From Verrucomicrobiota bacterium (GTDB taxonomy: Bacteria > Verrucomicrobiota > Verrucomicrobiia > Limisphaerales > JACRJZ01): DNA of 64,000 nucleotides. A program made the position numbers and the translations under genes. Where the stretch lies: NCBI GenBank assembly GCA_016219875.1, contig JACRJZ010000150.1, positions 870-64,869 of the forward strand. Reading direction: 5' to 3'. The number at the start of each line of letters is the position of its first letter. Positions within the stretch are counted from its first letter, which is position 1. Of the stretch, positions 1 through 64,000 are shown piece by piece. The notes under the pieces are model-generated. The model saw nothing but the letters and a program-made list of their open reading frames with translations. It was not told the origin of the DNA and did not search any database.

Positions 1-108
1 GTCGCCGAAAATGGTCTCCATCTCAATGCCGTCCTCCATGTACATCATGCCGCCCGCTTCGGCGATGGCGGCTTCCATCGGGTCCAGTTCGACTTCGACG
101 TACTGCAT
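1..108 (-). CDS. partial CDS (N-terminal 36 codons; the gene continues past the window start), AIM24/DUF124 (TIGR00266)-like
   Basis: Reverse-strand ATG at 106-108 preceded by AAGG. Translation [36 protein letters not shown] resembles the N-terminus of AIM24/DUF124 proteins. Absent from the ORF track because it is truncated. Confidence 0.4.
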
Positions 109-480
109 GTCGTCGCCGAAAACCTTGTAGTCAATTTCGTGCGCGGTGCGCGTGAGGAGTGGTGGCGGATTCATGTTCAAATCAATTTGTCGGCGCAGCC
201 GGCATTGGCTGCGGCACGGGCAACAGTTTGCCCAAGGAGAATCGAAGTTCCACTACAAGTTTTCGGCCGGGATTCTCTTCTCCATGCTGACGAAAATCCT
301 GAACCGCCGCGTGAGGGCACGCGGCCTCCAAGGCGGAGGTGCAGGCCGGGTCCCCTGACCCGGCGCTCACCGCAAATGCCGGTTCCTCCGGTTCGCTCAC
401 GATTCAGGTGCTCAGCTCTTTCCCTGCGGATCGTGCTGGAAACGGCGCCGACTCGGACTACACTGCGTCCCGCTTTCAAC

Positions 481-1299
481 ATGAGTGCCAACGAAAAGAG
501 TCCCTACAACGCCTCGGTCATTGGCCGGGAAGAAATCAATCCGCAACTCGTCGTCCTCCGGGTGCAACCCGATGGGCCGTTGTTCGAGTTCGCGCCGGGC
601 CAGTTCGTTGTGCTGGGCTTGCTCGGCAGCGAGCCGCGCGTGCCTGAGGCGGCCGCGGACGAAGTCGCGCCCGAACCCAACAAGCTCATCCGCCGCGCCT
701 ACAGCATCGCTTCCTCCAGCCTGGAGCGGCGCTACTTGGAGTTTTACCTGACGCTGGTGACGAGCGGACAACTCTCACCGCGACTCTTCAACTTGAGGCA
801 CGGCAGCCGGCTGTTCCTGGGACCCAAGGCCACGGGCGTCTTCACGCTCAACCGCGTCCCGGCGGGGAAGTCTGTGCTCCTCATCGCGACCGGAACCGGC
901 CTGGCGCCTTACATCTCGATGTTGCGGACGATGCTGGTCCACGATGCGCAACGGCGCTTCGTGGTGCTGCACGGCGCGCGCTACAGTTGGGACCTGGGGT
1001 ACCGGGCAGAACTCGAGAGCCTGGCTCGCATCCGGCCGAACTTCACCTACATCCCCAGCATCACGCGCCCGGACGAAGACCCGCACTACCGCGGCTACAC
1101 CGGCCGTTTGCAGGCGCTATTGGAACAGGGCGTGGTGGAGAAGGAATCCGGCGTCACGCTCGACCCGGCCCAGGCGGATGTTTTCCTCTGCGGCAATCCC
1201 GACATGATCCGCACCGTCAAAGCGATGCTGGAGGCCAAAGGCTTCAAGGCTGACCACGGCAAGGACACTGGCACCATCCACGTGGAAGAATACTGGTGA
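481..1299 (+). CDS. ferredoxin--NADP(+) reductase (plant-type FNR / flavodoxin reductase family)
   Basis: Lies inside ORF 139..1299; ATG at 481 gives MSANEKSPY.... FAD-binding RAYSIAS motif, NADP-binding LIATGTGLAP motif, CGNPDM. Upstream ORF residues are a low-complexity Arg/Pro run, so the internal ATG is the preferred start. Confidence 0.8.
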   Translation: MSANEKSPYNASVIGREEINPQLVVLRVQPDGPLFEFAPGQFVVLGLLGSEPRVPEAAADEVAPEPNKLIRRAYSIASSSLERRYLEFYLTLVTSGQLSPRLFNLRHGSRLFLGPKATGVFTLNRVPAGKSVLLIATGTGLAPYISMLRTMLVHDAQRRFVVLHGARYSWDLGYRAELESLARIRPNFTYIPSITRPDEDPHYRGYTGRLQALLEQGVVEKESGVTLDPAQADVFLCGNPDMIRTVKAMLEAKGFKADHGKDTGTIHVEEYW

Positions 1300-1332
1300 G
1301 CGTGGCGGCGGCTCGGCAGCGTCGCACCGCGA

Positions 1333-1570
1333 CCCTCACCCCGGCCCTCTCCCATCCGATGGGAGAGGGAGGAGCCGATCCGGCGTTTTGACGAAGCAGG
1401 CGTTGGTTTACGACGATCGCGTGCCGCCCGTTCCCTCTCCCCTCGGACAGGGCCGGGGTGAGGGTGGCGGGCGGCGAATCTGATTCCTTCCATCGGATTC
1501 AAGAAGGAAAGGGAGAAGCCTCTCTCGGAATCCCATTCTTTCCTGAATCCGATGGAAGCGCACTTCGGCC
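1333..1570. repeat. cluster of family D palindromic elements plus an unrelated hairpin, between convergent genes
   Basis: Family D core CCCTCACCCCGGCCCTCTCCCATCCGATGGGAGAGGG at 1333-1369 and an inverted degenerate copy at 1434-1465. A separate hairpin CTTCCATCGGATTCAAGAAGGAAAG...CTTTCCTGAATCCGATGGAAG lies at ~1488-1566. Related copies occur at 14930-15090. Confidence 0.5.
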
Positions 1571-1620
1571 GTTTATCCCATTGGCCGCGGCGTTTCCACA
1601 CTTGCCTTTCCTTCGTCCGC

Positions 1621-2915
1621 TCACCACATCTGCAATGAAGTCTCCAGGTAGGCCTCGATGCGGTCCACCATGACCGTTTCGTTGCACTGGCTCTGCATTT
1701 CCGTCAGCGCGTTCTCGGCAATCTGGCAACGAAGCGCGGGCTGCGCTTGAAGTTCTTCGATGCGGGACGCCAGGTCTTCCGGGTCGCCGGGCGCGAAGAG
1801 CAGCGCGTTGTCGCCATGCCGGAACAGTTCGCAGGTTCCGCCCAGAGCCGTGCCAATGACCGGCAGCCCACACGCCATGGCTTCCATCGGCGTGAGGAAG
1901 TATGGCTCCGGCTCTTCGGCGCAGTGCAACAGGCAGTCGTGCTGCCGGAACAACGCCGGCAGATCGCGATGCAGGTTCGAGACGGAGAGGAATTCCACCG
2001 GCAGCTTCTGGACGGCGATGATGGAGCGCGTTTGCGCGATGTAGTCGGAGTCGCCCTTGCCGTAAATCGTGAGGCTCGCCCGGCGCCCGCGGCCCAGGAG
2101 GAGTTGCAGAGCCTTGACCGCGGTGAGCAGGCCGCTGGCCCGGTTGAGCTTGGCCGCGAAGAGGAGACGTTCCATTGGCACGTCCGCGGGTTTCACGTCG
2201 CCGACGTAGTTCTGTGTGGCGATGCCGGGCGGAATGACGTCGGCATGGCTCACTTTGAAACCGGCTTCCTCGGTCGCCTGCTTGAGCATCTGACTGCAGA
2301 AATAGAGGCGATCAAAGCGGAACGCCGAGATCGAGTTCGGCTCCGGCGCGCTGGCGTCGTCACCGTAAAGCTCTGGAATGCGGTCGCAGCCGGGCATGAA
2401 GCGCGTGGGAGCGATCGTGTCGAGCTTGCCACGCTGGCCGGTCCACTCCTTGAGGGTCCGCTGGCCGTTGCTGCCGGGATGGTTCCACCAGCGCAACCAC
2501 GGATCGTTGCGCACGTCTTCCGCCAGCCAGGTGTCCGCCACGTCATACACCACCGGCAACCGCGCGTGGTGCAGGCCGTAGATGAGCGACTTCGACAGCC
2601 CCCGCAGGCTGAAGACGTGAACGACCGCCGGCTGAAACTCCGCGATCTGTTCCCGCAGCGCCGCGTGATTGGCCGTTTCGATCTCCTGCAACGGCCCGAT
2701 GTCCTCCTCGAGCGGGTGGCCGAACGCGCCGTTGAGCAAGAGCCGTCGCTCCACCGGACCGTCTCGCCGCGCGTTGTTCATGCCGTGCGTGGAGGTCAGG
2801 ACGCGGACCTCATGTCCGCGCAGCCGCAAGTTGTCCGCGATGGCCTGGCAGCGGAAATCCTCCGTGCCCGCGTGGTGCGGCGGGAACAGGTTGGTCAGGA
2901 CGAGAATCTTCACGG
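1621..2915 (-). CDS. glycosyltransferase family 4 (GT1/GT4 fold)
   Basis: ORF 1621..3219. The GT domain starts at VKILVLTNLFPPHHAG, so GTG at 2913-2915 is the likely start. C-terminal motif EPEPYFLTPMEAMACGLPVIGT...GD is typical of retaining GT4 enzymes. Confidence 0.75.
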
Positions 2916-3051
2916 GCGGCGAGCGTAGCAGCAACACGCCACCGGGAGAAGCGGGGAAAACCGGCAAGGCGCGCAGTGGAACCGAGCCTTGGGCGAGGGC
3001 CGACACGCCTGACCCCTTCACAAACGCCTTCTCATCCGCCCGAGGCCTGTT

Positions 3052-3255
3052 ATGGTTCCGCCGATGAAATTCAGCGAAGTGGTGCGAATCCTGGAGCAAA
3101 ACGGCTTCCGGCTCTTGAAGGAGAAAGGCTCCGTTCGCTACTACGTCAAGCTTGGCCATCCCTGTCTGATTCGCGTAGATTTTGACGGCGCGAAAGAAGT
3201 GCCGACCGGAACCTGCCACGCGATTCTCAAGGCCGCGGGGCTGAAAGCGAAATGA
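3052..3255 (+). CDS. hicA: type II toxin HicA (mRNA interferase, YcfA-like)
   Basis: 67 aa; MKFSEVVRILEQNGFRLLKEKGSVRYYVKLGHP...PTGTCHAILKAAGL matches the HicA family. Alternative start at ATG 3064. HicB follows 4 nt downstream. Confidence 0.75.
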   Translation: MVPPMKFSEVVRILEQNGFRLLKEKGSVRYYVKLGHPCLIRVDFDGAKEVPTGTCHAILKAAGLKAK

Positions 3256-3259
3256 AGTT

Positions 3260-3511
3260 ATGATCCATCTGCCCTACTCACTGGTCATCGAAGCCACCAA
3301 CGATCCGGACTTCTTCGGATTCTACTCGCCCGACCTGGAAGGCTTCAGCGGCGTGGGCCACTCTGTGGAGGACTGTCTCTACCAAAGCCGCTGGGGCATG
3401 GAAGACCACGTCAAGACGCTCCAAGAACAAGGACTGCCCGTGCCGCCGCGCAACCCGAACCCGACCGTGGTGATTCAGAACGAAAGGAAACCGGAGTTGG
3501 CGGCCGCTTGA
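3260..3511 (+). CDS. hicB: HicB-family antitoxin (UPF0150/HicB_lk_antitox domain only)
   Basis: 83 aa; IHLPYSLVIEATNDPDFFGFYSPDLEGFSGVGHSVEDCLYQSRWGMEDHVKTLQEQG is the HicB N-terminal fold. Only 83 aa with no obvious DNA-binding tail. Gene order hicA-hicB. Confidence 0.7.
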   Translation: MIHLPYSLVIEATNDPDFFGFYSPDLEGFSGVGHSVEDCLYQSRWGMEDHVKTLQEQGLPVPPRNPNPTVVIQNERKPELAAA

Positions 3512-3583
3512 ACCGAGGCCGTTCCATCAGCTCGTCCAAGTCAAGCCTCAGGACTCCTGATCCCGTGGAAATGGCGTGGCCCG

Positions 3584-3646
3584 CCCGGTGAGGGCACCGG
3601 GCCTACAGGGTCGCGAGAGATCTGTAGGCCGGGTTCCCAGACCCGG
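3584..3646. repeat. family C REP-like palindromic element
   Basis: GGTGAGGGCACCGGGCCTACAGG...CTGTAGGCCGGG. Related copies at 11204-11250 and 49600-49690. Confidence 0.5.
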
Positions 3647-3790
3647 CGATTGGGGGATCAGCAGTATTCCACGCGGCTTCAGCTTCAGGGCGTGGGGTCA
3701 GAAGCCCTGAGCCCGCGCCAAGTTCACGAGTGAATGGCTCCACGCCGGCAGGTTGTCCCACGCCGATTCGCTGCTATGCTGCCGTGAACT

Positions 3791-4933
3791 GTGATCTGGA
3801 AAACGAAACGATCAAGGGCCTCGCCAAGCTGGCAGCATGCGGCGCTGCTGGTCGGTCTTCTGTTGCTGGCACTGTCCCCGCCCGCACCGGCGTTCTCGGT
3901 GTCGGATATTCGCACGGTCTTTCTGATCGTGATGGAGAACCAAGACTGGTCCTCCATCAAGGGCAACCCCCGTTGCCCCTACCTCAACCACACGCTCCTG
4001 CCGCAAGCCTCCTACTGCGAGCATTACGCTTCCCCGCTCAGTCTGCATCCCACCTTGCCCAACTACCTCTGGCTTGTGGCGGGCACCAATTTCGGCATCC
4101 GCGACAACTCGCCGCCCAACGTGCGTGTCCAGGACACCACCAATCATCTGGCGTTCCTCCTCGATCAAGCCGGCATCTCTTGGAAGCACTATCAAGTGGG
4201 CCTGGCCGGTCTGAGCTACCCGCCCACGAACATCGTCTATCCCTACCACACCGCGTTCAACCCGTTCCTCTATTTCCGCAACGTCCTCACGAACGTTGAT
4301 TACGGTCGCGCCCACATCCGGCCCTACGAGGAGTTGGCGAGCGACTTGACCAACGGGATCCTGGCCCGCTTCAACCTCATCAGCCCCGGTCTCTGGCACT
4401 CCATGCACGACAGCGGCCCGGCCGGCGGCGATGCCTGGCTGGCGGGCGAGGTTCCCAAGATCATGGCGTCGGCTGCCTACCAAGGTGACGGCGCCGTGTT
4501 CATCATGTGGGACGAAGATGACTTCGGCCTGCCCCAAAGCAATATCGGGATGATTGTTCTCTCGCCGCTGGCCAAAGGCGGCGGATACCAAAGCGTGGCC
4601 CCTTACACCCACAGTTCCACGCTGCGCACGCTTCAGAACATCTTCGGCGTTCGCCCCTACCTGGGCGACGCCGCCAAAGCCACGGACTTGGGCGACTTGT
4701 TCAAGCCGCTCCGCCTCACCTCGCTGGGGCATCGCTCTGACGGAGGGTTCATCTTGAGGGCCGAAGCGGTCATGTCCAACAGAACACACTATGTCGAAGC
4801 GAGCGCTGACCTGTCGCTGACAAATTGGACTGCCATCAGCACGAATGTGCCGACGACAACCAACTTCAAGGTCTTCGACCCAGGCGCCAGGCAAACACCT
4901 CGGCGGTTCTACCGTGTGAGGGAAGGACCCTGA
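3791..4933 (+). CDS. secreted phosphoesterase family protein (PF04185; phospholipase C / acid phosphatase AcpA-like) with a C-terminal FYRV module
   Basis: Signal-peptide-like N-terminus (KTKRSR then LLVGLLLLALSPPAPA). Motifs VMENQDW, PTLPNYLWLVAGTN, MWDEDD are characteristic of the phosphoesterase family. The C-terminal ~60 aa end in ...RRFYRVREGP. Confidence 0.7.
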   Translation: MIWKTKRSRASPSWQHAALLVGLLLLALSPPAPAFSVSDIRTVFLIVMENQDWSSIKGNPRCPYLNHTLLPQASYCEHYASPLSLHPTLPNYLWLVAGTNFGIRDNSPPNVRVQDTTNHLAFLLDQAGISWKHYQVGLAGLSYPPTNIVYPYHTAFNPFLYFRNVLTNVDYGRAHIRPYEELASDLTNGILARFNLISPGLWHSMHDSGPAGGDAWLAGEVPKIMASAAYQGDGAVFIMWDEDDFGLPQSNIGMIVLSPLAKGGGYQSVAPYTHSSTLRTLQNIFGVRPYLGDAAKATDLGDLFKPLRLTSLGHRSDGGFILRAEAVMSNRTHYVEASADLSLTNWTAISTNVPTTTNFKVFDPGARQTPRRFYRVREGP

Positions 4934-4954
4934 ACGCGGAATCCGAGAGAGGCG

Positions 4955-5042
4955 ATTTCAAAACCTCGTAGCAGCCGACACAAGGAGGCTCAGACTTCAG
5001 TGGAATCAGAGCCTCCTCACGTCGGCTGCTACGGTTTTGAAA
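4955..5042. repeat. family A palindromic element (MITE/REP-like)
   Basis: Arms CGTAGCAGCCGACACAAGGAGGCTC (4967-) and GAGCCTCCTCACGTCGGCTGCTACGG (5009-5034), flanked by the short inverted repeat TTTCAAAACC/GGTTTTGAAA. It produces the spurious N-terminal extension [12 protein letters not shown] on ORF 5000..7870. Confidence 0.6.
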
Positions 5043-5098
5043 CCGGCTCCGAGATATTCGATTTGCCAGCGCGTTGGTTTCTCCGTACACCAGTGCCC

Positions 5099-7870
5099 AT
5101 GACGAAAGCCCTGTGTAGAACTCTTCTGGCCCTTTCGGCCCTCGCCAGCCTAGTGTTGGGCAACCTGCAGCCCGCCCTCGCCCTTGATCTCCACGTCGCT
5201 CCCGACGGCAACGACGCCTGGTCCGGCCAAGCCGCCCGGCCCAACGCGGCGCGCTCGGACGGGCCGTTGGCCTCGCTCGCGGGCGCGCGTGACGCCGTGC
5301 GCAAACTCCGCGCCGCTGGCCCCGTGAATGAGCCGATCCGTATCGTCGTGGCCGACGGCCGTTATCCGATCACCGCGCCGCTCGAACTCACACCGGAGGA
5401 CACCGGCACGGCCCGATCTCCAGTCAGTTTCGAGGCGGCGCCCGGCGCGCACCCTCTCTTCAGCGGAGGTCGAATCGTGCGCGGCTGGCAGCCGGGCGCG
5501 AACGGCATCTGGACCATGCGCCTGCCAGAAGTCGCGGCGGGTCGATGGTATTTCGAGCAGCTTTGGGTGAACGGCCAACGCGCCACCCGCGCCCGCACCC
5601 CGAACAAGTTTTGGTCGCACTTGCTCGACATGCGCGAAGAGGCGCTCGGCCCCGTGCAAGGCCGCCGCGCCAAAGAGGCCCGGCAGACGGCCTGGCTGCG
5701 GCCCGATGACTTCAAGGCGCTCGCCGGCCTCACGCCCGCCGAACTCAAGGACGTGAACTTCGTCGTCTATCACAACTGGGACAACACCCGCCGCTTCATC
5801 GACAGCGTGAACGAACAGGAGCAATCGTTCGTCACCAGCGGCGAGGGCACGAAGTCCTGGAATCCGTGGAAGAAGAATTCGCATTACATCCTGGAGAACG
5901 CGCTCCGTTTCCTCGATGCGCCGGGCGAATGGTTTCTCAGCCGCGACGGCACGCTGCACTACCAGCCGCGTCCCGGCGAAGACATGACCCAGGCGGAAGT
6001 CGTCGCGCCGGTGGCGGAGAAGTTCATCGTCATCAAGGGCGACGCGGCGGCGGACCGATTGGTCGAGCGCGTCACGTTCAAGGGACTCGCCTTCCAGCAC
6101 GCGCAGTGGCTCACACCGCCCGGTGGATTCGAGCCGGCGCAAGCCGCCGCGCCCATCGAGGCGACCGTGATGGCCGACGGCGCGCGCCACGTGGCGTTCG
6201 AGGACTGTGACATCAGCCACGTCGGCACCTACGCCATCTGGTTCCGCAAGGGTTGTCGCGACGACTCCATCCGGAGTTGCACCATCGAAGACTTCGGCGC
6301 GGGCGGCGTGCGCATCGGCGAAACCGCCATTCGCCGCGGCGCGGAAGCCACGAGCCACGTCGTCGTCGATAACAACATCATCCGCCACGGCGGCACTATC
6401 TTCCCGTGCGCCGTCGGCTTGTGGGTTGGGCAGAGCGGCGACAACACGATCACGCACAACGAAATCGCGGACATGTTCTACACCGGCATCAGCACGGGTT
6501 GGACATGGGGCTATAGCGAGGGACTGGCCAAGCGGAACAACGTTTCGTTCAATCACGTCCACCACCTCGGCTGGGGGCTGCTCAGCGACATGGGCGGCAT
6601 CTACACGCTCGGCCCGTCCGAGGGCTCCGTCCTTCGCGGCAATGTGTTTCATGACATCTACGCCTATTCCTACGGCGGCTGGGGGATGTACACCGACGAA
6701 GGCAGCACGGGGATTCTGTTCGAGGACAACCTGGTCTATGACACCAAGACCGGCAGCTTCCACCAGCATTACGGCAAGGAGAACATCATCCGAAACAACA
6801 TTCTCGTGAACAGCAAGGAGCACCAACTCCAGGCCACGCGCGCGGAGAACCACCTGTCCTTCACGTTCGAGAACAACATCGTTTATTGGACGAACGCCAG
6901 CCCGACGCTGAACGGTTCATGGGAGAAGGGCCGCCAACTCACGCGCCGCAACTGCTACTGGAACGCGAGCGGCTCCCCGGTGACGTTCGCCGGCAAGCCG
7001 CTCTCCACTTGGCAGGCCACTCTCGTGGCTGCACCGACCGATGCCGGCACCGACACTCCTTCGTGGGCCGGGCAAGGACGTGAGCAAGGATCGATCATCG
7101 CGGACCCGCTCTTCGTGGACGCCGCGAACCATGACTTCCGCCTCCAGCCCAATTCGCCCGCGCTTCGGCTTGGCTTCAAGCCCTTTGACTCCTCGAAGGC
7201 TGGCGTGTACGGCGAGGCCGCGTGGATCGCGAAAGCGAAAAACGTCCAGTATCCGCCGCTCGAATTCCCGCCCGAACCGCCGCCCGTGCCAATCAACGAC
7301 ACCTTCGAGCGCGACGCGGTCGGCAAGCCGATCAAATCCGCCGAAGTCCACGTCGAAGGCAAGGGCGACTCCATCGTGGTCACCGAAGAAACCGCGGCGA
7401 AAGGAAAACACAGCCTCAAGATCACGGACGCGCCGGGCTTGACGCACGTCTTCAATCCACATCTGGCCTACCGGATGAACTACAGCGACGGCGCGGTGCG
7501 GAACGCGTTCGATCTGCGCTGCGAGAAAGGCGTGATCATCGACTTTGAATGGCGGGATTGGAGCCAGTCCGATTACCACACTGGCCCGCGCTTCGGCATT
7601 CGGGACGGCAAGCTCCGCGTCGGCCCGCAGGCGCTCGATCTGCCGTCAGGCGAGTGGGTCCATTTCGAGATCACCGCCGGCGTCGGCCCGACGAAGAACG
7701 ATCGCTGGCAGATGGCCGTGACGCTGCCCGGCCAAACGCCGCGCCAGTTCGACGGGCTGCCGTGGCCGGATGCGAAGTTCAAGAAGCTGACCTGGGTGGG
7801 CTTCACCAGCAGCGCCACGAGTACGACGGTGTTCTACTTGGACAACTTCGAGTTGAGCGTGAAGCCGTAG
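5099..7870 (+). CDS. secreted right-handed parallel beta-helix repeat protein (pectin-lyase fold; probable polysaccharide-active enzyme) with a C-terminal beta-sandwich-like domain
   Basis: ATG at 5099 gives signal peptide [35 protein letters not shown] near the N-terminus; repeated NNIIRHGG / [10 protein letters not shown] / NNILVN beta-helix repeats. Confidence 0.7.
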
Positions 7871-7888
7871 CCTGCCGCTACCGGGCCA

Positions 7889-8890
7889 TCACCCCACGCG
7901 GCCGAGGATTCCGCCTTCGAGCGCGAGTTCGTAGCGCCCGCATTCGCAGGGTGAATCCGCAGCAGTTTTCACCAGACAGCCGGTGCGGTAACGCAAGAGC
8001 GGCGAGCCGGTGCGGAAGAACGTGGTCAAGACCAATTCGCCGCTCTGTCCTGGCTCCACGGCTTGGCGGGTTGCCGGGTCGAGCACTTCGGGAAGGATGG
8101 CGTCCTCAAAAATGTGCCACACGCCGAGCCGGGCCGGGCATTCAAACGCCACCACGCCGGCCTCGGTCAGCGTCCAGTGTTCACAAACGCGAGCGTTGGG
8201 CCAAAGCCGGGCCAGGCTTTCGCGTTCGGCGGGAGCGGTCCCGGCGCCTCTGGCCCCCAGCAAAACCAGCCGCACCGTGGCCGCCACGGCTTCCAGTTTT
8301 TCCTGCGCGGCCAGTTCCGCCAGACGCGCGGCGTCGCCCGCGGAACAGCACAGCACTGTGGCGCCCAACTCGGCCATCATCTGCACGCAAGCGCGGTCGT
8401 CGAGGCCGGTGCCGGGCAGGCACAGACAACCCAATCGCGCCGCGGACTCCAGGGCCAGCCAGCCGTCCAGCGCGGGCTGCATGGAAGGCGCAAAGAACAC
8501 CCCGTCGTCCAGCGTGACGCCCGCCGTCTGGAACACTTCGGCCCAGTGCAAGAGCATCGTGTCCCAGCTTTCCTCCGTGTCGAGCCAGCGGAACCTTGCG
8601 CCCGCGCCCGCCTCGTGGTGGCAGCGAATGTAGCGGGGCAGGAGAAAGGTGAGATTCGTGCCGTAGGGGGGATTGGCGCGCTGGTCGTCGGTGATTTCTT
8701 GGAGCGTCGTGTAGGGCGCCAAGTCGGCAAACTCCGTCAGGTCCCGAATCTTGTAGGACATGTCCGCCGTTTCCAGCTTCTGCGTGTTAAAGGGGTTCGC
8801 GCCGATGATCGTGTTCAGCAGGCCGCGGATGCGGTCAATCTGTTGGCCGATGAGGGTGTGGCGTTTGAGGAAGGGGCCAGTGGGAGGCAT
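7889..8890 (-). CDS. phenylacetate-CoA ligase-like adenylate-forming enzyme (PaaK / F390 synthetase family)
   Basis: 333 aa. The N-terminal lid region (LLNTIIGANPFNTQKLE...LAPYTTLQEITDD) and the GSPLLRYRTGCLVK region resemble the PaaK family. Product specificity is unknown. Confidence 0.65.
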   Translation of the reverse strand: MPPTGPFLKRHTLIGQQIDRIRGLLNTIIGANPFNTQKLETADMSYKIRDLTEFADLAPYTTLQEITDDQRANPPYGTNLTFLLPRYIRCHHEAGAGARFRWLDTEESWDTMLLHWAEVFQTAGVTLDDGVFFAPSMQPALDGWLALESAARLGCLCLPGTGLDDRACVQMMAELGATVLCCSAGDAARLAELAAQEKLEAVAATVRLVLLGARGAGTAPAERESLARLWPNARVCEHWTLTEAGVVAFECPARLGVWHIFEDAILPEVLDPATRQAVEPGQSGELVLTTFFRTGSPLLRYRTGCLVKTAADSPCECGRYELALEGGILGRVG

Positions 8891-9025
8891 GGGTTGCTCT
8901 TTCGCGCGTGTCGTTTGTTCTGTGGTGCCGTCATCGAACCTTCATGGCTCAACGCGCCGCGACTCTACTGGCCGCGGAGCTTTACTTCAACGGCTTTGTC
9001 CGTGATAGTCCGCGCGCGGATAGAT

Positions 9026-9219
9026 CTGCAGCAAGCTCCGTCTCGTGGCGTCCGTAGCGCAGACTTTCGAGTCTGCCGTAGCGCCGGTTTTCCAACCGGC
9101 GAGCGATGGAAGAGACGCGCAGGCTGGAAGTTAAATGGCCCAGCCGACGGCAAGTCGGCGCTACGGCAGGTTGAAAACCTGCGCTACGACGGGTGGCGGA
9201 TCGAAGCTTGATGCAGCGG
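9026..9219. repeat. family B MITE-like element (~194 bp) with terminal inverted repeats
   Basis: Left end CTGCAGCAAGCTCC, right end GAAGCTTGATGCAGC. Internal CTGCGCTAC...GTAGCGCAG hairpins and a GCCGACGGCAAGTCGGC palindrome. It overlaps the spurious N-terminal part of ORF 9135..9674. Confidence 0.6.
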
Positions 9220-9236
9220 TGCCGCGCGGAGAACGC

Positions 9237-9674
9237 ATGAGCATGAACTTGAACAGATCGACACTTCTCGCCTTGGCGGTGGCGCTGCTGGCCGGCTGTG
9301 CCACCAGCACACTGGAGTCTCGCCGTACGGAACGCGCGGACAGTTACGCCGCGCTGACGCCCGAGACGCGCGAACTGGTGGACAAGGGCAAGCTCAAGAT
9401 CGGCATGTCGATGGACGCGGTCTATATCGCCTGGGGCAAGCCGTCGCGCATCCTGAGTGGCGAATCCGACGGCGGCAAGAGCGTCACTTGGCTCTACCAC
9501 AGCACGACGATGGAGGCCCAGCGCTACTGGAACTACCGCTACGTGCCCCACGGCCGGCGTTACCAGCCTGAGCCGTTTCTCGATTACGACTACTACCCGC
9601 GCCACTACACCAGCGCCGAGGTGGTTTTCGAGAATGGCGTGGTGAAATCCTGGCGCACGTTGGCACCGCAGTAA
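9237..9674 (+). CDS. lipoprotein, SmpA/OmlA (BamE)-like
   Basis: ATG at 9237 gives MSMNLNRSTLLALAVALLAGC (lipobox LAGC). KIGMSMDAVYIAWGKP resembles the BamE/SmpA_OmlA motif. Confidence 0.55.
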   Translation: MSMNLNRSTLLALAVALLAGCATSTLESRRTERADSYAALTPETRELVDKGKLKIGMSMDAVYIAWGKPSRILSGESDGGKSVTWLYHSTTMEAQRYWNYRYVPHGRRYQPEPFLDYDYYPRHYTSAEVVFENGVVKSWRTLAPQ

Positions 9675-9755
9675 CGACCGCCCTTCCCTCCAAGTGAAGG
9701 AGACGAGTCGGCGACGGACAACAGACGCCGTCCCCACGACCACCACGATCCGAAC

Positions 9756-11000
9756 ATGAACTTGCCCACGCTCATCGCGCTACTGGCCGCCGTGCTCGTG
9801 CTCGCCCGCTGGGGCATGGAACTGTGGCTGGGGTGGCTCAACGAACGGCACGTCCGCTCCCACGCCGGCGAAGTGCCGGCGGCGTTCAAGGACATGATCG
9901 ACGACGCCACCTACGCGAAGTCCGTCCACTACACGCTGGACCGAATCCGATTGGGCCGCGTGACGGACAGCTATGACACCGTCATCCTGCTGGCGGCGGT
10001 GTTCAGCGGCGTGTTGCCGTGGGCGTTTGATCTCTTCGTCCGCTGGCGCGGCGACTCCGCGTGGTCGCTGGCGGCGTTTCTTCTTCTGGCAGGGGCGGCC
10101 CTGAGCCTCACAGGAGTGCCGTTCGCGTGGTACGAACAGTTCAAGTTGGAGGAACGCCACGGCTTCAACACGATGACGCTTCGACTCTGGCTGACGGATC
10201 GCCTGAAGGCCGTCGTGCTGGCGGTCGCGCTCGGCTACCCGCTGCTCGTGCTGGTCCTGTACCTCGTCCGACGCACCGGCCCGACGTGGTGGTTGTGGGC
10301 CTGGGGAATTCTGCTGGCGTTTCAGCTTCTCATGCTCGTGCTGGCGCCAGTGCTGATCCTGCCGCTGTTCAACAAATTCACGCCGCTGCCGCCCGGCCCG
10401 TTGCGTGACCGGCTGCTGGCGCTGGCGGCGCGCACCCGCTTCCGCGCGCAGTCGATTCAGGTCATGGACGGCAGCAAGCGTTCGCGCCACTCAAACGCGT
10501 TCTTCACCGGTTTCGGGCGCTTCCGCAAGATCGTGTTGTTCGACACGCTTCTGCAGCAACTCACCGAGCCGGAGTTGGAAGCCGTGCTGGCCCACGAGAT
10601 CGGCCACTATCGGCTGAAGCACATTCCCAAAATGCTGCTGGCGTCCGCGTCGGCCCTGTTCGCGGCGCTCGGCGTCCTGGCGTGGCTGGCCCAGCAGGAG
10701 TGGTTCTACCACGCGTTTGGGTTCCTGCCCGGAACGATCGAACCGGCGATCCTGCTCTTCGGGCTGCTGAGTGGCGCGGTCACGTTCTGGTTTTCGCCAC
10801 TGGCCCACTTGTGGAGCCGGCGCTTCGAGTACCAGGCCGACGCCTTCGCCGCATCCGCGGTGAACGGCCCGCCGGCCTTGATCAGCGCCCTGCGCAAGTT
10901 GAACGAGAAGAACCTCAGCAACCTCACTCCGCATCCTCTCTACAGCGGTTTCTACTACTCGCACCCGACACTGATTGAGCGGGAGCAGGCGCTGGCTTGA
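9756..11000 (+). CDS. M48 family zinc metalloprotease (Ste24/CAAX prenyl protease-like)
   Basis: 414 aa with multiple transmembrane segments. HEIGHYRLKH zincin motif plus downstream E. Ste24 N-terminal domain. Confidence 0.8.
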   Translation: MNLPTLIALLAAVLVLARWGMELWLGWLNERHVRSHAGEVPAAFKDMIDDATYAKSVHYTLDRIRLGRVTDSYDTVILLAAVFSGVLPWAFDLFVRWRGDSAWSLAAFLLLAGAALSLTGVPFAWYEQFKLEERHGFNTMTLRLWLTDRLKAVVLAVALGYPLLVLVLYLVRRTGPTWWLWAWGILLAFQLLMLVLAPVLILPLFNKFTPLPPGPLRDRLLALAARTRFRAQSIQVMDGSKRSRHSNAFFTGFGRFRKIVLFDTLLQQLTEPELEAVLAHEIGHYRLKHIPKMLLASASALFAALGVLAWLAQQEWFYHAFGFLPGTIEPAILLFGLLSGAVTFWFSPLAHLWSRRFEYQADAFAASAVNGPPALISALRKLNEKNLSNLTPHPLYSGFYYSHPTLIEREQALA

Positions 11001-11056
11001 ACCCCGTCGGGCGCGAACGGGCTGAGCGGAGTTCGCCGGGTCGGGGTATGTGCTTA

Positions 11057-11195
11057 GCGTAGCGCAGGTTTTCAACCTGCGGGACGTTGCCGGGCGAAGG
11101 CGGGTACGAACGCGGCGTGTTTCTAAACCGGCCACGCCCTGCCGACTGCAAGTCGGCGATACAGCAGGCTGGAAAGCCTGCGCTACGACGCTAAA
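11057..11195. repeat. family B element, partial (internal hairpin modules, no terminal inverted repeats)
   Basis: CGTAGCGCAGGTTTTCAACCTGCG ... GCCGACTGCAAGTCGGCGATACAGCAGGCTGGAAAGCCTGCGCTACGACG. Confidence 0.5.
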
Positions 11196-11203
11196 CACAT
11201 ACG

Positions 11204-11250
11204 GGTCGGGGAACCCGGCCTACAGGAAAAGCGTGTCTGGTAGGCCCGGA
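11204..11250. repeat. family C REP-like palindrome
   Basis: GGGGAACCCGGCCTACAGG...CTGGTAGGCCCGG. Confidence 0.45.
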
Positions 11251-11317
11251 GCACGCACCACGCTCTGGCCCGAAAAATGGCTGGCGTCGCGCCGCGTCAT
11301 CTGCTACAAGCGCGTCC

Positions 11318-11767
11318 ATGAAACGCCTTTTATCCCTGGCAGTTTTGGCCGCGCTGGCGGCACTTCTTCACGCGCAACAATACGAGATCAAGTGGAGCAC
11401 CATCGATGGCGGTGGCGGCACCAGCACCGGCGGCGTCTATTCCGTCAGCGGCACCATCGGCCAGCCCGACGCCGGCGCCATGATCGGCGGCAGCTACTCG
11501 GTGGTGGGCGGCTTCTGGAGCTTTGCGGCGGCCGTCCAGACGCCCGGCTCGCCCGTGCTCAGGATCGTTGGCGCCACTCCGAACGTCGTCGTCTGCTGGC
11601 CCGATCCTTCCAGCGGCTTCAGTCTGCAACAGACCCACGTCCTGGCCACACCTCCGGCCACGAGCGCGTGGACCGCGGTAACCAACAGCGCCGTTGTCGT
11701 CGAGGGCGAGAAGACGGTCACGTTGCCCGCCGTGCCAGGGGACACCTACTTCCGTCTCGTCAAGTAA
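11318..11767 (+). CDS. secreted hypothetical protein carrying the C-terminal FYRL module
   Basis: Signal peptide MKRLLSLAVLAALAALLHA. Gly-rich repeats (GGVYSVSGTIGQPDAG / GGSYSVVGGFW). C-terminal ~60 aa end ...DTYFRLVK. Confidence 0.55.
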   Translation: MKRLLSLAVLAALAALLHAQQYEIKWSTIDGGGGTSTGGVYSVSGTIGQPDAGAMIGGSYSVVGGFWSFAAAVQTPGSPVLRIVGATPNVVVCWPDPSSGFSLQQTHVLATPPATSAWTAVTNSAVVVEGEKTVTLPAVPGDTYFRLVK

Positions 11768-11816
11768 GCCCGCGCAGCCCAGCCGCCAACCTCGGTGAGT
11801 TCAAGAATCCCTGGAT

Positions 11817-11891
11817 CGTAGCCGCCGACGTGAGGAGGCTCTGTTTTCAAATCCGAAATCAAAACAGAGCCTCCTCACGTCGGCTGCTACG
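11817..11891. repeat. family A palindromic element
   Basis: CGTAGCCGCCGACGTGAGGAGGCTC - TGTTTTCAAATCCGAAATCAAAACA - GAGCCTCCTCACGTCGGCTGCTACG. The loop is itself palindromic. Confidence 0.65.
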
Positions 11892-11935
11892 CTTTCTTGA
11901 ATCTGGGCAACCCGATCAGGAGATCGCCTTGAGAC

Positions 11936-13276
11936 ATGACAACGAACTGCGCAATGAGGTCGCCGGCGACAGCCCTCATCGTGGCGGTGCTGGCCTCTTG
12001 GTGGGTGGCGGCCCAATCGCCCCCGCCGTTCGAGAGCGTGGGATTGCCGGATCACTTCGTCGCCACGCTTGCGTTGCAAACGTCGAACGGCCAGGTGAGC
12101 GCGGGATCAGCGGCCTTCCAAGTTGACTGCACCCGCCTGCAGTTTGTGGTGAACCTCGAACAAGCGTTTACCAATGTTACTGGAACGACTTTGCGAACGG
12201 GCACTCGCCAAGTGCGCGTGGACCTTGGCCCGGGCACGATGGCGTTCGGAGCCAAGATCGCTTCCGAAGGAGTGGCCGCTGCAGCGGGAAAGCCGAACCT
12301 CCTGGCCGGCAATCCCAAGGCGCTCGCGCCCATCCGATACGCCGGCGCCGTTCCGCTGCATGTGACGCTGCTGCGTGAGTTGCAGACTGGCCAAGGCGTC
12401 CTGCGCCTCATTCTCAAAGCACCGGAGGGACAGGGGGCCGCTTTGCCCATTGTGGAAGGACCACTGCTGGCCGTGACGAATGCCGGTGCCACCAATCCCC
12501 TGCCCTGCTGGCCGCGGAGTCCGAGATCGGTGACCGCTCGATACACGGCTGGGCCGGCCTTCGCGGTGCCGTTTGACATCTACGCCGACGGTGTCGGTGA
12601 AGTGGACGTGGACGCCGAGGGCGAGACAGATTTCTTCTTTTGTGTCAGCACTCTTTGCGTAGGTCCGACAGGCGGGGGATACCCGTGCCCGTTCCCGATT
12701 TCGGTGACGTGTTTCGGAACGAACCAGATGCTGGCCCGCAGCTACAAGGCGGCCGTGTTGGCCATCGGTGCGACGATCGGTCCCGCCCCGCCCGCGGAGT
12801 CGAGTTGGACGAAGTACAACGTCCGCTTGACCAGTCTGACGGACCCTGGCCCGGTGGCCACGGACGATCTAGGCCGCCTGGGCGAAGGCTACTTGGGCCT
12901 GCGGCTGCGGCAAGCGGACGGCTGGCATTACGGCTGGATGCGGGTGCATCTATCCAGCGCGGCGCCCAATCCGTTCTGGCCAGTGCCCGTGATCGAGGAC
13001 TGGGCCTACGAGCCGGCCCCTGACACGGCCATTCTGGCGGGTGCCAGGCCCGTTCCGGTCCCGCTGCGGAACGACGGCCTCCAGGCTTCGGGCCGCCTGC
13101 GCATGACGTTCACGGGTGAAATCGGCCAGGCCTACACGCTGCAATTCCGGCCCGAACTAACGGTGGGATGGTGGACCAACTTGAGCGGAGCCTTGATCAG
13201 CACCGCGCGCGAAGTGCTGTTGGACGTGTCGCTGACAGGGCCAAGCGGATTCTATCGGGTCATCGAAGCGGAGTAG
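11936..13276 (+). CDS. secreted hypothetical protein carrying the C-terminal FYRV module
   Basis: Signal peptide (ALIVAVLASWWVAAQS). No recognisable catalytic motifs. C-terminal ...GPSGFYRVIEAE. Confidence 0.55.
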   Translation: MTTNCAMRSPATALIVAVLASWWVAAQSPPPFESVGLPDHFVATLALQTSNGQVSAGSAAFQVDCTRLQFVVNLEQAFTNVTGTTLRTGTRQVRVDLGPGTMAFGAKIASEGVAAAAGKPNLLAGNPKALAPIRYAGAVPLHVTLLRELQTGQGVLRLILKAPEGQGAALPIVEGPLLAVTNAGATNPLPCWPRSPRSVTARYTAGPAFAVPFDIYADGVGEVDVDAEGETDFFFCVSTLCVGPTGGGYPCPFPISVTCFGTNQMLARSYKAAVLAIGATIGPAPPAESSWTKYNVRLTSLTDPGPVATDDLGRLGEGYLGLRLRQADGWHYGWMRVHLSSAAPNPFWPVPVIEDWAYEPAPDTAILAGARPVPVPLRNDGLQASGRLRMTFTGEIGQAYTLQFRPELTVGWWTNLSGALISTAREVLLDVSLTGPSGFYRVIEAE

Positions 13277-13313
13277 GCCGAGGCGCCGCTTGGCCGTGTC
13301 GATGCAGACGAGG

Positions 13314-13479
13314 GAACCACGAAATACACGAAACACACGAAAGCAAAGGCCGCCGTGCGGTTCTTGGCTGGGGTGCCGGCGTCACCAAACGGTGACGGGA
13401 CGAAGTCCCCGTCCTGCCGCGGCGCGGCTCGCGATTCTCTTGGGTGTTCCTTTCGTGTGTTTCGTATATTTCGTGGTTC
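13314..13479. repeat. long near-perfect inverted repeat (31-bp arms, ~98-bp spacer) in the intergenic region upstream of galM
   Basis: Arm 1 GAACCACGAAATACACGAAACACACGAAAGCAAAGG (13314-13350). Arm 2 CCTTTCGTGTGTTTCGTATATTTCGTGGTTC (13449-13479). The arms carry tandem ACGAAA(C/T)AC units and are AT-richer than surrounding sequence. Confidence 0.55.
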
Positions 13480-13716
13480 AACTGAATCGTTCCGGCTTGG
13501 CCGTGCTTCCGCGTACGGCCTCAGAAGCAGTGAAAAACTGGGGGGGATTGATCTGAACCAGCGACGACACTCGCCGGGCGGGTCTGAGAGCTTACGAATC
13601 GTCCGTCTTCTCCTTTGACCCTGCCGCGGATTCTCGTTATCTACAGCGGCAGAACGACCGGCCCTCGCCTGGCACGGCGGGGCCGCCGAACAGATCAACC
13701 GCAACAGCACACAACT

Positions 13717-14865
13717 ATGATGAAGAACGTGATCGTCAGCCTCAGCGCCGTGGCCCTCGCCGCGGGCCTCGTGGGATGCGCCACGGATTCGACCCCCACC
13801 CCGACCATGAGCACCGGCAAAATTCAGAAACAGAGCTTCGGCCAGACGCCCGACGGCAAACTAGTGGACCTGTACGTGATGACCAACGCCAAGGGCGCAG
13901 TCTGCAAAGTCATGACCTACGGCGCAATCGTCACGGAGTTGCAGATGCCCGACCGCGCTGGCCGGCTCAATGATATCGTGCTCGGCTTCGACAACCTGGA
14001 CGGCTACCTCAAGGGGCATCCGTATTTTGGCGCCATCGTGGGCCGCGTGGGCAACCGCATTGCCAAGGGCAAGTTCACTCTGGACGGCGTGACCTATCAG
14101 CTCGCCACGAACAACGGCCCGAACCACCTGCATGGCGGCATCAAGGGCTTCGACAAGGTCGTGTGGGCCGCCGAGCCGCTGGAGTCTTCCGGCGCGGTGG
14201 GAGTGAGGCTCAGTTACCTGAGCAAAGACGGCGAGGAAGGCTACCCCGGCAACCTCAAGGCCGAAGTCATCTACACGCTCACCGACGACAACGAACTGCG
14301 CATCGACTACACCGCCACCACGGACAAGGACACCGTGGCGAACATCACCCACCACGGCTATTGGAATCTGGCCGGCGCGGAGAACGGCGGCATCCTGAAC
14401 CACGAACTCATGCTCTACGCGGACCAGTTCACCCCTGTGGACGACACGCTCATTCCGACGGGCGAACTCAAGCCCGTGGCCGGCACGGTCATGGATTTCA
14501 CCGCGCCCACGGCCATCGGGGCGCGCCTCAAGCAGGTCGGCGGCAACCCCGTCGGCTACGACCACAATTACGTCCTGAACGGCGGCGGCAAGGGGCTGGG
14601 CTTGGTCGCGCGCGTGTCCGAGCCGACGAGCGGACGGGTCATGGAAATCTGGAGCACCGAGCCGGGCGTGCAGTTCTACAGCGGCAATTTCCTGGACGGC
14701 ACCCTCAAGGGCAAGAAGGGCGTGGTCTATAACCAGTACCACGGCTTCTGCCTGGAGACGCAGCACTTCCCGGACTCGATCAACCATCCGAACTTCCCGT
14801 CTTACGTGCTCAAGGCGGGAGTGCCGTACAAGTCCACTACCATCCACAAGTTCTCGGCGAAGTAA
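13717..14865 (+). CDS. galM: aldose 1-epimerase (galactose mutarotase), lipoprotein-type signal
   Basis: ATG at 13717 gives MMKNVIVSLSAVALAAGLVGC. The family is clear from GFDNLDGY, GAIVGRVGNRIAKGKFTLDGVTYQL and NNGPNHLHGG. Confidence 0.8.
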   Translation: MMKNVIVSLSAVALAAGLVGCATDSTPTPTMSTGKIQKQSFGQTPDGKLVDLYVMTNAKGAVCKVMTYGAIVTELQMPDRAGRLNDIVLGFDNLDGYLKGHPYFGAIVGRVGNRIAKGKFTLDGVTYQLATNNGPNHLHGGIKGFDKVVWAAEPLESSGAVGVRLSYLSKDGEEGYPGNLKAEVIYTLTDDNELRIDYTATTDKDTVANITHHGYWNLAGAENGGILNHELMLYADQFTPVDDTLIPTGELKPVAGTVMDFTAPTAIGARLKQVGGNPVGYDHNYVLNGGGKGLGLVARVSEPTSGRVMEIWSTEPGVQFYSGNFLDGTLKGKKGVVYNQYHGFCLETQHFPDSINHPNFPSYVLKAGVPYKSTTIHKFSAK

Positions 14866-14869
14866 GCAG

Positions 14870-15150
14870 CCGGCCTGTAGCAGCCGACGTGAGTCCTCAG
14901 GAACTTCGTTCTCCACCGCGGATGAGAAGGGTCGTCCCTTCCCCTCACCCGCCCTCCGGGCACCCTCTCCCGTCCGACGGGAGAGGGAATGCGTTCCATG
15001 CGCCTGAAGCAAGACCGCGCCCCCCTCGTCACATCGCGTGACTGGATCCTCCCTCTCCCATCGGATGGGAGAGGGCCGGGGTGAGGGCTTTTTCAGAGTA
15101 GAAAGCTCGAGCTAAGAAGTCAGAGCTGACGTCGGCTGCCACGATCCTGC
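14870..15150. repeat. composite repeat cluster between convergent genes: family A half-sites flanking family D palindromes
   Basis: GTAGCAGCCGACGTGAG at 14876-; family D CCCTCACCCGCCCTCC...CCCTCTCCCGTCCGACGGGAGAGGG and CCCTCTCCCATCGGATGGGAGAGGGCCGGGGTGAGGGC; then GAGCTGACGTCGGCTGCCAC at ~15122-15142. Confidence 0.45.
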
Positions 15151-15159
15151 GAGCGCCCC

Positions 15160-16026
15160 CTACAGCCGCGCGTTGTCGATCAGCCGCGTTGTGCCGATGA
15201 AGACCGCCAGCGCCAGGTGAGTTCCACGCCGGACTTTCGCGGCCGACGCCAATGTTTCCGGCTCGAAGAACTCGATGTAGTCCACACGCGCGTCGGGTTG
15301 GTCTTCGATCTGTCGGCAAAGCCGCCTCTTCAGCCGGGCCGCGCTCACCGGCGTTGGGGCCGAGCGCACGGCGGCCTGGGCCGTTTGGATGGCTTGCCAA
15401 AGCGCGCGGGCTTGCGGGCGCAGCGGCCCGACAAGGTATTTGTTCCGCGAACTCATGGCCAAGCCGTCCGGCTCGCGCTTCGTCGGGGCGACGACGACTT
15501 TGAGCGGGAAGTTCAGGTCCATCGCCATGCGCTGGATGATGGCGGCTTGTTGCCAATCTTTCGCGCCGAACACGGCCACGTCCGGCAGGACGATGTTGAA
15601 GAGCTTGGCCACAATGGTCGTGACGCCGCGGAAGTGCGCAGGTCGCGAGGCGCCTTCCATCGACTGTGAGAGCGTCTTCTCGACCACGTAGGTGCTGTAG
15701 CGGCCCTGATCCCGGCCCGGATACATAGCGGCATCCGTCGGAGCGAAGAGCACGTCCACGCCGGCGTCGCGGCAGAGCGCGGCGTCGCGGGCGAAATCGC
15801 GCGGGTAACGGCTGAAGTCCTCGCGCGGGCCGAACTGGGTCGGGTTCACGTAGAGGCTGACGACGACCTTGCCCCGCGGGCCAACGAGCCGGCGGGCGCG
15901 GTGGACCAAGCTGAGGTGGCCTTCGTGCAGATAGCCCATCGTCGGCACGAAGCCCACGCGCGGGCCGAGGCGACGCCACTTCAGCGCCAGCCGCTGCATC
16001 GCGAGGACGGAGGAGATCGTTCGCAT
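15160..16026 (-). CDS. panC: pantoate--beta-alanine ligase (pantothenate synthetase)
   Basis: Internal ATG (reverse) at 16024-16026 gives MRTISSVLAMQR.... The family is clear from VPTMGYLHEGHLSLV (HIGH motif), NPTQFGP, FGAKDWQQ and MSSRN. Confidence 0.85.
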   Translation of the reverse strand: MRTISSVLAMQRLALKWRRLGPRVGFVPTMGYLHEGHLSLVHRARRLVGPRGKVVVSLYVNPTQFGPREDFSRYPRDFARDAALCRDAGVDVLFAPTDAAMYPGRDQGRYSTYVVEKTLSQSMEGASRPAHFRGVTTIVAKLFNIVLPDVAVFGAKDWQQAAIIQRMAMDLNFPLKVVVAPTKREPDGLAMSSRNKYLVGPLRPQARALWQAIQTAQAAVRSAPTPVSAARLKRRLCRQIEDQPDARVDYIEFFEPETLASAAKVRRGTHLALAVFIGTTRLIDNARL

Positions 16027-16237
16027 GGCGGAGTGTTGGGCGAGGGGACGGCAGGCGCAAACCGAAACCGTTGCAGGTTGAAGGTTGGCCCGAGACGTCC
16101 GGAGCCAACGTGCAACTTTCAACCTTCAACCCGCAACCCTTCCAGCCGCGGCCCTGCGCCTTTCGTGGTCCTTCCACGCCAGCGTTCAGGGTGATGGCTC
16201 TTGCTTCCAGCGGCTGGGTGCTTTACGAAGTGCGCGG

Positions 16238-17887
16238 ATGAGACGCGACACAACACGGGACAGAAAGGCTGGCCGCCTTGGCGCGGTTTGGCTGGTCCTG
16301 CTTCTGTCGTTGTCGGCCTGCTTGTGCGGCTGCCGTCACTTGCAGCACAACTTCGACAAGAAACCCTCCCAGGCGTTGGCCCACCCGGAAGAGACACGTC
16401 TTGGCGCTCGTCTCTCGGCCCAGGCGAACCAGCATCCCGGCCAGTCGGGATTTCTCGTGCTCGACTCCAACGTGGAGGCGCTCCAGGCGCGCGCCCAACT
16501 GGCGGAGGCGGCGGAGCAGACGCTGGACGTGCAGTCCTACCTCATCTGGGGCGACCGCACGGGAAGGATGCTGGCGGAGCGCATTCTGGATGCCGCGGAT
16601 CGGGGCGTGCGGGTGCGCATCCTCGTGGACGACGTGAACGTGACGTGGAAAGACTCCTGGATCACGCGGCTGGACGCGCATCCGAACGTGGAGTTGCGCG
16701 TCTTCAATCCCTTTCTCGGCACGCGCACGGCGTGGTTCCTGGTGCTCTACGACTTCCTGCACGCGGGCCGGCTCTCCCGGCGGATGCACAACAAGATGTT
16801 CACCGCGGACAACGCGGTGTCCATCGTGGGCGGGCGCAACATCGGCGACGAGTATTTCGCCGCGCGGGAGGACATCAACTTCGAAGACCTGGACGTGTTG
16901 GCCATCGGACCGGTGGTGAAGGACCTCTCCGCAAGCTTCGACGAGTATTGGAACAGCGAGTGGGCCTGGCCCGTGGAAGCCTGGAAATCCCCGCGCGAAC
17001 GCTCCAAGGACCTCAAAGAGGCCCGGCAAGCCGTGGCCCAACAGCACGACCGGGACGTGAGTTCGCCCGCCGGAGAGGCGATTGACCAGGCAGACCTGCT
17101 TCAACGGTTGCTCGCCGAAACCCTGCCGCTGGACTGGGGCCAAGCGCGCGTGGTCTGCGACCAGCCCATGAAGATCAACGGCGCCAGCGGCAAGGACAGT
17201 GGCATCCGGGTTCTGCCGGAAGTGTGGGCCATGGTGGAGCAGGTGACAAACGAACTGATCGTGATCTCGCCGTACTTTGTCCCCGGCGAGGAAGGGATCG
17301 CCTTGTTCCGCAAACTGCGCCAGCGCGGTGTGCGCATCCGCATCCTGACCAACTCCCTGGGTTCCACCGACGTGGCCCTGGCCCAGACCGGCTACGCCCG
17401 CTATCGCCGCCAACTGCTCCACGAGGGCATCGAACTGTATGAGCTTCGCCCGTCGGCCTTGAGCCGGCCGAAAGATCGCCGCTGGCTGCGCCGCCACGCC
17501 ACGCGCCCGCAGACGAGCCTTCACACGAAGACTTACGTCTTTGACCGCAAGACGGTGTTCGTCGGCTCCATGAACCTGGACCGCCGCGCCTATTATTTGA
17601 ACACCGAACTCGCCCTGGCCGTGGAAAGCCCGGCGTTGGCCCAGAAGATCGCCGCCCTGTTTGAAGAATCCATCCAGCCGCAGCACAGCTATCGGATGGC
17701 CCTGTCGAACCCACCCCGGGTGGCCAGTCCCAAGGTGGAATCGCTCTGGCCGCAGCGCGAGTGGCCGGTGTGGATCACCGAAGAGAAAGGCCGCCTGGTC
17801 CGCCATTCCCACGAGCCGAATGCCAGCTTGTGGCGGAAGTTCATCACCAGCGTGCTGGTGTTGCTCCCCCTGGAGGGACAGCTCTAA
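16238..17887 (+). CDS. phospholipase D family protein (two HKD motifs; cardiolipin-synthase-like), lipoprotein-type signal
   Basis: ATG at 16238 gives MRRDTTRDRKAGRLGAVWLVLLLSLSACLCGC. First HKD HNKMFTADNAVSIVGGRNIGDEY; second LHTKTYVFDRKTVFVGSMNLD. Confidence 0.75.
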   Translation: MRRDTTRDRKAGRLGAVWLVLLLSLSACLCGCRHLQHNFDKKPSQALAHPEETRLGARLSAQANQHPGQSGFLVLDSNVEALQARAQLAEAAEQTLDVQSYLIWGDRTGRMLAERILDAADRGVRVRILVDDVNVTWKDSWITRLDAHPNVELRVFNPFLGTRTAWFLVLYDFLHAGRLSRRMHNKMFTADNAVSIVGGRNIGDEYFAAREDINFEDLDVLAIGPVVKDLSASFDEYWNSEWAWPVEAWKSPRERSKDLKEARQAVAQQHDRDVSSPAGEAIDQADLLQRLLAETLPLDWGQARVVCDQPMKINGASGKDSGIRVLPEVWAMVEQVTNELIVISPYFVPGEEGIALFRKLRQRGVRIRILTNSLGSTDVALAQTGYARYRRQLLHEGIELYELRPSALSRPKDRRWLRRHATRPQTSLHTKTYVFDRKTVFVGSMNLDRRAYYLNTELALAVESPALAQKIAALFEESIQPQHSYRMALSNPPRVASPKVESLWPQREWPVWITEEKGRLVRHSHEPNASLWRKFITSVLVLLPLEGQL

Positions 17888-17910
17888 CCGAAGCCGGGGG
17901 TTCCCGGCCT

Positions 17911-17952
17911 GGGAAAAAAATGACGCCGTCGGCGAAACGTACCGACGGCGTC
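17911..17952 (-). terminator. rho-independent terminator candidate for the minus-strand gene 18016..18624
   Basis: Stem GACGCCGTCGG / CCGACGGCGTC (17922-17952, 9-nt loop). The A7 run at 17914-17920 reads as T7 on the minus strand immediately after the stem. Confidence 0.45.
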
Positions 17953-18015
17953 CTCCGTGCATACCTCTCTCGGCATCTCCCCTTGACGTCGTCGGACGCG
18001 TCACTTGGAAATTCA

Positions 18016-18624
18016 TCAAGTCGGCGGCGGGTCGGCCGCGCGGACGTCTTCACGCTCGGCCCGCCGCAACCGCTCTTTGGCCTCGCCAGCGATCCACTGG
18101 GCAAAACTGCCCGTGGCGGCCTCTTCACAGTCGTTCGCGCGGCACCACACCGCCCCGTCTTCGACTGGCGATCCGCGCAGCGCCATCGCCGCCATGACCC
18201 GGGCCAAAAACCGCTGGATGACCGCGCGGTTCCTGTCCCGGAACCACTGGATCACCTTGCCGTTGGGAACCTGGTCGTGGAACAACCGTTGCAGATCCCG
18301 GTCACGGCGGGCCAGTTCGGCCACCCGCAACGAGCCATAGACGCCGTGACTGTAGGCGTACGCAACCAGGGCCAGGACCATCCACGGCGCGTACAGCCGG
18401 GAGGCCTCGAGCGAAAACGCCGGTCGCACGGCCGCGTCATCCTCGTCCCGGGCCTGTTGCACAATCAGGTCCGCCAAACCGCCCTCCGGCATCCACTCGG
18501 CCAGGTTCGCCGGCCACGGGCGGCCTTTCCATATTGCTCCACCCCGATTCCCGACGCCGGCGCCCTGGCCAGGCCCGGCCTCCGCCTCCTTCGTCTCAAC
18601 CCCGTCCAACAAATCGATGCTCAT
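18016..18624 (-). CDS. hypothetical protein
   Basis: 202-aa ORF with protein-like composition and its own terminator. The only AT-rich stretch in the window (18625-18725) lies just upstream, shared divergently with the HAD gene. No recognisable motif. Confidence 0.5.
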   Translation of the reverse strand: MSIDLLDGVETKEAEAGPGQGAGVGNRGGAIWKGRPWPANLAEWMPEGGLADLIVQQARDEDDAAVRPAFSLEASRLYAPWMVLALVAYAYSHGVYGSLRVAELARRDRDLQRLFHDQVPNGKVIQWFRDRNRAVIQRFLARVMAAMALRGSPVEDGAVWCRANDCEEAATGSFAQWIAGEAKERLRRAEREDVRAADPPPT

Positions 18625-18725
18625 ACTATATATATTCGTAGCACTTTGGGTGTTTCTATCAGTTGGCGCTCATTTTCTTTGAAAAAGTTTTGTAGCCGGC
18701 TCGCCCCGCGCCTTACGGTGAGGCG

Positions 18726-19373
18726 ATGGAACATCGGAAAGCAGTCATTTTTGACATGGACGGCGTGATCGTGGACAGCGAACCGCACCACAAACAGGCG
18801 TTCTACGACACCATCCGCGAGATCGGCTATGAGGGCCTCGGCGGGTTGCGGTTCGAGGACTACGTGGGCCGGTCGGACTACGAGTTGTGGGTGGACTTCG
18901 TGGCCAAGAACCAGCCGCCCCAGACGATGGAGGAGCTTCTTGCCCGCAAACGCCAGCGGATCATCGAGGTCATGCGCGAGGTGCAGCCCATCTTCGAGGG
19001 ACTGCCCGATCTCGTGGCCAAACTGGCCGAGCAGTGTCCTCTGGCCATCGCTTCCGGCTCTGAACATGTCGTGATCGAAGCCGTGCTCGCCCTCAAAGGG
19101 CTGCGGCGCTTCTTCTCCGTGGTCGTCAGCTCCGCCGACGTGCAGCGCGGCAAGCCGGCCCCGGACATCTTTCTGCGGGCGGCGGAAATGCTCGGTGTGG
19201 AACCGCGGTGCTGCTGGGTGATCGAGGATTCCAAGCCAGGCGTGCTGGCGGCGCTCGCCGCCGGTATGAAGGTGGTCGCCATCACGAACACCCACCCGGC
19301 GCACGAATTGCGCGAGGCCACCCGCGTGGTGCGGAACTACGAGGAAATCGAGCGGCTGTTGCTGGCGGCGTGA
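18726..19373 (+). CDS. HAD-IA family hydrolase (beta-phosphoglucomutase / phosphatase-like)
   Basis: AVIFDMDGVIVDSE motif I; SGS motif II region; GKPAPD and VIEDSKPGVLAALAAGM motifs III/IV. Confidence 0.8.
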   Translation: MEHRKAVIFDMDGVIVDSEPHHKQAFYDTIREIGYEGLGGLRFEDYVGRSDYELWVDFVAKNQPPQTMEELLARKRQRIIEVMREVQPIFEGLPDLVAKLAEQCPLAIASGSEHVVIEAVLALKGLRRFFSVVVSSADVQRGKPAPDIFLRAAEMLGVEPRCCWVIEDSKPGVLAALAAGMKVVAITNTHPAHELREATRVVRNYEEIERLLLAA

Positions 19374-19394
19374 GTGCGGGCGGCCGGTTGTGGC

Positions 19395-19500
19395 GCCAAA
19401 GAGGTTGAAGGGTTAAAGAGTTGAAGCGTTGAAGAGGCTTCATAGGATGGCTTCAACCCCAATGCCAGAGCCTCTTCAACCCTTCAACCCTTAAACCGCT
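19395..19500. repeat. extended imperfect hairpin built from GTTGAAG/CTTCAAC units, between the HAD gene and comM
   Basis: GAGGTTGAAGGGTTAAAGAGTTGAAGCGTTGAAGAGGCTTCAT...GGCTTCAACCCCAATGCCAGAGCCTCTTCAACCCTTCAACCCTTAAACC. Nested inverted repeats with no T-run. Confidence 0.4.
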
Positions 19501-19594
19501 CACCCCCCGGTCAGAACCGCAGGCCAACCGCCTCCGGCGAAGGAGCGTCAAAAACCGCATTGCGCCACGATGCCGCCTTCGGCAAACTCCGGCC

Positions 19595-21121
19595 ATGTTA
19601 GCAAAGGTCTGCTCAGCGGCGGTCAACGGCATCGAAGCGTTTCCGGTCGAGGTGGAAGTGAACGCCGGCTGGGGCGATACTCTCATTGTCATCGTCGGCC
19701 TGCCCGACGCCGCCGTGAAGGAATCCCGCGACCGCGTGAGCACGGCCCTGAGCAACTCCGGCTTCAAGTTCCCGATGGGCCGCACCACCATCAACCTGGC
19801 GCCCGCCGACGTGAAAAAGGAAGGCCCCAGCTTCGACCTTCCCATCGCCCTCGGCATCATCGCCGCCTCGGAACAACTCGAAACCGACCAGCTCGACAAC
19901 TTTGTCACCGTGGGCGAACTGGCCCTGACCGGCGCCGTCCGTCCCGTGAAAGGCGTGCTGCCCGTGGCGTTGCGCGCCAAGGCCGAAGGCAAAGTGGGCG
20001 TGCTCGTCCCAGCGGACAACGCCGCTGAAGCCGCGGTCGTGGACGGCTTGCAGGTGATCCCCATCCAGAACTTGCGCGAAGCCGCCCAGTTCCTCGAAGG
20101 CGAAATTCGGATCGCGCCGACGAAAGTGGACCTCCGCGCCGTGTTCGAGCAAACGTGGAATGAGGAACTCGACTTCGCCGATGTGAAAGGGCAGGAGTCG
20201 GTGAAGCGTGCCCTGGAAATCGCCGCAGCCGGCGGGCACAACGCCATTCTGCTGGGCAGTCCCGGCACGGGCAAATCCATGCTTGCCAAGCGGCTGCCGA
20301 CCATTCTGCCGCCGCTGACCCTGGACGAAGCCCTGGAGACGACGAAAATCCACAGCATCGTCGGCCTGCTGGCCGCGGGCCAGGCGCTGGTAACGCGCCG
20401 TCCGTTCCGCTCGCCGCACCACACCGCCAGCGATGCGGGTTTGTTGGGCGGAAACATCAATCCCACGCCCGGCGAAATCTCCCTGGCCCACCACGGCGTG
20501 CTGTTCCTGGACGAATTGCCGGAGTTCAAGCGGAGCGTGCTGGAAACGCTTCGCCAGCCGCTCGAAGAAGGCCGCGTCACCATTTCGCGCGCGGCGGGGA
20601 CGATGACTTTTCCCTCGGAGTTCATGCTCATCGCCGCGATGAACCCGACGCCCGACGGCAAGATGCCCGGCGAATCACGATGCTCGCCGCGCGAAATCCA
20701 GAACTACCTCGGCCGCATCTCCGGCCCGTTGCTGGACCGCATCGACCTGCACGTGGAAGTGCCGGCGGTGAAGTTCCGGGAGATTTCCGCCGAGCGCACC
20801 GGCGAAACCTCGGCACAGATTCGCGAGCGCGTCGTGGCCGCGCGGCGACGACAGCAGGAGCGGTTCAAGGAGCGGGCCAAAGTGACGTGCAACGCGCGGA
20901 TGGGCACCCGCGAACTGAAGCAGCATTGCGAACTGGACGAGACGGCCAAAGGGCTGATTCAGTTTGCGATGACAGACCTGAACTTGAGCGCCCGCGCCTA
21001 CGACCGCATCCTCAAAGTCGCCCGGACCATCGCCGACTTGACCGGCTCGGAGCGCATTGTCCCCGATCACGTTTCGGAAGCGATCCAGTACCGCTCGCTG
21101 GACCGGCAGATTTGGGGCTGA
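19595..21121 (+). CDS. comM: YifB/ComM family Mg-chelatase-like AAA+ ATPase
   Basis: N-terminus [22 protein letters not shown] is typical. Walker [12 protein letters not shown]; FLDELPEF; C-terminal ComM domain. Confidence 0.85.
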
Positions 21122-21186
21122 GGGCCGCGCGCCGGGATTGGACCGATCCGACGGATCAAGCCGGGATCACCCGACCAAGGCGCTCC

Positions 21187-23541
21187 TCACTCCGCCTTCT
21201 CGAACGGCACCGTGAACCAGAAGGTCGAGCCTTGACCGACGGTGCTGTCCACGCCGATGCGCCCGCCGAAGCGGTCAATGAGGAGTTTCGAGATCGCCAA
21301 GCCCAAGCCCAGACCGCCGTGGCGCCGGCTGTGCGAACCGTCCACTTGCGTGAAGGAGTCGAAGAGCCGCTGCTGGGCTTCGATCGGAATACCGATGCCG
21401 GAGTCGATAACACTGAAGCGCAGCATGACCTGGTTTCCGTTCTCCGACTCGCGCACCACGCCCACGCCGATCTCGCCGCTCTCGGTGAACTTGATGGCGT
21501 TGTCGAGCAGATGATGCAGGACCTGCCGCACGGCGTCGGGCTGGCCGCGCAGTCGCGCGGGCAGCGCCTCCGGCAGCAGCGTCTGGAACTTCAACTGCGC
21601 GTTCTGACAGCGGGCGCGCGTTTCAGCGAGGCTCGTCGTCACGAGTTCCTGGACGCTGAAGACGCTGGCCTGCGCCACCGAGTCGCCGGATTCGATGGCG
21701 ATGAAGTCGAGAATGCGGTTGATGGAACTCAGAAGGCTCTCGGCACTGGTCTGAAGGGTTTGGAGATAATCCTGTTGTTCGGGATCGAGATCGGTTTGCT
21801 GCAGGATGTTTGTCATGCCCAGCACGCCGTTGAGCGGGGTGCGCAACTCGTGGCTGACGGTGGCCAGGAAGTCGCCCTTGGCCCGATTGGCGGCTTCGGC
21901 GGCTTCTTTGGCCTGGATCAGTTCCATGTTTTTCACCACCAGGGCGGCGCTCTGTTCCTCGAGAAGTTTGTTGGCGCGGCGCAACTCTTCGTAGAGCCGG
22001 AACTTGCTGATGACCACGCCGGCGCGTCCCGCCAGCGTGCTGAGGTAATCGAGATCGTCCGGCTTGAACTGGCGGGGCTGGTCCTCCACCGCAAACAGCG
22101 CCCCCAGCAGCTTCCCCTGATCCAGTAACGGCTGGGCGACGTAAGCGCCGACGGGGCTTTCCGGTTGGCTGACGTGAAACGGGTCGTCTTGGGCCGCGTT
22201 GGAGGAGACGAACGACTCGCAGTGCTCCGTCATCCACTCGAGGATCGCGGAAAACTGCGTCGCCGGAGACAGCCCGCGCGCGACGGCCACCGAAGAAAAC
22301 TCCGACGCGGCCACGACCACGCCTTCGTCGCTGCACAGCAGCAGGCAGGCGCCGGTTTTCGCTGGCAGATGACGCGCGGCGGCTTGGGTGATGCGCTGCA
22401 ACACGGCCGTGAGGTCTTCCTGCTGGTCGATGTTGAACTCGATCTCGGCGATGGCGGTCTGGCGGCGGTATTGGCGTTCGAGGCGCTCCTGCTCGGCCAG
22501 CAGAGCCGCGGCGGCGCGCTGGCGCTCGGTCATGTCGCGGAAGGCCGTCACCATGGCCCGGCGGCCTTTGTAGGGAAGCTCTTTGCTGAACAACTCCAGC
22601 GGCAGTTCCGACTTGTCCGCGCGGCGGATCACCGCTTCAAACGGCCGGTAGTTCCCCAGCAGGATGCTGTCTTCGACCAGGCTGCGCGAACTCAGGGTGA
22701 ACCAGTCGAGCAAGTTCTTGCCGGCCAGTTCGGAGGCCGGGCAACCGACCATTTTGCCGAGCGTGGGGTTGGCTTCGATGATGACGCCTTTCTCGTGGAT
22801 CGCGATGCCCTCGAACGTGGCCTCGTACCAGCGTTGGAATTTCTCCTCCGTGTCCTCGTCCAACGGCGGGGGCGGCGGCGGTGGCTCTGGAGACGGCTCC
22901 ATGTTGGAGCGGCGTCCGGTGAGGAGGTGCCGCAAGGTCAGCCGCTGCAGCCGTTGCACCACAAAGGCCAAGGCGGCGGCCCCGGCCAGCCCCCAAGCGA
23001 AGGAATGCCACGCGGGCGAAAAGCCGGCGCCCCAGGCCAAGAAAAACCAGCCGCTCAAGCCCACCGCCACGACCACCGCCAGCCACGTCAGCGAAAACAG
23101 GAAGTAGCCGGCGCAGATCAAGGCCAGCGCCAGCGGCAGGGTTTTCTCCGGGGCGTTGCCCGTGGAGAACCACGCCAAGCAATTCAGCACCACGAGCGTG
23201 GCCACCAGCGCGCCCAGCGGGTCCGCCCAACGCAACGGCAGCCGCGGCAGCAGCAGCCGAAGCACGAGGAAGAAGAGGCCGCTGACCAGCGCGATCACCG
23301 GCGCCGAGAGGGCCGCCCAATGGGAGCCGGACGCGTCCTCCGTGAAGACGAACGGCAGCCGGCTGAGGCTCGGCAGGTAGGCCGCCGCGGCGGTCAAATG
23401 CAGCACGCCGAGCGCGGTGACGACCGCATGCAAGTGATCCCGGCCCAGCATTTCCAGGGACGGGGCCGGCGGCACTTGGGACGCCGCCGTCCGGATCGGG
23501 TCGCGCCGCGGCTCGTTCAGGAATTTGAAGTGCGACGTCAC
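21187..23541 (-). CDS. sensor histidine kinase (membrane N-terminus, PAS and GAF-like regions, HisKA + HATPase_c; no receiver)
   Basis: H-box [17 protein letters not shown]. ATPase G-boxes DSGIGIP and [15 protein letters not shown]...GQGSTFWF. Hydrophobic segments at the N-terminus. Start codon uncertain. Confidence 0.75.
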
Positions 23542-23545
23542 GGCG

Positions 23546-24793
23546 TCAGCCGGCGGACTTGCGGCCCTTCAGCAGGCGGCCCCGCAGCGCGAAGGTGAGG
23601 GCCTTCACCGTGACTTCGATGAAGAGAAACGGTTTGGCGATGAGATCGTTGCCGCCGCTCAGCGTGGACTGGGCGCGGGAGGAGAAATCCGTGTGGCTGG
23701 TGACAAAGACCACCGGCGTCGCCCGGTTGGTGTCGGTGGCGCGAATTTTGGAGCAGAGGGTGAAGCCGTCCATGCCGGGCATCTGCACGTCCAGGAAGAT
23801 CACGTCGAACGACCGCTGGGCCGCCAGGGCCAGGGCCGCGTCCGCGCAGTCCGCGTTCTCCGGCCGGTCGAACGCTTTCTGCAGCGCGAACGTCAAGGCC
23901 CGGCGCGCCAGCATGTCGTCGTCCACGACCAGAATGCCGACCGGCGGCACGTCGGCCAAGTCCGGGTTGAGGCCCGGCGCACAGAGGTCCTTGAGCAAGT
24001 CCAGCGCGGTGGCGGCGGTGCGCAGCGTGGAGGGCGTGACCGTCTTGGGCTTTTCGCAGAGTTCCTTGATCAGCGCTTCCAAGGCGGAAGCGACGCGGGC
24101 CGCGGGTTTCATTCCCGCCAAGCCCGCCTTGCTCGTCAGCGCATGGACTTGCCGGTAGAAGTTGTCCAGCGCCGTCGTGCGCGCGGCTTCGTCCTGCGTT
24201 TTGCTGACCTCCTGAAACAACTTGCGCAAGGCTTGCAGATGTTCCGGCGCATGATCGAAAAACGCCTTGGCCGCGTCCACTTCGGCCGGCGCGCTCTTCT
24301 GCCGAAGCAAGTCCTTCAGTTGCGCATTGGTGACGGCCGCAGGCGTCGGCGCCGGGCCGGGACTCGGAGCGGGGGCGGTCGGCGCGGGTGCGGGCGGAGA
24401 CGCGGGAGCGGCGGGGGCGGCGCTCTTTTTTCCCAGGGCCGTGGCCAGGGCGTCGGCCACTTGCCGCGGCGTGAGCGTGCCTTTGTCCAGCACGGTGGTG
24501 GCCCCGGCGGCAATCGCCTCGCCGACCATCGTGGACACGTAGGCGTTGGTGAAGACGACGATGGGCAGCGTCTTGAACGAGACTTGGGCGCGGATCTTCT
24601 TGAGCAACTCGACGCCGTTCATCTTGGGCAGCATCAAGTCGAGCAGGACCGCGTCCGGCTGGGTGTCGTGGATGCCGTAATAGCCGCTTTGTCCGTCCGC
24701 GAACACCTGGACCGCGTAACCCTCCTTCTCGAGCCGGCTGCGGTAGATGTGGGCGACGATCGGGTCGTCTTCGATGATCAACAACTTTTTCAT
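23546..24793 (-). CDS. response-regulator-type protein with two receiver domains separated by an Hpt-like helical region (REC-Hpt-REC)
   Basis: REC1 [10 protein letters not shown]...LLDLMLP...VFTNAY. Pro/Ala-rich linker. Hpt-like [20 protein letters not shown]2 ILVVDDDML...[11 protein letters not shown]...FVTS...IAKPF. Paralogous to residues ~40-450 of the downstream giant protein. Confidence 0.75.
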
Positions 24794-25070
24794 CTTGCGT
24801 TACGCAATGGAGAGTGGCGGGGGCGGGTCGGGCACGGCGAGACTGGGCCGGTGGCGGGCCGCCAACGCGGCGGCGCGGAGCCTCGCCAGCACAAGCCAGC
24901 CGTTGGAGCGGGGCTGGGCGGCGCGCTGGTCCGGAGCCGATGGCCGCGGAGGATGAAACCCGTCCGGGATCGGAATGGCCGCAACGCCGGCCCCGACGCG
25001 AACCGGCGATGGGGGCCGCGGCGTCTCGTGCTGGGGGTTGGCGGGGCTGGGCCTCATGGATCGTAAGCGG

Positions 25071-28000
25071 TCAGTCCGCCGGGCACGCCGAGGCGACCGG
25101 TTCGTGGTCCGTGGAAGCGGACGGCGCAGGCGTGACGGTGATCACGTTGGCCGGAGTGCCGCCCGACGGGTCAGTGGCCGGCGAGTTGGCCGCGCCTCCT
25201 TCGGCTTCGGAAGCGGCGTTGGTGCGCAGGGCCGCCACGACCGCGTGGAGGGGCGTGGCCAACTTGGTGCGGAATTCCTCGGCCATCTGCGTGGTGCGCC
25301 GGGCGGCCAGGCGGACTTCCTCGTGGGCTTTGGCCAGAACGGTCTCGGCCTCTTCGCGCCGCGCGGCGGCGGATTGGAGTTCCGTCAGGAACTGCGCGAT
25401 GTCGCCGGACGCCGACTGGAGCACGGAATGGAGGTGAGTGCGGACTTCCTGCAAGGCTTTCTCCAGGATTTCCCGCTGGGTCAACTCCTTCTTGACACGT
25501 TCGTTGGCCCGGTCGAGCGCCTGCTGGGATTGCTGGAAGAGCTGTTCCCACTCGTCGCGCTGGCGGCGCAACTCGGACGCGGACTTCTGCTGCAAGGCCG
25601 CGCGCTGGGCTTCGGCCTGGGCCGCCTGCACATCCGCGGCGGCGCGGGCCAACATGCGGCCCTGTTCGTCGAAGCGCGCTTGCAGCGTTTGGTTGGCCAG
25701 CAAGAGCGCCCGTTCCGCATCGCGGCGACGGGCCAAGTCCTTCTCGGCGGCCGTCAAGCGCCGCGTGGCTTCCGCCAGTCCCTGCTCCAACTCCTCGGTC
25801 CTGACGCGCGCGAACGAAGATTGTTCGTGGTCGGTCAGGAGCGAATGCAGTCGGGCTTCGGTTTGGGCGAGGGCCACGGCGTTCTGGTCGAAACTCGTGC
25901 GCAGGGCCTCCTGTTCCTTGCGCAAGGCGGTGGCCGCTTCCTGGCTCTCGGCCAAATCCTTCACAAGTTGGTCGTGACTCGCGGACACGTCGGCGAGACG
26001 GTCTTCGAGTTGGCGCCGGCGGGCGGTTTCCTCTTCCAGGTGGGCCTTGGCCGACAACAATTCCTCCGTCACGCCCTCCGATTTCGCCGAGGCCGTCATC
26101 TGCTCTTGGGCGTCGGCCACGGCCTTGGCTAGAGCGGCCTGGGTTTCGTGAAGTTGCCGTTCCAGGGTGGCGCGCTGCTCGACCAAGGCGGCGGCGGACT
26201 GATCGCGCTGGGCCAGTTGGTCGCTCAAGCCGGCGTGTTGGCGGGCCAGTTCTCCCGCCTCGGCCTGAACCTGCTCTCTCTGCTGGCGGGCTTGCTCCAA
26301 CTCCGACTGGCTCTGGGCCAGCTCTCCGGCCAGCGTCTGAAGTTTCTGCCCCAAGTCGGCCTGGGTTTCGTGGAGTTGCCGTTCCAAGGTGGCGCGCTGC
26401 TCGGCCAAGGCGGCGGCGGACTGATCGCGCTGGGCCAGTTGGTCGTTCAAGCCGGCGTTTTGGCGGGCCAGTTCTCCCGCCTCGGTCTGGACCTGCTCTC
26501 GCTGCTGGCGGGCCTGCTCCAACTCCGACTGGCTCTGGGCCAGCTCTCCGGCCAGCGTCTGAAGTTTCTGCCCCAAGTCGGCCTCGGTCCGCGTGATCGC
26601 TTCGAGTTGCGTGAGCCGCTCCTGAAGAGTGGCGTTCGTCTGGAGCAACTCCGTGTTGGCCTGCTGGAGCGACTCCGCCTCCCGCGCGCGGGTGGCGAGT
26701 TCGTCGCGGGTCTGCTGTTGCTGACGCAAATTTTGCTCCAGTTCGCCCTTGTTGCGGGCCAGACTTTCCGAAAGCGACCGGCACTCGCGTTCCAGTTCCG
26801 CGCGGGCCTCACTCAGCTTCTCGCTGTCCGACATCCGGCTCGCGAACGCCGTGTTGGCCTGGGCCAGTTCGGCGTTGGTCTTTTTCAAGCCGTCCGCTTC
26901 CCGAGTCAGCGCGTCGAGTTCATCCCAAAGCTGTTTCTGCTGCGTCTGACTCTGTTCCAACTCGGAGCGTTGGCGGGCGGATTCCGCGGCCATCGACTCC
27001 AGCTTCTGCTCCAGTTCGCCGCGGCCCTGAGTGGCGCTTTGGGCCTGTTCTTGCAGGGCGCAGTTGGTGCGGGCGAGTTCGGCGTTGTCGAGCCGGAGCA
27101 GTTCCGCCTCGCGGGCCAAGCCGTTGAGCTTCTCGCGGAGTTGTTGTTGCTGCTGCTGGTTCTGCTCCGTTTCCGTGCGGTTGCGGGCGAGGTCGGCGGC
27201 CAGAGATTGGACCTGCTGTTCGAGGCGGGCCGCGGTCTGGGCGCCTTGCTGCGCTTGGGCAAGCTGCTCCTTCAGCGCCGCGTTGGCGGTCGTGAGATCG
27301 CCGGCGTCGCGCGTGAGGGCCGCAAGCTGGGCCTGGAGCCGCTGCTGTTCAAGTTGGTTTTGTTGCAGCGCGGAGGCCGCCTCTTGGAGTGCGGCCGCTT
27401 CCTGGCCCATCTGGTCCCGCTGGGCGTTGGCACGGTTCAAGTCGGCGCGCGTCTGGACCAGTTCGCCGGTCACGGATTCGATGCGGCGGGCCAGTTCCTC
27501 ATTGGAGCGCTGCAAGGCCATCACGGTTTCCTGCGGCTGCATGATCTGCTCCTGCATCCGGGTGTTCGTGGAGGACAAGAGGTCCAACTGCTGTTCGAGA
27601 TACTCGCGGCGCGTCAGGGTTTGCTGCAACTCCTCGCGCACGCGGGCGAGTTCCTGCTCCATCTGCGCCAGGCGTTCGGCTTGTTCGGGCGAAGTAGTTT
27701 CGGCGGGCGCGGGGCCGGATTCCTGTTGCGCGAGGCGCTTTTCAAAATCGGCGGCCACTTCCGAGAAATCGTTGGCAAGCTGTTCGGCCTGGGCGCGAAG
27801 GCTGGTTTCCTTTTCCAAGCTCGCCCGGAGTTGCGCCAGTTCGGACGTGAGCGCTTCGACCTGGCTGCGCCAAGCTTCCTCGTTCACGGCGGCGGATGGC
27901 GCTCCCGACGCGGGCGCGGCGGTGGCCGCAGACTGCAACGCGGCCGCGCGCTCTTCAGTTTCGGCGTGGGCGGCGAGCGCCTTGTCGAGTTCGGCCTGGG

Positions 28001-29858
28001 CTTCGGCGAGTTGCAGTTCGGCCCTCTGAAGGCGCTGCTCAAGGTCATACTGCGCGCGGCGCTGCCCTGCGCCGAGCCATTGGTCCAGACTGCGCACCAC
28101 GGCGGTGATGCGCTCGTACTTGCCGACCACGATTTTCTTCAGCACGACATTGGCGGGGAATTGGGAGCCGTCTTTGCGTCGGCCAATGATCCAACTGCCT
28201 TTGGCTTCGGAAGTGGCTTCCCCCAACGGCGGCGTCGGGCCGGTGCCCGAAGGCCAGCCGGTCGGCACCAGCGTTTCAATGGACAAGCCGGTCAGTTCCA
28301 TCGGCAAGTAGCCGAAGAGGCTGGCGGCGGTCGGATTGAGGGACTCGATCTTCCCCTCCTGGTCGAGCGTGATGATGCCAAACGTGGTGGGCGCGGTCGG
28401 TGCAGCAGCCTCCGCCGGTACGGCCGGCGATCCCATGGCCGGCTGGGCCGGCTCTGTCGGCGGCTCCATGCTCAGCCGCAGTGGGGCGGCGGGCGCCTCG
28501 CTCACGGCCGCGCTTTCGGGAGCCGGCTCCGGAGACGCCGCTGGTTCCGGCTGAATCTCCGGGGCGGCCGCGACTGGAAGCTCGCGCGACGCCGGCGGGG
28601 CGCCGAGCCGCGCCCTCATGCAGTGGACCATCGCCTTGACGGCCAGTTCCATGAAGATGAACGGCCTGGCAATCAGGTCGTCGTGGGCGCTGGGCAACGC
28701 GTGGAATTCCTTCTCGAACTCCTTCGCCGGGGCGACGTGGACCACGGGCGTTTCCGCCCGCTCCGGCAACGCGCGAATCGCGCTGCTCAGATCGGCCCGG
28801 CTTCGGTCGGACTTGGTAAAATCCACGATGAGCACGTCCGGCCGAGCTTCCCGCAGCCAGTTCAAGGCGGCCTCAGTGTCGCCGACCTGGACGACTTTGA
28901 ATCGGACCTGCTCCAGCGCCTTGGCCATGACCATGCGGCACAGCGGGTCGTCGTTGGCCACCAGCGCCTGGAACGGACCGGACTGGCAGCGATGTTCCGC
29001 TTCGGCGGCTTGCTCAAAAATCAACGCGAGCACGTCGATGGCCTGCGACACCGTCCGGCGGCTGGAGGAAGTCACCTGGACCGGTTTCTCGTGGAGTTCC
29101 TTGAGCAGCGCTTCCAGGGTGGCGCACTGCTGGGCCACGAGATTGAGTCCGGCACTGGCGGCGCTGCCGGTCATGGCGTGGACCTTGTGATACAGCTCCA
29201 GCAAACGGCCCAATTGCTCCGCGCCGGAGGGCATCTGGAGGAAGGCCAGCAATTCCTTGCGCGCGGCGGCAATCTTCTGGGGCATCTGGAAAACAAAGTA
29301 ACGCGCGGCCGGCGATTCAGCCTTGGGGCTGGACTCGCCCACCAACGCCGTGGCGCCTTCGCGGGCAGGCTCCTGCGACGCGGACGCGTCGGGCGAGGGC
29401 GTGCTTTCCAGACCCAGCCCTTTCTGCACGGAGGCGACGATGTCTCTGGGTGGAGTCACGGCCTTGTCGAAAACTTGATTGGCGCCACTGCGGGAGGCTT
29501 CCTCGCTCATCTCACTCAGAAACGCGTTGGTGAAAACGAACACCGGCAGGTGTTCCAGCGAGCCAGGTTGGGCGCGAACTTTCTTGAGCAGCTCCACGCC
29601 GCTGCCCTTCGGCAGAATCAGGTCCAGGAGAATGGCGTCCGGGCAACGCTTCTCAATCTTGGTCCACGCGGCGGCGCCGTCAGGCGCGGATTCCACCTCG
29701 AAGCCGGCCTCCTTGAAGTTGTTCATATAAACGAGCCGGACGACCGGATCGTCATCGACAATGAGGATGCGCTTCGGCCCACTGTTCGGCTGATCGAACC
29801 CTGATGCCACTTCGTCCACACCTGCTCCCGGTTGGGGAGCTGCAACCGTGTTATCCAT
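25071..29858 (-). CDS. giant (~1600 aa) REC-Hpt-REC(pseudo)-PAS-coiled-coil protein
   Basis: ATG (reverse) at 29856-29858 gives MDNTVAAPQ; alternative GTG at 29903. REC1 ILIVDDDPVV...LLDLILP...VFTNAF. Hpt-like YHKVHAMTGSAASAGL. Second receiver with NDD/ARPF substitutions. PAS FGIITLDQEGKIESLNP. About 900 aa of heptad-rich Q/E/A/L/R coiled coil including two near-identical 74-aa repeats. Confidence 0.7.
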   Translation of the reverse strand: MDNTVAAPQPGAGVDEVASGFDQPNSGPKRILIVDDDPVVRLVYMNNFKEAGFEVESAPDGAAAWTKIEKRCPDAILLDLILPKGSGVELLKKVRAQPGSLEHLPVFVFTNAFLSEMSEEASRSGANQVFDKAVTPPRDIVASVQKGLGLESTPSPDASASQEPAREGATALVGESSPKAESPAARYFVFQMPQKIAAARKELLAFLQMPSGAEQLGRLLELYHKVHAMTGSAASAGLNLVAQQCATLEALLKELHEKPVQVTSSSRRTVSQAIDVLALIFEQAAEAEHRCQSGPFQALVANDDPLCRMVMAKALEQVRFKVVQVGDTEAALNWLREARPDVLIVDFTKSDRSRADLSSAIRALPERAETPVVHVAPAKEFEKEFHALPSAHDDLIARPFIFMELAVKAMVHCMRARLGAPPASRELPVAAAPEIQPEPAASPEPAPESAAVSEAPAAPLRLSMEPPTEPAQPAMGSPAVPAEAAAPTAPTTFGIITLDQEGKIESLNPTAASLFGYLPMELTGLSIETLVPTGWPSGTGPTPPLGEATSEAKGSWIIGRRKDGSQFPANVVLKKIVVGKYERITAVVRSLDQWLGAGQRRAQYDLEQRLQRAELQLAEAQAELDKALAAHAETEERAAALQSAATAAPASGAPSAAVNEEAWRSQVEALTSELAQLRASLEKETSLRAQAEQLANDFSEVAADFEKRLAQQESGPAPAETTSPEQAERLAQMEQELARVREELQQTLTRREYLEQQLDLLSSTNTRMQEQIMQPQETVMALQRSNEELARRIESVTGELVQTRADLNRANAQRDQMGQEAAALQEAASALQQNQLEQQRLQAQLAALTRDAGDLTTANAALKEQLAQAQQGAQTAARLEQQVQSLAADLARNRTETEQNQQQQQQLREKLNGLAREAELLRLDNAELARTNCALQEQAQSATQGRGELEQKLESMAAESARQRSELEQSQTQQKQLWDELDALTREADGLKKTNAELAQANTAFASRMSDSEKLSEARAELERECRSLSESLARNKGELEQNLRQQQQTRDELATRAREAESLQQANTELLQTNATLQERLTQLEAITRTEADLGQKLQTLAGELAQSQSELEQARQQREQVQTEAGELARQNAGLNDQLAQRDQSAAALAEQRATLERQLHETQADLGQKLQTLAGELAQSQSELEQARQQREQVQAEAGELARQHAGLSDQLAQRDQSAAALVEQRATLERQLHETQAALAKAVADAQEQMTASAKSEGVTEELLSAKAHLEEETARRRQLEDRLADVSASHDQLVKDLAESQEAATALRKEQEALRTSFDQNAVALAQTEARLHSLLTDHEQSSFARVRTEELEQGLAEATRRLTAAEKDLARRRDAERALLLANQTLQARFDEQGRMLARAAADVQAAQAEAQRAALQQKSASELRRQRDEWEQLFQQSQQALDRANERVKKELTQREILEKALQEVRTHLHSVLQSASGDIAQFLTELQSAAARREEAETVLAKAHEEVRLAARRTTQMAEEFRTKLATPLHAVVAALRTNAASEAEGGAANSPATDPSGGTPANVITVTPAPSASTDHEPVASACPAD
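26141..26584. repeat. tandem duplication, 2 x 222 bp, near-identical, inside the coiled-coil coding region
   Basis: Unit 1 at 26141-26362, unit 2 at 26363-26584. A handful of mismatches give 4 aa differences between the 74-aa protein repeats ADLGQKLQTLAGELAQSQSELEQARQQREQVQ(T/A)EAGELARQ(N/H)AGL(N/S)DQLAQRDQSAAAL(A/V)EQRATLERQLHETQ. Confidence 0.85.
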
Positions 29859-30017
29859 AGTTTTGTCCAGTTTCAGAGCACTTCGACGCAATCTTATCGA
29901 CACTTCGGGCCGTGAGCTTTAGCTGCCGAAACCGTCTTGGAAACCGAAATCCTTGGCAGGGACTGCGAGGGTCTGATCTCGCCCTTCAGGCGGAGTCTTG
30001 ACGAAATCCAGCCAGTC

Positions 30018-30779
30018 TCACCCGGCCTTGGCTGAGAAATTCCGGTTCGCCTCTTCCAACGTCTCCTTCGAGCCGATGTCGAACCATCTTCCCGGCACCT
30101 GCCAAGTGTAGAACGGGATCCGCGGATACATCCATTGGACCAAGCGGCCTGGCTGGTCAGGGTTGTTCCCCTCCTCCACGTAGCGCCGGATCAGACCGAG
30201 ACAGGCCCGCGGGTAGTAGTAGAGCGCGATGCCTGTGAGCGTGCTGGTCGGGTTCTTTGGTTTCTCCTCGAAGAACGTGATGCGCCCGTCCGCGTCGAGC
30301 GTGATGGCGTTGTACTTCTTGACCTCCTCCAGACTCCCCACGTCATAGACTGCCAGCACGGGCGCGTTCCGGCGGCGCACACACTGGCCGAAGTTCTCCA
30401 GACTGCGATCAAACAGATTGTCCCCCGCCACTACGATCAAGTCGTCGTCCACGCCGTGCCGGGTCAGCACGAAATGGATGTCACCAATGGCGCCAAGCTT
30501 GTTCGAGTCGTCCGTGGAACCGTCGTTGACGATGGTGAAGTCAAGTGGCTTGGCAGTGGTGGTGGCTGCGCGGTAGGCGTCGGCCCATTCTTGAAACTGG
30601 GCGGCGAACTTGGCGTTCGTGGCCACATAGATGTGCTGGACGCCTTCGATGGGGGCGAGGTTGTCCAGCACGTACTCGATCATCGGCTTGCCGGCCACGG
30701 GCAGCAGCGGTTTGGCGCGGGTCAGAGTCAGCGGGTACAGGCGGGTGGCGTAGCCAGCGGCGAGGAGGATGACGTTCAT
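30018..30779 (-). CDS. sugar-phosphate nucleotidyltransferase (NTP_transferase fold; G1P thymidylyl/uridylyltransferase-like)
   Basis: MNVILLAAGYATRLYPLT...KPLLPVAGKPMIEY is the canonical N-terminal signature. Its start overlaps the ptsI stop (30779 and 30783). Confidence 0.7.
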   Translation of the reverse strand: MNVILLAAGYATRLYPLTLTRAKPLLPVAGKPMIEYVLDNLAPIEGVQHIYVATNAKFAAQFQEWADAYRAATTTAKPLDFTIVNDGSTDDSNKLGAIGDIHFVLTRHGVDDDLIVVAGDNLFDRSLENFGQCVRRRNAPVLAVYDVGSLEEVKKYNAITLDADGRITFFEEKPKNPTSTLTGIALYYYPRACLGLIRRYVEEGNNPDQPGRLVQWMYPRIPFYTWQVPGRWFDIGSKETLEEANRNFSAKAG

Positions 30780-30782
30780 CGC

Positions 30783-32537
30783 TCAGGGATGGGGCATGCT
30801 CTCAAACAGGCTGGGCGCGGCCTGACGGGCCAGGGCTTCCGACCGGTCGAGGATTTCGCTGTGGGATTCGCAGTTCAGCGCGAAGGCGGCGAGGGCCTGG
30901 GCCTCGGGCATCTTCAGGCGGCGGATGAGAAACTTGATCTTGGGCACGAAGGCCGGCGCCACGCTGATCTCATTCACGCCCAGGCCGAGCAGCAACGGAG
31001 TCAGGCTCGGATCACTGGCCATCTCGCCGCAGACGCCCGTCCAAATGCCGTTGGCGCGCGCGGCGTCGGTGGTCATCTTGATCAAGCGCAGGATCGACGG
31101 GTGGGTCGGCTCGTAGAGATGCGCGATCTTGGCGTTGAGCCGGTCCACGGCCAGCGAGTATTGGATCAGGTCGTTCGTGCCCAGGCTGAAGAACTTCACC
31201 CGCTTGGCCAGCATGTCCGCCGCCAGCGCCGCGGACGGGATTTCGATCATGATGCCCACATCCATGTTCTCGTCGAACGGCACGCCTTCCGCACGCAACT
31301 CGGCGCGGCACTCCTCGACCAGCGCGTTGGCTTGGTTCAATTCATTCAAGCCGGAAATCATTGGATACATCATCTTCACGTTGCCTTCGGCGCTGGCGCG
31401 CAGAATGGCCCGAAGCTGCTTGCGAAAAAGGTCCTTCTCGTGAAGACAGAACCGGATGGCGCGCCAGCCCAGAAACGGGTTCATCTCCGGCGCCACGTTC
31501 AGATGCGAGATGAACTTGTCTCCGCCGAGGTCCAGGGTGCGGATGATGACGGGATGGGGTTTCAGCAGGGCCGCGACCTGGCGATAAGCCGAATACTGCT
31601 CCTCCTCGGTCGGCAGGCTGGTGCGGTTGATGAACAGGTATTCCGTGCGGTACAGCCCGACGCCTTCCGCGCCGCTGTCCATGACATCCTGGGCCTCAGC
31701 GGGCAGCTCAATGTTCGCGGAGAGCGCAATGGGTGAGCCGTCCAGAGTAACCGAGGCCTTATCGCGGGTTTCGCGGAGCTTCTCCTCGAGGCCGACCTGG
31801 CGCTTCACGAGCTGGCCGTACTCGAACAGCGTCTGGTCGGTCGGGCTGGTGATGAGCAGGCCGTTGAATCCGTCAATCAGGACGTGCTGGCCGGTGCGGA
31901 GTTCGGTGCTGGCCGTGTTCAAGCCCACGACCGCCGGGATGCGCAACGAGCGGGCCATGATGGCCGTATGGGAAGTCCGGCCCCCAATGTCCGTGGCGAA
32001 ACCCAGGACCATCCTCTTGTCCAGCACCGCCGTGCGCGACGGCGACAGATCGTTGGCGATGACGATGCACGGCTCGGTCAGATGCGCCAAGTCGATGCTT
32101 TCGCCGCGCCCCAGCAACACGTCGAGCACCCGCTGGGTGACGTCGCGCATGTCCGCGACCCGCTCCCGCAAAAAGTCGTCTTCGATCGCCGCCAGCGCGG
32201 CGGTGTAACTCTCGGCAGCGAGGTGAAATGCCGTCTCGACGTTGAGTTTCTCTTCCTGGATGCGCCGCGTCGCCTCATCTACCAGAGCGGGATCTTCGAG
32301 GACGAGGAGGTGGGCGTCGAAGATGCCGGCGTCTTTGGAGCCGATGTTCTTCGTGACCTTCTGTTGTACGGCCAGAACCTGCTGGCGCGTCTCCAGCATC
32401 GCCTGCTCCAGACGTTGAATGTGCTGCGGGATGTCGGCTTCCGTGATGGGGTAGCGCGGGATGCTGGTCTGATCGGCCGTTCCGAGAACGAGCGCCTTTC
32501 CGTGGCACACGCCATCGGAAACGGGAATGCCGCGCAT
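30783..32537 (-). CDS. ptsI: phosphoenolpyruvate--protein phosphotransferase (PTS enzyme I)
   Basis: Active-site His motif GGRTSHTAIMARSLRIPAVVG. The N-terminal HPr-binding domain and PEP-utilising TIM barrel (GTNDLIQY) are present. The start is probably MRGIPVSDGV (ATG reverse at 32535-32537); the ORF extends to 32570. Confidence 0.8.
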   Translation of the reverse strand: MRGIPVSDGVCHGKALVLGTADQTSIPRYPITEADIPQHIQRLEQAMLETRQQVLAVQQKVTKNIGSKDAGIFDAHLLVLEDPALVDEATRRIQEEKLNVETAFHLAAESYTAALAAIEDDFLRERVADMRDVTQRVLDVLLGRGESIDLAHLTEPCIVIANDLSPSRTAVLDKRMVLGFATDIGGRTSHTAIMARSLRIPAVVGLNTASTELRTGQHVLIDGFNGLLITSPTDQTLFEYGQLVKRQVGLEEKLRETRDKASVTLDGSPIALSANIELPAEAQDVMDSGAEGVGLYRTEYLFINRTSLPTEEEQYSAYRQVAALLKPHPVIIRTLDLGGDKFISHLNVAPEMNPFLGWRAIRFCLHEKDLFRKQLRAILRASAEGNVKMMYPMISGLNELNQANALVEECRAELRAEGVPFDENMDVGIMIEIPSAALAADMLAKRVKFFSLGTNDLIQYSLAVDRLNAKIAHLYEPTHPSILRLIKMTTDAARANGIWTGVCGEMASDPSLTPLLLGLGVNEISVAPAFVPKIKFLIRRLKMPEAQALAAFALNCESHSEILDRSEALARQAAPSLFESMPHP

Positions 32538-32670
32538 GATTCGTTCGCCAGTTTGTGCTCCGACTGACATCGGGAGTGATTAAAGCGCGTTCCAGCCGTT
32601 TGAAAAGACATTCTTCGGGCCGGGCGCACAACGCACCTGGGCCGTGCCGCCACCCGCTTCACGGCGCGTT

Positions 32671-34326
32671 TCAGCGATACAGCCGCCGCTCCTGCTTCCA
32701 ATCCTTATTTTTGTCGTGCCCCATTTCTGCCACGCGCGGACGGCGTTCGCGCAGGCGCAGCGACTCGATGCCGCAGTAGTAGCCCTGGGACTGCGCGTTC
32801 TTGCCCACGCATTCCAGGCGCAAGGTGTGCGGGCCCGGCTCGGGCCAGAAATCGAGAAGATGAAACTCCTCGCTGACCAAACTGGTGTTGAAGAAGTCCA
32901 TCCTGCCGCCCAGCTTCACTCCGTCGAGGTAAGCCTGGTATTGGCCGAAGTCGTAGGACTTGGTCATGTTGAGCAGCAGGCGCAACGGCTCCTTCTTCGT
33001 CACCTCAAATGGAATCTCCAGCCAGGCGTTGCTGGTATCCCGCGGCGTGTAGAGCAGATGCGGGCCGTCGTAGAGATCGACTTGCTGGCGGGTGACACCG
33101 CCGGCGCCGTGATGCTTTTCGTCGGCGCAATCCCGCGCATACACCGTCGTCCTTTCGAGGCTGGCCAGCTTGCGTTCCCTGGCGTGGGGGGCGCGCGCGG
33201 TGAAGGTGGATTCGCCAGTTTGGTACCAGAACGCGACGCTGGCGTAATCATCCTCACGCTCGTTCCAACTCATGCTCTTGTTGTCCGGATTCTCATCCGG
33301 CGCGATCCACCCGAAGTGTTCCAAGGTCACCTTGATGCCGGTGTTGAACACGATCGGGTCCGGGATGTGCCAGCGATACGCGCTGGTGTGGCCGCCCACG
33401 ATGCCCCATTGGTTGAAGTACGGCACACCGAAGTAAGGCGTGCTCGTCCGCTTGAGACCCCAGGCGGAAAGGAAGTAGTCCTCCGTGCCCGTGCCCCAGA
33501 TGGAGGGCTTGGCTTCGCCGTCGATGTAGATCTTCTCGTCGCCTTCGCCGAACCAGGCCGGGCTGCGCGTGCGCACGGCCAGCACCGTGCCGACGTAGTG
33601 GCCCTTGCCTTTCGTGTCGAGCAGAACGTAGTCCTGGCCCTTCTGCGCCGGATACTCCTGGCGGTACTGCGCATGGAAGTAGGGCGTGTCCCGCGGCAGG
33701 CTCTTCTTTTTGATCCAATCCACGTTGTAATAGAGAAGGTTGATCGCCTTGTCCGACTCGTTCACGATCTCGATGCGGGCCGACTTCCGAAACGGCATGG
33801 GCCAAAAACAATTGTAGGAATCGGCGTCCTCGACCACCACCGGCTGACTCACGACCTCGTTGCGCTGGCCAAAGCAGTTGGCAAAGAAGTCGCCCACCGG
33901 GGCTTCGACGGCGGGCCTCTCGCGTCCGTCCCAGTAAATGCGCAGCAGCATTTCCTGGTGGTTGGCTGAGCCTTGCTTGGCCCAGTTCTGTGGTTCCGGC
34001 CCCAGGAACGTCAGCCAGAGATGCGTAATCACGCCGGAGCCTTGGACATCCAGCAGGACGTTGGTGTGACCGGGCTGGACGCGGAAGTTGTCCGAGTTGC
34101 TCCGCTCGCTCAGGTCGCCTTTGGGATCGGCTTGGCGATCGTATTTGCCATCGCGGCCTTCGCGGAACGTGGACGTCGCCCTCATGCTGCGGCCTGATTG
34201 GGGCCGGGCCAGGTCGTCAAGAGAACCGGCGCGGACGTTCGACGGCGTCAAGCCAGGGAGCCACACCGCCAGCAGAACGGCGGTGAGGGCGGCAATTCGG
34301 GGAGCGGGATGGAGCATAGTGCGCAT
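32671..34326 (-). CDS. secreted DUF2961 (glycoside hydrolase family 172-like) protein with a C-terminal extra domain
   Basis: Signal peptide. Conserved WGTGTEDYF motif plus YWDGRERP, CFWPMPF and YIDGE regions typical of DUF2961. Confidence 0.7.
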   Translation of the reverse strand: MRTMLHPAPRIAALTAVLLAVWLPGLTPSNVRAGSLDDLARPQSGRSMRATSTFREGRDGKYDRQADPKGDLSERSNSDNFRVQPGHTNVLLDVQGSGVITHLWLTFLGPEPQNWAKQGSANHQEMLLRIYWDGRERPAVEAPVGDFFANCFGQRNEVVSQPVVVEDADSYNCFWPMPFRKSARIEIVNESDKAINLLYYNVDWIKKKSLPRDTPYFHAQYRQEYPAQKGQDYVLLDTKGKGHYVGTVLAVRTRSPAWFGEGDEKIYIDGEAKPSIWGTGTEDYFLSAWGLKRTSTPYFGVPYFNQWGIVGGHTSAYRWHIPDPIVFNTGIKVTLEHFGWIAPDENPDNKSMSWNEREDDYASVAFWYQTGESTFTARAPHARERKLASLERTTVYARDCADEKHHGAGGVTRQQVDLYDGPHLLYTPRDTSNAWLEIPFEVTKKEPLRLLLNMTKSYDFGQYQAYLDGVKLGGRMDFFNTSLVSEEFHLLDFWPEPGPHTLRLECVGKNAQSQGYYCGIESLRLRERRPRVAEMGHDKNKDWKQERRLYR

Positions 34327-34417
34327 AACGATTTACGAATTGAACTGAGTTTGATGGCGCGGACTTTATCGGGCCTCATCCGGAATGCAAGGACTGAGGG
34401 AGGCAATTTCCAAACCC

Positions 34418-34507
34418 CGTAGCAGCCGACGTAAGAAGGCTTCGCTCAATTGCAGATTGCAGATTGCAGATTGCGGATTGGAGTTGGAGCCTCCTCATGT
34501 CGGCAGG
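34418..34507. repeat. family A element variant with a (CAGATTG)4 microsatellite in the loop
   Basis: Arm CGTAGCAGCCGACGTAAGAAGGCT; loop with CAGATTGCAGATTGCAGATTGCGGATTG (34453-34480); arm GGAGCCTCCTCATGTCGGCAG. The arms have diverged. Confidence 0.5.
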
Positions 34508-34544
34508 GCGTTGGAACTCTCAGCCCGCTTGCCGTTTCCAACGT

Positions 34545-34630
34545 CTGCAGGTTAGAAAACCTGCGCTACGGCAGACCAGAAAGTCTGCGCTACGAGTGCT
34601 CCCGAACCGAGCTTGATGCAGCCCTGCCTG
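34545..34630. repeat. family B element fragment
   Basis: CTGCAGGTTAGAAAACCTGCGCTACGGCAGACCAGAAAGTCTGCGCTACGAGTGCTCCCGAACCGAGCTTGATGCAGCCC, carrying the right-hand terminal inverted repeat only. Confidence 0.5.
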
Positions 34631-34700
34631 GCGTCGTTACGGTGATTTTCGCCATTGACGATTCTTCCTTCGCCCCCAATCTTCCCCCCCGCTTGTTCGC

Positions 34701-36866
34701 ATGAAAACCGTCTTGTTTGTCTGCACGGGGAATGTCTGCCGCAGTCCCATGGCAGAAGGGCTGTTCCGGCACGCCACGCAGGGTCGCTTCCGCGTCCTGT
34801 CGGCGGGCTTGGGCGCGGTCGCGGGCATGTCTCCCAGCGACTACGCGGTGCGGGCCATGCGCGAGCTGGGCGTGGACATCGCCGGCCTCCGCAGCCAGCC
34901 GCTCACGGGCGAGTTGGTGCAGCAGGCCGATTACATCATCGGCATGACCCGCGGCCACGTGGAAAGCATCCTGGTGCTCTATCCGCAGGCGGCGGAGAAG
35001 ACGTTTCTGCTCCGCGAATTCGATGACACGCTGGAAGAATACGAGCGGGACATCAACGACCCCATCGGCGGGTCGTACGATATTTACTGCCTCTGCCGCG
35101 ACCAGATCGAGCAGGGCATTTTCTCCATGTTGAAATTCATTGAACAGACCTCCGGCTCTCCGGCTCCCGCCAGCGTGCCGGCCGCCGTCCACAACATCGC
35201 CGTGGGCGCGGACCATGGCGGCTTCGAACTGAAGGAAACGCTCAAGCAACACCTGCAAACCGGCGGGTGGGCCGTGAGTGATTTCGGCGCGAAGTCCAAA
35301 GAGCCGTCGGATGATTACCCGGATTTCGCGCTGGCCGTGGCGCACAGCGTGGCCGATCACCAGAACGACGTCGGGGTGCTGATCTGCACCAGCGGCATCG
35401 GCATGAGCATCGCCGCCAACAAAGTGCCCGGCGTGCGCGCGGCCCTGGCCGTGGACGACGCGATGGCGGCCGTGGCGCGCCGGCACAACAACGCCAACGT
35501 GGTCTGCCTTTCGAGCAAGGCCACACCCGAACAGGCAAAGAAGATCGTCGAGGCGTTCCTCGCGGCGAAATTCGAGGGCGGCCGCCACGAGCGGCGCATC
35601 AACAAGTTGGAAGCCGGCTGGAGAGGCCCCGCCTACAAGCTGCAGAGCGTTGATCCGGAGATTTACGAAGTCATCCAGCACGAGCGCCAGCGTCAGCAAG
35701 AGAACATTGAGCTGATCGCGAGCGAGAATTTCACCAGCCCCGCCGTCATGGAGGCGCAAGGTTCGGTGCTGACAAACAAATACGCCGAAGGCTATCCCTC
35801 CAAACGCTGGTACGGCGGCTGTGAGAACGTCGATACCTCCGAAACGCTGGCCATCGAACGGGCCAGGAAGCTCTTCGGCGCCGAACACGTCAACGTCCAG
35901 CCCCATTCCGGCAGCCAGGCCAACATGGCCTGCTACTTCGCCTTCCTGAAGCCCGGCGACCGGATGCTGACCATGGACCTCAGCCACGGCGGCCATCTGA
36001 CCCACGGCAACAAGGTGAATTTCTCCGGGAAGTTTTTTGAGATCGTCCATTACGGCGTCAGCAAGGACGACGAGCGCATCGACTACAACCAGCTCGCCGC
36101 GCTGGCCCGCCAGCACAAGCCCCGGATGATCACTGTGGGGGCCAGCGCCTATCCGCGCTTGATCGACTTCCAGCGCCTGAGCGAGATCGCGCAGGAAACC
36201 GGTGCGATGCTCCTGGCGGACATTGCGCACATTGCGGGGCTTGTCGTCGCCGGACTGCACCCCAGCCCGGTGCCGTACGCCGACTTCGTCACCACCACCA
36301 CGCACAAGACGCTCCGTGGCCCGCGCGGCGGCCTGATCATCTGCAAGGCGAAATACGCGAAGGAAATTGACTCGCAGGTGTTCCCCGGTATCCAGGGCGG
36401 CCCGCTGGAACATGTCATCGCCGCCAAGGCCGTCTGCTTTCAGGAGGCGCTCCGGCCGGAGTTCAAGTTTTACCAGCAACAAATCCTGGCCAATGCCCAG
36501 GCCCTGGCTGACGGCATGAAGCGAAACAGTTTCCGCCTGGTGAGCGGCGGCACGGACAATCACCTCATGCTGGTCGATGTGGGCGCGCGCGGCCTGACCG
36601 GCAAGGAATGCCAACTCGCGCTCGACGAAGCCGGCATCACCGTCAACAAGAACACCATCCCGTTTGAAACCCGCTCGCCGTTCCAGGCCAGCGGGGTCCG
36701 CCTCGGCACGCCGGCCGTGACCACACGCGGCATGAAGGAGAAAGAGATGGCCGCCATCGCCGACATGATCAGCGAGGTGTTGATGGACATCAAGAACCTT
36801 GACGCCGCCCGCAAGGTAAGGCAACGTGTCCGCGAACTGACTGCCGGATTCCCCCTGCCTTACTGA
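34701..36866 (+). CDS. single 721-codon ORF encoding three enzymes in frame: low-MW protein tyrosine/arginine phosphatase, ribose-5-phosphate isomerase B, serine hydroxymethyltransferase
   Basis: LMW-PTP P-loop [13 protein letters not shown] plus DPIGG. Rpi[14 protein letters not shown] and active-site [48 protein letters not shown] and PLP-lysine [13 protein letters not shown]. No stop codon between the domains; the linkers are [16 protein letters not shown] and [26 protein letters not shown]. Confidence 0.7.
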
Positions 36867-37015
36867 ATTTGTCGTTCGAGTAAGTCGTCCGGTGTCTCCA
36901 ACACACAGGCTGTTGGCTTGAAAACGATTCAAGCCCCTGGCGAAACGAATCTGGTTCCAGAGAAAAGACAGCCGTGCGGCGCCCTGCGCCACTAACATTG
37001 AACTAACTTTTACCT

Positions 37016-38692
<1,677 letters not shown>

Positions 38693-38733
38693 AGCCGCCC
38701 GCGGTTTCAGAAGCGGGGCCGCCCGCACCAGCA

Positions 38734-38939
38734 GGGCTGCACCAAGCTCCCGCCCGGCGCACAGGTAACGCAGGTTTTCAACCTGCCGTAGCGCCGACTT
38801 GCAGTCGGCAAGGCCGTGAAACGTCCCGCCGGCTGGCCTCTTCCAACGCTCGCCGGTTGGAAAACCGGCGCTACGGCAGACTGGAAAGTCTGCGCTACGA
38901 GTGCTCCCGAACCGAGCTTGATGCAACCTGCCGTGTCCG
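38734..38939. repeat. family B MITE-like element, complete, with terminal inverted repeats
   Basis: Left end GGGCTGCACCAAGCTCC, right end GAGCTTGATGCAACC. Internal GTAACGCAGGTTTTCAACCTGCCGTAGCGCC, GCCGACTTGCAGTCGGC, GCCGGTTGGAAAACCGGCGCTACGGCAGACTGGAAAGTCTGCGCTAC. Confidence 0.65.
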
Positions 38940-39025
38940 CCGCGCGCCTTTTTCCTTTCCGCCGCGCGCGGTTCGTGGCAAGTCTTCGCCGTTGACGCAA
39001 ATTCAATCACCGAAAAACTGCAACC

Positions 39026-40318
39026 ATGGAACAGATCAATCGTCGGACTTTCATCGGCGCGGCAGCGGCGGGCACCGTTGCCTTGGGCGGCGTCCTCAAC
39101 CAGGCGGACGCCGCAAGTGACACCGCCCAAAAACTCAAGCTGGGCCTGATCGGCTGCGGCTGGTACGGAATGGTGGACGCCAAGGCGGCGCTCAAGGTGG
39201 GCGGAGTGGAGATCGTCGCGCTGTGCGACGTGGACGGCGACCACCTCGCCAAGAACGCCGACGAAATCGAGAAACTCCAAGGCTCACGGCCGAAGACCTT
39301 CAAGCTTTACGACGACCTGCTCAAGACGCCCGGCCTTGAAGCGGTGATCATCGCCTCGCCGCCGCAGTGGCACGCGCTCCAGTTCATCGCGGCCTGTGAG
39401 AAGGGCCTCGACATCTACTGTGAGAAACCGCTCGCCTACGACCTCCGCGAAGGCCGGGCGATGGTGGAAGCGGCGAAGAAAAGCGGGCGCATCGTCCAGA
39501 TCGGCTTCCAGCGCCGCCAAGCCGCGGCCATCCGCCAGGCGCGCAGTTACATTCAGGAGGGCAACCCTGGCCGCGTCGTTTGCGTGGAAGCGCAGATTCA
39601 TTACACCGCCGGCACCAAGGACGCCACGCCGCAAGCCCCGCCGCCGTCGCTCGACTGGGACCTCTGGTGCGGCCCGGCCCCGAAGATTCCCTACAGCCCG
39701 CAAGTCGGCCACATGAACTGGCGGCTGGAGAAGACCACCGGCCACGGTCATCTCGTGGATTGGGGCATCCACCTCATCGACGCCACGCGCTGGATTCTGG
39801 GTGAATCGACACCCCGAACCGTTTCCGCCAGCGGCGGCATTTACCAACTCAAGGACAAGATCACCACGCCGGACGTGCTCACGGCACATTTCGAGTTTGA
39901 GAAATGCCCCGTCACCTGGCGCCACCGAATCTGGGGCGCGGAGGAATACGCGCCGGAAGTCTCCAACGGCCTCTTCTTCTACGGCGAGAAGGAAACCGTC
40001 TTCGTCACCGACGACAAGTGGATCGTCATCCCGCGCGGCAAGGGCAAGGAGCGCAAGGTCAACGAAGCCAAATCCGATGCCGGCAAAGCCCACATGGCGG
40101 ATTTCCTCGACGCGGTGCGGACGCGCCAACAACCGTCCTGCCTGATCGAAGATGCCTTCCAATCGACCGCCACGGTGAAGTTGGCCATGATCGCCTACGA
40201 CACTGGCGCGAAGATCACTTGGGACGGCAAGGCCGAACAGATCGTCGGCCACGACGCGGCGGCGAAACTGCTCAAACGGGAGTACCGCGCGCCGTGGCAA
40301 CATCCGTGGCGACGGTGA
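39026..40318 (+). CDS. Gfo/Idh/MocA family oxidoreductase with twin-arginine signal
   Basis: TAT motif NRRTFIGAAAAG. Rossmann LGLIGCGWYG. Family motif EKPLA. Confidence 0.75.
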   Translation: MEQINRRTFIGAAAAGTVALGGVLNQADAASDTAQKLKLGLIGCGWYGMVDAKAALKVGGVEIVALCDVDGDHLAKNADEIEKLQGSRPKTFKLYDDLLKTPGLEAVIIASPPQWHALQFIAACEKGLDIYCEKPLAYDLREGRAMVEAAKKSGRIVQIGFQRRQAAAIRQARSYIQEGNPGRVVCVEAQIHYTAGTKDATPQAPPPSLDWDLWCGPAPKIPYSPQVGHMNWRLEKTTGHGHLVDWGIHLIDATRWILGESTPRTVSASGGIYQLKDKITTPDVLTAHFEFEKCPVTWRHRIWGAEEYAPEVSNGLFFYGEKETVFVTDDKWIVIPRGKGKERKVNEAKSDAGKAHMADFLDAVRTRQQPSCLIEDAFQSTATVKLAMIAYDTGAKITWDGKAEQIVGHDAAAKLLKREYRAPWQHPWRR

Positions 40319-40360
40319 ACCGCGGCTTGCCATTGGGACCGGATTCACTACCTTGGGCGC

Positions 40361-40552
40361 ATGAGCGATAAACAGGCGGCGTTGGAAGCGATCCAGCGAT
40401 TGCCAGAGCGTGCCTCCTTCGACGACATCGCGAAGGAGATCGAGTTTCTGGCGGGCTTGCGTACCGCCGAAGACCAAGTGCAGCGCGGGCAAGTGCTCCC
40501 TCTTGAACAATTGGAGCGGAACCTGGAGCAATGGCTTTCGCCGTCATCGTAA
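40361..40552 (+). CDS. putative antitoxin (partner of the downstream RelE/ParE toxin)
   Basis: 63 aa. It overlaps the downstream toxin start by 22 nt (typical type II toxin-antitoxin arrangement). No strong family motif recognised. Confidence 0.5.
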   Translation: MSDKQAALEAIQRLPERASFDDIAKEIEFLAGLRTAEDQVQRGQVLPLEQLERNLEQWLSPSS

Positions 40553-40827
40553 CGGACCTGGCCAACGAAGACCCGCGCCAAGCTGTCCAGCACATCGCGC
40601 AGGACAACCCCACGGCCGCCGCCAAACTCGGCTATGCGATCCTTGACCGGATCAAACTTCTGCGCGATTTCCCGTGGATGGGCCGAGTCGTGCCGGAGCG
40701 TGACGACCCCACCCTGCGCGAAGTCATTCACAAACCGTATCGCATCATCTACCGCGTGAAAACGGATCAACACTTGGTAGAGGTCTGGCGCATTTGGCAT
40801 GGAGCCAGAGGTGAACCTGTGATGTAA
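40531..40827 (+). CDS. RelE/ParE family type II toxin
   Basis: 98 aa; ...REVIHKPYRIIYRVKTDQHLVEVWRIWHGAR is the classic ParE/RelE C-terminal signature. Confidence 0.7.
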   Translation: MAFAVIVTDLANEDPRQAVQHIAQDNPTAAAKLGYAILDRIKLLRDFPWMGRVVPERDDPTLREVIHKPYRIIYRVKTDQHLVEVWRIWHGARGEPVM

Positions 40828-40833
40828 CGAGGC

Positions 40834-40974
40834 ATGAACAAAGTCTGGTTGCTTGGTTTCGTCCTGACGGTGGCGCTCTTCTTTGCTGGCTGCGCTTCGT
40901 CTGGCAGCGGTTCCACGGGGACTTCCACCCGCATTGGCGGCCACATCGATACCGGCGTTCAGAAACAGTTCTGA
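40834..40974 (+). CDS. small lipoprotein (46 aa), entericidin-like; not in the ORF track
   Basis: ATG at 40834. MNKVWLLGFVLTVALFFAGCASSGSGSTGTSTRIGGHIDTGVQKQF has lipobox FFAGC. Its size and Gly/Ser/Thr-rich mature part resemble the entericidin EcnA/EcnB family. Confidence 0.45.
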   Translation: MNKVWLLGFVLTVALFFAGCASSGSGSTGTSTRIGGHIDTGVQKQF

Positions 40975-40987
40975 GAGGTTTCACCGC

Positions 40988-42121
40988 ATGAGCCAATCCC
41001 CGCCACGCACTGCCGACGACGAAACCATCATGCGCCTGGCTCTGCGCCTGGCGCGGCGGGCGTACGGGCGGACCTCGCCAAATCCAATGGTCGGCGCAGT
41101 GCTCGTGAAGCGCGGTCAGATCATCGGCCAGGGCTGGCACCATCGCGCGGGTGAACCGCACGCGGAGATCGAGGCGCTGCGCGAGGCCGAGCAGCACGAC
41201 CACAGCCTGAAAGGCGCGACGCTCTACGTAACGCTCGAACCGTGCTGCACCCACGGCCGCACGCCGCCTTGCACGGAAGCGATCATCCGCGCCGGCCTCA
41301 AGCGCGTGGTCGTCGCCGCCACCGATCCGAATCCCGACCACGCTGGCCGGGGTTTCAAGGTGCTCAAGCGCGCCGGCATCGCCGTCACGGTGGGCGTGCT
41401 GGCGGAGGAAGCTTTGCGACTGAACGAAGCTTTCAACCATTGGATCGTCCACCGCACGCCCTTCGTCACCGTCAAGGCTGCGATGACACTTGACGGTAAG
41501 ATCGCCACCGCCAGCGGCGACTCCAAGTGGATCACTGGAGAGAAAGCCCGCGCCGCCGGCATGAAGCTGCGGCAGGGATCGGACGCCATCCTCGTCGGCG
41601 TGAACACGGTGCTGGCGGATGATCCGAATCTGACGGCCAGAGGTCGGAGGTCAGAAGTCAGAGGTCAGAAGACGCTGCGCCGAATCATTCTCGATTCGCG
41701 GGGGCGCACGCCGTTGACCTCGCGGGTGGTGGCGGATGAATTGGCCTGCCTAACGACCATTGTGGTCACGAAGGTGGCGCCGGCGCGAAGAGTCGCACGG
41801 TTGGCGAAGCGCGTGGGCGTCGTCGTGGCACCGGCGCGGGACGGGCGCGTGAACCTGCCCTGGCTGCTGAAGCAGCTCGGCGCCGAGAACGTCACGAGCC
41901 TCCTCGTGGAAGGCGGCGGTGAAATCAACGCCTCGTTCCTGCTCGGCGGCCTGGCGCACCGTGGCGTCTTCTTCTATGCGCCGAAGATCATCGGCGGGCG
42001 CGACGCGCCTCCAGGCGTGGCCGGCAAGGGCATATCGCACCTCGCCGATGGCCTGACGCTGCGCGAGGTGGCATGGAAACGCCTCGGCCCAGACTGGATG
42101 CTCACGGCGCGGATCGGCTGA
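40988..42121 (+). CDS. ribD: bifunctional riboflavin biosynthesis protein RibD (pyrimidine deaminase / reductase)
   Basis: ATG at 40988 gives MSQSPPRTADDETIMRLALRLA. Deaminase zinc motifs HAEIEAL and LEPCCTHGRTPPC. The reductase domain is present (VTVKAAMTLDGKIA). Confidence 0.85.
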   Translation: MSQSPPRTADDETIMRLALRLARRAYGRTSPNPMVGAVLVKRGQIIGQGWHHRAGEPHAEIEALREAEQHDHSLKGATLYVTLEPCCTHGRTPPCTEAIIRAGLKRVVVAATDPNPDHAGRGFKVLKRAGIAVTVGVLAEEALRLNEAFNHWIVHRTPFVTVKAAMTLDGKIATASGDSKWITGEKARAAGMKLRQGSDAILVGVNTVLADDPNLTARGRRSEVRGQKTLRRIILDSRGRTPLTSRVVADELACLTTIVVTKVAPARRVARLAKRVGVVVAPARDGRVNLPWLLKQLGAENVTSLLVEGGGEINASFLLGGLAHRGVFFYAPKIIGGRDAPPGVAGKGISHLADGLTLREVAWKRLGPDWMLTARIG

Positions 42122-42199
42122 CCACGCGCGACGCGCCCAACAACTGAGCGACCGAGCGACCACCTCACCGTCATGCCTCAGTCTTGCCCAGCGGTAGTG

Positions 42200-42325
42200 C
42201 AGACATTCCGGTCTGCGGGTTCGCCGAACTTTCCAGTTCGGCGAGCGGCGAGGGACTGCGGATCGGAAAGTCCGCGCACCCGCAGGCCGGAAAGCCTGCG
42301 CTACGACGCTCGCCGGTCAAGACTG
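42200..42325. repeat. family B element fragment
   Basis: GGTAGTGCAGACATTCCGGTCTGCGGG...GCCGGAAAGCCTGCGCTACGACG internal modules without terminal inverted repeats. Confidence 0.45.
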
Positions 42326-42344
42326 GGGCCTTACCAGGGCTGAT

Positions 42345-42450
42345 CAAAGAAACACGCGGACAGGAGCGCGGGCAGCCTGCCCGCGCGTTCCGTCGAAAAT
42401 GGGAGCGAAAAACACGCGGGCAGGCTGCCCGCGCTCCTTCTTGAATCAGC
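42345..42450. promoter_or_regulatory. two tandem GC-rich palindromes upstream of rpsU
   Basis: AAACACGCGGACAGGAGCGCGGGCAGCCTGCCCGCGCGTTCC (42352-) and AAAAACACGCGGGCAGGCTGCCCGCGCTCC (42408-), each containing the perfect palindrome GCGGGCAG(C/G)CTGCCCGC. Function unknown. Confidence 0.35.
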
Positions 42451-42588
42451 CTTGGAAGCCTTACACCTCAGCCGTTTTGTCCGTTGACAGGCCGATTGGC
42501 CCCATTACTCTCTGCCGCCTGACCGCCAGGAAACCGGGGCAATCACGCCGGGTCCTCCTGCCGAACGTCACGGAGAGGAAGTGAGATA

Positions 42589-42786
42589 TTGACTGAGATC
42601 AGACTGAAAAAGGGCGAATCTGTCGAACGGGCGCTCCGGCGCCTGAAGAAGAAGATCGACCGCGAAGGCACTTTGAAGGAAGTGCGCAGCCACCGGCATT
42701 ATGAAAAGCCGAGTGAGCGGCGCCGCCGCAAAGAGAAAGTCGCGCGGTTCTCCGCCATGCTGAGCGCCCGCTACGCCGACATGTAA
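42589..42786 (+). CDS. rpsU: 30S ribosomal protein S21
   Basis: 65 aa; ...ESVERALRRLKKKIDREGTLKEVRSHRHYEKPSERRRRK matches the S21 family. Confidence 0.85.
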   Translation: MTEIRLKKGESVERALRRLKKKIDREGTLKEVRSHRHYEKPSERRRRKEKVARFSAMLSARYADM

Positions 42787-42847
42787 TTGCCTTGTCCTCT
42801 CCACGCCGGGTGCGGGCTGTCTTGATGCCTCACCCGGCTTTTTGATT

Positions 42848-43762
42848 ATGTATTCATTGTCCACCTGCTGGAATTCCGCCCGCCACACCGATGGCCGGGC
42901 CATGCTGCAGGAGGTCCGCGACCAGGGCTTCGAGTGGGCCGAACTCAGCCACGGCACGCGGATCAGCTTGTTGCCCGGCATCCTTGACGCCGTCGATTCC
43001 GGCCTCATCCGCATTTCCACGCTGCACAATTTCTGTCCGCTCCCGATGGGCGTGACCCAGGCGGCGCCGAACGTGTTCCAGTTCTCGTCCGACAATCCCC
43101 GCGAGCGCGAGAACGCCTTCCGCTACACGATCAAGACCCTGGACTTCGCCGTCCGCGTCAAGGCCACACTGGTCGTGCTCCACATGGGGTCCATCGACAT
43201 GAAGGAATACACCGACCGGCTGCTGGACATGGTCGGGGACGGCCAAAAGGACGCTCCCCGCTACCAGCAAGTCTGCGAGGAAGCCAGCCTGAAGCGCGAA
43301 CAACGCAAGGAGCGTTACGTCACCAACGCCTACGAGACGTTGCACCGGATCGAAAAGGAGGCCGCGGCGCGCGGCCTCAAGCTGGGCATTGAGAACCGCG
43401 AAGCCTTGGAGGAGATTCCGCTCGAAAGCGACTTGTTCCTCTTCTTCCGCGAGTTCACCAACCCGGCCGTCTGCTACTGGCACGACACCGGGCACGCGCA
43501 GATCAAGGAGAACCTCGGGTTCATCCAGCACGCCATGCATTTGGAAAGCTACGCCGACCGGCTGGCGGGTTTCCACATTCACGACGTGGAGTTCCCCGGC
43601 CGCGATCATCGTCCGCCGGGCAAAGGCATGATCGACTTCGCCGCCCTCAAGCCGTGGGTGAAGGCCGAACATCTCAAGGTCTTCGAGTTGAGTCCGTCCC
43701 TCACCGCGGACGAGGTCAAGGAAGGCGTGGCGCACTTGAAAGGCATCTGGGGCCAGGAGTGA
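42848..43762 (+). CDS. sugar phosphate isomerase/epimerase (xylose-isomerase-like TIM barrel, AP endonuclease 2 family)
   Basis: ATG at 42848. LVVLHMG, LGIENRE, WHDTGHAQ are characteristic acid/metal-binding positions of the family. Confidence 0.7.
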   Translation: MYSLSTCWNSARHTDGRAMLQEVRDQGFEWAELSHGTRISLLPGILDAVDSGLIRISTLHNFCPLPMGVTQAAPNVFQFSSDNPRERENAFRYTIKTLDFAVRVKATLVVLHMGSIDMKEYTDRLLDMVGDGQKDAPRYQQVCEEASLKREQRKERYVTNAYETLHRIEKEAAARGLKLGIENREALEEIPLESDLFLFFREFTNPAVCYWHDTGHAQIKENLGFIQHAMHLESYADRLAGFHIHDVEFPGRDHRPPGKGMIDFAALKPWVKAEHLKVFELSPSLTADEVKEGVAHLKGIWGQE

Positions 43763-44886
43763 ACAAACCGAAGAAAACCTGGAAGACCCTGGCACGCGTG
43801 GGAGTCGGCGTGCTGCTGCTGGTCTGGATCTTCCACTCCATTTTCGTCAACGAGGCGCGCCAACAAGCCAAGCGCGGCGAGTTGCCAAGCCTCAACGGTC
43901 AGCAGATCGACGGAAAGAGTTGGGCGGCCCTTCCGCGTCCCGACCAATGGCGCTACGGCTGGCGCTACGGCCCGCCGGCCCTGGCTGCGGCCCTCGGCGG
44001 AGTGGAGCCGGGCGCGTTTGTCCTGTCGGTGGGGTTGGTGGGACTGGCGCTGTTCATCGGCGTGGTTCGATGGCGCATGGTCCTGCGAGTGCAGGGACTC
44101 GATCTACCGTTGGGCCGCGCCACGAAGATTTCCCTCGTGGCCCACTTCTTCAACGCCTTCCTGCTGGGCACGGCCGGGGGCGATGTTGCCAAAGCCTATT
44201 ACGCCGCCCAGGAAACGCATCATCGGAAAACCGAGGCGGTGCTGACGGTGCTGATGGACCGCATCCTCGGCCTTTGGGCGATGCTGCTGTTCGCGAGCCT
44301 GATGATCGTGCCGAACTGGGGGCTGTTCGCGAAGCCGGGTCTGCGCACGGCCGCGGCGTTCACTGTGGCGATGACGTGCGCGGCCACGGGCTTCGTCTAT
44401 CTCGCGTTCTGGGGCGGCGTCTCGCGCGCGTGGCCCAAGGCCCATGAGTTCCTGCGCCGATTGCCGAAAGGCGAATGGTTGGAGCGGACGCTGGAATCCT
44501 GTCGCAGCTTCGGACGGGACCGGCTGTTCGTGTTGCGTGCGGTCGGTCTTTCGATGCTGCTGAACCTGCTGGTGGTGCTGCAGTTTGTGGTGCTCGCGCG
44601 CGGCTTGCACCTGCAACTGCCGCCTCTGGCCCTCTACTTGGTGGTGCCGCTCGTGATTTGCATTTCCGCGCTGCCGATTTCACCGTCGGGACTGGGCGTG
44701 CGCGAGAACCTCTTCGTGCAACTGCTGGCCGCGGCCACCATCGGCGCGCCGGCCACGCTGTCGCTGTCGCTGTCGCTGCTCGCCTACGCTGGCAGCCTGG
44801 CGTGGAGCGTGGTGGGCGGCGTTGCTTACATGACGTTCCGCGACCGGCACCGGCTGAGAGAACTGGTGGAGGAAGAGCCGACTTGA
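43759..44886 (+). CDS. flippase-like integral membrane protein (UPF0104 / lysyl-phosphatidylglycerol-synthase transmembrane-region family)
   Basis: GTG start overlaps the upstream TGA (GTGA). Eight or more hydrophobic segments. The conserved FNAFLLGTAGGDVAKAYY region is typical of UPF0104. Confidence 0.55.
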   Translation: MNKPKKTWKTLARVGVGVLLLVWIFHSIFVNEARQQAKRGELPSLNGQQIDGKSWAALPRPDQWRYGWRYGPPALAAALGGVEPGAFVLSVGLVGLALFIGVVRWRMVLRVQGLDLPLGRATKISLVAHFFNAFLLGTAGGDVAKAYYAAQETHHRKTEAVLTVLMDRILGLWAMLLFASLMIVPNWGLFAKPGLRTAAAFTVAMTCAATGFVYLAFWGGVSRAWPKAHEFLRRLPKGEWLERTLESCRSFGRDRLFVLRAVGLSMLLNLLVVLQFVVLARGLHLQLPPLALYLVVPLVICISALPISPSGLGVRENLFVQLLAAATIGAPATLSLSLSLLAYAGSLAWSVVGGVAYMTFRDRHRLRELVEEEPT

Positions 44887-44954
44887 GCTTGGGAACAACT
44901 TCCCGTCCCCGCCCGTTGACACGTCGCGTTCCCCGCGTCTAGCCTCCGCGCGCC

Positions 44955-46221
44955 ATGTCACCGCTGCCAAGCGAACTTTTTCTGGCGCTGCGTTACCTGC
45001 GCCCGCGCCGGACTTTCGTGTCGGTGATCACGGTGATCTCCACCCTGGGCGCCATGCTGGGCGTCGCGGTGCTGATCATCGTCATCGCCGTGATGAGCGG
45101 CTTTGACCGGGAATGGCGCGAGCGCATCCTCGGCTGCAACGCGCACCTCAAGATCGCCATCCCGAACGCGGTGATGCGGGAGTACGCCGGTCTTCTGAGC
45201 CTGCTTTCCACCAATCCAGCCGTCCGCGGGGCCGCGCCCTTTGTGTTGGAGCAGGTGCTGATGGTCGGCAAGCCCATCGTGGGGAGTGACGCCCCGATTC
45301 GCGGCCCGGTCTTGCGGGGCGTGGATCCGGACCTGGAATCCAAAATCAGCGTCTTGCCTTCCAGCCTCATTCAGGGCGAGTTCGATCTCAACGGCCGGGG
45401 TCTCGTGGTGGGCAGCGAGATCGCGAGAGAGATGGAACTGAGCGTGGGCGATCACGTCACCATCTACTCGCCCAACAGCATCCGCCGCATGGAGAAATCA
45501 TTGCGGGACGGGAAGAAGGAAGCCGATCTCGGCGCCGACTATGAGGTGCGCGGCGTCTTCGATGTCGGCTTCAATGACTTCAACGCCATGATGGTCGTTA
45601 CGTCCCTCGAGAACGGCCAATACCTCTACAACCTCGACAACGGCATCCACGGCATTTTCGTCATGCTCAAGGATCCTTTCCAGGCCGACGCCATGAGAGA
45701 ATCGCTTCGACCACTGGTTTCCTCCGATTTGGCGATCACGACCTGGAAGGAGGACAACGCCCAGCTTTTCGGCGCGCTGGCGACGGAGAAAACCATGATG
45801 TACGTGATCCTGTTCGTGGTCTTCATCATCGCGGCGTTTGCGATCGTGAACTCGGAGATCACTTTCGCCGTGAGCAAATTCAAGGACATCGGCCTGCTCA
45901 AGGCGCTGGGTGCCTCCAACGCTTACGTCATGCGGATTTTCCTTGGCCACAGTATGGCGGTCGGCGTCCTGGGCGTCGGGCTGGGCTATGCGCTGGGACG
46001 GCTCTTTCTTCATCACATCAACGACATTTTGAATCTCGTCAGGAGCATGACCGGCTTCGACATGCTGCCGGCGGCCATTTACCAAATCCGGGAGCTGCCT
46101 TACGAAGTGTTGCCGTTGGACGTGGCCATCATCTGCGGCGGCGGCTTTTTGATTTGCACCGCGGCGGGCTTGCTTCCGGCGTGGCTGGCGGCGCGACTGG
46201 ACCCAGTGGAGGCGTTGCGCC

Positions 46222-46229
<8 letters not shown>
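44955..46229 (+). CDS. lipoprotein-releasing system transmembrane subunit (LolC/LolE; FtsX-like permease with MacB-like periplasmic domain)
   Basis: N-terminus LFLALRYLRPRRTFVSVITVISTLGAMLGVAVLIIVIAVMSGF is the classic LolC/E start. C-terminal FtsX domain. Confidence 0.75.
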
Positions 46230-46938
<709 letters not shown>

Positions 46939-47040
46939 CGGGACTGAAATGAATGGAAACCCGGTTTCGAGGGTTGACCCGGCGAGCAGACTGGCTAGTC
47001 TCCGCGGCTCAAGCTCGCAACCGAATTGAGCGACAGATTT

Positions 47041-48414
47041 ATGACAGAGAAACAAAACATTGCATTGGCCGGCGCCGCCACGCGCCGGGACTTCCTCAAG
47101 AAAACCGCCACCGCCGCTGCCGCGGTTGCCGCTACGGGCTTCCTCAAGACCCCGGTGTACGGCCAGGCCACCGCGCCGTCCGCCAATGTGGCGGGCGCCA
47201 ACAGCAAGCTGACCCTTGGCTTCGTCGGGCTGGGCAACCAGGGCATGAACTCGCACTTCAAGCCCATCCTGGCCGCCGCCGGCGAATACAACCTCGCCAT
47301 CGTCGCCGCGTGCGATGTGTCCAAACACCGCGTCGAAGAAGCCGTCGCGGCGGTGCCCGGCGCCAAGGGCTACGAGGACTACCGGCAGTTGCTCGAACGG
47401 AAGGACATCGACGTCGTCTTCTGCGCCACGGTCGATCACTGGCATGGCAAGGTTTCGCTGGACGCCATCAACGCCGGCAAGCATGTCTATGTCGAGAAGC
47501 CCATGACCCGCTACCTGGGCGAGGCCTTTGAGCTGTACGACGCCGTAAAGAAGAGCGGCAAGATTCTGCAAGTCGGCTCGCAGGGCTGCTCGGACCTCAA
47601 ATGGCACAAGGCCGCCGAGTGGATCAAGGCCGGCAAGATCGGCCCCGTCGTCATGTGCCAAGGCTCCTACATGCGCAACACGCCGAAGGGTGAATGGAAC
47701 TACACCATCCAGCCCTGGGCGACCAAGGACGACATCAACTGGAACCTGTGGGTGGGCGATAAAATCAAAGCCAAGAAAGACTTCAGCCCGGACGACTACT
47801 TCCGTTGGAGGAAGTACTACCGCTATTGCGCCGGTCTGCTGGGCGACCTCTTCCCGCACAAGCTGCACCCCTACATGCTCGCGACGGGTAATCCTGAATT
47901 CCCGAAGCGCGTCGCCGCCGTCGGCAGCAAGCCGTGCCAGACCGACAAGAACACGCCGGGCACGCCGGAGCGCGACTCACCCGAAATCCTCCAGCTCATC
48001 GCCGAGTTCCCCAGCGGTGTCACCATGCACATCTGCAGCAGTTCCGTGAACGAGCAGGGTGTGCTGGAGATGATCCGCGGCAACAAGGCCTCGCTCACCA
48101 TGGGCGGCAACAAGGTCGAACTGAAGCCGGAGCGGCCGTTCGCCGAAGAAATCGAGCCGGAGAACAGCGAGCAATTTCCGCCGGAGAGCATCCCGGTTCA
48201 CCACAAGAATTTCTTCGACTGCATCCGCGCCAACAAGCAGCCCAACTGCAGCGTCGATCTGGCCACCCGTGTCCAGGCCGTCGTCTCGCTGGGTGAAATG
48301 TCCGAGCGCCTGGGCGTCGTCTGCTTCTTCGACGAGAAGACGCGCAAGATCACGACCAGCGACGGCAAGGAACTCCAGCCGCTCACCTACGGCTCCGTCG
48401 AGGGGCTTTCGTAA
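47041..48414 (+). CDS. Gfo/Idh/MocA family oxidoreductase with twin-arginine signal
   Basis: ATG at 47041. TAT motif TRRDFLKKTATAAAAVAA. LGFVGLGNQG Rossmann region; EKPMT. Confidence 0.75.
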   Translation: MTEKQNIALAGAATRRDFLKKTATAAAAVAATGFLKTPVYGQATAPSANVAGANSKLTLGFVGLGNQGMNSHFKPILAAAGEYNLAIVAACDVSKHRVEEAVAAVPGAKGYEDYRQLLERKDIDVVFCATVDHWHGKVSLDAINAGKHVYVEKPMTRYLGEAFELYDAVKKSGKILQVGSQGCSDLKWHKAAEWIKAGKIGPVVMCQGSYMRNTPKGEWNYTIQPWATKDDINWNLWVGDKIKAKKDFSPDDYFRWRKYYRYCAGLLGDLFPHKLHPYMLATGNPEFPKRVAAVGSKPCQTDKNTPGTPERDSPEILQLIAEFPSGVTMHICSSSVNEQGVLEMIRGNKASLTMGGNKVELKPERPFAEEIEPENSEQFPPESIPVHHKNFFDCIRANKQPNCSVDLATRVQAVVSLGEMSERLGVVCFFDEKTRKITTSDGKELQPLTYGSVEGLS

Positions 48415-48436
48415 GCCGGCTCCACTCTCAGTTGAG

Positions 48437-48482
48437 AGCAGGTTTCGTGGCGTCGCTGCGGAACCTGCTTTTTTGTTTTTTG
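48437..48482 (+). terminator. rho-independent terminator
   Basis: AGCAGGTTTCG-TGGCGTCGCTG-CGGAACCTGCT followed by TTTTTTGTTTTTT; 22 nt after the stop at 48414. Confidence 0.65.
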
Positions 48483-48486
48483 TCTC

Positions 48487-49599
48487 ATGCATCCGTCGGA
48501 TCAGTCCTATCCGTCCGATCCGACTGATCAGTCCCACCGCCCTCCCCCCCTCCTCGTGGCCCGCTCTGCGATGGCCACTCGCTTCGAGATCGCGCTCCAC
48601 GGCGGCAATCCGGTTTCGCTGCGGGCCGCGGCTGAGGAAGCCCTGGACGAAATCGAACGGATTGAATCCCAACTGAGCCTCTACCGCCCCACCACCGAGA
48701 TCGCGCGGGTGAACGCCCTGGCCCATCGCGAGCCGGTGCGCGTCAGCCTGCCGGTCTTTCGCCTGCTCCAGCGAGCCAGGCAACTTCATCAGGAAACCGA
48801 CGGCGTCTTCGACATCACCATCGCTCCCCTGCTCCGCTGCTGGGGTCTGATGGGAGGAGCCGGCCGCGTGCCCACGGAGGCAGAGATCGCCGAAGCCAGA
48901 GCCTGTGTCGGCATGGGCTTGGTTCAACTTGACGACGAAAACCTCACCGTCCGCTTCCAGCGCCCCGGCGTCATGCTCGACCTGGGAGCCATCGGCAAAG
49001 GCTACGCCGTCGAGAAGGCTGCCGAGCTGCTCCGCGAACTCGGCGTCACCAGCGCCTTGATTCACGGCGGCACCAGCACCATCTACGCGCTCGGCCAACC
49101 GCCCGATCAGGAGACCTGGAAGGTGGCGCTCGAAATGCCGTCACGAGAGAGGACCGGTTTCCAACTCGCTCAACCCAGCCCTGGCTCGGACGCATCGCAG
49201 GTCAGTCGGGAGGCCCGCCCCACTCCGCTCGCGGTCGTCCCGTTGCGCGATGAGTCTCTCTCCGTCTCCGCCGTCTGGGGCAAATCCTTCCATGCCGGCG
49301 GCAAGACTTACGGCCACATCATCGACCCGCGCACCGGCACGCCAGCCGACGCTGCTATCCTGGCGGCCGTGGTGTTGCCGTCCGCCACCGAGACGGACGC
49401 CCTCTCCACGGCCCTGATGACCCTGGGCTGCCAAGGCCATTCCCAAATCGCCGCCCTCCGGCCAGGGATGAAGAGCTTCCTCGCATCCCGTCGAGACTCG
49501 GACATCGCTTTCGAAGGCCGCGGAATTGCGCCGCTGATCTCCAGTCTCAGACATCCTGAGCCGCCCGCACGGTTTTGTGGAGGCCAGGAATCGAGATGA
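48487..49599 (+). CDS. apbE: FAD:protein FMN transferase (ApbE family)
   Basis: DLGAIGKGYAVEKA and GGTSTI motifs; GKTYGHIIDPRTG. The true start may be ATG 48571 (MATRFEIALHG). No obvious signal peptide. Confidence 0.7.
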   Translation: MHPSDQSYPSDPTDQSHRPPPLLVARSAMATRFEIALHGGNPVSLRAAAEEALDEIERIESQLSLYRPTTEIARVNALAHREPVRVSLPVFRLLQRARQLHQETDGVFDITIAPLLRCWGLMGGAGRVPTEAEIAEARACVGMGLVQLDDENLTVRFQRPGVMLDLGAIGKGYAVEKAAELLRELGVTSALIHGGTSTIYALGQPPDQETWKVALEMPSRERTGFQLAQPSPGSDASQVSREARPTPLAVVPLRDESLSVSAVWGKSFHAGGKTYGHIIDPRTGTPADAAILAAVVLPSATETDALSTALMTLGCQGHSQIAALRPGMKSFLASRRDSDIAFEGRGIAPLISSLRHPEPPARFCGGQESR

Positions 49600-49690
49600 A
49601 GCGGCGCTCACCGGGTCAGGGGACCCGGCCTACAGGAAAGGCGTGCCTTGTAGGCCCGGTGCCCTCACCGGTCGGCCCAGGCCAATCCCA
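49600..49690. repeat. family C REP-like palindrome
   Basis: CTCACCGGGTCAGGGGACCCGGCCTACAGG...CTTGTAGGCCCGGTGCCCTCACCGG. Confidence 0.5.
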
Positions 49691-49778
49691 CGGCTCAGGA
49701 GTTCTGAGTCTGCTGGCGGAGACGTTGGGAGGCTGAACATTTTCTTCCCTTTCCCCGCCGCTCCGGTATGTTCCCGCC

Positions 49779-51014
49779 ATGTTCAGTCATCTTGGACTTT
49801 CTTCCCAGGCCTTGCAGGGCGTCAAAGGAATGGGCTACACCGAGCCGACGCCGATTCAATTGCGCGCCATTCCCCTCGTGCTCGAAGGGCGCGACGTCAT
49901 CGGCAGCGCCCAAACGGGCACGGGCAAGACCGCCGCGTTCGCCCTGCCCATCATCACGAAACTGGGCGAGCACGCCCCAAGTCCGCGCGCCCTCATTCTA
50001 GAGCCGACACGCGAGTTGGCCGCGCAGGTGGAAACCGCCTTCCGCGACTTGGCCCGCTTCACCAATCTCCGCGTCACGGTGGTCTATGGCGGGGTCGGCT
50101 ACGGCCGGCAGCGCGAGGCCTTGGAACGCGGCGTGGACGTGCTGGTGGCAACGCCCGGCCGGTTGCTCGACCATTTGGGCCAGGGCACGTGCCGCCTGGA
50201 CCAAGTGCAATTCCTGGTGCTGGATGAGGCCGACCGGATGCTCGACATGGGTTTCCTCCCGGACGTGCGCCGCATCCTCGATAAGTGCCCGCGGCAGCGC
50301 CACACCTCGCTCTTCTCCGCCACCATTCCGGTGGAGATTGAAACGCTCATCCAGTGGGCCATGAAGAATCCGCAGACCGTGGAGATCGGCGCCCGCCGCA
50401 TGCCCGCGGAGACGGTGCGGCACGTTGTCTATCCGGTTTCCGACGACCAGAAGTCTGATCTGCTCCGTGCCTTGCTGGCGGAAGTGAACTACGATTCCGT
50501 GCTCATCTTCTGCCGCACCAAGCATCGGGCCGACCGCGTGGCCCACATGCTCAAGCAAAACAACCACGCCGTGGCCGTGCTGCATTCCAACCGGACCCAG
50601 CGCGAGCGGGAGCAAGCCTTGGACGGCTTCCGCAATGGCCGCTACGAAGTGCTCGTGGCCACGGACATCGCGGCGCGCGGCCTCGACATCACGGTGGTCA
50701 GCCACGTCATCAATTACGATGTGCCGCAGCATCCCGAGGACTACGTCCACCGCATCGGCCGCACGGGCCGCGCTCAGGCCACTGGAGACGCCTTCACCAT
50801 CATGGTGGCGGAAGACCGTCCGCATGTCGCCGCCATCGAGCGGTTCATCAGCCAGAGCATCCCGCGGGTAAAACTGGAGAGCTTCACCTACAAGTACACT
50901 TCGCTCTTCGACGACAATCCGCGCGACACCAGCCGGGAAGTCTCGCGAGGCGCGCGCGGGGTGCGGTTGCACGGCGGGTATTTCTTCGGCCCGGCCCGGC
51001 GGAAGCGGCGCTGA
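49779..51014 (+). CDS. DEAD-box ATP-dependent RNA helicase (RhlE-like)
   Basis: Q motif (GYTEPTPIQ), motif I AQTGTGKT, DEAD (LVLDEADRM), SAT, HRIGRTGRA. Basic C-terminal tail. Confidence 0.85.
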   Translation: MFSHLGLSSQALQGVKGMGYTEPTPIQLRAIPLVLEGRDVIGSAQTGTGKTAAFALPIITKLGEHAPSPRALILEPTRELAAQVETAFRDLARFTNLRVTVVYGGVGYGRQREALERGVDVLVATPGRLLDHLGQGTCRLDQVQFLVLDEADRMLDMGFLPDVRRILDKCPRQRHTSLFSATIPVEIETLIQWAMKNPQTVEIGARRMPAETVRHVVYPVSDDQKSDLLRALLAEVNYDSVLIFCRTKHRADRVAHMLKQNNHAVAVLHSNRTQREREQALDGFRNGRYEVLVATDIAARGLDITVVSHVINYDVPQHPEDYVHRIGRTGRAQATGDAFTIMVAEDRPHVAAIERFISQSIPRVKLESFTYKYTSLFDDNPRDTSREVSRGARGVRLHGGYFFGPARRKRR

Positions 51015-51038
51015 GGACGGGGGACGGTGTGACATCCA

Positions 51039-51695
51039 ATGCGACCGCCCTGGACCATAGGAAGAGCAATTGCAGCAATGGTCGCGGCATTGTTGCTGGG
51101 ATTCGGTGTGAAGTGCCTCTTTGACGGTCGCAGGTTACGCCAGGAGTTTGAGGTGTGGAAGACAGCAAGACCTGTCGATGCTGAGGTGGACCTTTCGATT
51201 CCAGGCAAGTTCCTTTTGCCTTTTCAACAAGCATGCTCTTCCTCCCACGGGGAGATTTTAGCGCTGAGGTTGCCGATGGAGACTTTGCGGGGAACCTCCG
51301 TGACGCAGCTTCTCGCCGGCCTCCAAGCTCAACTTGAGATTTCAATGAAACCAGGGACCACCGTTGTGGCGAGTGCGATGTCTCAGGTCTGGTGGGGTGA
51401 AGAAACCCTCGACGATGCAATCCCGATTTTCTCTGTGGTTCCATTTCGAAAGGGCGCGTACGAGGCGACTGTCACCGTGACCGAGGGAGCGCCAGCGCTA
51501 AAAGGGGTGAAGCAACGGTTGGAAGGACGCTACCAACTCTGCGGTTTGGAGCGAATGCCCGCTGCGCTTCTCGGCGTGGTCGGGATTGCGAGTGCAGGCA
51601 TTGGGGGCATCGCGGGACTCATCGTTTTCTTTCGAGCAGCAGGGGATCGACGAAAACGCTGTCTTGGCCAAGAAAGAACTGGCTTCGCTGGCTGA
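51039..51695 (+). CDS. hypothetical membrane protein
   Basis: N- and C-terminal hydrophobic segments; protein-like composition; no motif recognised. Confidence 0.4.
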   Translation: MRPPWTIGRAIAAMVAALLLGFGVKCLFDGRRLRQEFEVWKTARPVDAEVDLSIPGKFLLPFQQACSSSHGEILALRLPMETLRGTSVTQLLAGLQAQLEISMKPGTTVVASAMSQVWWGEETLDDAIPIFSVVPFRKGAYEATVTVTEGAPALKGVKQRLEGRYQLCGLERMPAALLGVVGIASAGIGGIAGLIVFFRAAGDRRKRCLGQERTGFAG

Positions 51696-52054
51696 CTGCG
51701 ACCGCCACACAAGCCGCCACCACCGAACCGCCAGTCATTCTATAAACCGGTCGGGAGAAAATAGATGCCAGCCGCCTCGCCCTTCTGGTTTCATCGCGGC
51801 GTCGTCCGAAGCCGAGCAAGCGGGCCGGCGCAGCAGGCAGGTCGAAGCCGCTTTCAGGCTTGCTTGGCGGAGGACCGGGAACTTTACTAGCGCCACATTC
51901 AGCAACGAAGCCGACATGAACGGGACATCACGAACTCTTCCGTCCAGCTTTCAGCCCAAACAGGCTTCCTACGCGGTCATCACAGCTTGGACGGGTGCGC
52001 TGGCAACGGGCGCCGCCGGCAAGGAAACAGATCACGAATCTTGAGGAGGCAATC

Positions 52055-52615
52055 ATGCTGATCTTCACTTCAATCGCCATCGCCGCCTTTCTCCTGGTCG
52101 CCGGCTCCTTTCTTTTCGGGCACGATCACGATGTCGGCCACGACCACGATGGCGGGGACGCCGGGCACGACGGCGACGCCAGTGACGGCGAACCGACCAT
52201 CAGCATCTTCTCCACGAAAGTCGTGGCCACCCTTTTCATGGGTTTCGGAGCGGCCGGGGCCATCGCGCGGTCCTACCAGATGGGCTACCTCACTGCTTCC
52301 ATAATTGGGCTGTTGAGCGGCGTGGTGTTGGGCGGGGTGATGTACGGCATCCTGACCGTGTTCGTCCGGCAGCAGGCTTCCTCACTGGTTTCGACGAGTT
52401 CCGCGGTTGGATGCACCGGGACCGTGACGGTTTCGATCGGCGAGAACAGCCTCGGTGAGGTGGGCCTGGACGTTCAAGGCCAGTACGCGACTTACCTGGC
52501 CCGTTCGCGGGATGGCGCTTCCATCGCCAAGGGGCAACTCGTGCGCGTCGTCAAAACGATGGGGAGTGAACTCGTGGTGGAAACAGAGACTCAAACGGCA
52601 ACAAGACAACGGTAA
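52055..52615 (+). CDS. NfeD-family membrane protein (C-terminal OB-fold), partner of flotillin
   Basis: GAGGAGG ribosome-binding site then ATG 52055. Transmembrane segments. His/Asp-rich HDHDVGHDHDGGDAGHDGDASDG. C-terminal beta-rich domain. Immediately upstream of an SPFH/flotillin gene, which is the classic pairing. Confidence 0.65.
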   Translation: MLIFTSIAIAAFLLVAGSFLFGHDHDVGHDHDGGDAGHDGDASDGEPTISIFSTKVVATLFMGFGAAGAIARSYQMGYLTASIIGLLSGVVLGGVMYGILTVFVRQQASSLVSTSSAVGCTGTVTVSIGENSLGEVGLDVQGQYATYLARSRDGASIAKGQLVRVVKTMGSELVVETETQTATRQR

Positions 52616-52633
52616 TCAGAAAGGAATCAACAC

Positions 52634-54373
52634 ATGAACACAGTCATTTTGCTGGCGGCGTTGGGGGACTCGCTCGGAGCTTTGCTGCGTCCGGCGCTGA
52701 TCGTGCTGATCGCGGTGGCCATTCTCATCGTCCTCCGAGTGATGGCCAGCCGCTACAAGAAGATTCCGCCCAACCGCATCGGCATTTTCTTCGGCCGGAA
52801 ATACAAGTGGACCGACCCCACGGACGGCAAGGCGAAGGTCCGGGGCTTCCGCATTGTCGCCGGCGGAGGATCGCTGCTCTGGCCGTTTTTTGAGGAATTC
52901 CAGGAACTCTCCACGGCGGCCTTCCAGACTTCCATCGGCGAGAAGAACATTCCGAACAAGGACAACGTGAAGATCAGCGTGGACGGCATCGCCACCTGCA
53001 AAATCTCCTCCGCGCCCGAGGATTTGCATAATGCCGCGATGGCGTTCCTGGGGAAGACCGACGAGCATATCAAGACCTTCGTCAATAACATCCTGATCGG
53101 CCACCTTCGGTCCATCATCGGCAAGCTGGACATCGACGAAATCCTCCGCCAGCGGGACACCTTCAACCGGCGGGTGATCGAGGAATCTACCGAGGAACTC
53201 AAGCGCCTCGGCATCCAGATCATCACCCTGGTCATCACGGATGTGAGTGACGAAGCGGGCTACATCAACTATCTCGGCCTGAAGACCGTGGCGCAGGCCA
53301 AGCGGGACGCCGGCATCCAGGTGGCCGAGGCCGAGAGAGACCGGGAGATCAAGACCGCCGAAGCCAAGCGCGATCAAGACATCAAGGTGGCCCAGGCCTC
53401 GGCCGAAACGAGGAAGCGCCGGAGCGATGCCGAGCGAGAGGCCGCCGTGGTGGAGGCGTCCAACGCCGTGGCGACCGCCGAGGCTGACCGGGATCGCGAT
53501 GTCAAACGCGCGCAATTCAAGGTCGTGGCCGACACGGAAAAGGCCAAGGCCGACCAAGCCGGCAACATCCAGACCGCCGAACAGGAAAAAGTCCTGAAGG
53601 TCAAGCTGGCCGAGCGCGACGCGGCGGAAAAGGAAGCGCAGATCCAGGTGCAGCAGAAGGAAGCCGCCCGCAAACAACAGGAACTTAACGCCACCGTCGT
53701 CATGGTGGCGGAGGCCGACCGGAAGCGCGCCGTCATCGAAGCCGAGGCCTCGAAGTCAGTGGCCGTCCTGCAGGCCGAAGCGCAGAGCGAAGCCGCGGTG
53801 CGCCGCGCCGAAGGCGAGAAGCAGGCCAACGCGCTGCAAGGCGAAGGTGAAGCCTCCAAGACCCGCGCCACGCTGACGGCGAAGGCCGAAGGCGAAGCCG
53901 CCATTAAGAAGCAAGCCCTGCTCGCCGAGGCCGAAGGTATGGCCGCCATGAAGGGCAAGGTTCTGCTCGCCGAAGCCGAAGGCACCGCGAAACTGGCCGA
54001 GGCGCTGGCCAAGATGACCGACGCCGCCAAGATGATCATGATCCTCGACCGCCTGCCCAAGCTCATCGAGTTGACCGGCGAAGCGGGCGAGAAGATTGCC
54101 CGGGCCACGTTCTCCGGCATCGCGGCGCCGCTCGGCAACATCGACTCAATTCACATCGTCGATATGGGTGGCAACGGCAAAGGTCTGGAACAAATGTCCA
54201 CGCTGGTCCCGAACACGGTCTTCAAGACGTTCGCTTCACTCAAAGCCAGTGGCATTGATGTGAGCGAACTGGCCAAGAAAGCCGGCATCGACATCAGCGC
54301 ACTGTCGAAGATGCTCGGCCCGACGCCCGGCTCCAGCCACGCACCGATGCCGACACCAGAGAAAGCGGAATAG
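52634..54373 (+). CDS. flotillin (SPFH/band-7 family, FloA/YqiK-like)
   Basis: N-terminal membrane anchor, SPFH domain (ISVDGIATCKI..), long Ala/Glu/Lys-rich coiled coil with EA-repeats, flotillin C-terminal region. Confidence 0.8.
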   Translation: MNTVILLAALGDSLGALLRPALIVLIAVAILIVLRVMASRYKKIPPNRIGIFFGRKYKWTDPTDGKAKVRGFRIVAGGGSLLWPFFEEFQELSTAAFQTSIGEKNIPNKDNVKISVDGIATCKISSAPEDLHNAAMAFLGKTDEHIKTFVNNILIGHLRSIIGKLDIDEILRQRDTFNRRVIEESTEELKRLGIQIITLVITDVSDEAGYINYLGLKTVAQAKRDAGIQVAEAERDREIKTAEAKRDQDIKVAQASAETRKRRSDAEREAAVVEASNAVATAEADRDRDVKRAQFKVVADTEKAKADQAGNIQTAEQEKVLKVKLAERDAAEKEAQIQVQQKEAARKQQELNATVVMVAEADRKRAVIEAEASKSVAVLQAEAQSEAAVRRAEGEKQANALQGEGEASKTRATLTAKAEGEAAIKKQALLAEAEGMAAMKGKVLLAEAEGTAKLAEALAKMTDAAKMIMILDRLPKLIELTGEAGEKIARATFSGIAAPLGNIDSIHIVDMGGNGKGLEQMSTLVPNTVFKTFASLKASGIDVSELAKKAGIDISALSKMLGPTPGSSHAPMPTPEKAE

Positions 54374-54419
54374 ACTCCCGCGCGCGTTCCGGCGGGCCAT
54401 CAAGGCGCCGGCGGGCGAA

Positions 54420-54625
54420 CCGGGATGGATGCCGGAACTGCGGAGTCTCGTAGCGCAGACTTTCGAGTCTGCCGGATCGCCGGTTTTCCAACCGGCGCTC
54501 CCGCCCCAGCAGGCGGGAGCCAGGGAAGAGACTGGTGCGCGCGAGATTTTGCAGGCTCTGCCGACAGCAAGTCGGCGGTACGGCAGGTTGGAAAACCTGC
54601 GCTACCGCTCCGGCCTGTCACGGCA
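54420..54625. repeat. family B MITE-like element
   Basis: GTAGCGCAGACTTTCGAGTCTGCCGGATCGCCGGTTTTCCAACCGGCG ... GCCGACAGCAAGTCGGCGGTACGGCAGGTTGGAAAACCTGCGCTAC. Confidence 0.55.
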
Positions 54626-54714
54626 GACAGGAACCTGAAGCGGCGCTGACCTGTGGCCGAGAAACATCGGTTTGCGCCAAAGCAGAATTCGGCGCACCAA
54701 CGAAAGACGCCATC

Positions 54715-55227
54715 ATGAGCACAGAACAGATTACGGCGAAAATGACCTACGCAACGATCCCGGACCCCAGGCCGGAGGCCATCGTGATCCATTGCAGCGA
54801 CCCGCGGTTCCAGGCGGCGTTCGAGCAGTTCCTCGAACACGAGTTGCACTTGGAGAAAGGCCAGTACGTCCCGATCGTGGTCGGCGGTGGCGGCGGAGTC
54901 TTGGCGCATCCGGAACAACTCCCGAAGGAGTTCAAGTTCCTCAAGGACCGCTTGGAGCATTATCGCCGGGTGTTCCCGAGCGTGCGGCGCATCGTGCTCA
55001 TCAACCACGAGGGCTGCCGCTACTACGATTCCATCAAGACCAAGGTGCTCAGCTTCGTCGGCTCCTTCCTCAAGCCTGCCCCGGACCACGCGCGCGAGGA
55101 TTTGTCGCTGGTCACGCGGGTCTTCCAGCACTTCCTCTCGCATCTGGGCTACACGGTGGAGCTTTACTACGCCCGCTTCGCCAATGCGGAGCGGACCAAG
55201 GTGGTGTTCGAGAAAGTCGGAAACTGA
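54715..55227 (+). CDS. hypothetical protein
   Basis: 170 aa from ATG 54715. Diverse, protein-like composition. Preferred over the antisense ORF 54400..55434, whose Arg/Ala/Leu/His-rich composition is typical of a shadow frame. Confidence 0.5.
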   Translation: MSTEQITAKMTYATIPDPRPEAIVIHCSDPRFQAAFEQFLEHELHLEKGQYVPIVVGGGGGVLAHPEQLPKEFKFLKDRLEHYRRVFPSVRRIVLINHEGCRYYDSIKTKVLSFVGSFLKPAPDHAREDLSLVTRVFQHFLSHLGYTVELYYARFANAERTKVVFEKVGN

Positions 55228-55251
55228 CCAACCCCGGAAAGCGAGGACAGC

Positions 55252-55461
55252 ATGGACAACCAACGCCCGTTTAATCTGAAGAAGCTCAACATCGCTTTCG
55301 ATGGCAAGAAAGCGGGAATGCTCACCCGAGCCTACTATCACATGCACCGCGCCAGAGTCCCCGGCGGCTGGCTGGTCGTGGTCAGCGGCGGCCAAGGGAT
55401 GGGCGGCATCACGTTCTACCCCGACCCACGGCACGAGTGGGATGGCGGAACGCTGGACTGA
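55252..55461 (+). CDS. small hypothetical protein
   Basis: 69-aa ORF in the gap between genes. No motif. Low confidence. Confidence 0.3.
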   Translation: MDNQRPFNLKKLNIAFDGKKAGMLTRAYYHMHRARVPGGWLVVVSGGQGMGGITFYPDPRHEWDGGTLD

Positions 55462-55502
55462 AGGCCCGGTGTGGCCCCAAGCATGCCTTCCCCGCTTCCG
55501 AC

Positions 55503-56018
55503 ATGACTCCCGCCATGGCCTCAGGGTTCGACGCGATGTTCACGCTGGTTCCGCTGTTCATTGGCGTCGTCTTCGTCTTTGTCATCGGCTCCATCGTGTT
55601 CAGGGCCATCCAGGGAATCTCCCGATGGAGCGCCAACAACAGCCAGCCCGTCTTGACGGCTGACGGGAAAGTGGTTTCGAAGCGCGCCGACGTGCATGGC
55701 TCGCGTGAACGCCACACCACCAACTACTACGCCACGTTTGAACTGGGCAGCGGCGCGCGACGGGAGTTCGCGCTCAGCGGCTCCGAATACGGGTTGCTGG
55801 CAGAGGGCGACACCGGGCTGGTGAGCTTCCAAGGATCGCGCTATCTGGGCTTCAGCCGTGCGCCGGCAGTGGAAGGGCCGCCCATGCCGCCCCCCAGTCC
55901 AGCTTCGGCGAACCTCATTTGCGAGTATTGCCGGAGCGCGATTCCCGCCGGCGCGGTCAAATGCGCGAGTTGCGGCTGGACCTACCAGCCGAAGCGCGCG
56001 GAAGCGGAGCAGACCTGA
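55503..56018 (+). CDS. single-transmembrane protein with a beta-rich periplasmic domain (DUF2500-like, tentative) and a C-terminal CxxC...CxxC zinc-ribbon
   Basis: ATG 55503. Transmembrane segment FTLVPLFIGVVFVFVIGSIVF. C-terminal CEYC...CASC. Confidence 0.5.
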   Translation: MTPAMASGFDAMFTLVPLFIGVVFVFVIGSIVFRAIQGISRWSANNSQPVLTADGKVVSKRADVHGSRERHTTNYYATFELGSGARREFALSGSEYGLLAEGDTGLVSFQGSRYLGFSRAPAVEGPPMPPPSPASANLICEYCRSAIPAGAVKCASCGWTYQPKRAEAEQT

Positions 56019-56068
56019 GCGCAGAACCGGAACCAACAATCCCGACAGCCAAGTTCGATCCTGAAATC

Positions 56069-56410
56069 ATGCCAGCCTCGTCCCGCAGCCCAGCCCAATT
56101 CACCGGAGTGATCGTCCTCGGACTGATTGCGGCCCTGCTGCTTGGCGTCACAACGTATTACGGCTTCATCGCCCCTCGAGGTGCCGAGGGGCAGGAACTC
56201 GTCGTTCGGGCCAAGGTCCTGGCCAAACGCGCCCAGATGACCGATCCGGCCGCGGCCTCGGCGCCGCGGCTGTTCGTGAAGTTCCAACTCGAGGACGGCC
56301 ACGAGGTCGCTTTCAAAGTGACGGATGCGCAGTACCGGGCGCTGAAGGAAGGAACCTGGGGCCGCCTCACCTATCAAGGAACCTGGTTCAAGAAGTTCCA
56401 AGAGGAGTGA
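56069..56410 (+). CDS. paralogous single-transmembrane protein (same fold as 55503..56018, lacking the zinc-ribbon)
   Basis: ATG 56069. Transmembrane segment VIVLGLIAALLLGV. Shares the pattern KRA...ATFEL/KFQLEDG...F(A/K)(L/V)...Y..L.EG..G.L.YQG with the upstream gene. Confidence 0.5.
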   Translation: MPASSRSPAQFTGVIVLGLIAALLLGVTTYYGFIAPRGAEGQELVVRAKVLAKRAQMTDPAAASAPRLFVKFQLEDGHEVAFKVTDAQYRALKEGTWGRLTYQGTWFKKFQEE

Positions 56411-56474
56411 CACGAGCGGAAACTCCGCGGTCTTGCCTAGGTCCGAGCGGAGCGGAGCGAGGACTTCCGAGGAG

Positions 56475-58583
56475 TCACGGCTGCTGCCTCCGCAGTCGGA
56501 GGAACTGATTGGAGCCGGTGGTGTCAAGCCGGATGAAGTTGGTGCCGCCAACCTGCCAGGGCACGTTCGTCGCCGGATGCCAGGCATCGGTCACCGTGAC
56601 ATCTGGCGTGCTCTGCATGGCGTAGGGCAGTTGGGAGGTTGGCCAGGCCACGACGGCTGTCCCCTGCCCGGCCCGCAGGATCGTCATCGCCGGCGCCGGG
56701 CCGTTGGTGAAGGCGCCCTTCCGCAGCGTGAAATGGTCCGCCACGACGCCGTCGGATTGCAGGAACGCCGCCTCCAGCCGGTTGCTCACGATGTCAAGGA
56801 CCAGCGAGCCGAGCCGATTCAGTGAGATGAACATGGCAGGGTGGTTCAGCGAACCGCCGCTGGTCTGGCCTGATGATCCGGCCACGGTATAAACCGTCCC
56901 CTGCCCCGCTCCGAGTCCGCCCGCCGGTTTCAGATACGCACCATCGCCGTCTTCGCGCCCGTCACCCGAATCCAGAATGTGCCCGGGCGCCAGCGTCTGG
57001 GACGATCCGTAGTGGCCGTGGAGCAGATACGAGCGCTCGTAAGAGTGGCTGTGCCCGCACAGCACGAGGTCGGCCCCGAATTCTTCCAGGATGGGCAGCG
57101 CATTGGCCCGCATGTCGATCAGTTCTCCCTCGGCATCGGAATTGTGGGAGCCGCGGCTGTAAGGCGGATGGTGCCAGAACGCGATGATCCAATCCTGGGT
57201 TGTCTGGCCCAGATCATTGCGCAACCACTCCAACATCGGGCCGGTCGGCTCGCGCGAGGACGACATGGAGTCCAGGCAGACGAAGTGGATGTGGGCGTAA
57301 TCGAACGAGTAGTACAGTTCTGTGCCGGAAGCCACGCCGCCGGCCTCGCCCTGCGCGGGCAGACGGAAGATGTTCAAGTAAGGAATGTGGCCGACATACT
57401 GCACGGCATACCAATCGTGATTGCCGAGCGTGGGCCACAACGGCACCTGCCGGAGTGTCGTCGGGTACATCTCGAAGACGGCCCGCTGATATTCATGGTC
57501 AAAGCCACTGCCGTAGGCGTTGTCGCCCAGCATCAGCCACAAGTCCGTCGGGCTTGTCCCGGCGAATTGTTCGTAAGCGTCCCGCACGGCCTGCGCGTTG
57601 GCGTTGGCCGTGCCGGAATCGCCGAGCACCCAGACACGGGTGGGCTTCGGCACGCCGACGGGCGGCGGCGTGATGAACGAGCACTCCGCCCCTCCCGCCA
57701 GCACGAGCGGTGGCGCTTCGACGGAATAGAAGAACCGGGTGGACGGAGTCAGCCCATCCAGCCGGACTTCGTGATTGGTGGCCAGCGCGAGACTCTCGGC
57801 CACGAGATTCAAGTCCGCCGGGTTGGTGCCGTAGCGGACCCGGCCGCCAACGGCCAGATCCGTGCGCCAGCACACGACGAGGTTCGTGGGCGTGGCCGTC
57901 TGCAAGTACGGCCCGCGGACCAGGCCGGCATCGGCCACCTCCAGCCAGCCGGCGAGTCCCAGATCGAAGCTCAAATCAGGATTGTCGCTGTCGAACTGGT
58001 GGACTTCCACCGCGAGCACATTGGTGCCGTTCTGCAAACCTGCGGCGGAGACGTTACCCTCGGAGAACCCCATCTCGTCGGCGCCTTTCACGAGCGAACT
58101 GGCGCGTGTGGCCGCCGTGACCGCGCCTCCCGGCATGTTGCTGCGAAACACCTCGGCGCCGTTCAGATAGACCACCGCGCCGTCGTCACGCCAGAGACGA
58201 ACCGTGAGGGCGGTGAAGTCCTGGGCATTGCTCACCACGAAAGAGTGTCGAAAGTAGGTCGTGATGTATTTGCCCTCGTCGTCAGGCCCGAACCCTAACA
58301 GCGTTGCTTCGCCGCCGTTGCCATAGCCCAGGGGCGCCAGCCCGGACGCCCACGCCGCGTTGTTGAACCCTGGTTCGCGCCACTCGGTTTGGAGGTTGGC
58401 CCCGAGGTCGTTGAACTTCCACACCGCGTGTTCGGGAATCAGCACGACGGAGACTGAGGCCGCCAAGGCCGGCACGGTGGCGAGAGCCACGAACACCAGC
58501 GCCCCAATACCCGGCCCACCGGATCGGCGGCGGCTGAACCACGTCGCCGCCGCTCTGCGCAGAGAAATCAACTCAGGATCCAT
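56475..58583 (-). CDS. secreted purple-acid-phosphatase-like metallophosphoesterase with the C-terminal FLRL module
   Basis: Signal peptide. Metallophosphoesterase motifs GDSG, GDNAY, GNHD, GHSHSYER. PAP N-terminal FN3-like domain. The C-terminus ends ...NQFLRLRRQQP. Confidence 0.75.
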   Translation of the reverse strand: MDPELISLRRAAATWFSRRRSGGPGIGALVFVALATVPALAASVSVVLIPEHAVWKFNDLGANLQTEWREPGFNNAAWASGLAPLGYGNGGEATLLGFGPDDEGKYITTYFRHSFVVSNAQDFTALTVRLWRDDGAVVYLNGAEVFRSNMPGGAVTAATRASSLVKGADEMGFSEGNVSAAGLQNGTNVLAVEVHQFDSDNPDLSFDLGLAGWLEVADAGLVRGPYLQTATPTNLVVCWRTDLAVGGRVRYGTNPADLNLVAESLALATNHEVRLDGLTPSTRFFYSVEAPPLVLAGGAECSFITPPPVGVPKPTRVWVLGDSGTANANAQAVRDAYEQFAGTSPTDLWLMLGDNAYGSGFDHEYQRAVFEMYPTTLRQVPLWPTLGNHDWYAVQYVGHIPYLNIFRLPAQGEAGGVASGTELYYSFDYAHIHFVCLDSMSSSREPTGPMLEWLRNDLGQTTQDWIIAFWHHPPYSRGSHNSDAEGELIDMRANALPILEEFGADLVLCGHSHSYERSYLLHGHYGSSQTLAPGHILDSGDGREDGDGAYLKPAGGLGAGQGTVYTVAGSSGQTSGGSLNHPAMFISLNRLGSLVLDIVSNRLEAAFLQSDGVVADHFTLRKGAFTNGPAPAMTILRAGQGTAVVAWPTSQLPYAMQSTPDVTVTDAWHPATNVPWQVGGTNFIRLDTTGSNQFLRLRRQQP

Positions 58584-58590
58584 CGGCTCC

Positions 58591-59460
58591 TCATTGGTGG
58601 CCCGGCGTGGGTCGCACGGGAGCGTCGGTCTTCAGCCCGGCCCGGGCGCGGGCCTCCAAGTCCATCATCGCTTTCGTCTGGCGCCGCGCGGGCGGCAGAG
58701 TCTCCAGCGCCGCCAAAACCTCCTGCCAGGCCTGACGCGCCTCCGCTTCCCGCCCCGCTTGGCGCAGCACTTCCGCCCGGCGAGATAGCCAAGTTTCTTT
58801 GCGCGCCGCCTTGGAGGCCATCAGATCAATCCGGGCCAACGCGCCTTCAAATCGCTTCAACGCCAGTTCCACGTCCACCGCCCGCAACTCCAGCGTCACC
58901 AGCGGTCCCAGCCGGGCAATCCCCTCCTCCAGGCCACGGAGCGCCTCCCCGCGGCGTTCCGGTCCCGTGGCCAAAAGCGCCTCGGCGCGCTCGAGGTAAA
59001 GCTCCGGAGTGGGCGGCACGGCCAGACGGATGGCCCGCGTGAAGTCCTCCACCGCCGCGAGCGGCTCGCCGGCCTTGACACGCGCCCTGGCCCGCAGGGC
59101 CAGCGTCTCACTGTTCAAGGGCTGGGACGCCGCGTAGCGGTTCACGGCCTCGATCGCGGCCTTGGGCTTGTCCGTGTCCAGCCACAATCGGGCGCGGAAG
59201 AGTTCCACCATCACCAGCTTGGGATCAAGCTGCAGCGCCTTGTCAAAATCTGCCGCCGCCTCGGCCCAACTGCCGTGGATGCGGTGGAGGTCGCCCCGCG
59301 CCAGGAACAGGGGGGCGTTGCTCGCCGCGTTGGGATGGGCCTGGATCTGAAGCGTCAGGGCGTCGATGCGCTCATGCACGTCGCCATGCGCGAACGCTCC
59401 GGCCGGTGCCAGCAGCAGGGCCACACCCAGACCTCGGAAACGGAACCATGAAACGATCAT
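58591..59460 (-). CDS. secreted tetratricopeptide-repeat protein
   Basis: Internal ATG (reverse 59458-59460) gives signal peptide MIVSWFRFRGLGVALLLAPAGAFA. Multiple TPR-like Ala/Leu/Arg-rich helical repeats. 8 nt upstream of the PAP-like gene. Confidence 0.6.
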   Translation of the reverse strand: MIVSWFRFRGLGVALLLAPAGAFAHGDVHERIDALTLQIQAHPNAASNAPLFLARGDLHRIHGSWAEAAADFDKALQLDPKLVMVELFRARLWLDTDKPKAAIEAVNRYAASQPLNSETLALRARARVKAGEPLAAVEDFTRAIRLAVPPTPELYLERAEALLATGPERRGEALRGLEEGIARLGPLVTLELRAVDVELALKRFEGALARIDLMASKAARKETWLSRRAEVLRQAGREAEARQAWQEVLAALETLPPARRQTKAMMDLEARARAGLKTDAPVRPTPGHQ

Positions 59461-59704
59461 AACTGTGTCGGATGACGGCCAGAAGGTAGGCGAGGGATGG
59501 GAACGCTGCAAGTGGCGAGGCGGAAGACTCTCTTCGGAGATGCCGTACGATGCGCCGTCGGGCTGGATGCTTCGACTCCACGGCAGGCGGGAAGTCTGCC
59601 GCCACAAGGGCCAAGCGGCTCATGCAGCTCACGCCGCCGTCAGACGCTCCCGAAAAAGGAAAGGCGTCCCGCAAGGGGGACGCCTTCCTGGGTGAAAGCA
59701 GAAA

Positions 59705-59968
59705 CTACTTGGCCCTCTTCAGGGCCGCAGCCAGACGCGCGGTCTTGCGCGAGGCAGTGGCTTTGTGGACCACGCCGGTCTTGGCCGCCTTGTCGAACGC
59801 CGACTGGACCAGGGGGAGGACTTTGATTGCGTCGTCCTTCTTGCCCTCGGCCAACAAGGAACGGTACCTGGTTTCCAGCGTCTTGAGGCGGCTCTTGACG
59901 CTGCGGTTCTGTTCGTTCTTGCGGGCGCTGTTGCGCATCCGGCGTTCAGCGGATTTGGTGTTCGGCAT
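59705..59968 (-). CDS. rpsT: 30S ribosomal protein S20
   Basis: 87 aa; MPNTKSAERRMRNSARKNEQNRSVKSRLKT... is the canonical S20 N-terminus. Confidence 0.85.
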   Translation of the reverse strand: MPNTKSAERRMRNSARKNEQNRSVKSRLKTLETRYRSLLAEGKKDDAIKVLPLVQSAFDKAAKTGVVHKATASRKTARLAAALKRAK

Positions 59969-60059
59969 AGGTTCGTTCGTTATTGCTCAAATTCAGGGCG
60001 GCGAAGTTAGCGGAACGAGAGGGCTTGTCAACGGCAGGTTCTGCGGGACCGGCCCGCTC

Positions 60060-60265
60060 CAGCGCGGCGCGGCCCAACCGTCATCCAAGTAGCGCAGGCT
60101 TTCCAGTCTGCCGTAGCGCCGGTTTTCCAACCGGCGAGCGTTGGAAGAGGCCAACCGGCTGGAAATTTCACGGCCTGGCCGACTGCGAGTCGGCGATACG
60201 GCAGGTTGAAAACCTGCGCTACCCGGTGTGCCGGGCGGGAGCTTGATGCAGCCCTGGCCCGCCCC
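60060..60265. repeat. family B MITE-like element (one terminal inverted repeat retained)
   Basis: GTAGCGCAGGCTTTCCAGTCTGCCGTAGCGCCGGTTTTCCAACCGGCGAGCG...GCCGACTGCGAGTCGGCGATACGGCAGGTTGAAAACCTGCGCTAC...GGGAGCTTGATGCAGCCC. Confidence 0.6.
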
Positions 60266-60315
60266 GCCGTGGGCCACGAATCTCTACAGTTGATTCGTGC
60301 CCGCCGTCTGGTCCA

Positions 60316-62283
60316 ATGGCGCCGATGAGAAGCGGCGGACTTCTGGGAACGAGTTGGCGCGCGGGCTTGTGCCTGGCGGGCAGCCTGACGCTGGGAGCGG
60401 AGTCAGGGAACAACGCCGAGTTCCTCTCGCCCTCGGCCTTGGTGGCCTCGCCCAGCGGTCATCAACTCTACGTCGGTTGCGCGACCGCCAGCCAGTGCCT
60501 CGTCGTGGACACCGAACGTCTGCAAGTCACCCGGAGCCTTCCTTTGCCTGGGCCGTGTTCTGGATTGGCGCTGACAGCCGATGGAACGCGCCTCTTCCTG
60601 ACCAGCCCGTCGCCCGCCAGCCGGGTCTTCATCGTGGACACGACGACGGGCACAGTCGTCGGCTCAATGCCGGCAGGGCACACGGCGGTCGATCCGGTGT
60701 TGGCGGGCGACGGCACGACGCTCTTTGTGTGCAGCCGTTTCGACAACGTGATCCGGGTGCTGGACGTGGCGGCGCGCGTTGAGCGAGCGAGCATTCCCAT
60801 GTCGCGCGAGCCAATTTCGGAAGCACTGACGCCGGACGGGCAATGGTTGCTGGTGGCGAATCACCTGCCCACCGGGCCGGCGACCCTTCCGCACATCGCA
60901 GCCAAGGTCATCCTGGTGGATGCAGCCAAGCGGAGGGTTCAGAAGGAATTCCTCCTGCCCGATGGCAGCATGGAGTTGCGGGACATCCGGGTTTCACAGG
61001 ATGGGAATTGCGCGTGTGTGCCGCACTTGCTGGCGCGCTATCAAGATCCCACGGAGCGCATCGAGCGCGGCGCCATCAATCGCAACGTGCTGACCGTCCT
61101 CGACATCGCGCGTCGCACACTGCTGGGCACGGTGGCGCTGGATGAAGCGGGGCGCGGCGCAGCCAATCCGTGGGCTTTGGCCTGGTCTGGCGACGGACGC
61201 TGGCTCTGCGTCACGCACGCCGGCACGCACGAACTGAGCGTGATCGACTGGCCGGCCTTCGTGGCGAAACTTCGCTCTCGTTCGAGGCAATTGCAGAACC
61301 CCGTAGCAGCCGACGTGAGGAGGCTCAAACTTCAAGGGAAACAGAGCCTCCTCACGTCGGCTGCTACAGTTCTGAAAGAGGCTCGTTCTGCGGTTGTTTC
61401 CCCGCCGGGCGCGACCAATGACCTGACCGCCGACTTCGAGTTCCTTTCGGGACTCCGCCGTCGCGTGCCACTCACCGTCAACGGTCCCCGGTCGGTGGCA
61501 GTCGTCGGCTCGCGCGCTTTCGTGGCGGGGTACTTCTCGGATTCGCTGGACATCGTGGAACTCAGCCGCCCGGCGGCCGCGATCCGCTCAGTGGCCTTGG
61601 GGTCTTCGCCGACGACTTCGCGGAAGCGGCAAGGCGAAATGTTCTTCAACGACGCCACGCTTTGCCGGGAAGGCTGGCAGAGTTGTGCCAGTTGCCACGG
61701 GGACGATGGCCGGATCGATGCGTTGAATTGGGATTTGCCCAACGATGGCCTCGGCAATCCCAAGGACACCCGCAGCCTGGTCTTCGCGCAGAGCACGCCA
61801 CCTTCCATGAGCCTCGGCGTGCGGGCGAACTCCCGCGCCGCCGTCCGCGCCGGTCTCAAGAGCACTCTCTTCAGCGATGAACTCGAACCGGCGGCGAGCG
61901 CGATGGACGCCTGGATCAGATCGCTCCAACCGTTGCCCAGTCCTTATCTGGTCCACGGCGTTCTGTCGCCGGCCGCCCAACGCGGCGAGCGGCTGTTTCA
62001 CGACCCAAAGGTCGGATGCGCTTGGTGTCATCCGGCGGGGCTGTTCTCCGACTTGCGGAGCTACGATGTCGGCACGCGCGCGCGGACGGACCAGCCGGAC
62101 GACGTGTTCGATACCCCGACGCTGTGCGAAGTGTGGCGCACGGCACCGTATCTGCACGACGGCTCGGCCGGGACGCTGCGCGAAGTGTTGACCACGCGCA
62201 ATCCCGCCGACCGGCATGGACGGACCTCGCATCTCACGGTCGCGGAGATTGAAGCTCTGATCGCTTACCTGCTCTCGCTGTGA
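60316..62283 (+). CDS. beta-propeller (YVTN-type) protein fused to a C-terminal di-haem cytochrome c peroxidase/MauG-like domain
   Basis: N-terminal signal-like segment. Repeated LYVGC.../LFLTS.../LFVCS.../LLVAN... propeller blades. Haem motifs CASCH and CAWCH; TPTLCEVWRTAPYLHDGSAGTLREV is typical of the CCP family. It contains an in-frame family A repeat at 61302-61367. Confidence 0.7.
   Translation: MAPMRSGGLLGTSWRAGLCLAGSLTLGAESGNNAEFLSPSALVASPSGHQLYVGCATASQCLVVDTERLQVTRSLPLPGPCSGLALTADGTRLFLTSPSPASRVFIVDTTTGTVVGSMPAGHTAVDPVLAGDGTTLFVCSRFDNVIRVLDVAARVERASIPMSREPISEALTPDGQWLLVANHLPTGPATLPHIAAKVILVDAAKRRVQKEFLLPDGSMELRDIRVSQDGNCACVPHLLARYQDPTERIERGAINRNVLTVLDIARRTLLGTVALDEAGRGAANPWALAWSGDGRWLCVTHAGTHELSVIDWPAFVAKLRSRSRQLQNPVAADVRRLKLQGKQSLLTSAATVLKEARSAVVSPPGATNDLTADFEFLSGLRRRVPLTVNGPRSVAVVGSRAFVAGYFSDSLDIVELSRPAAAIRSVALGSSPTTSRKRQGEMFFNDATLCREGWQSCASCHGDDGRIDALNWDLPNDGLGNPKDTRSLVFAQSTPPSMSLGVRANSRAAVRAGLKSTLFSDELEPAASAMDAWIRSLQPLPSPYLVHGVLSPAAQRGERLFHDPKVGCAWCHPAGLFSDLRSYDVGTRARTDQPDDVFDTPTLCEVWRTAPYLHDGSAGTLREVLTTRNPADRHGRTSHLTVAEIEALIAYLLSL
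61302..61367. mobile_element. family A palindromic element (66 bp) inserted in frame within a coding sequence
   Basis: CGTAGCAGCCGACGTGAGGAGGCTC-AAACTTCAAGGGAAACA-GAGCCTCCTCACGTCGGCTGCTAC, translated as ...[25 protein letters not shown]... within ORF 60316..62283. Propeller-like sequence continues on both sides. Confidence 0.65.
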
Positions 62284-62288
62284 GGGCA

Positions 62289-62486
62289 GGGCTGCATCAA
62301 GCTCCCGCCCGGCGCACCGGGTAGCGCAGGTTTTCCAACCTGCCGTAGCGCCGACTTGCAGTCGGCCAGGCCGTGAAACTTTCAGCCGGCTGGCCTCGCC
62401 CAACGCTCGCCGGTTGGAAAGCCGGCGCTACGGCAGGCTGGAAAGCCTGCGCTACGAAGGCTCCCGAACCGAGCTTGATGCAGCCC
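62289..62486. repeat. family B MITE-like element, complete (198 bp, 16-17-bp terminal inverted repeats)
   Basis: Left GGGCTGCATCAAGCTCC, right GAGCTTGATGCAGCCC. The internal modules match 38734..38939 almost base for base. Confidence 0.7.
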
Positions 62487-62577
62487 CGCTGTGAGTGGGC
62501 GGGCCGAAAAAATCGTTGGCACGCCGCCGATCTTCCGTTAAGCCTCGCGGCAGAGTTTCACACAGAATGACACGGCC

Positions 62578-63900
62578 ATGAGTTCGAAGCACCGGAGACA
62601 TCGGGGACGAAACCGCCACGGGAAGCCGCACGGGCGCGCTTCGGAAACCAACCACGCGGACGGGCCGAACAGCGGCCCTTCTTCCGCCCGCAGCGACGCA
62701 CGGGGAAAAGGAGCCGCCGGATCGAGGATCTGGCTCGCCATGCTGGCGTTGGCGCTCCTGGCCGGCTTGGCCGTGTACGCGGTGAAAGTAATGAAAGCCG
62801 GCAAAGCGGCCAACGGCAGCAACCCTGGCTCGAACTTGCCTCCAGCGAGCGCCAGCGCCCCGGTGGTTCCGGTCGCGACCGCGCCGCCTGCTCCCGCTGC
62901 TCCGGCTGCTGTCCCCGTCAGTTCCGGCCCGAAAATCCAGTTCGCGTCGCTGACCTACGACTTTGGCAAAGCGAACGGCGATGACGTGGTGAATGGCCTC
63001 TTCACGTTCACCAACGTCGGCAATGCGCGGCTGGAGGTCACCGACGTGGCGCCTTCGTGCGGTTGCCTGAAAGTCGGCGAGTGGACGCGCACGGTCGAAG
63101 CCGGCCAGGCCGGTTCCATCGCCGTCCGATTTGACACTCACCACTACACGGGCTTTTTCGCGAAGTCAGTCTTCGTGACGTGCAACGACGCCAGCCAGCC
63201 CAAGTTGTCGCTGGAGATCAAGGGCAACATCTGGCGACCGATCGAAGTGACGCCGCCCACGGCGGTCCTCAACCTCAATGCCGAGAGTCCCTCCAACGCC
63301 ACGACGATCCGCATTGTCAGCCACCTGGACGACCCGCTCATCCTCTCGGACCTGACGAATACGAGCCGCGCGTTCGCCGTCGAGTTGCAGACCAACCAAC
63401 CGGGCAAGGCCTATCAACTGATCGTGAAGACCGCGCCGCCGTGGCCGAGGAGCAGTGTGCAGGGCCAGATCACGCTGAAGACCTCCGCCACAAACATGCC
63501 GGTGATCAACCTCATGGCTTGGGCGAACGTGCTGCCCGTGGTGATGGCCATTCCTCAAGTGGTCCGGCTGCCCGAGGCGCCGTTGACGAACCCGTTTACC
63601 GCCACGATCTGGGTCCAGAACAACGGGACGAACACGATCAAGTTGTCTGAACCCGCCGTGAACGCGAAAGGGGTGACGGCGAGAATCCGGGAGGACCAGC
63701 CGGGCCGGATGAGCACCGTGATGATGGATTTCCCGACGGGATTTGAAATCGCTGCCGGCGAGAAGGTCGAACTGAGCGTCAAGTCCACGCACCCGCTCTT
63801 CCCCACCATCAAGGTGCCGATGATGCAGGCGCCGCGTCTTGCGCCGGTCGCAGTGCCGTCGCCAAAACCGCCTGCCCAAACGAATTCGGCTGGGAAGTGA
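62578..63900 (+). CDS. membrane-anchored DUF1573-domain protein
   Basis: Basic cytoplasmic N-terminus, transmembrane segment IWLAMLALALLAGLAVYAV, Pro/Ala linker, then a DUF1573-like module (FDFG..., NVGNARLEVTDVAPSCGCL) followed by further beta-rich repeats. Confidence 0.6.
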   Translation: MSSKHRRHRGRNRHGKPHGRASETNHADGPNSGPSSARSDARGKGAAGSRIWLAMLALALLAGLAVYAVKVMKAGKAANGSNPGSNLPPASASAPVVPVATAPPAPAAPAAVPVSSGPKIQFASLTYDFGKANGDDVVNGLFTFTNVGNARLEVTDVAPSCGCLKVGEWTRTVEAGQAGSIAVRFDTHHYTGFFAKSVFVTCNDASQPKLSLEIKGNIWRPIEVTPPTAVLNLNAESPSNATTIRIVSHLDDPLILSDLTNTSRAFAVELQTNQPGKAYQLIVKTAPPWPRSSVQGQITLKTSATNMPVINLMAWANVLPVVMAIPQVVRLPEAPLTNPFTATIWVQNNGTNTIKLSEPAVNAKGVTARIREDQPGRMSTVMMDFPTGFEIAAGEKVELSVKSTHPLFPTIKVPMMQAPRLAPVAVPSPKPPAQTNSAGK

Positions 63901-63930
63901 TCCGGGCTGGATCGCGCTCGGCCAGCAGAA

Positions 63931-63960
63931 CTCTGTAGCAGCCGACGTGAGGAGGCTCAG
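63931..63960. repeat. family A element, first arm (window ends before the second arm)
   Basis: CTGTAGCAGCCGACGTGAGGAGGCTCAG. Confidence 0.45.
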
Positions 63961-64000
63961 GTCGGTGGGGCGAGCGTCCCCGCGAGCCGCCCAAGATCCA

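What the first reader, a model, noticed from the sequence alone, without database searches (positions are those of the whole stretch)
21187..29903. Minus-strand signalling operon: a 1600-aa REC-Hpt-REC-PAS-coiled-coil protein, a paralogous REC-Hpt-REC protein, and a PAS/GAF sensor kinase
Three consecutive minus-strand genes (25071-29858, 23546-24793, 21187-23541) lie within 5-280 bp of one another. The first protein combines two receivers (the second with NDD/ARPF substitutions, so possibly a pseudo-receiver), an Hpt-like helix bundle (YHKVHAMTGSAASAGL), a PAS domain and about 900 aa of continuous coiled coil. The second gene is a free-standing paralogue of the first ~450 residues of the same REC-Hpt-REC module (both share VFTNA(F/Y) and LLDL(I/M)LPK). 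The kinase has no receiver of its own. A receiver fused to a very long coiled coil is the architecture of FrzS/AglZ-type motility or polarity scaffolds in Myxococcus. Combining it with an Hpt and PAS domain plus a soluble REC-Hpt-REC copy is not an arrangement I can place in any described system. This is a candidate for a phosphorelay-controlled cytoskeletal or polar scaffold.
Basis: partly seen in the sequence, partly recalled or inferred. Interest (0 to 1): 0.75.

Follow-up and report, generated by a model that had tools for sequence, protein, structure and literature searches.

The report
Phosphorelay operon with giant coiled-coil regulator
An uncultured Verrucomicrobia bacterium carries a real three-gene signalling operon: a membrane sensor kinase and two related phosphate-passing proteins, one fused to a rod about 110 nm long; this arrangement has not been studied, what it controls is unknown, and the rod's length is not conserved in relatives.

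Summary
Three minus-strand genes encode:
- a 1595-aa REC-Hpt-REC-PAS-coiled-coil protein (25071-29858);
- a 415-aa REC-Hpt-REC paralogue (23546-24793; 34% identity, E=4e-59);
- a 784-aa multi-TM-PAS-GAF-HisKA-HATPase kinase with no receiver (21187-23541).

The kinase core resembles TorS/BarA-type hybrid kinases, and both REC-Hpt units align to the TorS REC-Hpt region. I therefore read the operon as a split His-Asp-His-Asp phosphorelay with two paralogous relay modules.

In the giant, REC1 and the Hpt histidine are intact. REC2 keeps its Asp but has lost three of the five catalytic residues, so it is a pseudo-receiver.

The same gene order recurs in three other metagenomic Verrucomicrobiota contigs. 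In those the "giant" is 749, 777 or 1393 aa. Only the head and tail of the rod are conserved; the middle is an expandable tandem-repeat spacer.

Free-standing REC-Hpt-REC proteins form a large, uncharacterised Verrucomicrobial family that almost always sits beside kinases.

Nothing links the operon to motility, pili or the cytoskeleton. The FrzS/AglZ analogy is architectural only.

Verdict: a new variant of a known kind of system, of moderate interest.

The parts
25071..29858 (-). Giant gene: 1595-aa REC1-Hpt-REC2(pseudo)-linker-PAS-coiled coil-tail protein
   Evidence: ORF and translation. Identical to the NCBI protein P0001, named 'response regulator' from a Verrucomicrobia bacterium. Pfam hits. 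AlphaFold model of residues 1-640.
29418..29771 (-). Giant REC1 (aa 30-147), canonical receiver: DD 36/37, D79 (codon 29622-29624), T110, K132
   Evidence: Pfam Response_reg residues 31-137. pLDDT above 90. All five catalytic residues are invariant in the four giant orthologues.
28986..29312 (-). Giant Hpt-like four-helix bundle (aa 183-291) with His227 (codon 29178-29180)
   Evidence: Aligns to gene 2's Pfam-supported Hpt. The NCBIfam TorS model spans giant residues 28-273, matching TorS 701-956. Four helices with pLDDT about 90. His is invariant. Pfam itself gives no Hpt hit for this protein.
28602..28973 (-). Giant REC2 (aa 296-419), pseudo-receiver: N-D instead of D-D, D346 kept, Thr->Ala, Lys->Arg
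   Evidence: Residue comparison against 40 family members. Receiver fold at pLDDT 85-94. It meets the pseudo-receiver definition of PMC12632262.
28380..28583 (-). Pro/Ala-rich disordered linker (aa 426-493)
   Evidence: 19% Pro. pLDDT below 50.
28059..28379 (-). PAS domain (aa ~494-600)
   Evidence: Pfam PAS_9 at 28.6 bits against a cutoff of 27. Stronger in the orthologues: P0192 at 36.7 bits and P0191 PAS at 36.2 bits. The best outside matches are small PAS-HisKA-HATPase kinases. The AlphaFold model is poor here.
25254..28058 (-). Coiled-coil rod (aa ~601-1535); Pro-free 776-1535 (~113 nm if fully coiled)
   Evidence: The 3.5-residue periodicity is dominant and gives z=22 against shuffles. 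Composition is 59% A/Q/L/E.
26079..27371 (-). Array of ~72-aa tandem repeats within the rod (aa ~830-1260)
   Evidence: Segment-against-self BLASTP gives copies at 35-52% identity, and the last two copies are 92% identical.
26135..26588 (.). 222-bp x 2.0 near-perfect tandem DNA duplication (95% identical)
   Evidence: Tandem Repeats Finder, score 838. The copy number could be mis-assembled.
25074..25253 (-). C-terminal Pro-rich tail (aa 1536-1595); with the preceding ~70 aa it forms the conserved rod end
   Evidence: Tail aa 1465-1589 aligns to the 777-aa orthologue P0190 at 661-772 and to P0002.
24794..25070 (-). 277-bp GC-rich intergenic spacer between the giant gene and gene 2
   Evidence: Sequence. 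No terminator-like or promoter-like site. No Rfam match.
23546..24793 (-). Gene 2: 415-aa free-standing REC1 (D52) - Hpt (H217) - REC2 (D335), all catalytic residues intact
   Evidence: Pfam REC x2 at E=1.3e-46 and Hpt at 29.3 bits. Residues checked. TorS REC-Hpt alignment over residues 3-241. Identical to P0070.
21187..23541 (-). Sensor histidine kinase: multi-TM (aa 35-205) - PAS (245-339) - GAF (375-511) - HisKA (554-619, His564 codon 21850-21852) - HATPase_c (667-781); no REC, no Hpt
   Evidence: Pfam: GAF, HisKA and HATPase_c pass their cutoffs; PAS_9 scores 26.7 bits, just under its cutoff of 27. Hydropathy. The core is closest to TorS (254 bits) and BarA (253 bits). H-box position.

Best explanation
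The three genes form one operon that encodes a multistep His-Asp-His-Asp phosphorelay split over three polypeptides.

**Proposed steps**
1. The membrane kinase (multi-TM, PAS, GAF) autophosphorylates on His564.
2. It phosphorylates a canonical receiver (REC1) of a REC-Hpt-REC relay protein.
3. The phosphoryl group then moves to the Hpt histidine and on to a terminal receiver.

**Two paralogous relay modules**
- One is the small free-standing protein. It is the ancestral, widespread partner of the kinase and acts as a CheY-like or hub output.
- The other is fused, through a disordered linker, to a PAS domain and a dimeric coiled-coil stalk. Its terminal receiver is decaying into a pseudo-receiver.
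- The two REC1 domains carry different, separately fixed alpha-1 residues. I therefore expect them to have different phosphodonors. For example, the kinase may serve gene 2, and an Hpt (or the kinase with different kinetics) may serve the giant.

**Output**
- None of the three proteins has a DNA-binding or enzymatic output domain. The output must be protein-protein interaction, assembly or localisation, mediated by REC2 and by the conserved head and tail of the rod.
- The long middle of the rod is an evolutionarily expandable spacer made of tandem repeats.

**Shown versus inferred**
- Shown: domain content, catalytic residues, paralogy, coiled-coil character, conservation of gene order, and variability of rod length.
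- Inferred: the order and direction of phosphotransfer, dimerisation, and the nature of the output.
For: **Domains and residues**
- Domain calls.
- The kinase core is closest to the unorthodox/hybrid kinases TorS, BarA, ArcB and LuxQ. The REC1-Hpt units of both relay proteins align to TorS 701-956.
- DD/D/T/K and the Hpt histidine are intact in gene 2 and in REC1-Hpt of the giant. REC2 of the giant reads N-D/D/A/R.
- Across the orthologues REC2 decays in different ways: P0002 has N-D, P0190 has C-G, and P0191 and P0192 are intact.

**Paralogy and divergence**
- The giant and gene 2 are paralogous at E=4e-59.
- At alpha-1 positions that are 97-100% conserved in gene-2-type proteins (H15, R20, L21, E22, E24), both giants carry a different shared set: L, N, F, K, A.

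**Gene order**
- Giant, then REC-Hpt-REC, then PAS/GAF kinase is conserved in four loci at 41-59% identity.
- The REC-Hpt-REC plus GAF-kinase pair also occurs without the giant.
- Among more distant family members, about 32 of 33 loci with enough flanking DNA have a kinase immediately adjacent.

**Operon and rod**
- The 4-bp gap between gene 2 and the kinase, and the absence of a terminator, suggest co-transcription.
- Coiled-coil statistics.
- The head and tail are conserved while the middle is variable.
Against: - There is no experimental data.
- Phosphotransfer order cannot be deduced from sequence.
- The 277-bp gap could hold a second promoter, so the giant may be regulated separately.
- The kinase could instead phosphorylate REC2, or could act mainly as a phosphatase (it has the HExxT motif).
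- The giant's PAS call is marginal for this protein (28.6 against 27 bits) and the AlphaFold model is poor there.
- The kinase's own PAS call falls just under the Pfam cutoff (26.7 against 27 bits).
- Dimerisation of the rod is assumed from its heptad pattern only.
Confidence: 0.6

Rival explanations
1. The giant protein is a FrzS/AglZ-type polar or cytoskeletal scaffold. Its position or assembly is switched by the phosphorelay, and it controls motility, polarity or cell shape.
For: - A receiver plus a very long coiled coil is the FrzS/AglZ layout (PMC1974792, PMC12632262).
- No enzymatic or DNA-binding output exists in the operon.
- REC-Hpt-REC modules fused to 400-1700-aa coiled coils recur in several Verrucomicrobial sequence families: P0192, P0212, P0221, P0229, P0233, P0261, P0327 and P0005.
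- A paralogous Hpt-REC protein sits next to pseudopilin-like genes in L003.
Against: - There is no homology to FrzS beyond the generic receiver fold. FrzS's defining missing Asp is not reproduced: D79 and D346 are both present.
- No pilus, motility or cytoskeleton gene lies in the 64-kb window or is conserved next to the four triad loci.
- Two of the four orthologues that share the operon have only about 130-170 aa of coiled coil. A long rod is therefore not required for the conserved function.
Confidence: 0.2
2. The PAS-coiled-coil part is a relic of a PAS-histidine kinase whose signalling helix was expanded and whose catalytic domain was lost. The giant would then be a pseudo-kinase-like decoy or phosphate sink that tunes flux through the real relay (gene 2 plus kinase) and has no structural role.
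For: - The best outside matches of the PAS plus first helix are small PAS-HisKA-HATPase kinases. The alignment runs from the PAS through the helix to the position of the kinase H-box.
- The conserved tail 'EEFRTKLATPLHAVVAAL' lines up in register with the H-box '[13 protein letters not shown]', with His replaced by Thr (hhalign P about 0.003-0.007).
- REC2 is decaying and rod length is unconstrained.
- A related clade has lost the REC1 Asp and the Hpt His altogether (P0005).
Against: - The tail similarity is not significant: hhalign probability is 5-10% and hmmsearch scores are about 0.
- The histidine at the head position is not conserved (H/R/H/K).
- A sink or decoy does not explain why about 760 aa of heptad repeats are kept free of prolines and stop codons.
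Confidence: 0.12
3. The 1595-codon ORF is an assembly artefact or pseudogene produced by the repetitive coiled-coil region.
For: A 222-bp x 2 repeat at 95% identity and a ~72-aa repeat array could be collapsed or expanded by a short-read assembler.
Against: - The frame is open for 1610 codons with coding-type GC3 (0.81) throughout.
- An independent 1393-aa orthologue from another sample aligns collinearly over head, rod and tail.
- Other giants of 1137-2658 aa exist.
- Only the repeat copy number is uncertain.
Confidence: 0.03

Closest known systems
Unorthodox (tripartite) hybrid histidine kinases with their response regulators: TorS/TorR, BarA/UvrY, ArcB/ArcA, EvgS, BvgS
   Same: - The chemistry and order are the same: H1 (HisKA), D1 (REC), H2 (Hpt), D2 (REC).
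- The kinase core scores best against the TorS and BarA models. Both REC-Hpt units align to TorS 701-956.
   Different: - Here the relay is cut between the kinase and D1. D1-H2-D2 are fused in one soluble protein, and the terminal receiver has no DNA-binding output.
- There are two paralogous D1-H2-D2 modules in the operon.
- All scores are far below the equivalog cutoffs (254 against 676 bits), so these proteins are not orthologues of the named systems.
FrzS and AglZ of Myxococcus xanthus (receiver plus long coiled coil; polarity and motility)
   Same: An N-terminal receiver-fold domain followed by a long, presumably dimeric coiled coil, with no enzymatic output (PMC1974792, PMC12632262).
   Different: - The FrzS receiver lacks the phospho-Asp and does not bind Mg2+ (PMC1974792). 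The giant's REC1 is fully canonical and its REC2 keeps the Asp.
- The giant also carries Hpt, a second receiver and PAS.
- It has no Frz-type chemosensory or pilus gene context.
- Its rod length is not conserved among orthologues.
PleD-type REC / pseudo-REC tandem response regulators
   Same: - A canonical receiver and a degenerate receiver lie in one chain.
- PleD is the top sequence and fold match in the PDB for the tandem-receiver part.
   Different: An Hpt bundle lies between the two receivers. The output is PAS plus coiled coil, not GGDEF.
'RR1RR2HPt' protein type in the 2015 census of two-component proteins (PMC4558063)
   Same: The domain content is the same: two receivers plus one HPt and no kinase. 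The census counted 130 proteins in 110 species.
   Different: This is a census category only, with no characterised member that I could find. It says nothing about domain order, PAS or a coiled coil.
PAS - signalling helix - DHp stalks of sensor kinases (S-helix; PMC1592074)
   Same: The PAS domain is followed directly by a parallel coiled-coil helix. The nearest PAS relatives are small PAS-HisKA-HATPase kinases.
   Different: The helix runs for about 900 residues and ends without a recognisable DHp or catalytic domain.

Membership tests
Two-component multistep phosphorelay (His-Asp-His-Asp) | A HisKA/HATPase_c kinase with an H-box histidine | tested here: met
   HisKA at 69 bits and HATPase_c at 96 bits. 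The H-box is SHELRTPL with His564.
Two-component multistep phosphorelay (His-Asp-His-Asp) | An intermediate receiver with the five catalytic residues (DD, D, T, K) | tested here: met
   Gene 2 REC1 has E8/D9, D52, T82 and K104. Giant REC1 has D36/D37, D79, T110 and K132.
Two-component multistep phosphorelay (His-Asp-His-Asp) | An Hpt four-helix bundle with a conserved histidine | tested here: met
   Gene 2 scores 29.3 bits on Pfam Hpt (cutoff 24.6) with H217. The giant gets no Pfam hit, but it is homologous over the whole region, H227 is invariant and AlphaFold gives a four-helix bundle.
Two-component multistep phosphorelay (His-Asp-His-Asp) | A terminal receiver able to be phosphorylated | tested here: inconclusive
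   Gene 2 REC2 is fully canonical (D291/D292, D335, T365, K387). Giant REC2 keeps D346 but has N, A and R at three of the five positions.
Two-component multistep phosphorelay (His-Asp-His-Asp) | Actual phosphotransfer between the parts | not testable with these tools
   This needs in-vitro phosphotransfer profiling.
FrzS/AglZ-type coiled-coil pseudo-receiver proteins | A receiver domain that lacks the phospho-accepting Asp and does not bind Mg2+ (PMC1974792) | tested here: not met
   D79 in REC1 and D346 in REC2 are both present. REC1 has all five catalytic residues.
FrzS/AglZ-type coiled-coil pseudo-receiver proteins | A long C-terminal coiled coil | tested here: met
   Heptad periodicity gives z=22, and there is a 760-aa Pro-free stretch.
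FrzS/AglZ-type coiled-coil pseudo-receiver proteins | Genetic or functional link to type IV pili, gliding motility or a Frz chemosensory system | tested here: not met
   No such genes lie in the window or are conserved in the three other triad loci.
FrzS/AglZ-type coiled-coil pseudo-receiver proteins | Sequence homology to FrzS/AglZ beyond the generic receiver fold | not tested
   FrzS did not appear among the best 60 PDB sequence matches for gene 2. No direct comparison was run.
Pseudo-receiver (PsR) domains as defined in PMC12632262 | A receiver fold that lacks at least one of the five catalytic residues | tested here: met
   Giant REC2 has a receiver fold at pLDDT 85-94 and lacks DD1, T and K. 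It is not an aspartate-less receiver.
Verrucomicrobial REC-Hpt-REC hub proteins (unnamed family, about 390-450 aa) | Full-length collinear similarity including the conserved motifs [14 protein letters not shown], the Hpt His and KPFxFxE(L/V)xVKA | tested here: met
   Gene 2 is 50-62% identical at 99-100% coverage to dozens of members. The giant's N-terminus matches at 33-40% identity.
Verrucomicrobial REC-Hpt-REC hub proteins (unnamed family, about 390-450 aa) | A histidine kinase gene immediately adjacent on the same strand | tested here: met
   True for the window, the P0002 contig, L002, L007, L008, L091 and L093, and for about 32 of 33 metagenome loci with enough flank.

The most novel reading that the evidence does not exclude
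Verrucomicrobiota have repeatedly fused a complete Asp-His-Asp relay module to enormous coiled coils: about 110 nm here, and over 1300 residues in P0212 and P0229. On this reading the proteins form a new class of phosphorylation- and PAS-controlled intracellular filaments, tethers or rulers. That would be a signal-gated cytoskeletal element unrelated to FrzS, crescentin or SMC. This operon would be the most tractable example, because its kinase and a soluble paralogue are encoded alongside it.
Probability: 0.17. Interest if true: 0.75.

Novelty: new variant of a known kind. Interest (0 to 1): 0.5.

Why it matters
- **An unstudied signalling hub.** REC-Hpt-REC proteins appear to be a central hub of Verrucomicrobial signalling. 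There are hundreds of 50%-identity clusters, and they almost always sit beside one to three kinases. None has been studied, and databases label them only 'response regulator'.
- **A clean minimal test case.** This operon has one kinase without its own receiver, one soluble hub and one hub fused to PAS plus a rod. That makes it a good system for asking how a relay with a built-in terminal receiver produces an output without any DNA-binding or enzymatic domain.
- **A possible new bacterial cytoskeletal element.** If the rod does have a structural or positional role, it would be a new kind of signal-controlled cytoskeletal element in a phylum whose cell biology is poorly known.
- **A case of module decay.** If the rod has no such role, the locus still documents how receivers decay into pseudo-receivers and how coiled coils grow by tandem duplication.

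Tried and rejected
1. **Species-representative genome scan.** The scan with the giant's N-terminus found only generic receivers in unrelated bacteria and no relatives.
2. **Metagenome contig scan.** The scan with the alignment of four giants returned 80 paralogous REC-Hpt-REC loci and no further giant orthologue. It was useful only for neighbourhood statistics.
3. **Foldseek against the PDB.** The 1-640 model hit only generic receivers, PleD and PorX, which adds nothing beyond the sequence evidence.
4. **C-terminal tail as a degenerate HisKA/DHp.** Pfam gives nothing at E<=1. hhalign aligns the tail in register, but with 5-10% probability. hmmsearch scores are about 0. I kept this only as a low-confidence rival.
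5. **Link to pseudopilin genes.** The link is seen in L003 and perhaps in the P0002 contig, but there are no prepilin-type N-termini or homologues in this window.
6. **RNA elements and signals.** There are no Rfam, promoter or terminator matches in or around the operon above chance.
7. **Other two-component genes in the window.** There are none: phmmer with gene 2 and with the kinase against all six-frame ORFs found only the operon itself.
8. **Better PAS or tail structure model.** This was not possible, because most orthologues came from the representative search and cannot be submitted to the structure tool.
Full report
**1. What is there**

Three ORFs lie head to tail on the minus strand:
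- 25071-29858, 1595 aa from the ATG. The open frame continues to a GTG at 29903.
- 23546-24793, 415 aa.
- 21187-23541, 784 aa.

The gaps between them are 277 bp and 4 bp.

The minus-strand frames have GC3 of 0.81-0.88. The long plus-strand ORFs that overlap them (for example 26148-29804, 1218 aa) show the mirror pattern and are not coding.

The first two proteins are identical to NCBI entries from a Verrucomicrobia MAG on a contig of about 65 kb. Both are named only 'response regulator'.

Downstream, the operon ends at a convergent ComM/Mg-chelatase-like gene (19595-21121 +). Upstream lie a nucleotidyl transferase, a PEP-utilising enzyme and a GH172/DUF2961 protein. No other two-component gene is present in the 64-kb window.

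**2. Domains**

Pfam gives:
- Giant: Response_reg (E=2.7e-30, two stretches) and PAS_9 (28.6 bits, cutoff 27).
- Gene 2: REC, Hpt (29.3 bits, cutoff 24.6), REC.
- Kinase: PAS_9 just under its cutoff (26.7 bits against 27), then GAF, HisKA and HATPase_c above theirs, with no receiver.

Hydropathy adds a multi-pass membrane domain in kinase residues 35-205.

The first 420 residues of the giant are a paralogue of the whole of gene 2: 34% identity over 417 aa, E=4e-59.

An AlphaFold model of giant 1-640 shows:
- a receiver at 30-147 (pLDDT above 90);
- a disordered linker;
- a four-helix bundle at 183-291 (pLDDT about 90);
- a second receiver at 296-419;
- a disordered Pro/Ala linker at 426-493;
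- a poorly modelled PAS region.

The Hpt assignment in the giant therefore rests on homology, the invariant His227, the predicted fold, and above-threshold Hpt hits in orthologue P0191. It does not rest on a Pfam hit in this protein.

**3. Catalytic residues**

I compared against 40 close gene-2-type proteins and four giant orthologues.

| Domain | Residues | State |
|---|---|---|
| Giant REC1 | D36/D37, D79, T110, K132 | all intact |
| Giant Hpt | His227 | invariant |
| Gene 2 | all three phospho-sites and both receiver quintets | intact |
| Giant REC2 | N-D, D346, Ala for Thr, Arg for Lys | three of five lost |

By the definition in PMC12632262, giant REC2 is a pseudo-receiver but not an aspartate-less one.

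The orthologues degrade REC2 differently. P0002 has only N-D. P0190 has C-G. P0191 and P0192 are intact. This pattern suggests relaxed selection on REC2 chemistry in this sub-clade.

At alpha-1 positions of REC1 that are 97-100% conserved in gene-2-type proteins (H15, R20, L21, E22, E24), both giants share a different set: L, N, F, K, A. These positions usually set partner specificity (general two-component knowledge). I therefore infer that the two REC1 domains have different phosphodonors.

**4. The rod**

- From residue 600 to 1535, hydrophobic residues show a dominant 3.5-residue period. The z-score is 22 against shuffles, compared with 0.2 for the N-terminal 590 residues.
- Residues 776-1535 contain no proline. 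At 0.1485 nm per residue that stretch would be about 113 nm long.
- There are proline-containing breaks at about 649-654 and 716-724, and the periodicity is weaker at about 1300-1430.
- Residues about 830-1260 form an array of ~72-aa repeats at 35-52% identity. The last two copies are 92% identical, which corresponds to a 222-bp x 2 DNA duplication at 26135-26588.
- The rod has therefore grown by tandem duplication. Its exact copy number in this assembly is the only part of the ORF open to doubt.

**5. Relatives and gene order**

An exhaustive HMMER search of 1.84 billion cluster representatives with giant residues 1-640 found 492 proteins at E<=1e-30. Only a handful cover REC-Hpt-REC plus PAS: P0002 (1393 aa), P0190 (777), P0191 (749), P0192 (1460), P0261 (1137), P0327 (1158) and two fragments. 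All come from metagenomes or MAGs, and those that are named are Verrucomicrobiota.

The gene order giant, REC-Hpt-REC, PAS/GAF kinase recurs in three other loci:
- the P0002 contig: 1393-404-803 aa;
- L008: 777-421-781 aa;
- L007: 749-390-270+524 aa, preceded by a hybrid kinase.

The REC-Hpt-REC plus GAF-kinase pair also occurs without any giant (L002).

The 777-aa orthologue aligns only to the head (giant 602-707) and the tail (giant 1465-1589) of the rod. About 760 residues of rod are therefore dispensable for whatever the orthologous group does.

**6. The wider family**

- Close gene-2 homologues (54-55% identity) sit at the end of a different cluster. The order is GAF-PAS-HK-REC-Hpt (about 970 aa), REC-HK-REC-Hpt (about 825 aa), REC-Hpt-REC, then HIT-PhoH-YbeY-RecO.
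- The P0002 locus is also followed by HIT-PhoH-YbeY. These are therefore rearranged versions of one signalling island.
- Among 80 more distant loci from soil and sediment metagenomes, about 32 of 33 with enough upstream DNA have one or two kinases immediately upstream on the same strand.
- A related class of 600-727 aa is TM-Hpt-REC-Hpt-REC (P0139). In L003 it follows three pseudopilin-like genes.
- Other sequence families fuse REC-Hpt-REC, sometimes with extra receivers, to coiled coils of 400 to more than 1300 residues. These are P0212, P0221, P0229, P0233, P0261, P0327 and P0005. They usually have no adjacent kinase.
- In P0005 the REC1 Asp and the Hpt His are both lost.

**7. How it most likely works**

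- The kinase core scores best against TorS (254 bits), BarA (253), LuxQ and ArcB. These are kinases that normally carry their own receiver and Hpt.
- The REC1-Hpt units of gene 2 (residues 3-241) and of the giant (28-273) align to TorS 701-956.
- The simplest reading is a TorS/BarA-like H1-D1-H2-D2 relay cut after the kinase, with D1-H2-D2 fused in one chain and present in two paralogous copies.
- Gene 2 is the ancestral partner of the kinase, because the pair exists alone. The giant is an added branch whose terminal receiver is losing its chemistry and which carries PAS and a dimerising stalk.
- No protein in the operon has a DNA-binding or catalytic output. The output must therefore be binding, assembly or localisation.
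- The domain content, residues and synteny are shown. The order of transfer, dimerisation and the nature of the output are inferred.

**8. Comparison with known systems**

- The chemistry matches the unorthodox kinases. All scores are far below equivalog cutoffs, so this is a resemblance of kind, not orthology.
- The receiver-plus-rod layout resembles FrzS/AglZ. However, FrzS is defined by a receiver without the phospho-Asp (PMC1974792), and that feature is not met here. There is also no motility context.
- PleD is the closest solved tandem receiver / pseudo-receiver protein.
- A 2015 census lists 130 proteins with two receivers, an HPt and no kinase (PMC4558063). The domain content of gene 2 is therefore rare but recorded.
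- I found no paper describing a free-standing REC-Hpt-REC protein or its fusion to PAS and a coiled coil.
- The PAS domain and its first helix are most similar to small PAS-HisKA-HATPase kinases. The conserved tail weakly resembles an H-box without its histidine. This suggests, but does not show, descent from a PAS-kinase stalk.

**9. Verdict**

This is a real, conserved and undescribed phosphorelay variant.
- The scaffold or polarity function is an analogy without specific support, and the non-conserved rod length weakens it.
- I rate it a new variant of a known kind, with interest 0.5.
- The most novel reading still open is a signal-gated giant coiled-coil element recurrent in Verrucomicrobiota. 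I give that about 0.17 probability.

Noticed in passing
window 26148-29804 (+): A 1218-aa ORF runs antisense inside the giant gene. It is rich in L, G and R and shows a GC1>GC3 mirror pattern, so it is a by-product of the repetitive, GC-rich coding strand and not a gene. Similar antisense ORFs overlie gene 2 (23525-25066 +) and the kinase (22165-23598 +, 20680-22128 +).
   Followed up: yes
window 34590-40531 (-): Three consecutive large minus-strand ORFs (802, 756 and 415 aa) have no Pfam hit at E<=0.001. They are an unexplored block of unknown proteins about 5 kb upstream of the operon.
   Followed up: no
window 18016-18624 (-): A 202-aa ORF has a weak hit to the N-terminal domain of the DUF772 transposase (27.3 bits, cutoff 23.1). 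It lies between a PLD-like gene and a HAD hydrolase gene and may be an IS remnant.
   Followed up: no
L003 7178-12139: Three pseudopilin-like genes (133, 205 and 576 aa, with prepilin-type N-termini 'FTLIEV' and 'GFTLPEIL') lie directly upstream of a 712-aa TM-Hpt-REC-Hpt-REC paralogue, P0139. The P0002 contig has unknowns of similar size (172, 201 and 570 aa) plus a 550-aa receiver protein straight after the kinase, but no DNA was available for it. This hints that the Hpt-REC family is sometimes tied to type IV pilin-like systems. Nothing of the kind is in this window.
   Followed up: partly
window 25230-25290 (-), giant aa ~1523-1540: The conserved tail motif 'EEFRTKLATPLHAVVAAL' lines up in register with the HisKA H-box '[13 protein letters not shown]', with Thr in place of His. 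The P0261/P0327/P0005 clade ends in a DHp-like 'SLRRQVRQPV...EEQKKL...' segment. The similarity is not statistically significant.
   Followed up: partly
L091 / L093 1596-10900, and the P0002 contig: The signalling genes sit immediately upstream of a conserved HIT-PhoH-YbeY(-RecO) block in several Verrucomicrobial genomes, whatever kinases or hub proteins the island contains. The window's operon is not next to that block.
   Followed up: partly
L001 7851-11306 (P0005), and P0261, P0327: A sister clade of REC-Hpt-REC-coiled-coil giants stands alone, without a kinase. In P0005 both the REC1 Asp (now Glu) and the Hpt His (now Ser) have been lost, so the relay module on the rod is fully 'dead'.
   Followed up: partly
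L010 16048-18321: Next to another giant multi-receiver coiled-coil protein (P0233, 1851 aa) lies a 757-aa protein with a faint crescentin-rod (Rod_CreS) hit, so it is a second coiled-coil protein in the same neighbourhood.
   Followed up: no

Follow-up and report, generated by a model that had tools for sequence, protein, structure and literature searches.

The locus described here raises the question of whether a low-molecular-weight phosphatase (LMW-PTP), ribose-5-phosphate isomerase B (RpiB) and serine hydroxymethyltransferase (SHMT) are made as one protein in a Verrucomicrobiota bacterium. In Firmicutes, Omnitrophota and Planctomycetia these enzymes are encoded by separate ptp (ywlE/ptpB), rpiB and glyA genes with stop codons between them, whereas the window, by which we mean the whole 64,000-nucleotide stretch of contig JACRJZ010000150.1 that was analyzed, places them in one frame. 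The original prediction described a single uninterrupted 721-codon open reading frame (ORF) in which the three enzymes are fused in frame with their catalytic motifs intact. Translation of 34701-36866 on the + strand bore out the first part, giving 721 codons and a TGA stop with zero internal stops, and the ATG at 34701 is the first start codon past the upstream in-frame stop. Three complete Pfam domains and verified motif coordinates agree with the second. The 721-residue product is identical to an NCBI protein (P0001) from a Verrucomicrobia MAG.

The length of the open frame is by itself weak evidence, since the window is 64% G+C with a GC3 of 84-87% and stop-free frames come easily at a GC3 of around 85%. 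The opposite strand of the same region holds an 802-aa ORF (34590-36998, minus strand), for which a Pfam search returned zero matches; we dropped it as a gene and take it to be a shadow ORF of the GC-rich gene. What goes beyond chance is that three strong domain matches share one frame, and that the fused frame is kept across independent assemblies.

Features of the fusion gene, with positions in the window
Feature	Residues	Positions	Strand	Basis
Complete fusion gene		34701..36866	+	Single ORF translation; NCBI protein P0001 identical
LMW-PTP (YwlE-like) phosphatase domain	1-147	34701..35141	+	PF01451, 105 bits
Linker 1, 17 residues, flexible tether	148-164	35142..35192	+	Ortholog alignment, AlphaFold
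Ribose-5-phosphate isomerase B domain	165-303	35193..35609	+	PF02502, TIGR01120
Linker 2, 10 residues, short connector	304-313	35610..35639	+	Ortholog alignment, AlphaFold
Serine hydroxymethyltransferase domain	314-721	35640..36863	+	PF00464, NF000586, 1kkj superposition

The first domain matches Pfam LMWPc (PF01451) over residues 4-139 (model 1-139/144, E = 5e-30, 105 bits against a gathering threshold of 23.2) and is modeled by AlphaFold with pLDDT values of 88-98. Its P-loop, CTGNVCRS (C8-T-G-N-V-C-R14-S15, 34722-34745), fits C-X5-R-(S/T), and a general-acid motif, D120-P121, lies at 35058-35063. In an alignment of 73 tri-fusions, 57 have a called N-terminus that extends to the P-loop, and all of these contain C8 and R14; D120 does not vary at all (73/73). 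The best solved relatives are the YwlE arginine phosphatases 4pic (E = 1.8e-24) and 1zgg. A passage of PMC7772506 that cites Fuhrmann et al. 2013 describes the Thr at P-loop position 5 (Thr11 of YwlE) as critical for phosphoarginine specificity. The phosphoarginine phosphatases YwlE and PtpB both have this Thr, whereas the window has Val12 and thus lacks the residue that marks the YwlE/PtpB type of arginine phosphatase. Among the 57 tri-fusions the position is V in 28, I in 20, L in 1, T in 4 and S in 4 (V or I in 48/57). With Val or Ile in place of Thr, the P-loop predicts specificity of the phosphotyrosine type and not of the phosphoarginine type. Arsenate reductase was ruled out as the identity of this domain, with ArsC equivalog models reaching 49-56 bits against cut-offs of 158-215; the domain also has no Cys near positions 82 and 89, which, by comparison with what we take to be the pI258 ArsC pattern, likewise speaks against it.

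The second domain covers the full Pfam LacAB_rpiB model (PF02502, residues 166-303, model 1-138/138, E = 8e-53, 178.5 bits) and passed the rpiB equivalog TIGR01120 (152.9 against a curated cut-off of 138.65), while the LacA, LacB and erythrulose-4-P isomerase equivalog models all fell far under their cut-offs. Its alignment with the solved RpiB structures 6mu0 and 1o1x runs from end to end and takes in the C-terminal FEGGRHxRRIxK helix. Residues D171, H172, C229 (35385-35387), H262 (35484-35486), N263, R295 and R299 are invariant in 73/73 aligned tri-fusions; we take C229, H262, R295 and R299 to correspond to Cys66, His99, Arg133 and Arg137 of the E. coli enzyme, the catalytic Cys/His pair and the phosphate-binding arginines.

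The third domain matches Pfam SHMT (PF00464) over residues 314-690 (model 1-399/399, E = 4.5e-168, 559 bits) and the NCBIfam SHMT model NF000586 (632.7 against a curated cut-off of 335, model 1-403/404). The PLP lysine, K536 (36306-36308), lies in a T-T-T-H-K-T motif and is invariant in the 73-sequence alignment. This part of the AlphaFold model superimposes onto Bacillus stearothermophilus SHMT (1kkj) with a TM of 0.97 at 61% identity. When the fusion model was searched against the PDB with Foldseek, only single-domain SHMT matches were returned (longest alignment about 413 columns), with no solved chain spanning more than one of the three domains.

The two junctions differ in character. Linker 1 is 13-19 residues long and variable in sequence among 34 close orthologues (10-26 residues in the wider set), and its residues 152-161 have pLDDT values under 50 and are predicted to be disordered. 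Linker 2 is also variable in sequence and is 10 residues long in 33/34 close orthologues and 12 in most of the distant tri-fusions. In the model, helix 295-307 passes almost straight into helix 310-317, with pLDDT values of 63-71 at the linker. Indels in the linkers are of whole codons only. The junctions are thus in frame as first described, but linker 2 had been drawn too long: most of it is the RpiB C-terminal helix seen in 6mu0 and 1o1x, and the true connector is about 10 residues. Overall, the AlphaFold monomer has a mean pLDDT of 89.8, with linker 1 as its sole disordered part, and a pTM of 0.67, at which the arrangement of the domains is uncertain.

One ORF could nevertheless supply several proteins, if internal initiation or proteolysis of a linker freed the phosphatase, RpiB and SHMT and the fusion existed at the level of the gene only. 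We consider this quite unlikely. A disordered linker 1 would be open to proteases, and in many distant tri-fusions a Met falls precisely where RpiB ancestrally began. In most of the distant tri-fusions this initiator persists as an internal Met (…MK[IVM]AIGADH), but it has been lost in the clade of the window, where the RpiB junction (HNIAVGADH) shows no ATG, GTG or TTG conserved in frame. At the second junction, position 303 is hydrophobic or Met (M in 15/73) and its codon in the window is TTG; however, in the solved structures this residue aligns with an I/L of the C-terminal RpiB helix and is hence not a new start. Synonymous sites, compared across 34 codon-aligned orthologues, gave no sign of an embedded start: they are less conserved at both junctions (entropy 0.77-0.84) than over the gene as a whole (mean 0.67), and the lowest values fall inside the domains, at residues 55-70 and 396-415. 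A search for Shine-Dalgarno-like motifs before the in-frame ATG, GTG and TTG codons of the junctions found none, although this is a weak test, and the annotated start likewise has no such sequence. Linker 2 is constant in length, which suggests that the joined state is under structural constraint. The additional products from internal GTG/TTG starts that had been suggested find no support, there being neither a conserved junction start in the clade nor an excess of synonymous-site conservation. We infer a single polypeptide in vivo, in which translation from the one ATG (34701) in this Verrucomicrobial lineage would yield one protein with a predicted mass of 78.6 kDa.

We also inspected the surroundings of the gene for regulatory signals, as ZTP, THF and glycine riboswitches are common ahead of glyA. 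No Rfam model reached its gathering score anywhere in the window, and a leader and riboswitch search of 34250-34760 gave a lone chance-level match (16.9 bits against a cut-off of 100). Between 34200 and 37200 a promoter scan found no promoter-like sites, and a terminator scan found three terminator-like sites, a number not above chance expectation; all three are minus-strand sites, and none lies on the + strand within the fusion ORF.

Since each domain retains its full fold and catalytic residues, the protein most likely has three activities. The first domain would act as a Cys-dependent phosphatase, the RpiB domain would interconvert ribose-5-phosphate and ribulose-5-phosphate, and the SHMT domain would carry out the PLP- and folate-dependent interconversion of serine and glycine. 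Solved structures show RpiB and SHMT each as an obligate homodimer. With a short connector of constant length between these two domains, the protein probably assembles as a homodimer or higher oligomer around an RpiB-SHMT core, from which the phosphatase would hang via its flexible tether of 13-19 residues; this model draws on knowledge of the separate enzymes, the structure prediction being of the monomer only. Substrate channeling between the domains is unlikely, because the three reactions have no common intermediate. The benefit would most likely be fixed 1:1:1 co-expression and co-localization of enzymes that provide nucleotide precursors, namely ribose-5-phosphate for PRPP, and glycine and one-carbon units for purines and thymidylate. 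This rationale does not account for the membership of the phosphatase.

The phosphatase has no obvious metabolic tie to RpiB or SHMT and no assigned substrate, as might be expected if one or two of the domains were catalytically dead and served a regulatory or scaffold role, such as a pseudophosphatase that would sense a phospho-ligand and thereby control SHMT or RpiB. The conservation described above makes this very unlikely: Cys8, Arg14 and Asp120 are kept in all tri-fusions that include the N-terminus, D171, H172, C229, H262, R295 and R299 of RpiB and K536 of SHMT are likewise conserved, and the scores exceed curated equivalog and subfamily cut-offs. The recurrent association of a YwlE-like phosphatase with RpiB and SHMT could reflect a direct functional coupling, though we regard this as rather doubtful; the phosphatase might dephosphorylate a residue of the core in cis, or hydrolyze a small phosphorylated metabolite on which these enzymes draw.

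To place the protein among its relatives, we compared it with the sequence databases. All of the best 120 relatives (74-81% identity, 697-735 aa) contain PF01451, PF02502 and PF00464. About 117 further tri-domain proteins form a second set, with 45-54% identity to a distant member (P0123). Together the two sets comprise more than 230 distinct protein clusters, and the architecture occurs in several hundred distinct database sequence clusters. At 33 GTDB species-representative Verrucomicrobial loci one stop-free frame runs over all three domains, and these ORFs have a common M-[KR]-T-[VI]-L-F start and encode 719-725 aa. It is thus exceedingly improbable that two stops or frameshifts were lost in assembly or sequencing from an organism that truly has three genes: the source is a metagenome-assembled contig, and a GC3 of about 85% favors stop-free frames such as the antisense ORF over the same region, but the unbroken frame and protein length recur in these 33 independently assembled genomes and in the protein clusters, and linker lengths differ always by whole codons.

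Orthologues with separate genes would have spoken against the fusion, yet the clade of the window proved uniformly fused. Nor is the fusion unusual, as the original prediction had it, for many Verrucomicrobiota and related PVC lineages have it as their usual arrangement. The three-domain architecture is real and conserved but not new, having been known since 2008, when Minf_1669 of Methylacidiphilum infernorum V4 was reported as an 'unusual protein' with domains homologous to SHMT, low-molecular-weight phosphatase and RpiB (Hou et al. 2008, Biol Direct 3:26; PMC2474590). Going by the published description, Minf_1669 and the window protein agree in domain content and phylum. A literature search for biochemical work on the fusion returned solely that genome paper. 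The fusion is not tied to methanotrophy, as the relatives of the window protein belong to Verrucomicrobiia MAGs from soil and fresh water.

Comparison with unfused and partly fused relatives indicates where the gene may have come from. A link to a conserved ptp-rpiB-glyA neighborhood, proposed at the outset, was confirmed in Omnitrophota and Planctomycetia MAGs, in which the three genes are separate, in the same order, and abutting or overlapping, and in S. aureus, where ptpB lies directly upstream of glyA. A YwlE-like phosphatase is hence a neighbor of rpiB/glyA in Firmicutes, Omnitrophota and Planctomycetia and is covalently tethered in Verrucomicrobiota. In several Desulfobacterota/Fibrobacterota MAGs (L044, L045, L048, L049, L064), rpiB and glyA share a frame, with one stop and about 3-10 codons between them. 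Kiritimatiellia and Victivallales/Lentisphaerae encode RpiB-SHMT di-fusions in one ORF of 555-577 aa, which share the RpiB-to-SHMT junction of the window but have no phosphatase domain; no ptp gene was found on the same strand within their 4-kb flanks. In a neighbor-joining (NJ) tree of the SHMT domain, which is rough and indicative, the di-fusions fall in two places, one group nested among the tri-fusions and the other (L046, L047, L050) elsewhere, a split suggesting that fusion or domain loss happened more than once. The unfused Planctomycetia and Omnitrophota genes are sister to the clade of the window, within a group that also contains other fusions, and with unfused genes nested among fusions the tree fixes neither the number nor the direction of fusion and fission events. 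The ORF is very probably a genuine, evolutionarily fixed gene fusion, and we propose that three neighbors in an old operon (ptp/ywlE-like, rpiB, glyA) would have lost their intervening stop codons.

The fusion reveals no new kind of system, but it has consequences for how these genomes are read. Current annotation names the 721-aa protein after a single domain. NCBI calls it 'ribose 5-phosphate isomerase B', and at JGI the name is 'glycine hydroxymethyltransferase' or 'RpiB/LacA/LacB family sugar-phosphate isomerase'. When Verrucomicrobial MAGs are reconstructed metabolically from such names, glyA, rpiB or the phosphatase can wrongly be called absent. The fusion is also a 'Rosetta stone' case, pointing to phylum-wide selection for the association of RpiB and SHMT with a YwlE-like phosphatase, and it allows the unexplained connection of this phosphatase family to nucleotide-precursor metabolism to be tested in one recombinant protein. 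If the phosphatase acts in cis on the core, the supply of ribose-5-phosphate and of one-carbon units would be switched together. YwlE itself has a known role in protein quality control, and if either form of coupling is true, a widespread phosphatase subfamily would gain a metabolic role distinct from it.

The fusion gene reads without an internal stop from ATG 34701, the earliest possible start downstream of the preceding in-frame stop, to give a product with a predicted mass of 78.6 kDa. Pfam models for the phosphatase, RpiB and SHMT are matched in this one frame. In NCBIfam, the SHMT model scored 632.7 (curated cut-off 335) and the rpiB equivalog TIGR01120 scored 152.9 (curated cut-off 138.65). 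LacA, LacB and arsenate-reductase identities were rejected, since all of these model scores fell far under their cut-offs. The window is 64% G+C with a GC3 of approximately 85%, and an antisense ORF spans the entire fusion gene; a Pfam search of this 802-residue frame gave no match, and the most reasonable reading is a shadow ORF produced by a gene of this GC3. Thus, a long open frame by itself is weak evidence in this window, and the case for the fusion rests on three strong domain matches in one frame together with their conservation.

Features of the fusion protein (numbered by residue) and of the surrounding DNA (numbered by window position).
Feature	Position	Strand	Details
PtsI (PTS enzyme I)	30783-32570	-	
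DUF2961 protein	32671-34326	-	signal-peptide-like N-terminus; divergently transcribed
Repeat, copy 1	34480-34625	+	upstream of fusion gene
Antisense ORF	34590-36998	-	802 aa
Fusion gene	34701-36866	+	721 codons, then stop
LMWPc domain	residues 4-139		model positions 1-139 of 144; Pfam E = 5e-30
Linker 1	residues 148-164		13-19 residues in 34 close orthologues, 10-26 in wider set; sequence variable
LacAB_rpiB domain	residues 166-303		model positions 1-138 of 138; Pfam E = 8e-53
Linker 2	residues 304-313		10 residues in 33 of 34 close orthologues, 12 in most distant tri-fusions; sequence variable
SHMT domain	residues 314-690		model positions 1-399 of 399; Pfam E = 4.5e-168
rho	37016-38692	+	directly downstream of fusion gene
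Repeat, copy 2	38785-38930	+	just past rho
RibD	40883-42121	+	
Repeat, copy 3	62342-62485	+	near window end

We compared the protein with its relatives. An identical protein from a MAG contig is deposited in NCBI as 'ribose 5-phosphate isomerase B [Verrucomicrobia bacterium]' (P0001), and all three Pfam domains are present in each of the 120 best relatives (74-81% identity, 697-735 residues, 97-100% coverage). A scan of GTDB species representatives yielded 80 loci, from which stop-to-stop frames were taken and each domain placed by BLASTP. A single uninterrupted frame holds all three domains in 33 loci (L001-L031, L034 and L055), labelled Verrucomicrobiia, Limisphaerales, Verrucomicrobiales or 'Ca. 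Angelobacter'; these tri-fusions of 719-725 residues share the N-terminus M-[KR]-T-[VI]-L-F-[VI]-C-T-G-N. Searching with a more distant tri-fusion (P0123, which shares 46% identity with the window protein) brought in about 117 further tri-domain clusters with 45-54% identity to the query, some labelled Lentisphaerae or Verrucomicrobiales. The fusion ORF is no artefact: its single frame, as originally predicted, is genuine and is kept across relatives, and the orthologues, far from being uniformly separate genes, are fused in the 33 loci and the best 120 relatives. The description of the fusion as unusual does not hold within this phylum. Some MAG contigs (L008, L024, P0022, P0061, P0073, P0083 and P0098) are labelled Saccharimonadales, Baltobacteraceae, Eisenbacteria, 'Ca. 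Acidoferrum' or Methylomirabilota and encode proteins 72-76% identical to the Verrucomicrobial fusion; given this identity, they are probably mis-binned Verrucomicrobial contigs.

The predicted catalytic motifs of all three enzymes were found intact and their coordinates verified. Among 73 aligned tri-fusions (45-81% identity to the window protein), D120-P121 of the phosphatase, D171, H172, C229, H262, N263, R295 and R299 of RpiB, and K536 of SHMT, within a 14-residue stretch, are invariant, while C8 and R14 of the phosphatase are present in all 57 sequences whose called start covers the N-terminus. Judged by these residues, each of the three domains looks competent for catalysis. The other 16 gene calls, including P0123, P0121 and P0186, start at an internal Met17 (MAE…), cutting off the P-loop, and are probably mis-called; a longer call for P0271, a cluster-mate of P0186, brings back the CTGNSCRS P-loop. 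The best solved relatives of the phosphatase domain are YwlE arginine phosphatases (4pic, E = 1.8e-24). Threonine at P-loop position 5 was reported to confer phosphoarginine specificity (PMC7772506). The window protein carries Val here, and 48 of 57 tri-fusions carry either Val or Ile; having Val rather than Thr predicts a phosphotyrosine-type or other specificity. A 180-residue PDB chain, 4egs_A, is deposited as 'Ribose 5-phosphate isomerase RpiB' and matches the phosphatase domain (window protein residues 3-137, E = 3.6e-21), not the RpiB domain; its name is probably an error inherited from a ptp-rpiB neighborhood or fusion.

The AlphaFold model (mean pLDDT 89.8, pTM 0.67) has pLDDT below 50 at residues 152-161 of linker 1 and 63-71 in linker 2. 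The second linker had been overdrawn, as 13 of its letters belong to the canonical RpiB C-terminal helix, aligning with the solved structures 6mu0 and 1o1x, leaving a true linker of 10 residues. The first linker is flexible; the second is short and fixed in length. There is hardly any gap in the model between RpiB helix 295-307 and helix 310-317 at the SHMT N-terminus. Superposition of the SHMT part on the B. stearothermophilus enzyme gave a TM of 0.97 (61% identity). A structure search against the PDB found no solved chain spanning more than one of the three domains.

Extra products from internal GTG or TTG starts had also been proposed, and found no support. No conserved in-frame ATG, GTG or TTG lies at the RpiB junction in the window's clade. 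Residue 303, Leu (TTG) in the window, is Met in many orthologues; it matches a hydrophobic I/L position of the RpiB C-terminal helix, and so is not a new start. Across 34 codon-aligned orthologues, synonymous-site entropy at both junctions (0.77-0.84) exceeds the gene mean (0.67), thus no nucleotide-level signal is preserved there. Shine-Dalgarno-like sequences are absent before the candidate internal starts, which is a weak test since the real start also lacks one, and no terminator-like sites were found on the plus strand within the ORF. Most of the distant tri-fusions (P0302-P0420) retain a Met precisely where stand-alone RpiB begins (…MK[IVM]AIGADH, window protein residues 160-166 in the alignment of 73 tri-fusions); it is a fossil of that start codon, and internal initiation might still be possible in those lineages. 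In the window's clade this Met is replaced (…HNIAVGADH). A single full-length polypeptide is the likely product, and it is unlikely that internal initiation or cleavage yields separate proteins in significant amounts.

Comparison with unfused and half-fused relatives indicates how the genes may have joined. In Omnitrophota (L049, L051, L068, L073) and Planctomycetia (L053, L059) MAGs, ptp, rpiB and glyA are three genes, abutting or overlapping in different frames. In L049, Desulfobacterota (L044, L045, L048) and Fibrobacterota (L064), rpiB and glyA are in-frame with one stop and a few codons between them, so that one stop loss would fuse the pair. RpiB-SHMT di-fusions (555-577 residues) occur in Kiritimatiellia and Victivallales, with no ptp found on the same strand in the 4-kb flanks. 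A rough neighbor-joining tree of SHMT domains, calculated without support values, places one di-fusion group within the tri-fusions and another elsewhere, and makes the unfused L051, L053 and L059 the sister group of the window's clade. More than one event of fusion, fission or domain loss probably occurred. Firmicutes have the same neighborhood, although as separate genes; S. aureus glyA has ptpB directly upstream, and the B. subtilis order is ywlE-ywlF(rpiB)-ywlG-glyA.

The synteny fits a housekeeping role: in 25 of the 33 tri-fusion loci, rho is the next gene after the fusion. The 149-nt gap to rho in the window showed no terminator-like site, so the two may be co-transcribed. The window Rho carries a Pro- and Ala-rich N-terminal extension of about 140 residues ahead of its Rho_N domain. 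In nine loci with unfused glyA, ribD follows 0.5-1.5 kb or so after it, and since ribD lies about 4 kb downstream of the fusion gene here, the window may preserve an old glyA…ribD order in stretched form. The window also contains three copies of a structured intergenic repeat, each about 145 nt long, with a 35-nt core that is exact in two of them and differs at two positions in the other (none expected by chance). Its predicted fold is a long-stem multi-hairpin (MFE -64.3 kcal/mol, z = -3.6). The repeat matches no Rfam family, none of the 80 related loci carries it, and it resembles a lineage-specific REP/MITE-like element.

Both RpiB and bacterial SHMT form homodimers in which the two subunits contribute to each active site. 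For this reason, the functional unit is likely to be a homodimer or higher oligomer, comprising an RpiB-SHMT core with tethered phosphatases. Substrate channelling between RpiB and SHMT is unlikely, because the two reactions have no common intermediate. A more plausible benefit would be fixed stoichiometry and co-regulation of two nucleotide-precursor suppliers, ribose-5-phosphate for PRPP, and glycine and one-carbon units for purines and dTMP. For the phosphatase no such rationale is apparent; that it regulates or feeds the core is doubtful.

In 2008, Minf_1669 of Methylacidiphilum infernorum V4 was described as an 'unusual protein' that combines domains for SHMT, a low-molecular-weight phosphatase and RpiB (PMC2474590); by this published description, its domain content is like that of the window protein. 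We found no other mention or biochemical study of the fusion in open-access papers and bioRxiv. With that description, several hundred relative clusters in public databases and the window protein itself already deposited, the fusion is already known: it is real, conserved and uncharacterised, and no new kind of system. Three further SHMT-containing proteins, P0134 (811 residues), P0201 (728) and P0144 (608), have N-terminal regions of about 150-400 residues that gave no match to the window phosphatase and RpiB domains, and may be other SHMT fusions. Annotation of this family calls for caution, since pipeline-assigned names reflect just one of the protein's three domains. The fusion offers an existing system in which the link of YwlE-like phosphatases to rpiB and glyA could be tested.

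Follow-up and report, generated by a model that had tools for sequence, protein, structure and literature searches.

A beta-propeller/peroxidase gene in the window, the whole 64-kb stretch (64,000 nucleotides) analysed here, contains a confirmed in-frame insertion of a palindromic repeat-family element and is otherwise intact. The inserted hairpin is probably a GTAG-tagged repeat of the REP/REPIN type, belonging to a RAYT-associated family and present here as a 98-bp version that inserted in frame into the coding sequence.

The host gene and its 105-bp insertion

The gene encodes a fusion of a secreted YncE/YVTN-like beta-propeller with a dihaem cytochrome c peroxidase (CCP/MauG-like) domain, and its product matches the Pfam families CCP_MauG and RoxA-like_Cyt-c as well as propeller families. 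The protein has 3182 homologues and an identical NCBI entry in a Verrucomicrobia MAG; its AF2 model reaches a pTM of 0.81, and the closest PDB fold is the hydrazine synthase propeller (5c2v_B). The propeller plus CCP architecture is common to 63 of the 63 aligned homologues, so the alternative that open reading frame 60316–62283 is really two genes gives way to a single gene. The gene is intact, with no sign of decay: both CxxCH motifs are preserved (C457/C460/H461 and C568/C571/H572), and the protein departs from near-invariant columns at 2 of 134 positions (132 kept), within the family range of 0–5 and no worse than its orthologue P0002. The gene and the parts of the element inside it are arranged as follows:

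60316–62283, + strand: host gene, 655 aa (ORF call)
61277–61283, + strand: direct repeat CTCGTTC, left copy, a possible target-site duplication (from the sequence; best flank repeat in the flank scan)
61284–61302, + strand: outer left arm of the 98-bp element, GAGGCAATTGCAGAACCCC, pairing with 61368–61381 in the RNA fold
61303–61326, + strand: left REP arm GTAGCAGCCGACGTGAGGAGGCTC (GTAG tag plus stem), translated VAADVRRL
61327–61343, + strand: 17-nt loop AAACTTCAAGGGAAACA, translated KLQGKQ
61344–61367, + strand: right REP arm GAGCCTCCTCACGTCGGCTGCTAC, translated SLLTSAAT
61368–61381, + strand: outer right arm AGTTCTGAAAGAGG (RNA fold; shared with subfamily copies)
61382–61388, + strand: direct repeat CTCGTTC, right copy (from the sequence and the excision test)

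The two hairpin arms, 61303–61326 and 61344–61367, are 24 nt each and 100% complementary across the 17-nt loop. The hairpin runs in frame through ORF 60316–62283 without a stop and is translated as V330–T351. The initial annotation recognised the hairpin, with a span (61302–61367) one base too long, as the arms begin at 61303; its reading of an in-frame, stop-free element stands, but the size of 66 bp and 22 codons does not. Relative to orthologues, the added DNA measures 105 bp (35 codons) and spans 61284–61388 or, equivalently, 61277–61381. The 98-bp palindrome 61284–61381 and CTCGTTC, the 7-bp direct repeat counted once, make it up, and its translation is 35 residues long (R324–S358).

The closest two orthologues, P0002 and P0003 (71–75% identity), lack exactly these 35 residues, and in-silico excision of 61284–61388 gives a gapless alignment to both. 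The 22-residue segment proposed earlier as an insertion is thus absent from them as part of the longer segment. The closest genomes to show an empty site are only 71–75% identical; REP-encoded peptides occur in none (0/119) of the other best homologues of the host protein, and the arm is absent from the relatives' loci L001–L004, a result that covers those loci only. In the AF2 model, the insertion lies in an excursion between propeller strands 306–311 and 381–385, where residues 331–370 have a pLDDT of 51–59 between high-confidence strands and low-confidence helices are drawn at 329–340 and 349–359. The linker that holds it is the most length-variable of the family, with 53 residues here against 10–42 in homologues. 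The idea that the protein tolerates a loop insertion agrees with this variable, low-confidence propeller excursion. These comparisons fix both the boundaries of the 105-bp insertion and its position in the propeller.

In the transcript, the 112-nt hairpin region is predicted to fold at −69.2 kcal/mol (z = −10.8 against shuffles), in line with the stable mRNA hairpin suggested at the outset. The hairpin is not an intrinsic terminator: it lacks a T-run on its 3′ side, and the promoter/terminator scan of 60000–62600 gave no signal there. Rfam, applied at gathering thresholds, had no family anywhere in the window. A hairpin within each arm, as in a classical single REP stem-loop, was considered and rejected: only 4 bp (AGCC/GGCT) can pair, and the L117 variant turns one C-G pair into A-A, a change that is not compensatory.

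Distribution of the repeat family

Five copies are present in the 64 kb, and eight arm matches were obtained against zero in shuffles. Besides the copy inside the gene, these are the following, listed without strand:

4942–5054: intergenic sister copy of the 98-bp subfamily (element 4949–5047; hairpin 4968–5032)
11818–11890: intergenic copy with different outer arms, TTCAAGAA and TTCTTGAA, and a 25-nt loop (arm match)
34400–34515: degenerate copy of the 98-bp subfamily (hairpin 34419 to ~34505), with four cagattg repeats in the loop and an eroded right arm
63935–64000: left arm of a further copy, interrupted by the window end, 35 nt downstream of ORF 62578–63900

The outer left arm GAGGCAATTGCAGAACCCC also opens the copies at 4949 and 34400 and the one in locus L039. 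The first, second and fifth copies border on the end or start of an ORF, and the third (34400–34515) is not overlapped by any ORF of ≥100 aa. ORF 11050–12126, the only long one to cover the second copy, was rejected as another intragenic case, its translation being an Arg-rich spurious frame. The window also holds a second repeat family, GTAGCGCAGGTTTTCCAACCTGC, which is likewise GTAG-tagged.

Within the 98-bp subfamily, 7-bp direct repeats bracket two of the window's three copies: CTCGTTC at the copy starting at 61284, and TCCGAGA (4942–4948 and 5048–5054) at copy 4949–5047. These abut the outer ends, at 19/14 and 19/15 nt from the core, respectively. Copy 34400 and the L039 copy show no clear duplication, and comparison with L039 suggests that the CTC of the direct repeat may be part of the element's own terminus. 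Family-wide, flank repeats of ≥7 nt reach 8% against 3.6% in controls, which leaves a general target-site duplication for the whole family unsupported.

Bases 4–24 of the arm (the 21 nt scanned) have exact matches in over 106 stretches from species-representative genomes; the majority are titled Verrucomicrobiota, and many Limisphaerales or Pedosphaera. The family is represented by 85 hairpins with variable loops; the loops of other copies range from 12 to 124 nt and are mostly unrelated in sequence, and the flanks of most members are unrelated as well. The GTAG tag opens every arm or, on the opposite strand, closes it as CTAC. At least 20 of the 87 hairpins from other Verrucomicrobiota (≥23%) lie in frame inside Pfam-verified genes, including those for ValRS (valS), MutS (mutS) and UvrB (uvrB), and all 20 of the 20 in-frame copies tested elsewhere fall in real genes according to Pfam. 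The initial statement that the element is otherwise found only between genes holds within the window, but not for the family.

In three orthologous pairs (L006/L074, L068/L100 and L033/L109), the hairpin occupies the same position, with arms ~100% identical and flanks down to 71–87% identity. The left arm is read in different frames in L006 and L074, which places the conservation of the arm at the nucleic-acid level. A search of the literature gave no relevant paper on either the arm or its peptides, and both are missing from the O. terrae REP tables; judged by its sequence, the long-stem GTAG family is previously undescribed.

Linkage to RAYT-like genes and known repeat systems

In related genomes, the arm is demonstrably linked to a putative RAYT gene. 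This gene, of 188–208 aa (at 935–1561 in L009), adjoins the arm in L009, L050, L111, L117, L122 and L124. In the five complete loci (L009, L111, L117, L122 and L124), the arm stands upstream on the + strand and downstream on the − strand, in inverted orientation; L050 ends inside the gene, and the upstream hairpin alone is visible there. The arm sequence varies between RAYT lineages, reading GTAGGAGACGACGTCAGGAGACTC in L117. The RAYT-like protein has 1362 homologues, which JGI names RayT. Of the PDB entries, E. coli TnpA_REP (4ER8, E = 8.5e-5) matches it best, the HUH (HIH) and Tyr (YVLMNPV) motifs being aligned, and it matches NCBIfam REP_Tyr_transpos (NF047646) at E = 7e-12 and 45 bits, under the cut-off of 80. 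A Pfam search returned nothing at E ≤ 0.01; the RAYT-like identity is based on the PDB and NCBIfam matches. A tblastn search with this protein found no copy in the 64-kb window.

GTAG-tagged REPs and REPINs with a RAYT (TnpA_REP) are known from E. coli, Pseudomonas and Stenotrophomonas (Nunvar 2010; Bertels & Rainey 2011, PMC3116915; Messing 2012, PMC3479197; Di Nocera 2013, PMC3733652), and intragenic GTAG REP dimers encoding 20–30 aa have been described, the verrucomicrobium Opitutus terrae having the highest count (PMC3733652). The present family resembles the GTAG systems in the 5′ GTAG tag of each arm, the GC-rich palindrome, the high copy number, the several families per genome, the inverted arms flanking an HUH/Tyr gene and the tail-to-tail doublets with variable spacers. 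It differs from them in its new arm sequence, in a stem of 24 nt per arm against the 5–13 bp published, in a single arm that is not itself a hairpin, and in a RAYT-like protein that is distant (without a Pfam match at E ≤ 0.01 and under the NCBIfam cut-off). With at least 23% of copies in frame inside genes (≥20/87), it also departs from the predominantly extragenic distribution of the REP/REPIN-RAYT system, and the 7-bp flank repeats at two copies are unpredicted by HUH transposition. Transposition of the IS200/IS605 HUH type produces no target duplication.

Rickettsia palindromic elements (RPE-1 and others), which Ogata et al. are said to have described in 2000, are reportedly palindromes of ~100–150 bp that lie in frame in many unrelated genes, some of them essential. 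The host protein survives with an extra peptide segment on its surface, and related species share inherited copies; no RAYT is known to be linked to RPE-1. The likeness to these elements is an analogy of in-frame intragenic behaviour and not family membership, the host phylum being another and the sequence probably unrelated. According to PMC3733652, which cites Ogata et al., short rickettsial REPs are CGTC-tagged; the arm here is GTAG-tagged.

Intragenic bacterial MITEs, such as ERIC/IRU, Correia/NEMIS and Nezha (PMC3184786, PMC10969869), are, like the present element, small non-autonomous palindromic repeats, sometimes with ORFs and in-frame insertions. Target-site duplications are typical of MITEs, and a 7-bp direct repeat stands here at two copies. 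MITEs derive from DDE insertion sequences that share their ends, whereas no such parent is seen in the window or loci, and the conserved core here is the RAYT-flanking GTAG arm. Of the first description of the element as MITE-like, the palindromic repeat stands; a generic MITE is displaced by a GTAG-tagged repeat of the REP/REPIN type with RAYT-like linkage, while the 7-bp repeats make a MITE-like mechanism conceivable for this subfamily. The in-frame intragenic palindrome is a clean but not unprecedented case of selfish DNA joining a protein.

Origin of the insertion and competing explanations

In the preferred reading, a REP/REPIN-type family has spread through Verrucomicrobiota, where the same arm brackets a small HUH/Tyr transposase gene (RAYT-like, IS200/IS605-related) in related genomes, and mobilisation may come about through a RAYT that works on the hairpin in single-stranded DNA. 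Mobility shows itself here in the presence of the element at this site against its absence from orthologues. The 98-bp repeat (outer arms, 24-nt REP arms and 17-nt loop) entered coding sequence in this lineage and, with the 7-bp duplication, contributed 105 bp or 35 codons; as the landing phase is free of stops, the protein simply gained 35 residues. Within the mRNA, the perfect 24-bp duplex may act as a brake on ribosomes or be a target for RNase III. The element is probably a tolerated, essentially neutral passenger, the survivors being in-frame, stop-free insertions in permissive loops.

The 98-bp unit is unlikely to be a true MITE, in which a DDE transposase acts on the outer ends (GAGGCAATT... 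and ...AAAGAGG) with a 7-bp duplication and the REP hairpin is mere cargo. The direct repeats abutting the outer ends in two of the three subfamily copies of the window fit such an origin, as do the sum of 98 and 7, divisible by three, and the outer arms common to copies 4949, 34400, 61284 and L039. However, copy 34400 and L039 carry no clear duplication, neither the window nor the loci show an insertion sequence with GAGGCAATT... termini, the flanks of most family members are unrelated and their flank repeats do not exceed control, and the part conserved across the phylum is the RAYT-flanking GTAG arm. Native sequence that merely happens to be palindromic, or a repeat misassembled from the metagenome, is hardly credible: the contig comes from a MAG and repeats can produce mis-joins, but shuffles give no matches, the insertion has exact, in-frame boundaries with a direct repeat on either side, the gene sequence is collinear on either side, and the same phenomenon recurs in more than 20 independent assemblies.

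Co-option of the insertion, with the mRNA or DNA hairpin regulating the gene or the 35-residue helical excursion forming a new propeller surface, is distinctly unlikely. The very stable structure, the near-identity of the arms in orthologous intragenic copies against coding flanks of 71–87%, the different reading frames in L006 and L074 and the two modelled helices speak for it. Against a gene-specific role stands the occurrence of the same element both between genes and within unrelated ones; recent spread, gene conversion or maintenance tied to the transposase can also account for the arm conservation, the helices are of low confidence, and the closest orthologues lack the insertion. Very unlikely, too, is inactivation of the gene into a young pseudogene, the pseudogene-in-waiting of the initial annotation. 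That the stem still pairs 24/24 points to a recent event, and 35 extra residues inside a propeller blade could upset folding, but the frame is unbroken with zero stops, all haem-binding motifs and the near-invariant columns are kept as described above, the insertion sits in the most length-variable linker, and comparable insertions persist in valS, mutS and uvrB of other species, with orthologous in-frame copies retained across species. A small but appreciable chance attaches to maintenance of the intragenic REP copies at the nucleic-acid level across the phylum, through a RAYT- or structure-dependent function in coding regions. Such a role would be phylum-wide, with at least 23% of copies embedded in proteins including ValRS, MutS and UvrB, and candidates for it would be an influence on how the mRNA is processed or how stable it is, signalling in replication or repair, and concerted homogenisation.

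The insertion offers an exact case, with boundaries, empty orthologue site and structural context, of selfish palindromic DNA adding peptide segments to bacterial proteins, and the range of REP/RAYT systems extends to Verrucomicrobiota largely titled Limisphaerales or Pedosphaera. The high intragenic share and the cross-species persistence make the family a good system for distinguishing neutral from maintained intragenic REPINs. Annotators of these genomes should expect the 23-residue and EPPHVGCY peptides both in real proteins and within small spurious ORFs. The repeats probably break metagenome assemblies, because many RAYT contigs are shorter than 3 kb.

The hairpin and the 105-nt insertion

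The segment 61303-61367 is a perfect inverted repeat, consisting of GTAGCAGCCGACGTGAGGAGGCTC, a 17-nt loop and GAGCCTCCTCACGTCGGCTGCTAC. With up to 3 mismatches allowed, the 24-nt arm has 8 matches in the window versus none in 100 dinucleotide-preserving shuffles. These matches fall in five hairpin copies:

4968-5032, hairpin copy 1
11818-11890, hairpin copy 2
34419-~34505, hairpin copy 3, eroded
61303-61367, hairpin copy 4, within ORF 60316..62283 (+)
63935 onward, hairpin copy 5, ending at the window edge

Copy 4 is translated stop-free as part of the 655-aa ORF 60316..62283 (+), which encodes a secreted beta-propeller and dihaem cytochrome c peroxidase (CCP), and the 112-nt hairpin region folds as RNA at -69.2 kcal/mol (z = -10.8). 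The perfect arms, their recurrence and the open frame uphold the initial annotation of a palindromic hairpin lying in frame in this gene. The 358-codon ORF 11050-12126 across copy 2 was rejected as an Arg-rich, low-complexity artefact of GC-rich DNA. Annotations of these genomes probably also contain numerous spurious small ORFs that stem from the arms (...EPPHVGCY..., ...SLLTSAAT...). Many loops contain 7-nt tandem repeats (cagattg, cggagtg, aatcggc, ttcggat, attccgc), both in the window (34443-34485) and in arm-carrying loci of related genomes (L012, L016, L023, L027, L033, L047, L079, L085, L089); the sequence varies by copy and the period is always 7.

The two closest orthologues of the host protein, P0002 and P0003 (616 aa, 71-75% identity), lack exactly 35 residues at the hairpin site, identifying the hairpin residues as an insertion, and DNA alignment to their loci L001 and L002 leaves a 105-nt gap there. 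The in-frame insertion originally proposed therefore stands, at 105 bp and 35 codons rather than 66 bp and 22 codons. It is arranged as follows:

61277-61283, CTCGTTC
61284-61381, 98-bp element: outer arm GAGGCAATTGCAGAACCCC, 65-bp core hairpin, outer arm AGTTCTGAAAGAGG
61382-61388, CTCGTTC

In silico removal of 61284-61388 gives ...AKLRSRSAVVSPPGATNDLT..., which aligns without gaps to ...AKLASRSAARPWPGSTGDLT.... Since VAADVRR, SLLTSAA and related hairpin-encoded peptides occur in 0 of the 119 other best homologues, gain in the window's lineage is the parsimonious reading. The 105 nt are stop-free in 3 of the 6 phase and orientation combinations, and the 7-bp duplication, if real, would always keep the downstream frame (98 + 7 = 105).

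The host protein and the site of insertion

ORF 60316..62283 reads as a single gene with no visible decay. Pfam assigns CCP_MauG and RoxA-like cytochrome c to the C-terminus and propeller families to the N-terminus, an architecture shared by 3182 homologues. The AlphaFold2 model (64 sequences, pTM 0.81) contains the propeller at high confidence, and among PDB folds it is closest to the hydrazine synthase beta-propeller subunit. The protein retains both CxxCH haem motifs and deviates at 2 of 134 columns conserved in at least 62 of the 64 aligned sequences, as does its closest orthologue (family range 0-5). These values disfavour the suggestion of a ‘pseudogene-in-waiting’, against which, as a general fate, the persistence of in-frame copies across species also argues.

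The added residues, ~324-358, follow a strand (306-311) and a conserved helix (312-326) and precede a strand at 381-385. By our own count of DSSP strands in the model, the insertion would form an excursion within the sixth propeller blade. The pLDDT drops to 51-59 across residues 331-370, with neighbouring blocks above 90, and the linker bounded by columns L319 and D373 spans 10-42 residues in 63 homologues and 53 in the host protein. The site can reasonably be regarded as permissive. Of the surface loop first envisaged, the low-confidence, length-variable excursion is supported by the model and the homologue alignment, and surface exposure is probable. On either side of the gene lies a palindromic cluster of ~170 nt (60089-60259 and 62284-62455); both clusters belong to a second GTAG-tagged REP family, are built of GTAGCGCAGGTTTTCCAACCTGC and GTAGCGCCGACTTGCAGTCGGC units and have a mutual complementarity of 92-96%.

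A GTAG-tagged repeat family and its RAYT-like genes

Among the matches listed, more than 106 species-representative genome stretches carry the 21-nt arm core without a mismatch, with record titles mostly of Verrucomicrobiota, Limisphaerales or Pedosphaera. MAGs titled Bifidobacterium, Klebsiella or Chitinophaga (L006, L012, L014, L033, L034, L037, L056, L075, L079) are odd in this company and may be mislabelled or contaminated bins. The 110 loci examined hold 85 hairpins, with mostly unrelated loops of 12-124 nt, and 50 single arms. In many hairpins one arm is of an ‘A’ type (GCCGACGTGAGGAGGCTC) and the other of a ‘B’ type (GCCGAGGTGACGAGGCTC), which gives the same two stem mismatches, C·C and G·G, each time (for example L017, L021, L042, L048, L067, L084, L095; L039, L054, L058, L064, L098); heterodimers of the two variants are thus frequent.

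In locus L009, an arm pair encloses a 208-aa ORF with the motifs LPDHIHLVW (HUH) and YVLMNPVKDGL (Tyr). In the PDB it matches E. coli TnpA_REP best (4ER8, E = 8.5e-5), and the two motifs align. The NCBIfam model ‘REP-associated tyrosine transposase’ (RAYT) matches at E = 7e-12 and 45 bits, below its 80-bit cut-off, and Pfam returns zero matches at E <= 0.01; many of the 1362 homologues are named RayT by JGI. A RAYT-like gene adjoins the arm in five more loci: L111, L117, L122 and L124 each have the arm on both sides of it, upstream on + and downstream on -, and L050 ends inside the gene, leaving the upstream hairpin alone visible. The arm varies by transposase lineage (L117, GTAGGAGACGACGTCAGGAGACTC). 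The 64-kb window contains no RAYT homologue. Two ORFs of L009 run into the repeats:

L009 15-938, NHL-type propeller ORF, its C-terminal residues provided by the upstream REP hairpin
L009 935-1561, RAYT-like ORF, terminating within another right-arm copy (QSLLTSVAT)

A second, classical GTAG-REP family, GTAGCGCAGGTTTTCCAACCTGC, is present in the window in 11 copies with compensatory stem changes. Together with the spread of the arm, its flanking of RAYT-like genes in related loci and its lineage-linked changes, this makes a GTAG-tagged REP/REPIN-type element, a tail-to-tail doublet with variable spacer, the best label. The original ‘MITE-like’ holds for a repeat-family palindrome and yields, as a generic MITE, to the REP/REPIN type.

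HUH/Y1 transposition, as known from IS200/IS605, leaves no target duplication, yet 7-bp direct repeats bracket 2 of the 3 window copies of the 98-bp subfamily at matching core distances, as expected if another transposase mobilised this subfamily in a MITE-like manner:

4942/5048, TCCGAGA, 98-bp subfamily copy
61277/61382, CTCGTTC, 98-bp subfamily copy inside the host gene

However, neither copy 34400 nor L039 has a clear flanking direct repeat, and family-wide such repeats of at least 7 nt flank 8% of copies versus 3.6% of mismatched-flank controls; this route is quite improbable. The CTC of CTCGTTC may itself belong to the element terminus, because L039 ends ...GAAAGAGCCTC.

In-frame copies in other genes

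At least one frame is stop-free in 84 of 87 hairpins, and ~34 of the 87 lie in ORFs that continue for 80 codons or more to either side. All 20 such ORFs submitted to Pfam are real genes, with domains spanning or flanking the hairpin, so the statement that the element is otherwise found only between genes fails family-wide. The hosts are two class-III aminotransferases, UvrB, MutS, XseA, a Cas4-Cas1 fusion, an MbnP-CCP protein, a multihaem cytochrome, PSD/PSCyt proteins, a CHAT protein, a POT transporter, an FtsX-type permease, an alpha-2-macroglobulin, a DEAD-box helicase, a PD-(D/E)XK nuclease, an MqnE/CofH-like radical SAM enzyme, a dynamin-like GTPase, a U32 peptidase and ValRS. The usual translations are SSRREEA...SLLTSAAT or ...EPPHVGCY.

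In-frame hairpins and orthologous hairpin pairs in related genomes
L108 6089-6197, ValRS, splitting the anticodon-binding domain
L030 386-458, MutS, just ahead of domain V
L007 3657-3726, UvrB
L011 2470-2573, Cas4-Cas1 fusion, between the two domains
L016 3730-3823, another CCP_MauG protein
L006 7089-7157 / L074 6786-6856, orthologous pair, class-III aminotransferase
L068 3272-3368 / L100 6675-6771, orthologous pair, MqnE/CofH-like radical SAM enzyme
L033 3624-3717 / L109 1002-1095, orthologous pair, CHAT protein

In the three cross-species pairs, the hairpin occupies the same position, the loops are recognisably homologous, and the flanks are 71-87% identical with arms nearly 100%. By this comparison, the insertions are older than the species splits. 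The left arm is read in different frames in L006 and L074, so the DNA is conserved and not the peptide. Selection, gene conversion and transposase activity are candidate causes of arm upkeep; that intragenic REPINs are actively maintained or functional across the phylum is unlikely.

Rickettsia palindromic elements are the classical case of in-frame palindromes in genes, and the window element is analogous in this placement. GTAG- and CGTC-tagged REP superfamilies have been defined, with GTAG REPs found in the PVC superphylum (Di Nocera et al. 2013, PMC3733652). Intragenic GTAG dimers are reported there in the greatest number from the verrucomicrobium Opitutus terrae. More than half of the intragenic REP inserts of O. 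terrae are dimers encoding 20-30 aa, and its dimer inserts often lie in DNA repair and tRNA-related genes (PMC3733652). The O. terrae peptides (e.g. VGPALAAG) are unlike those of the window's family, whose arm and peptides are absent from the searchable literature. Both mechanism class and phenomenon have thus been described before; the sequence family is new, its stem unusually long and its intragenic fraction high. The insertion in the host gene is real but not unique, a tidy, well-bounded example, and the family-wide pattern is of interest to bacterial-repeat specialists. Loop lengths are biased towards 1 mod 3, by our own count in 44 of the 85 hairpins (window and L005-L110), with peaks at 22, 25 and 46 nt, a phase that permits both arms to be read as SSRREEA...SLLTSAAT.
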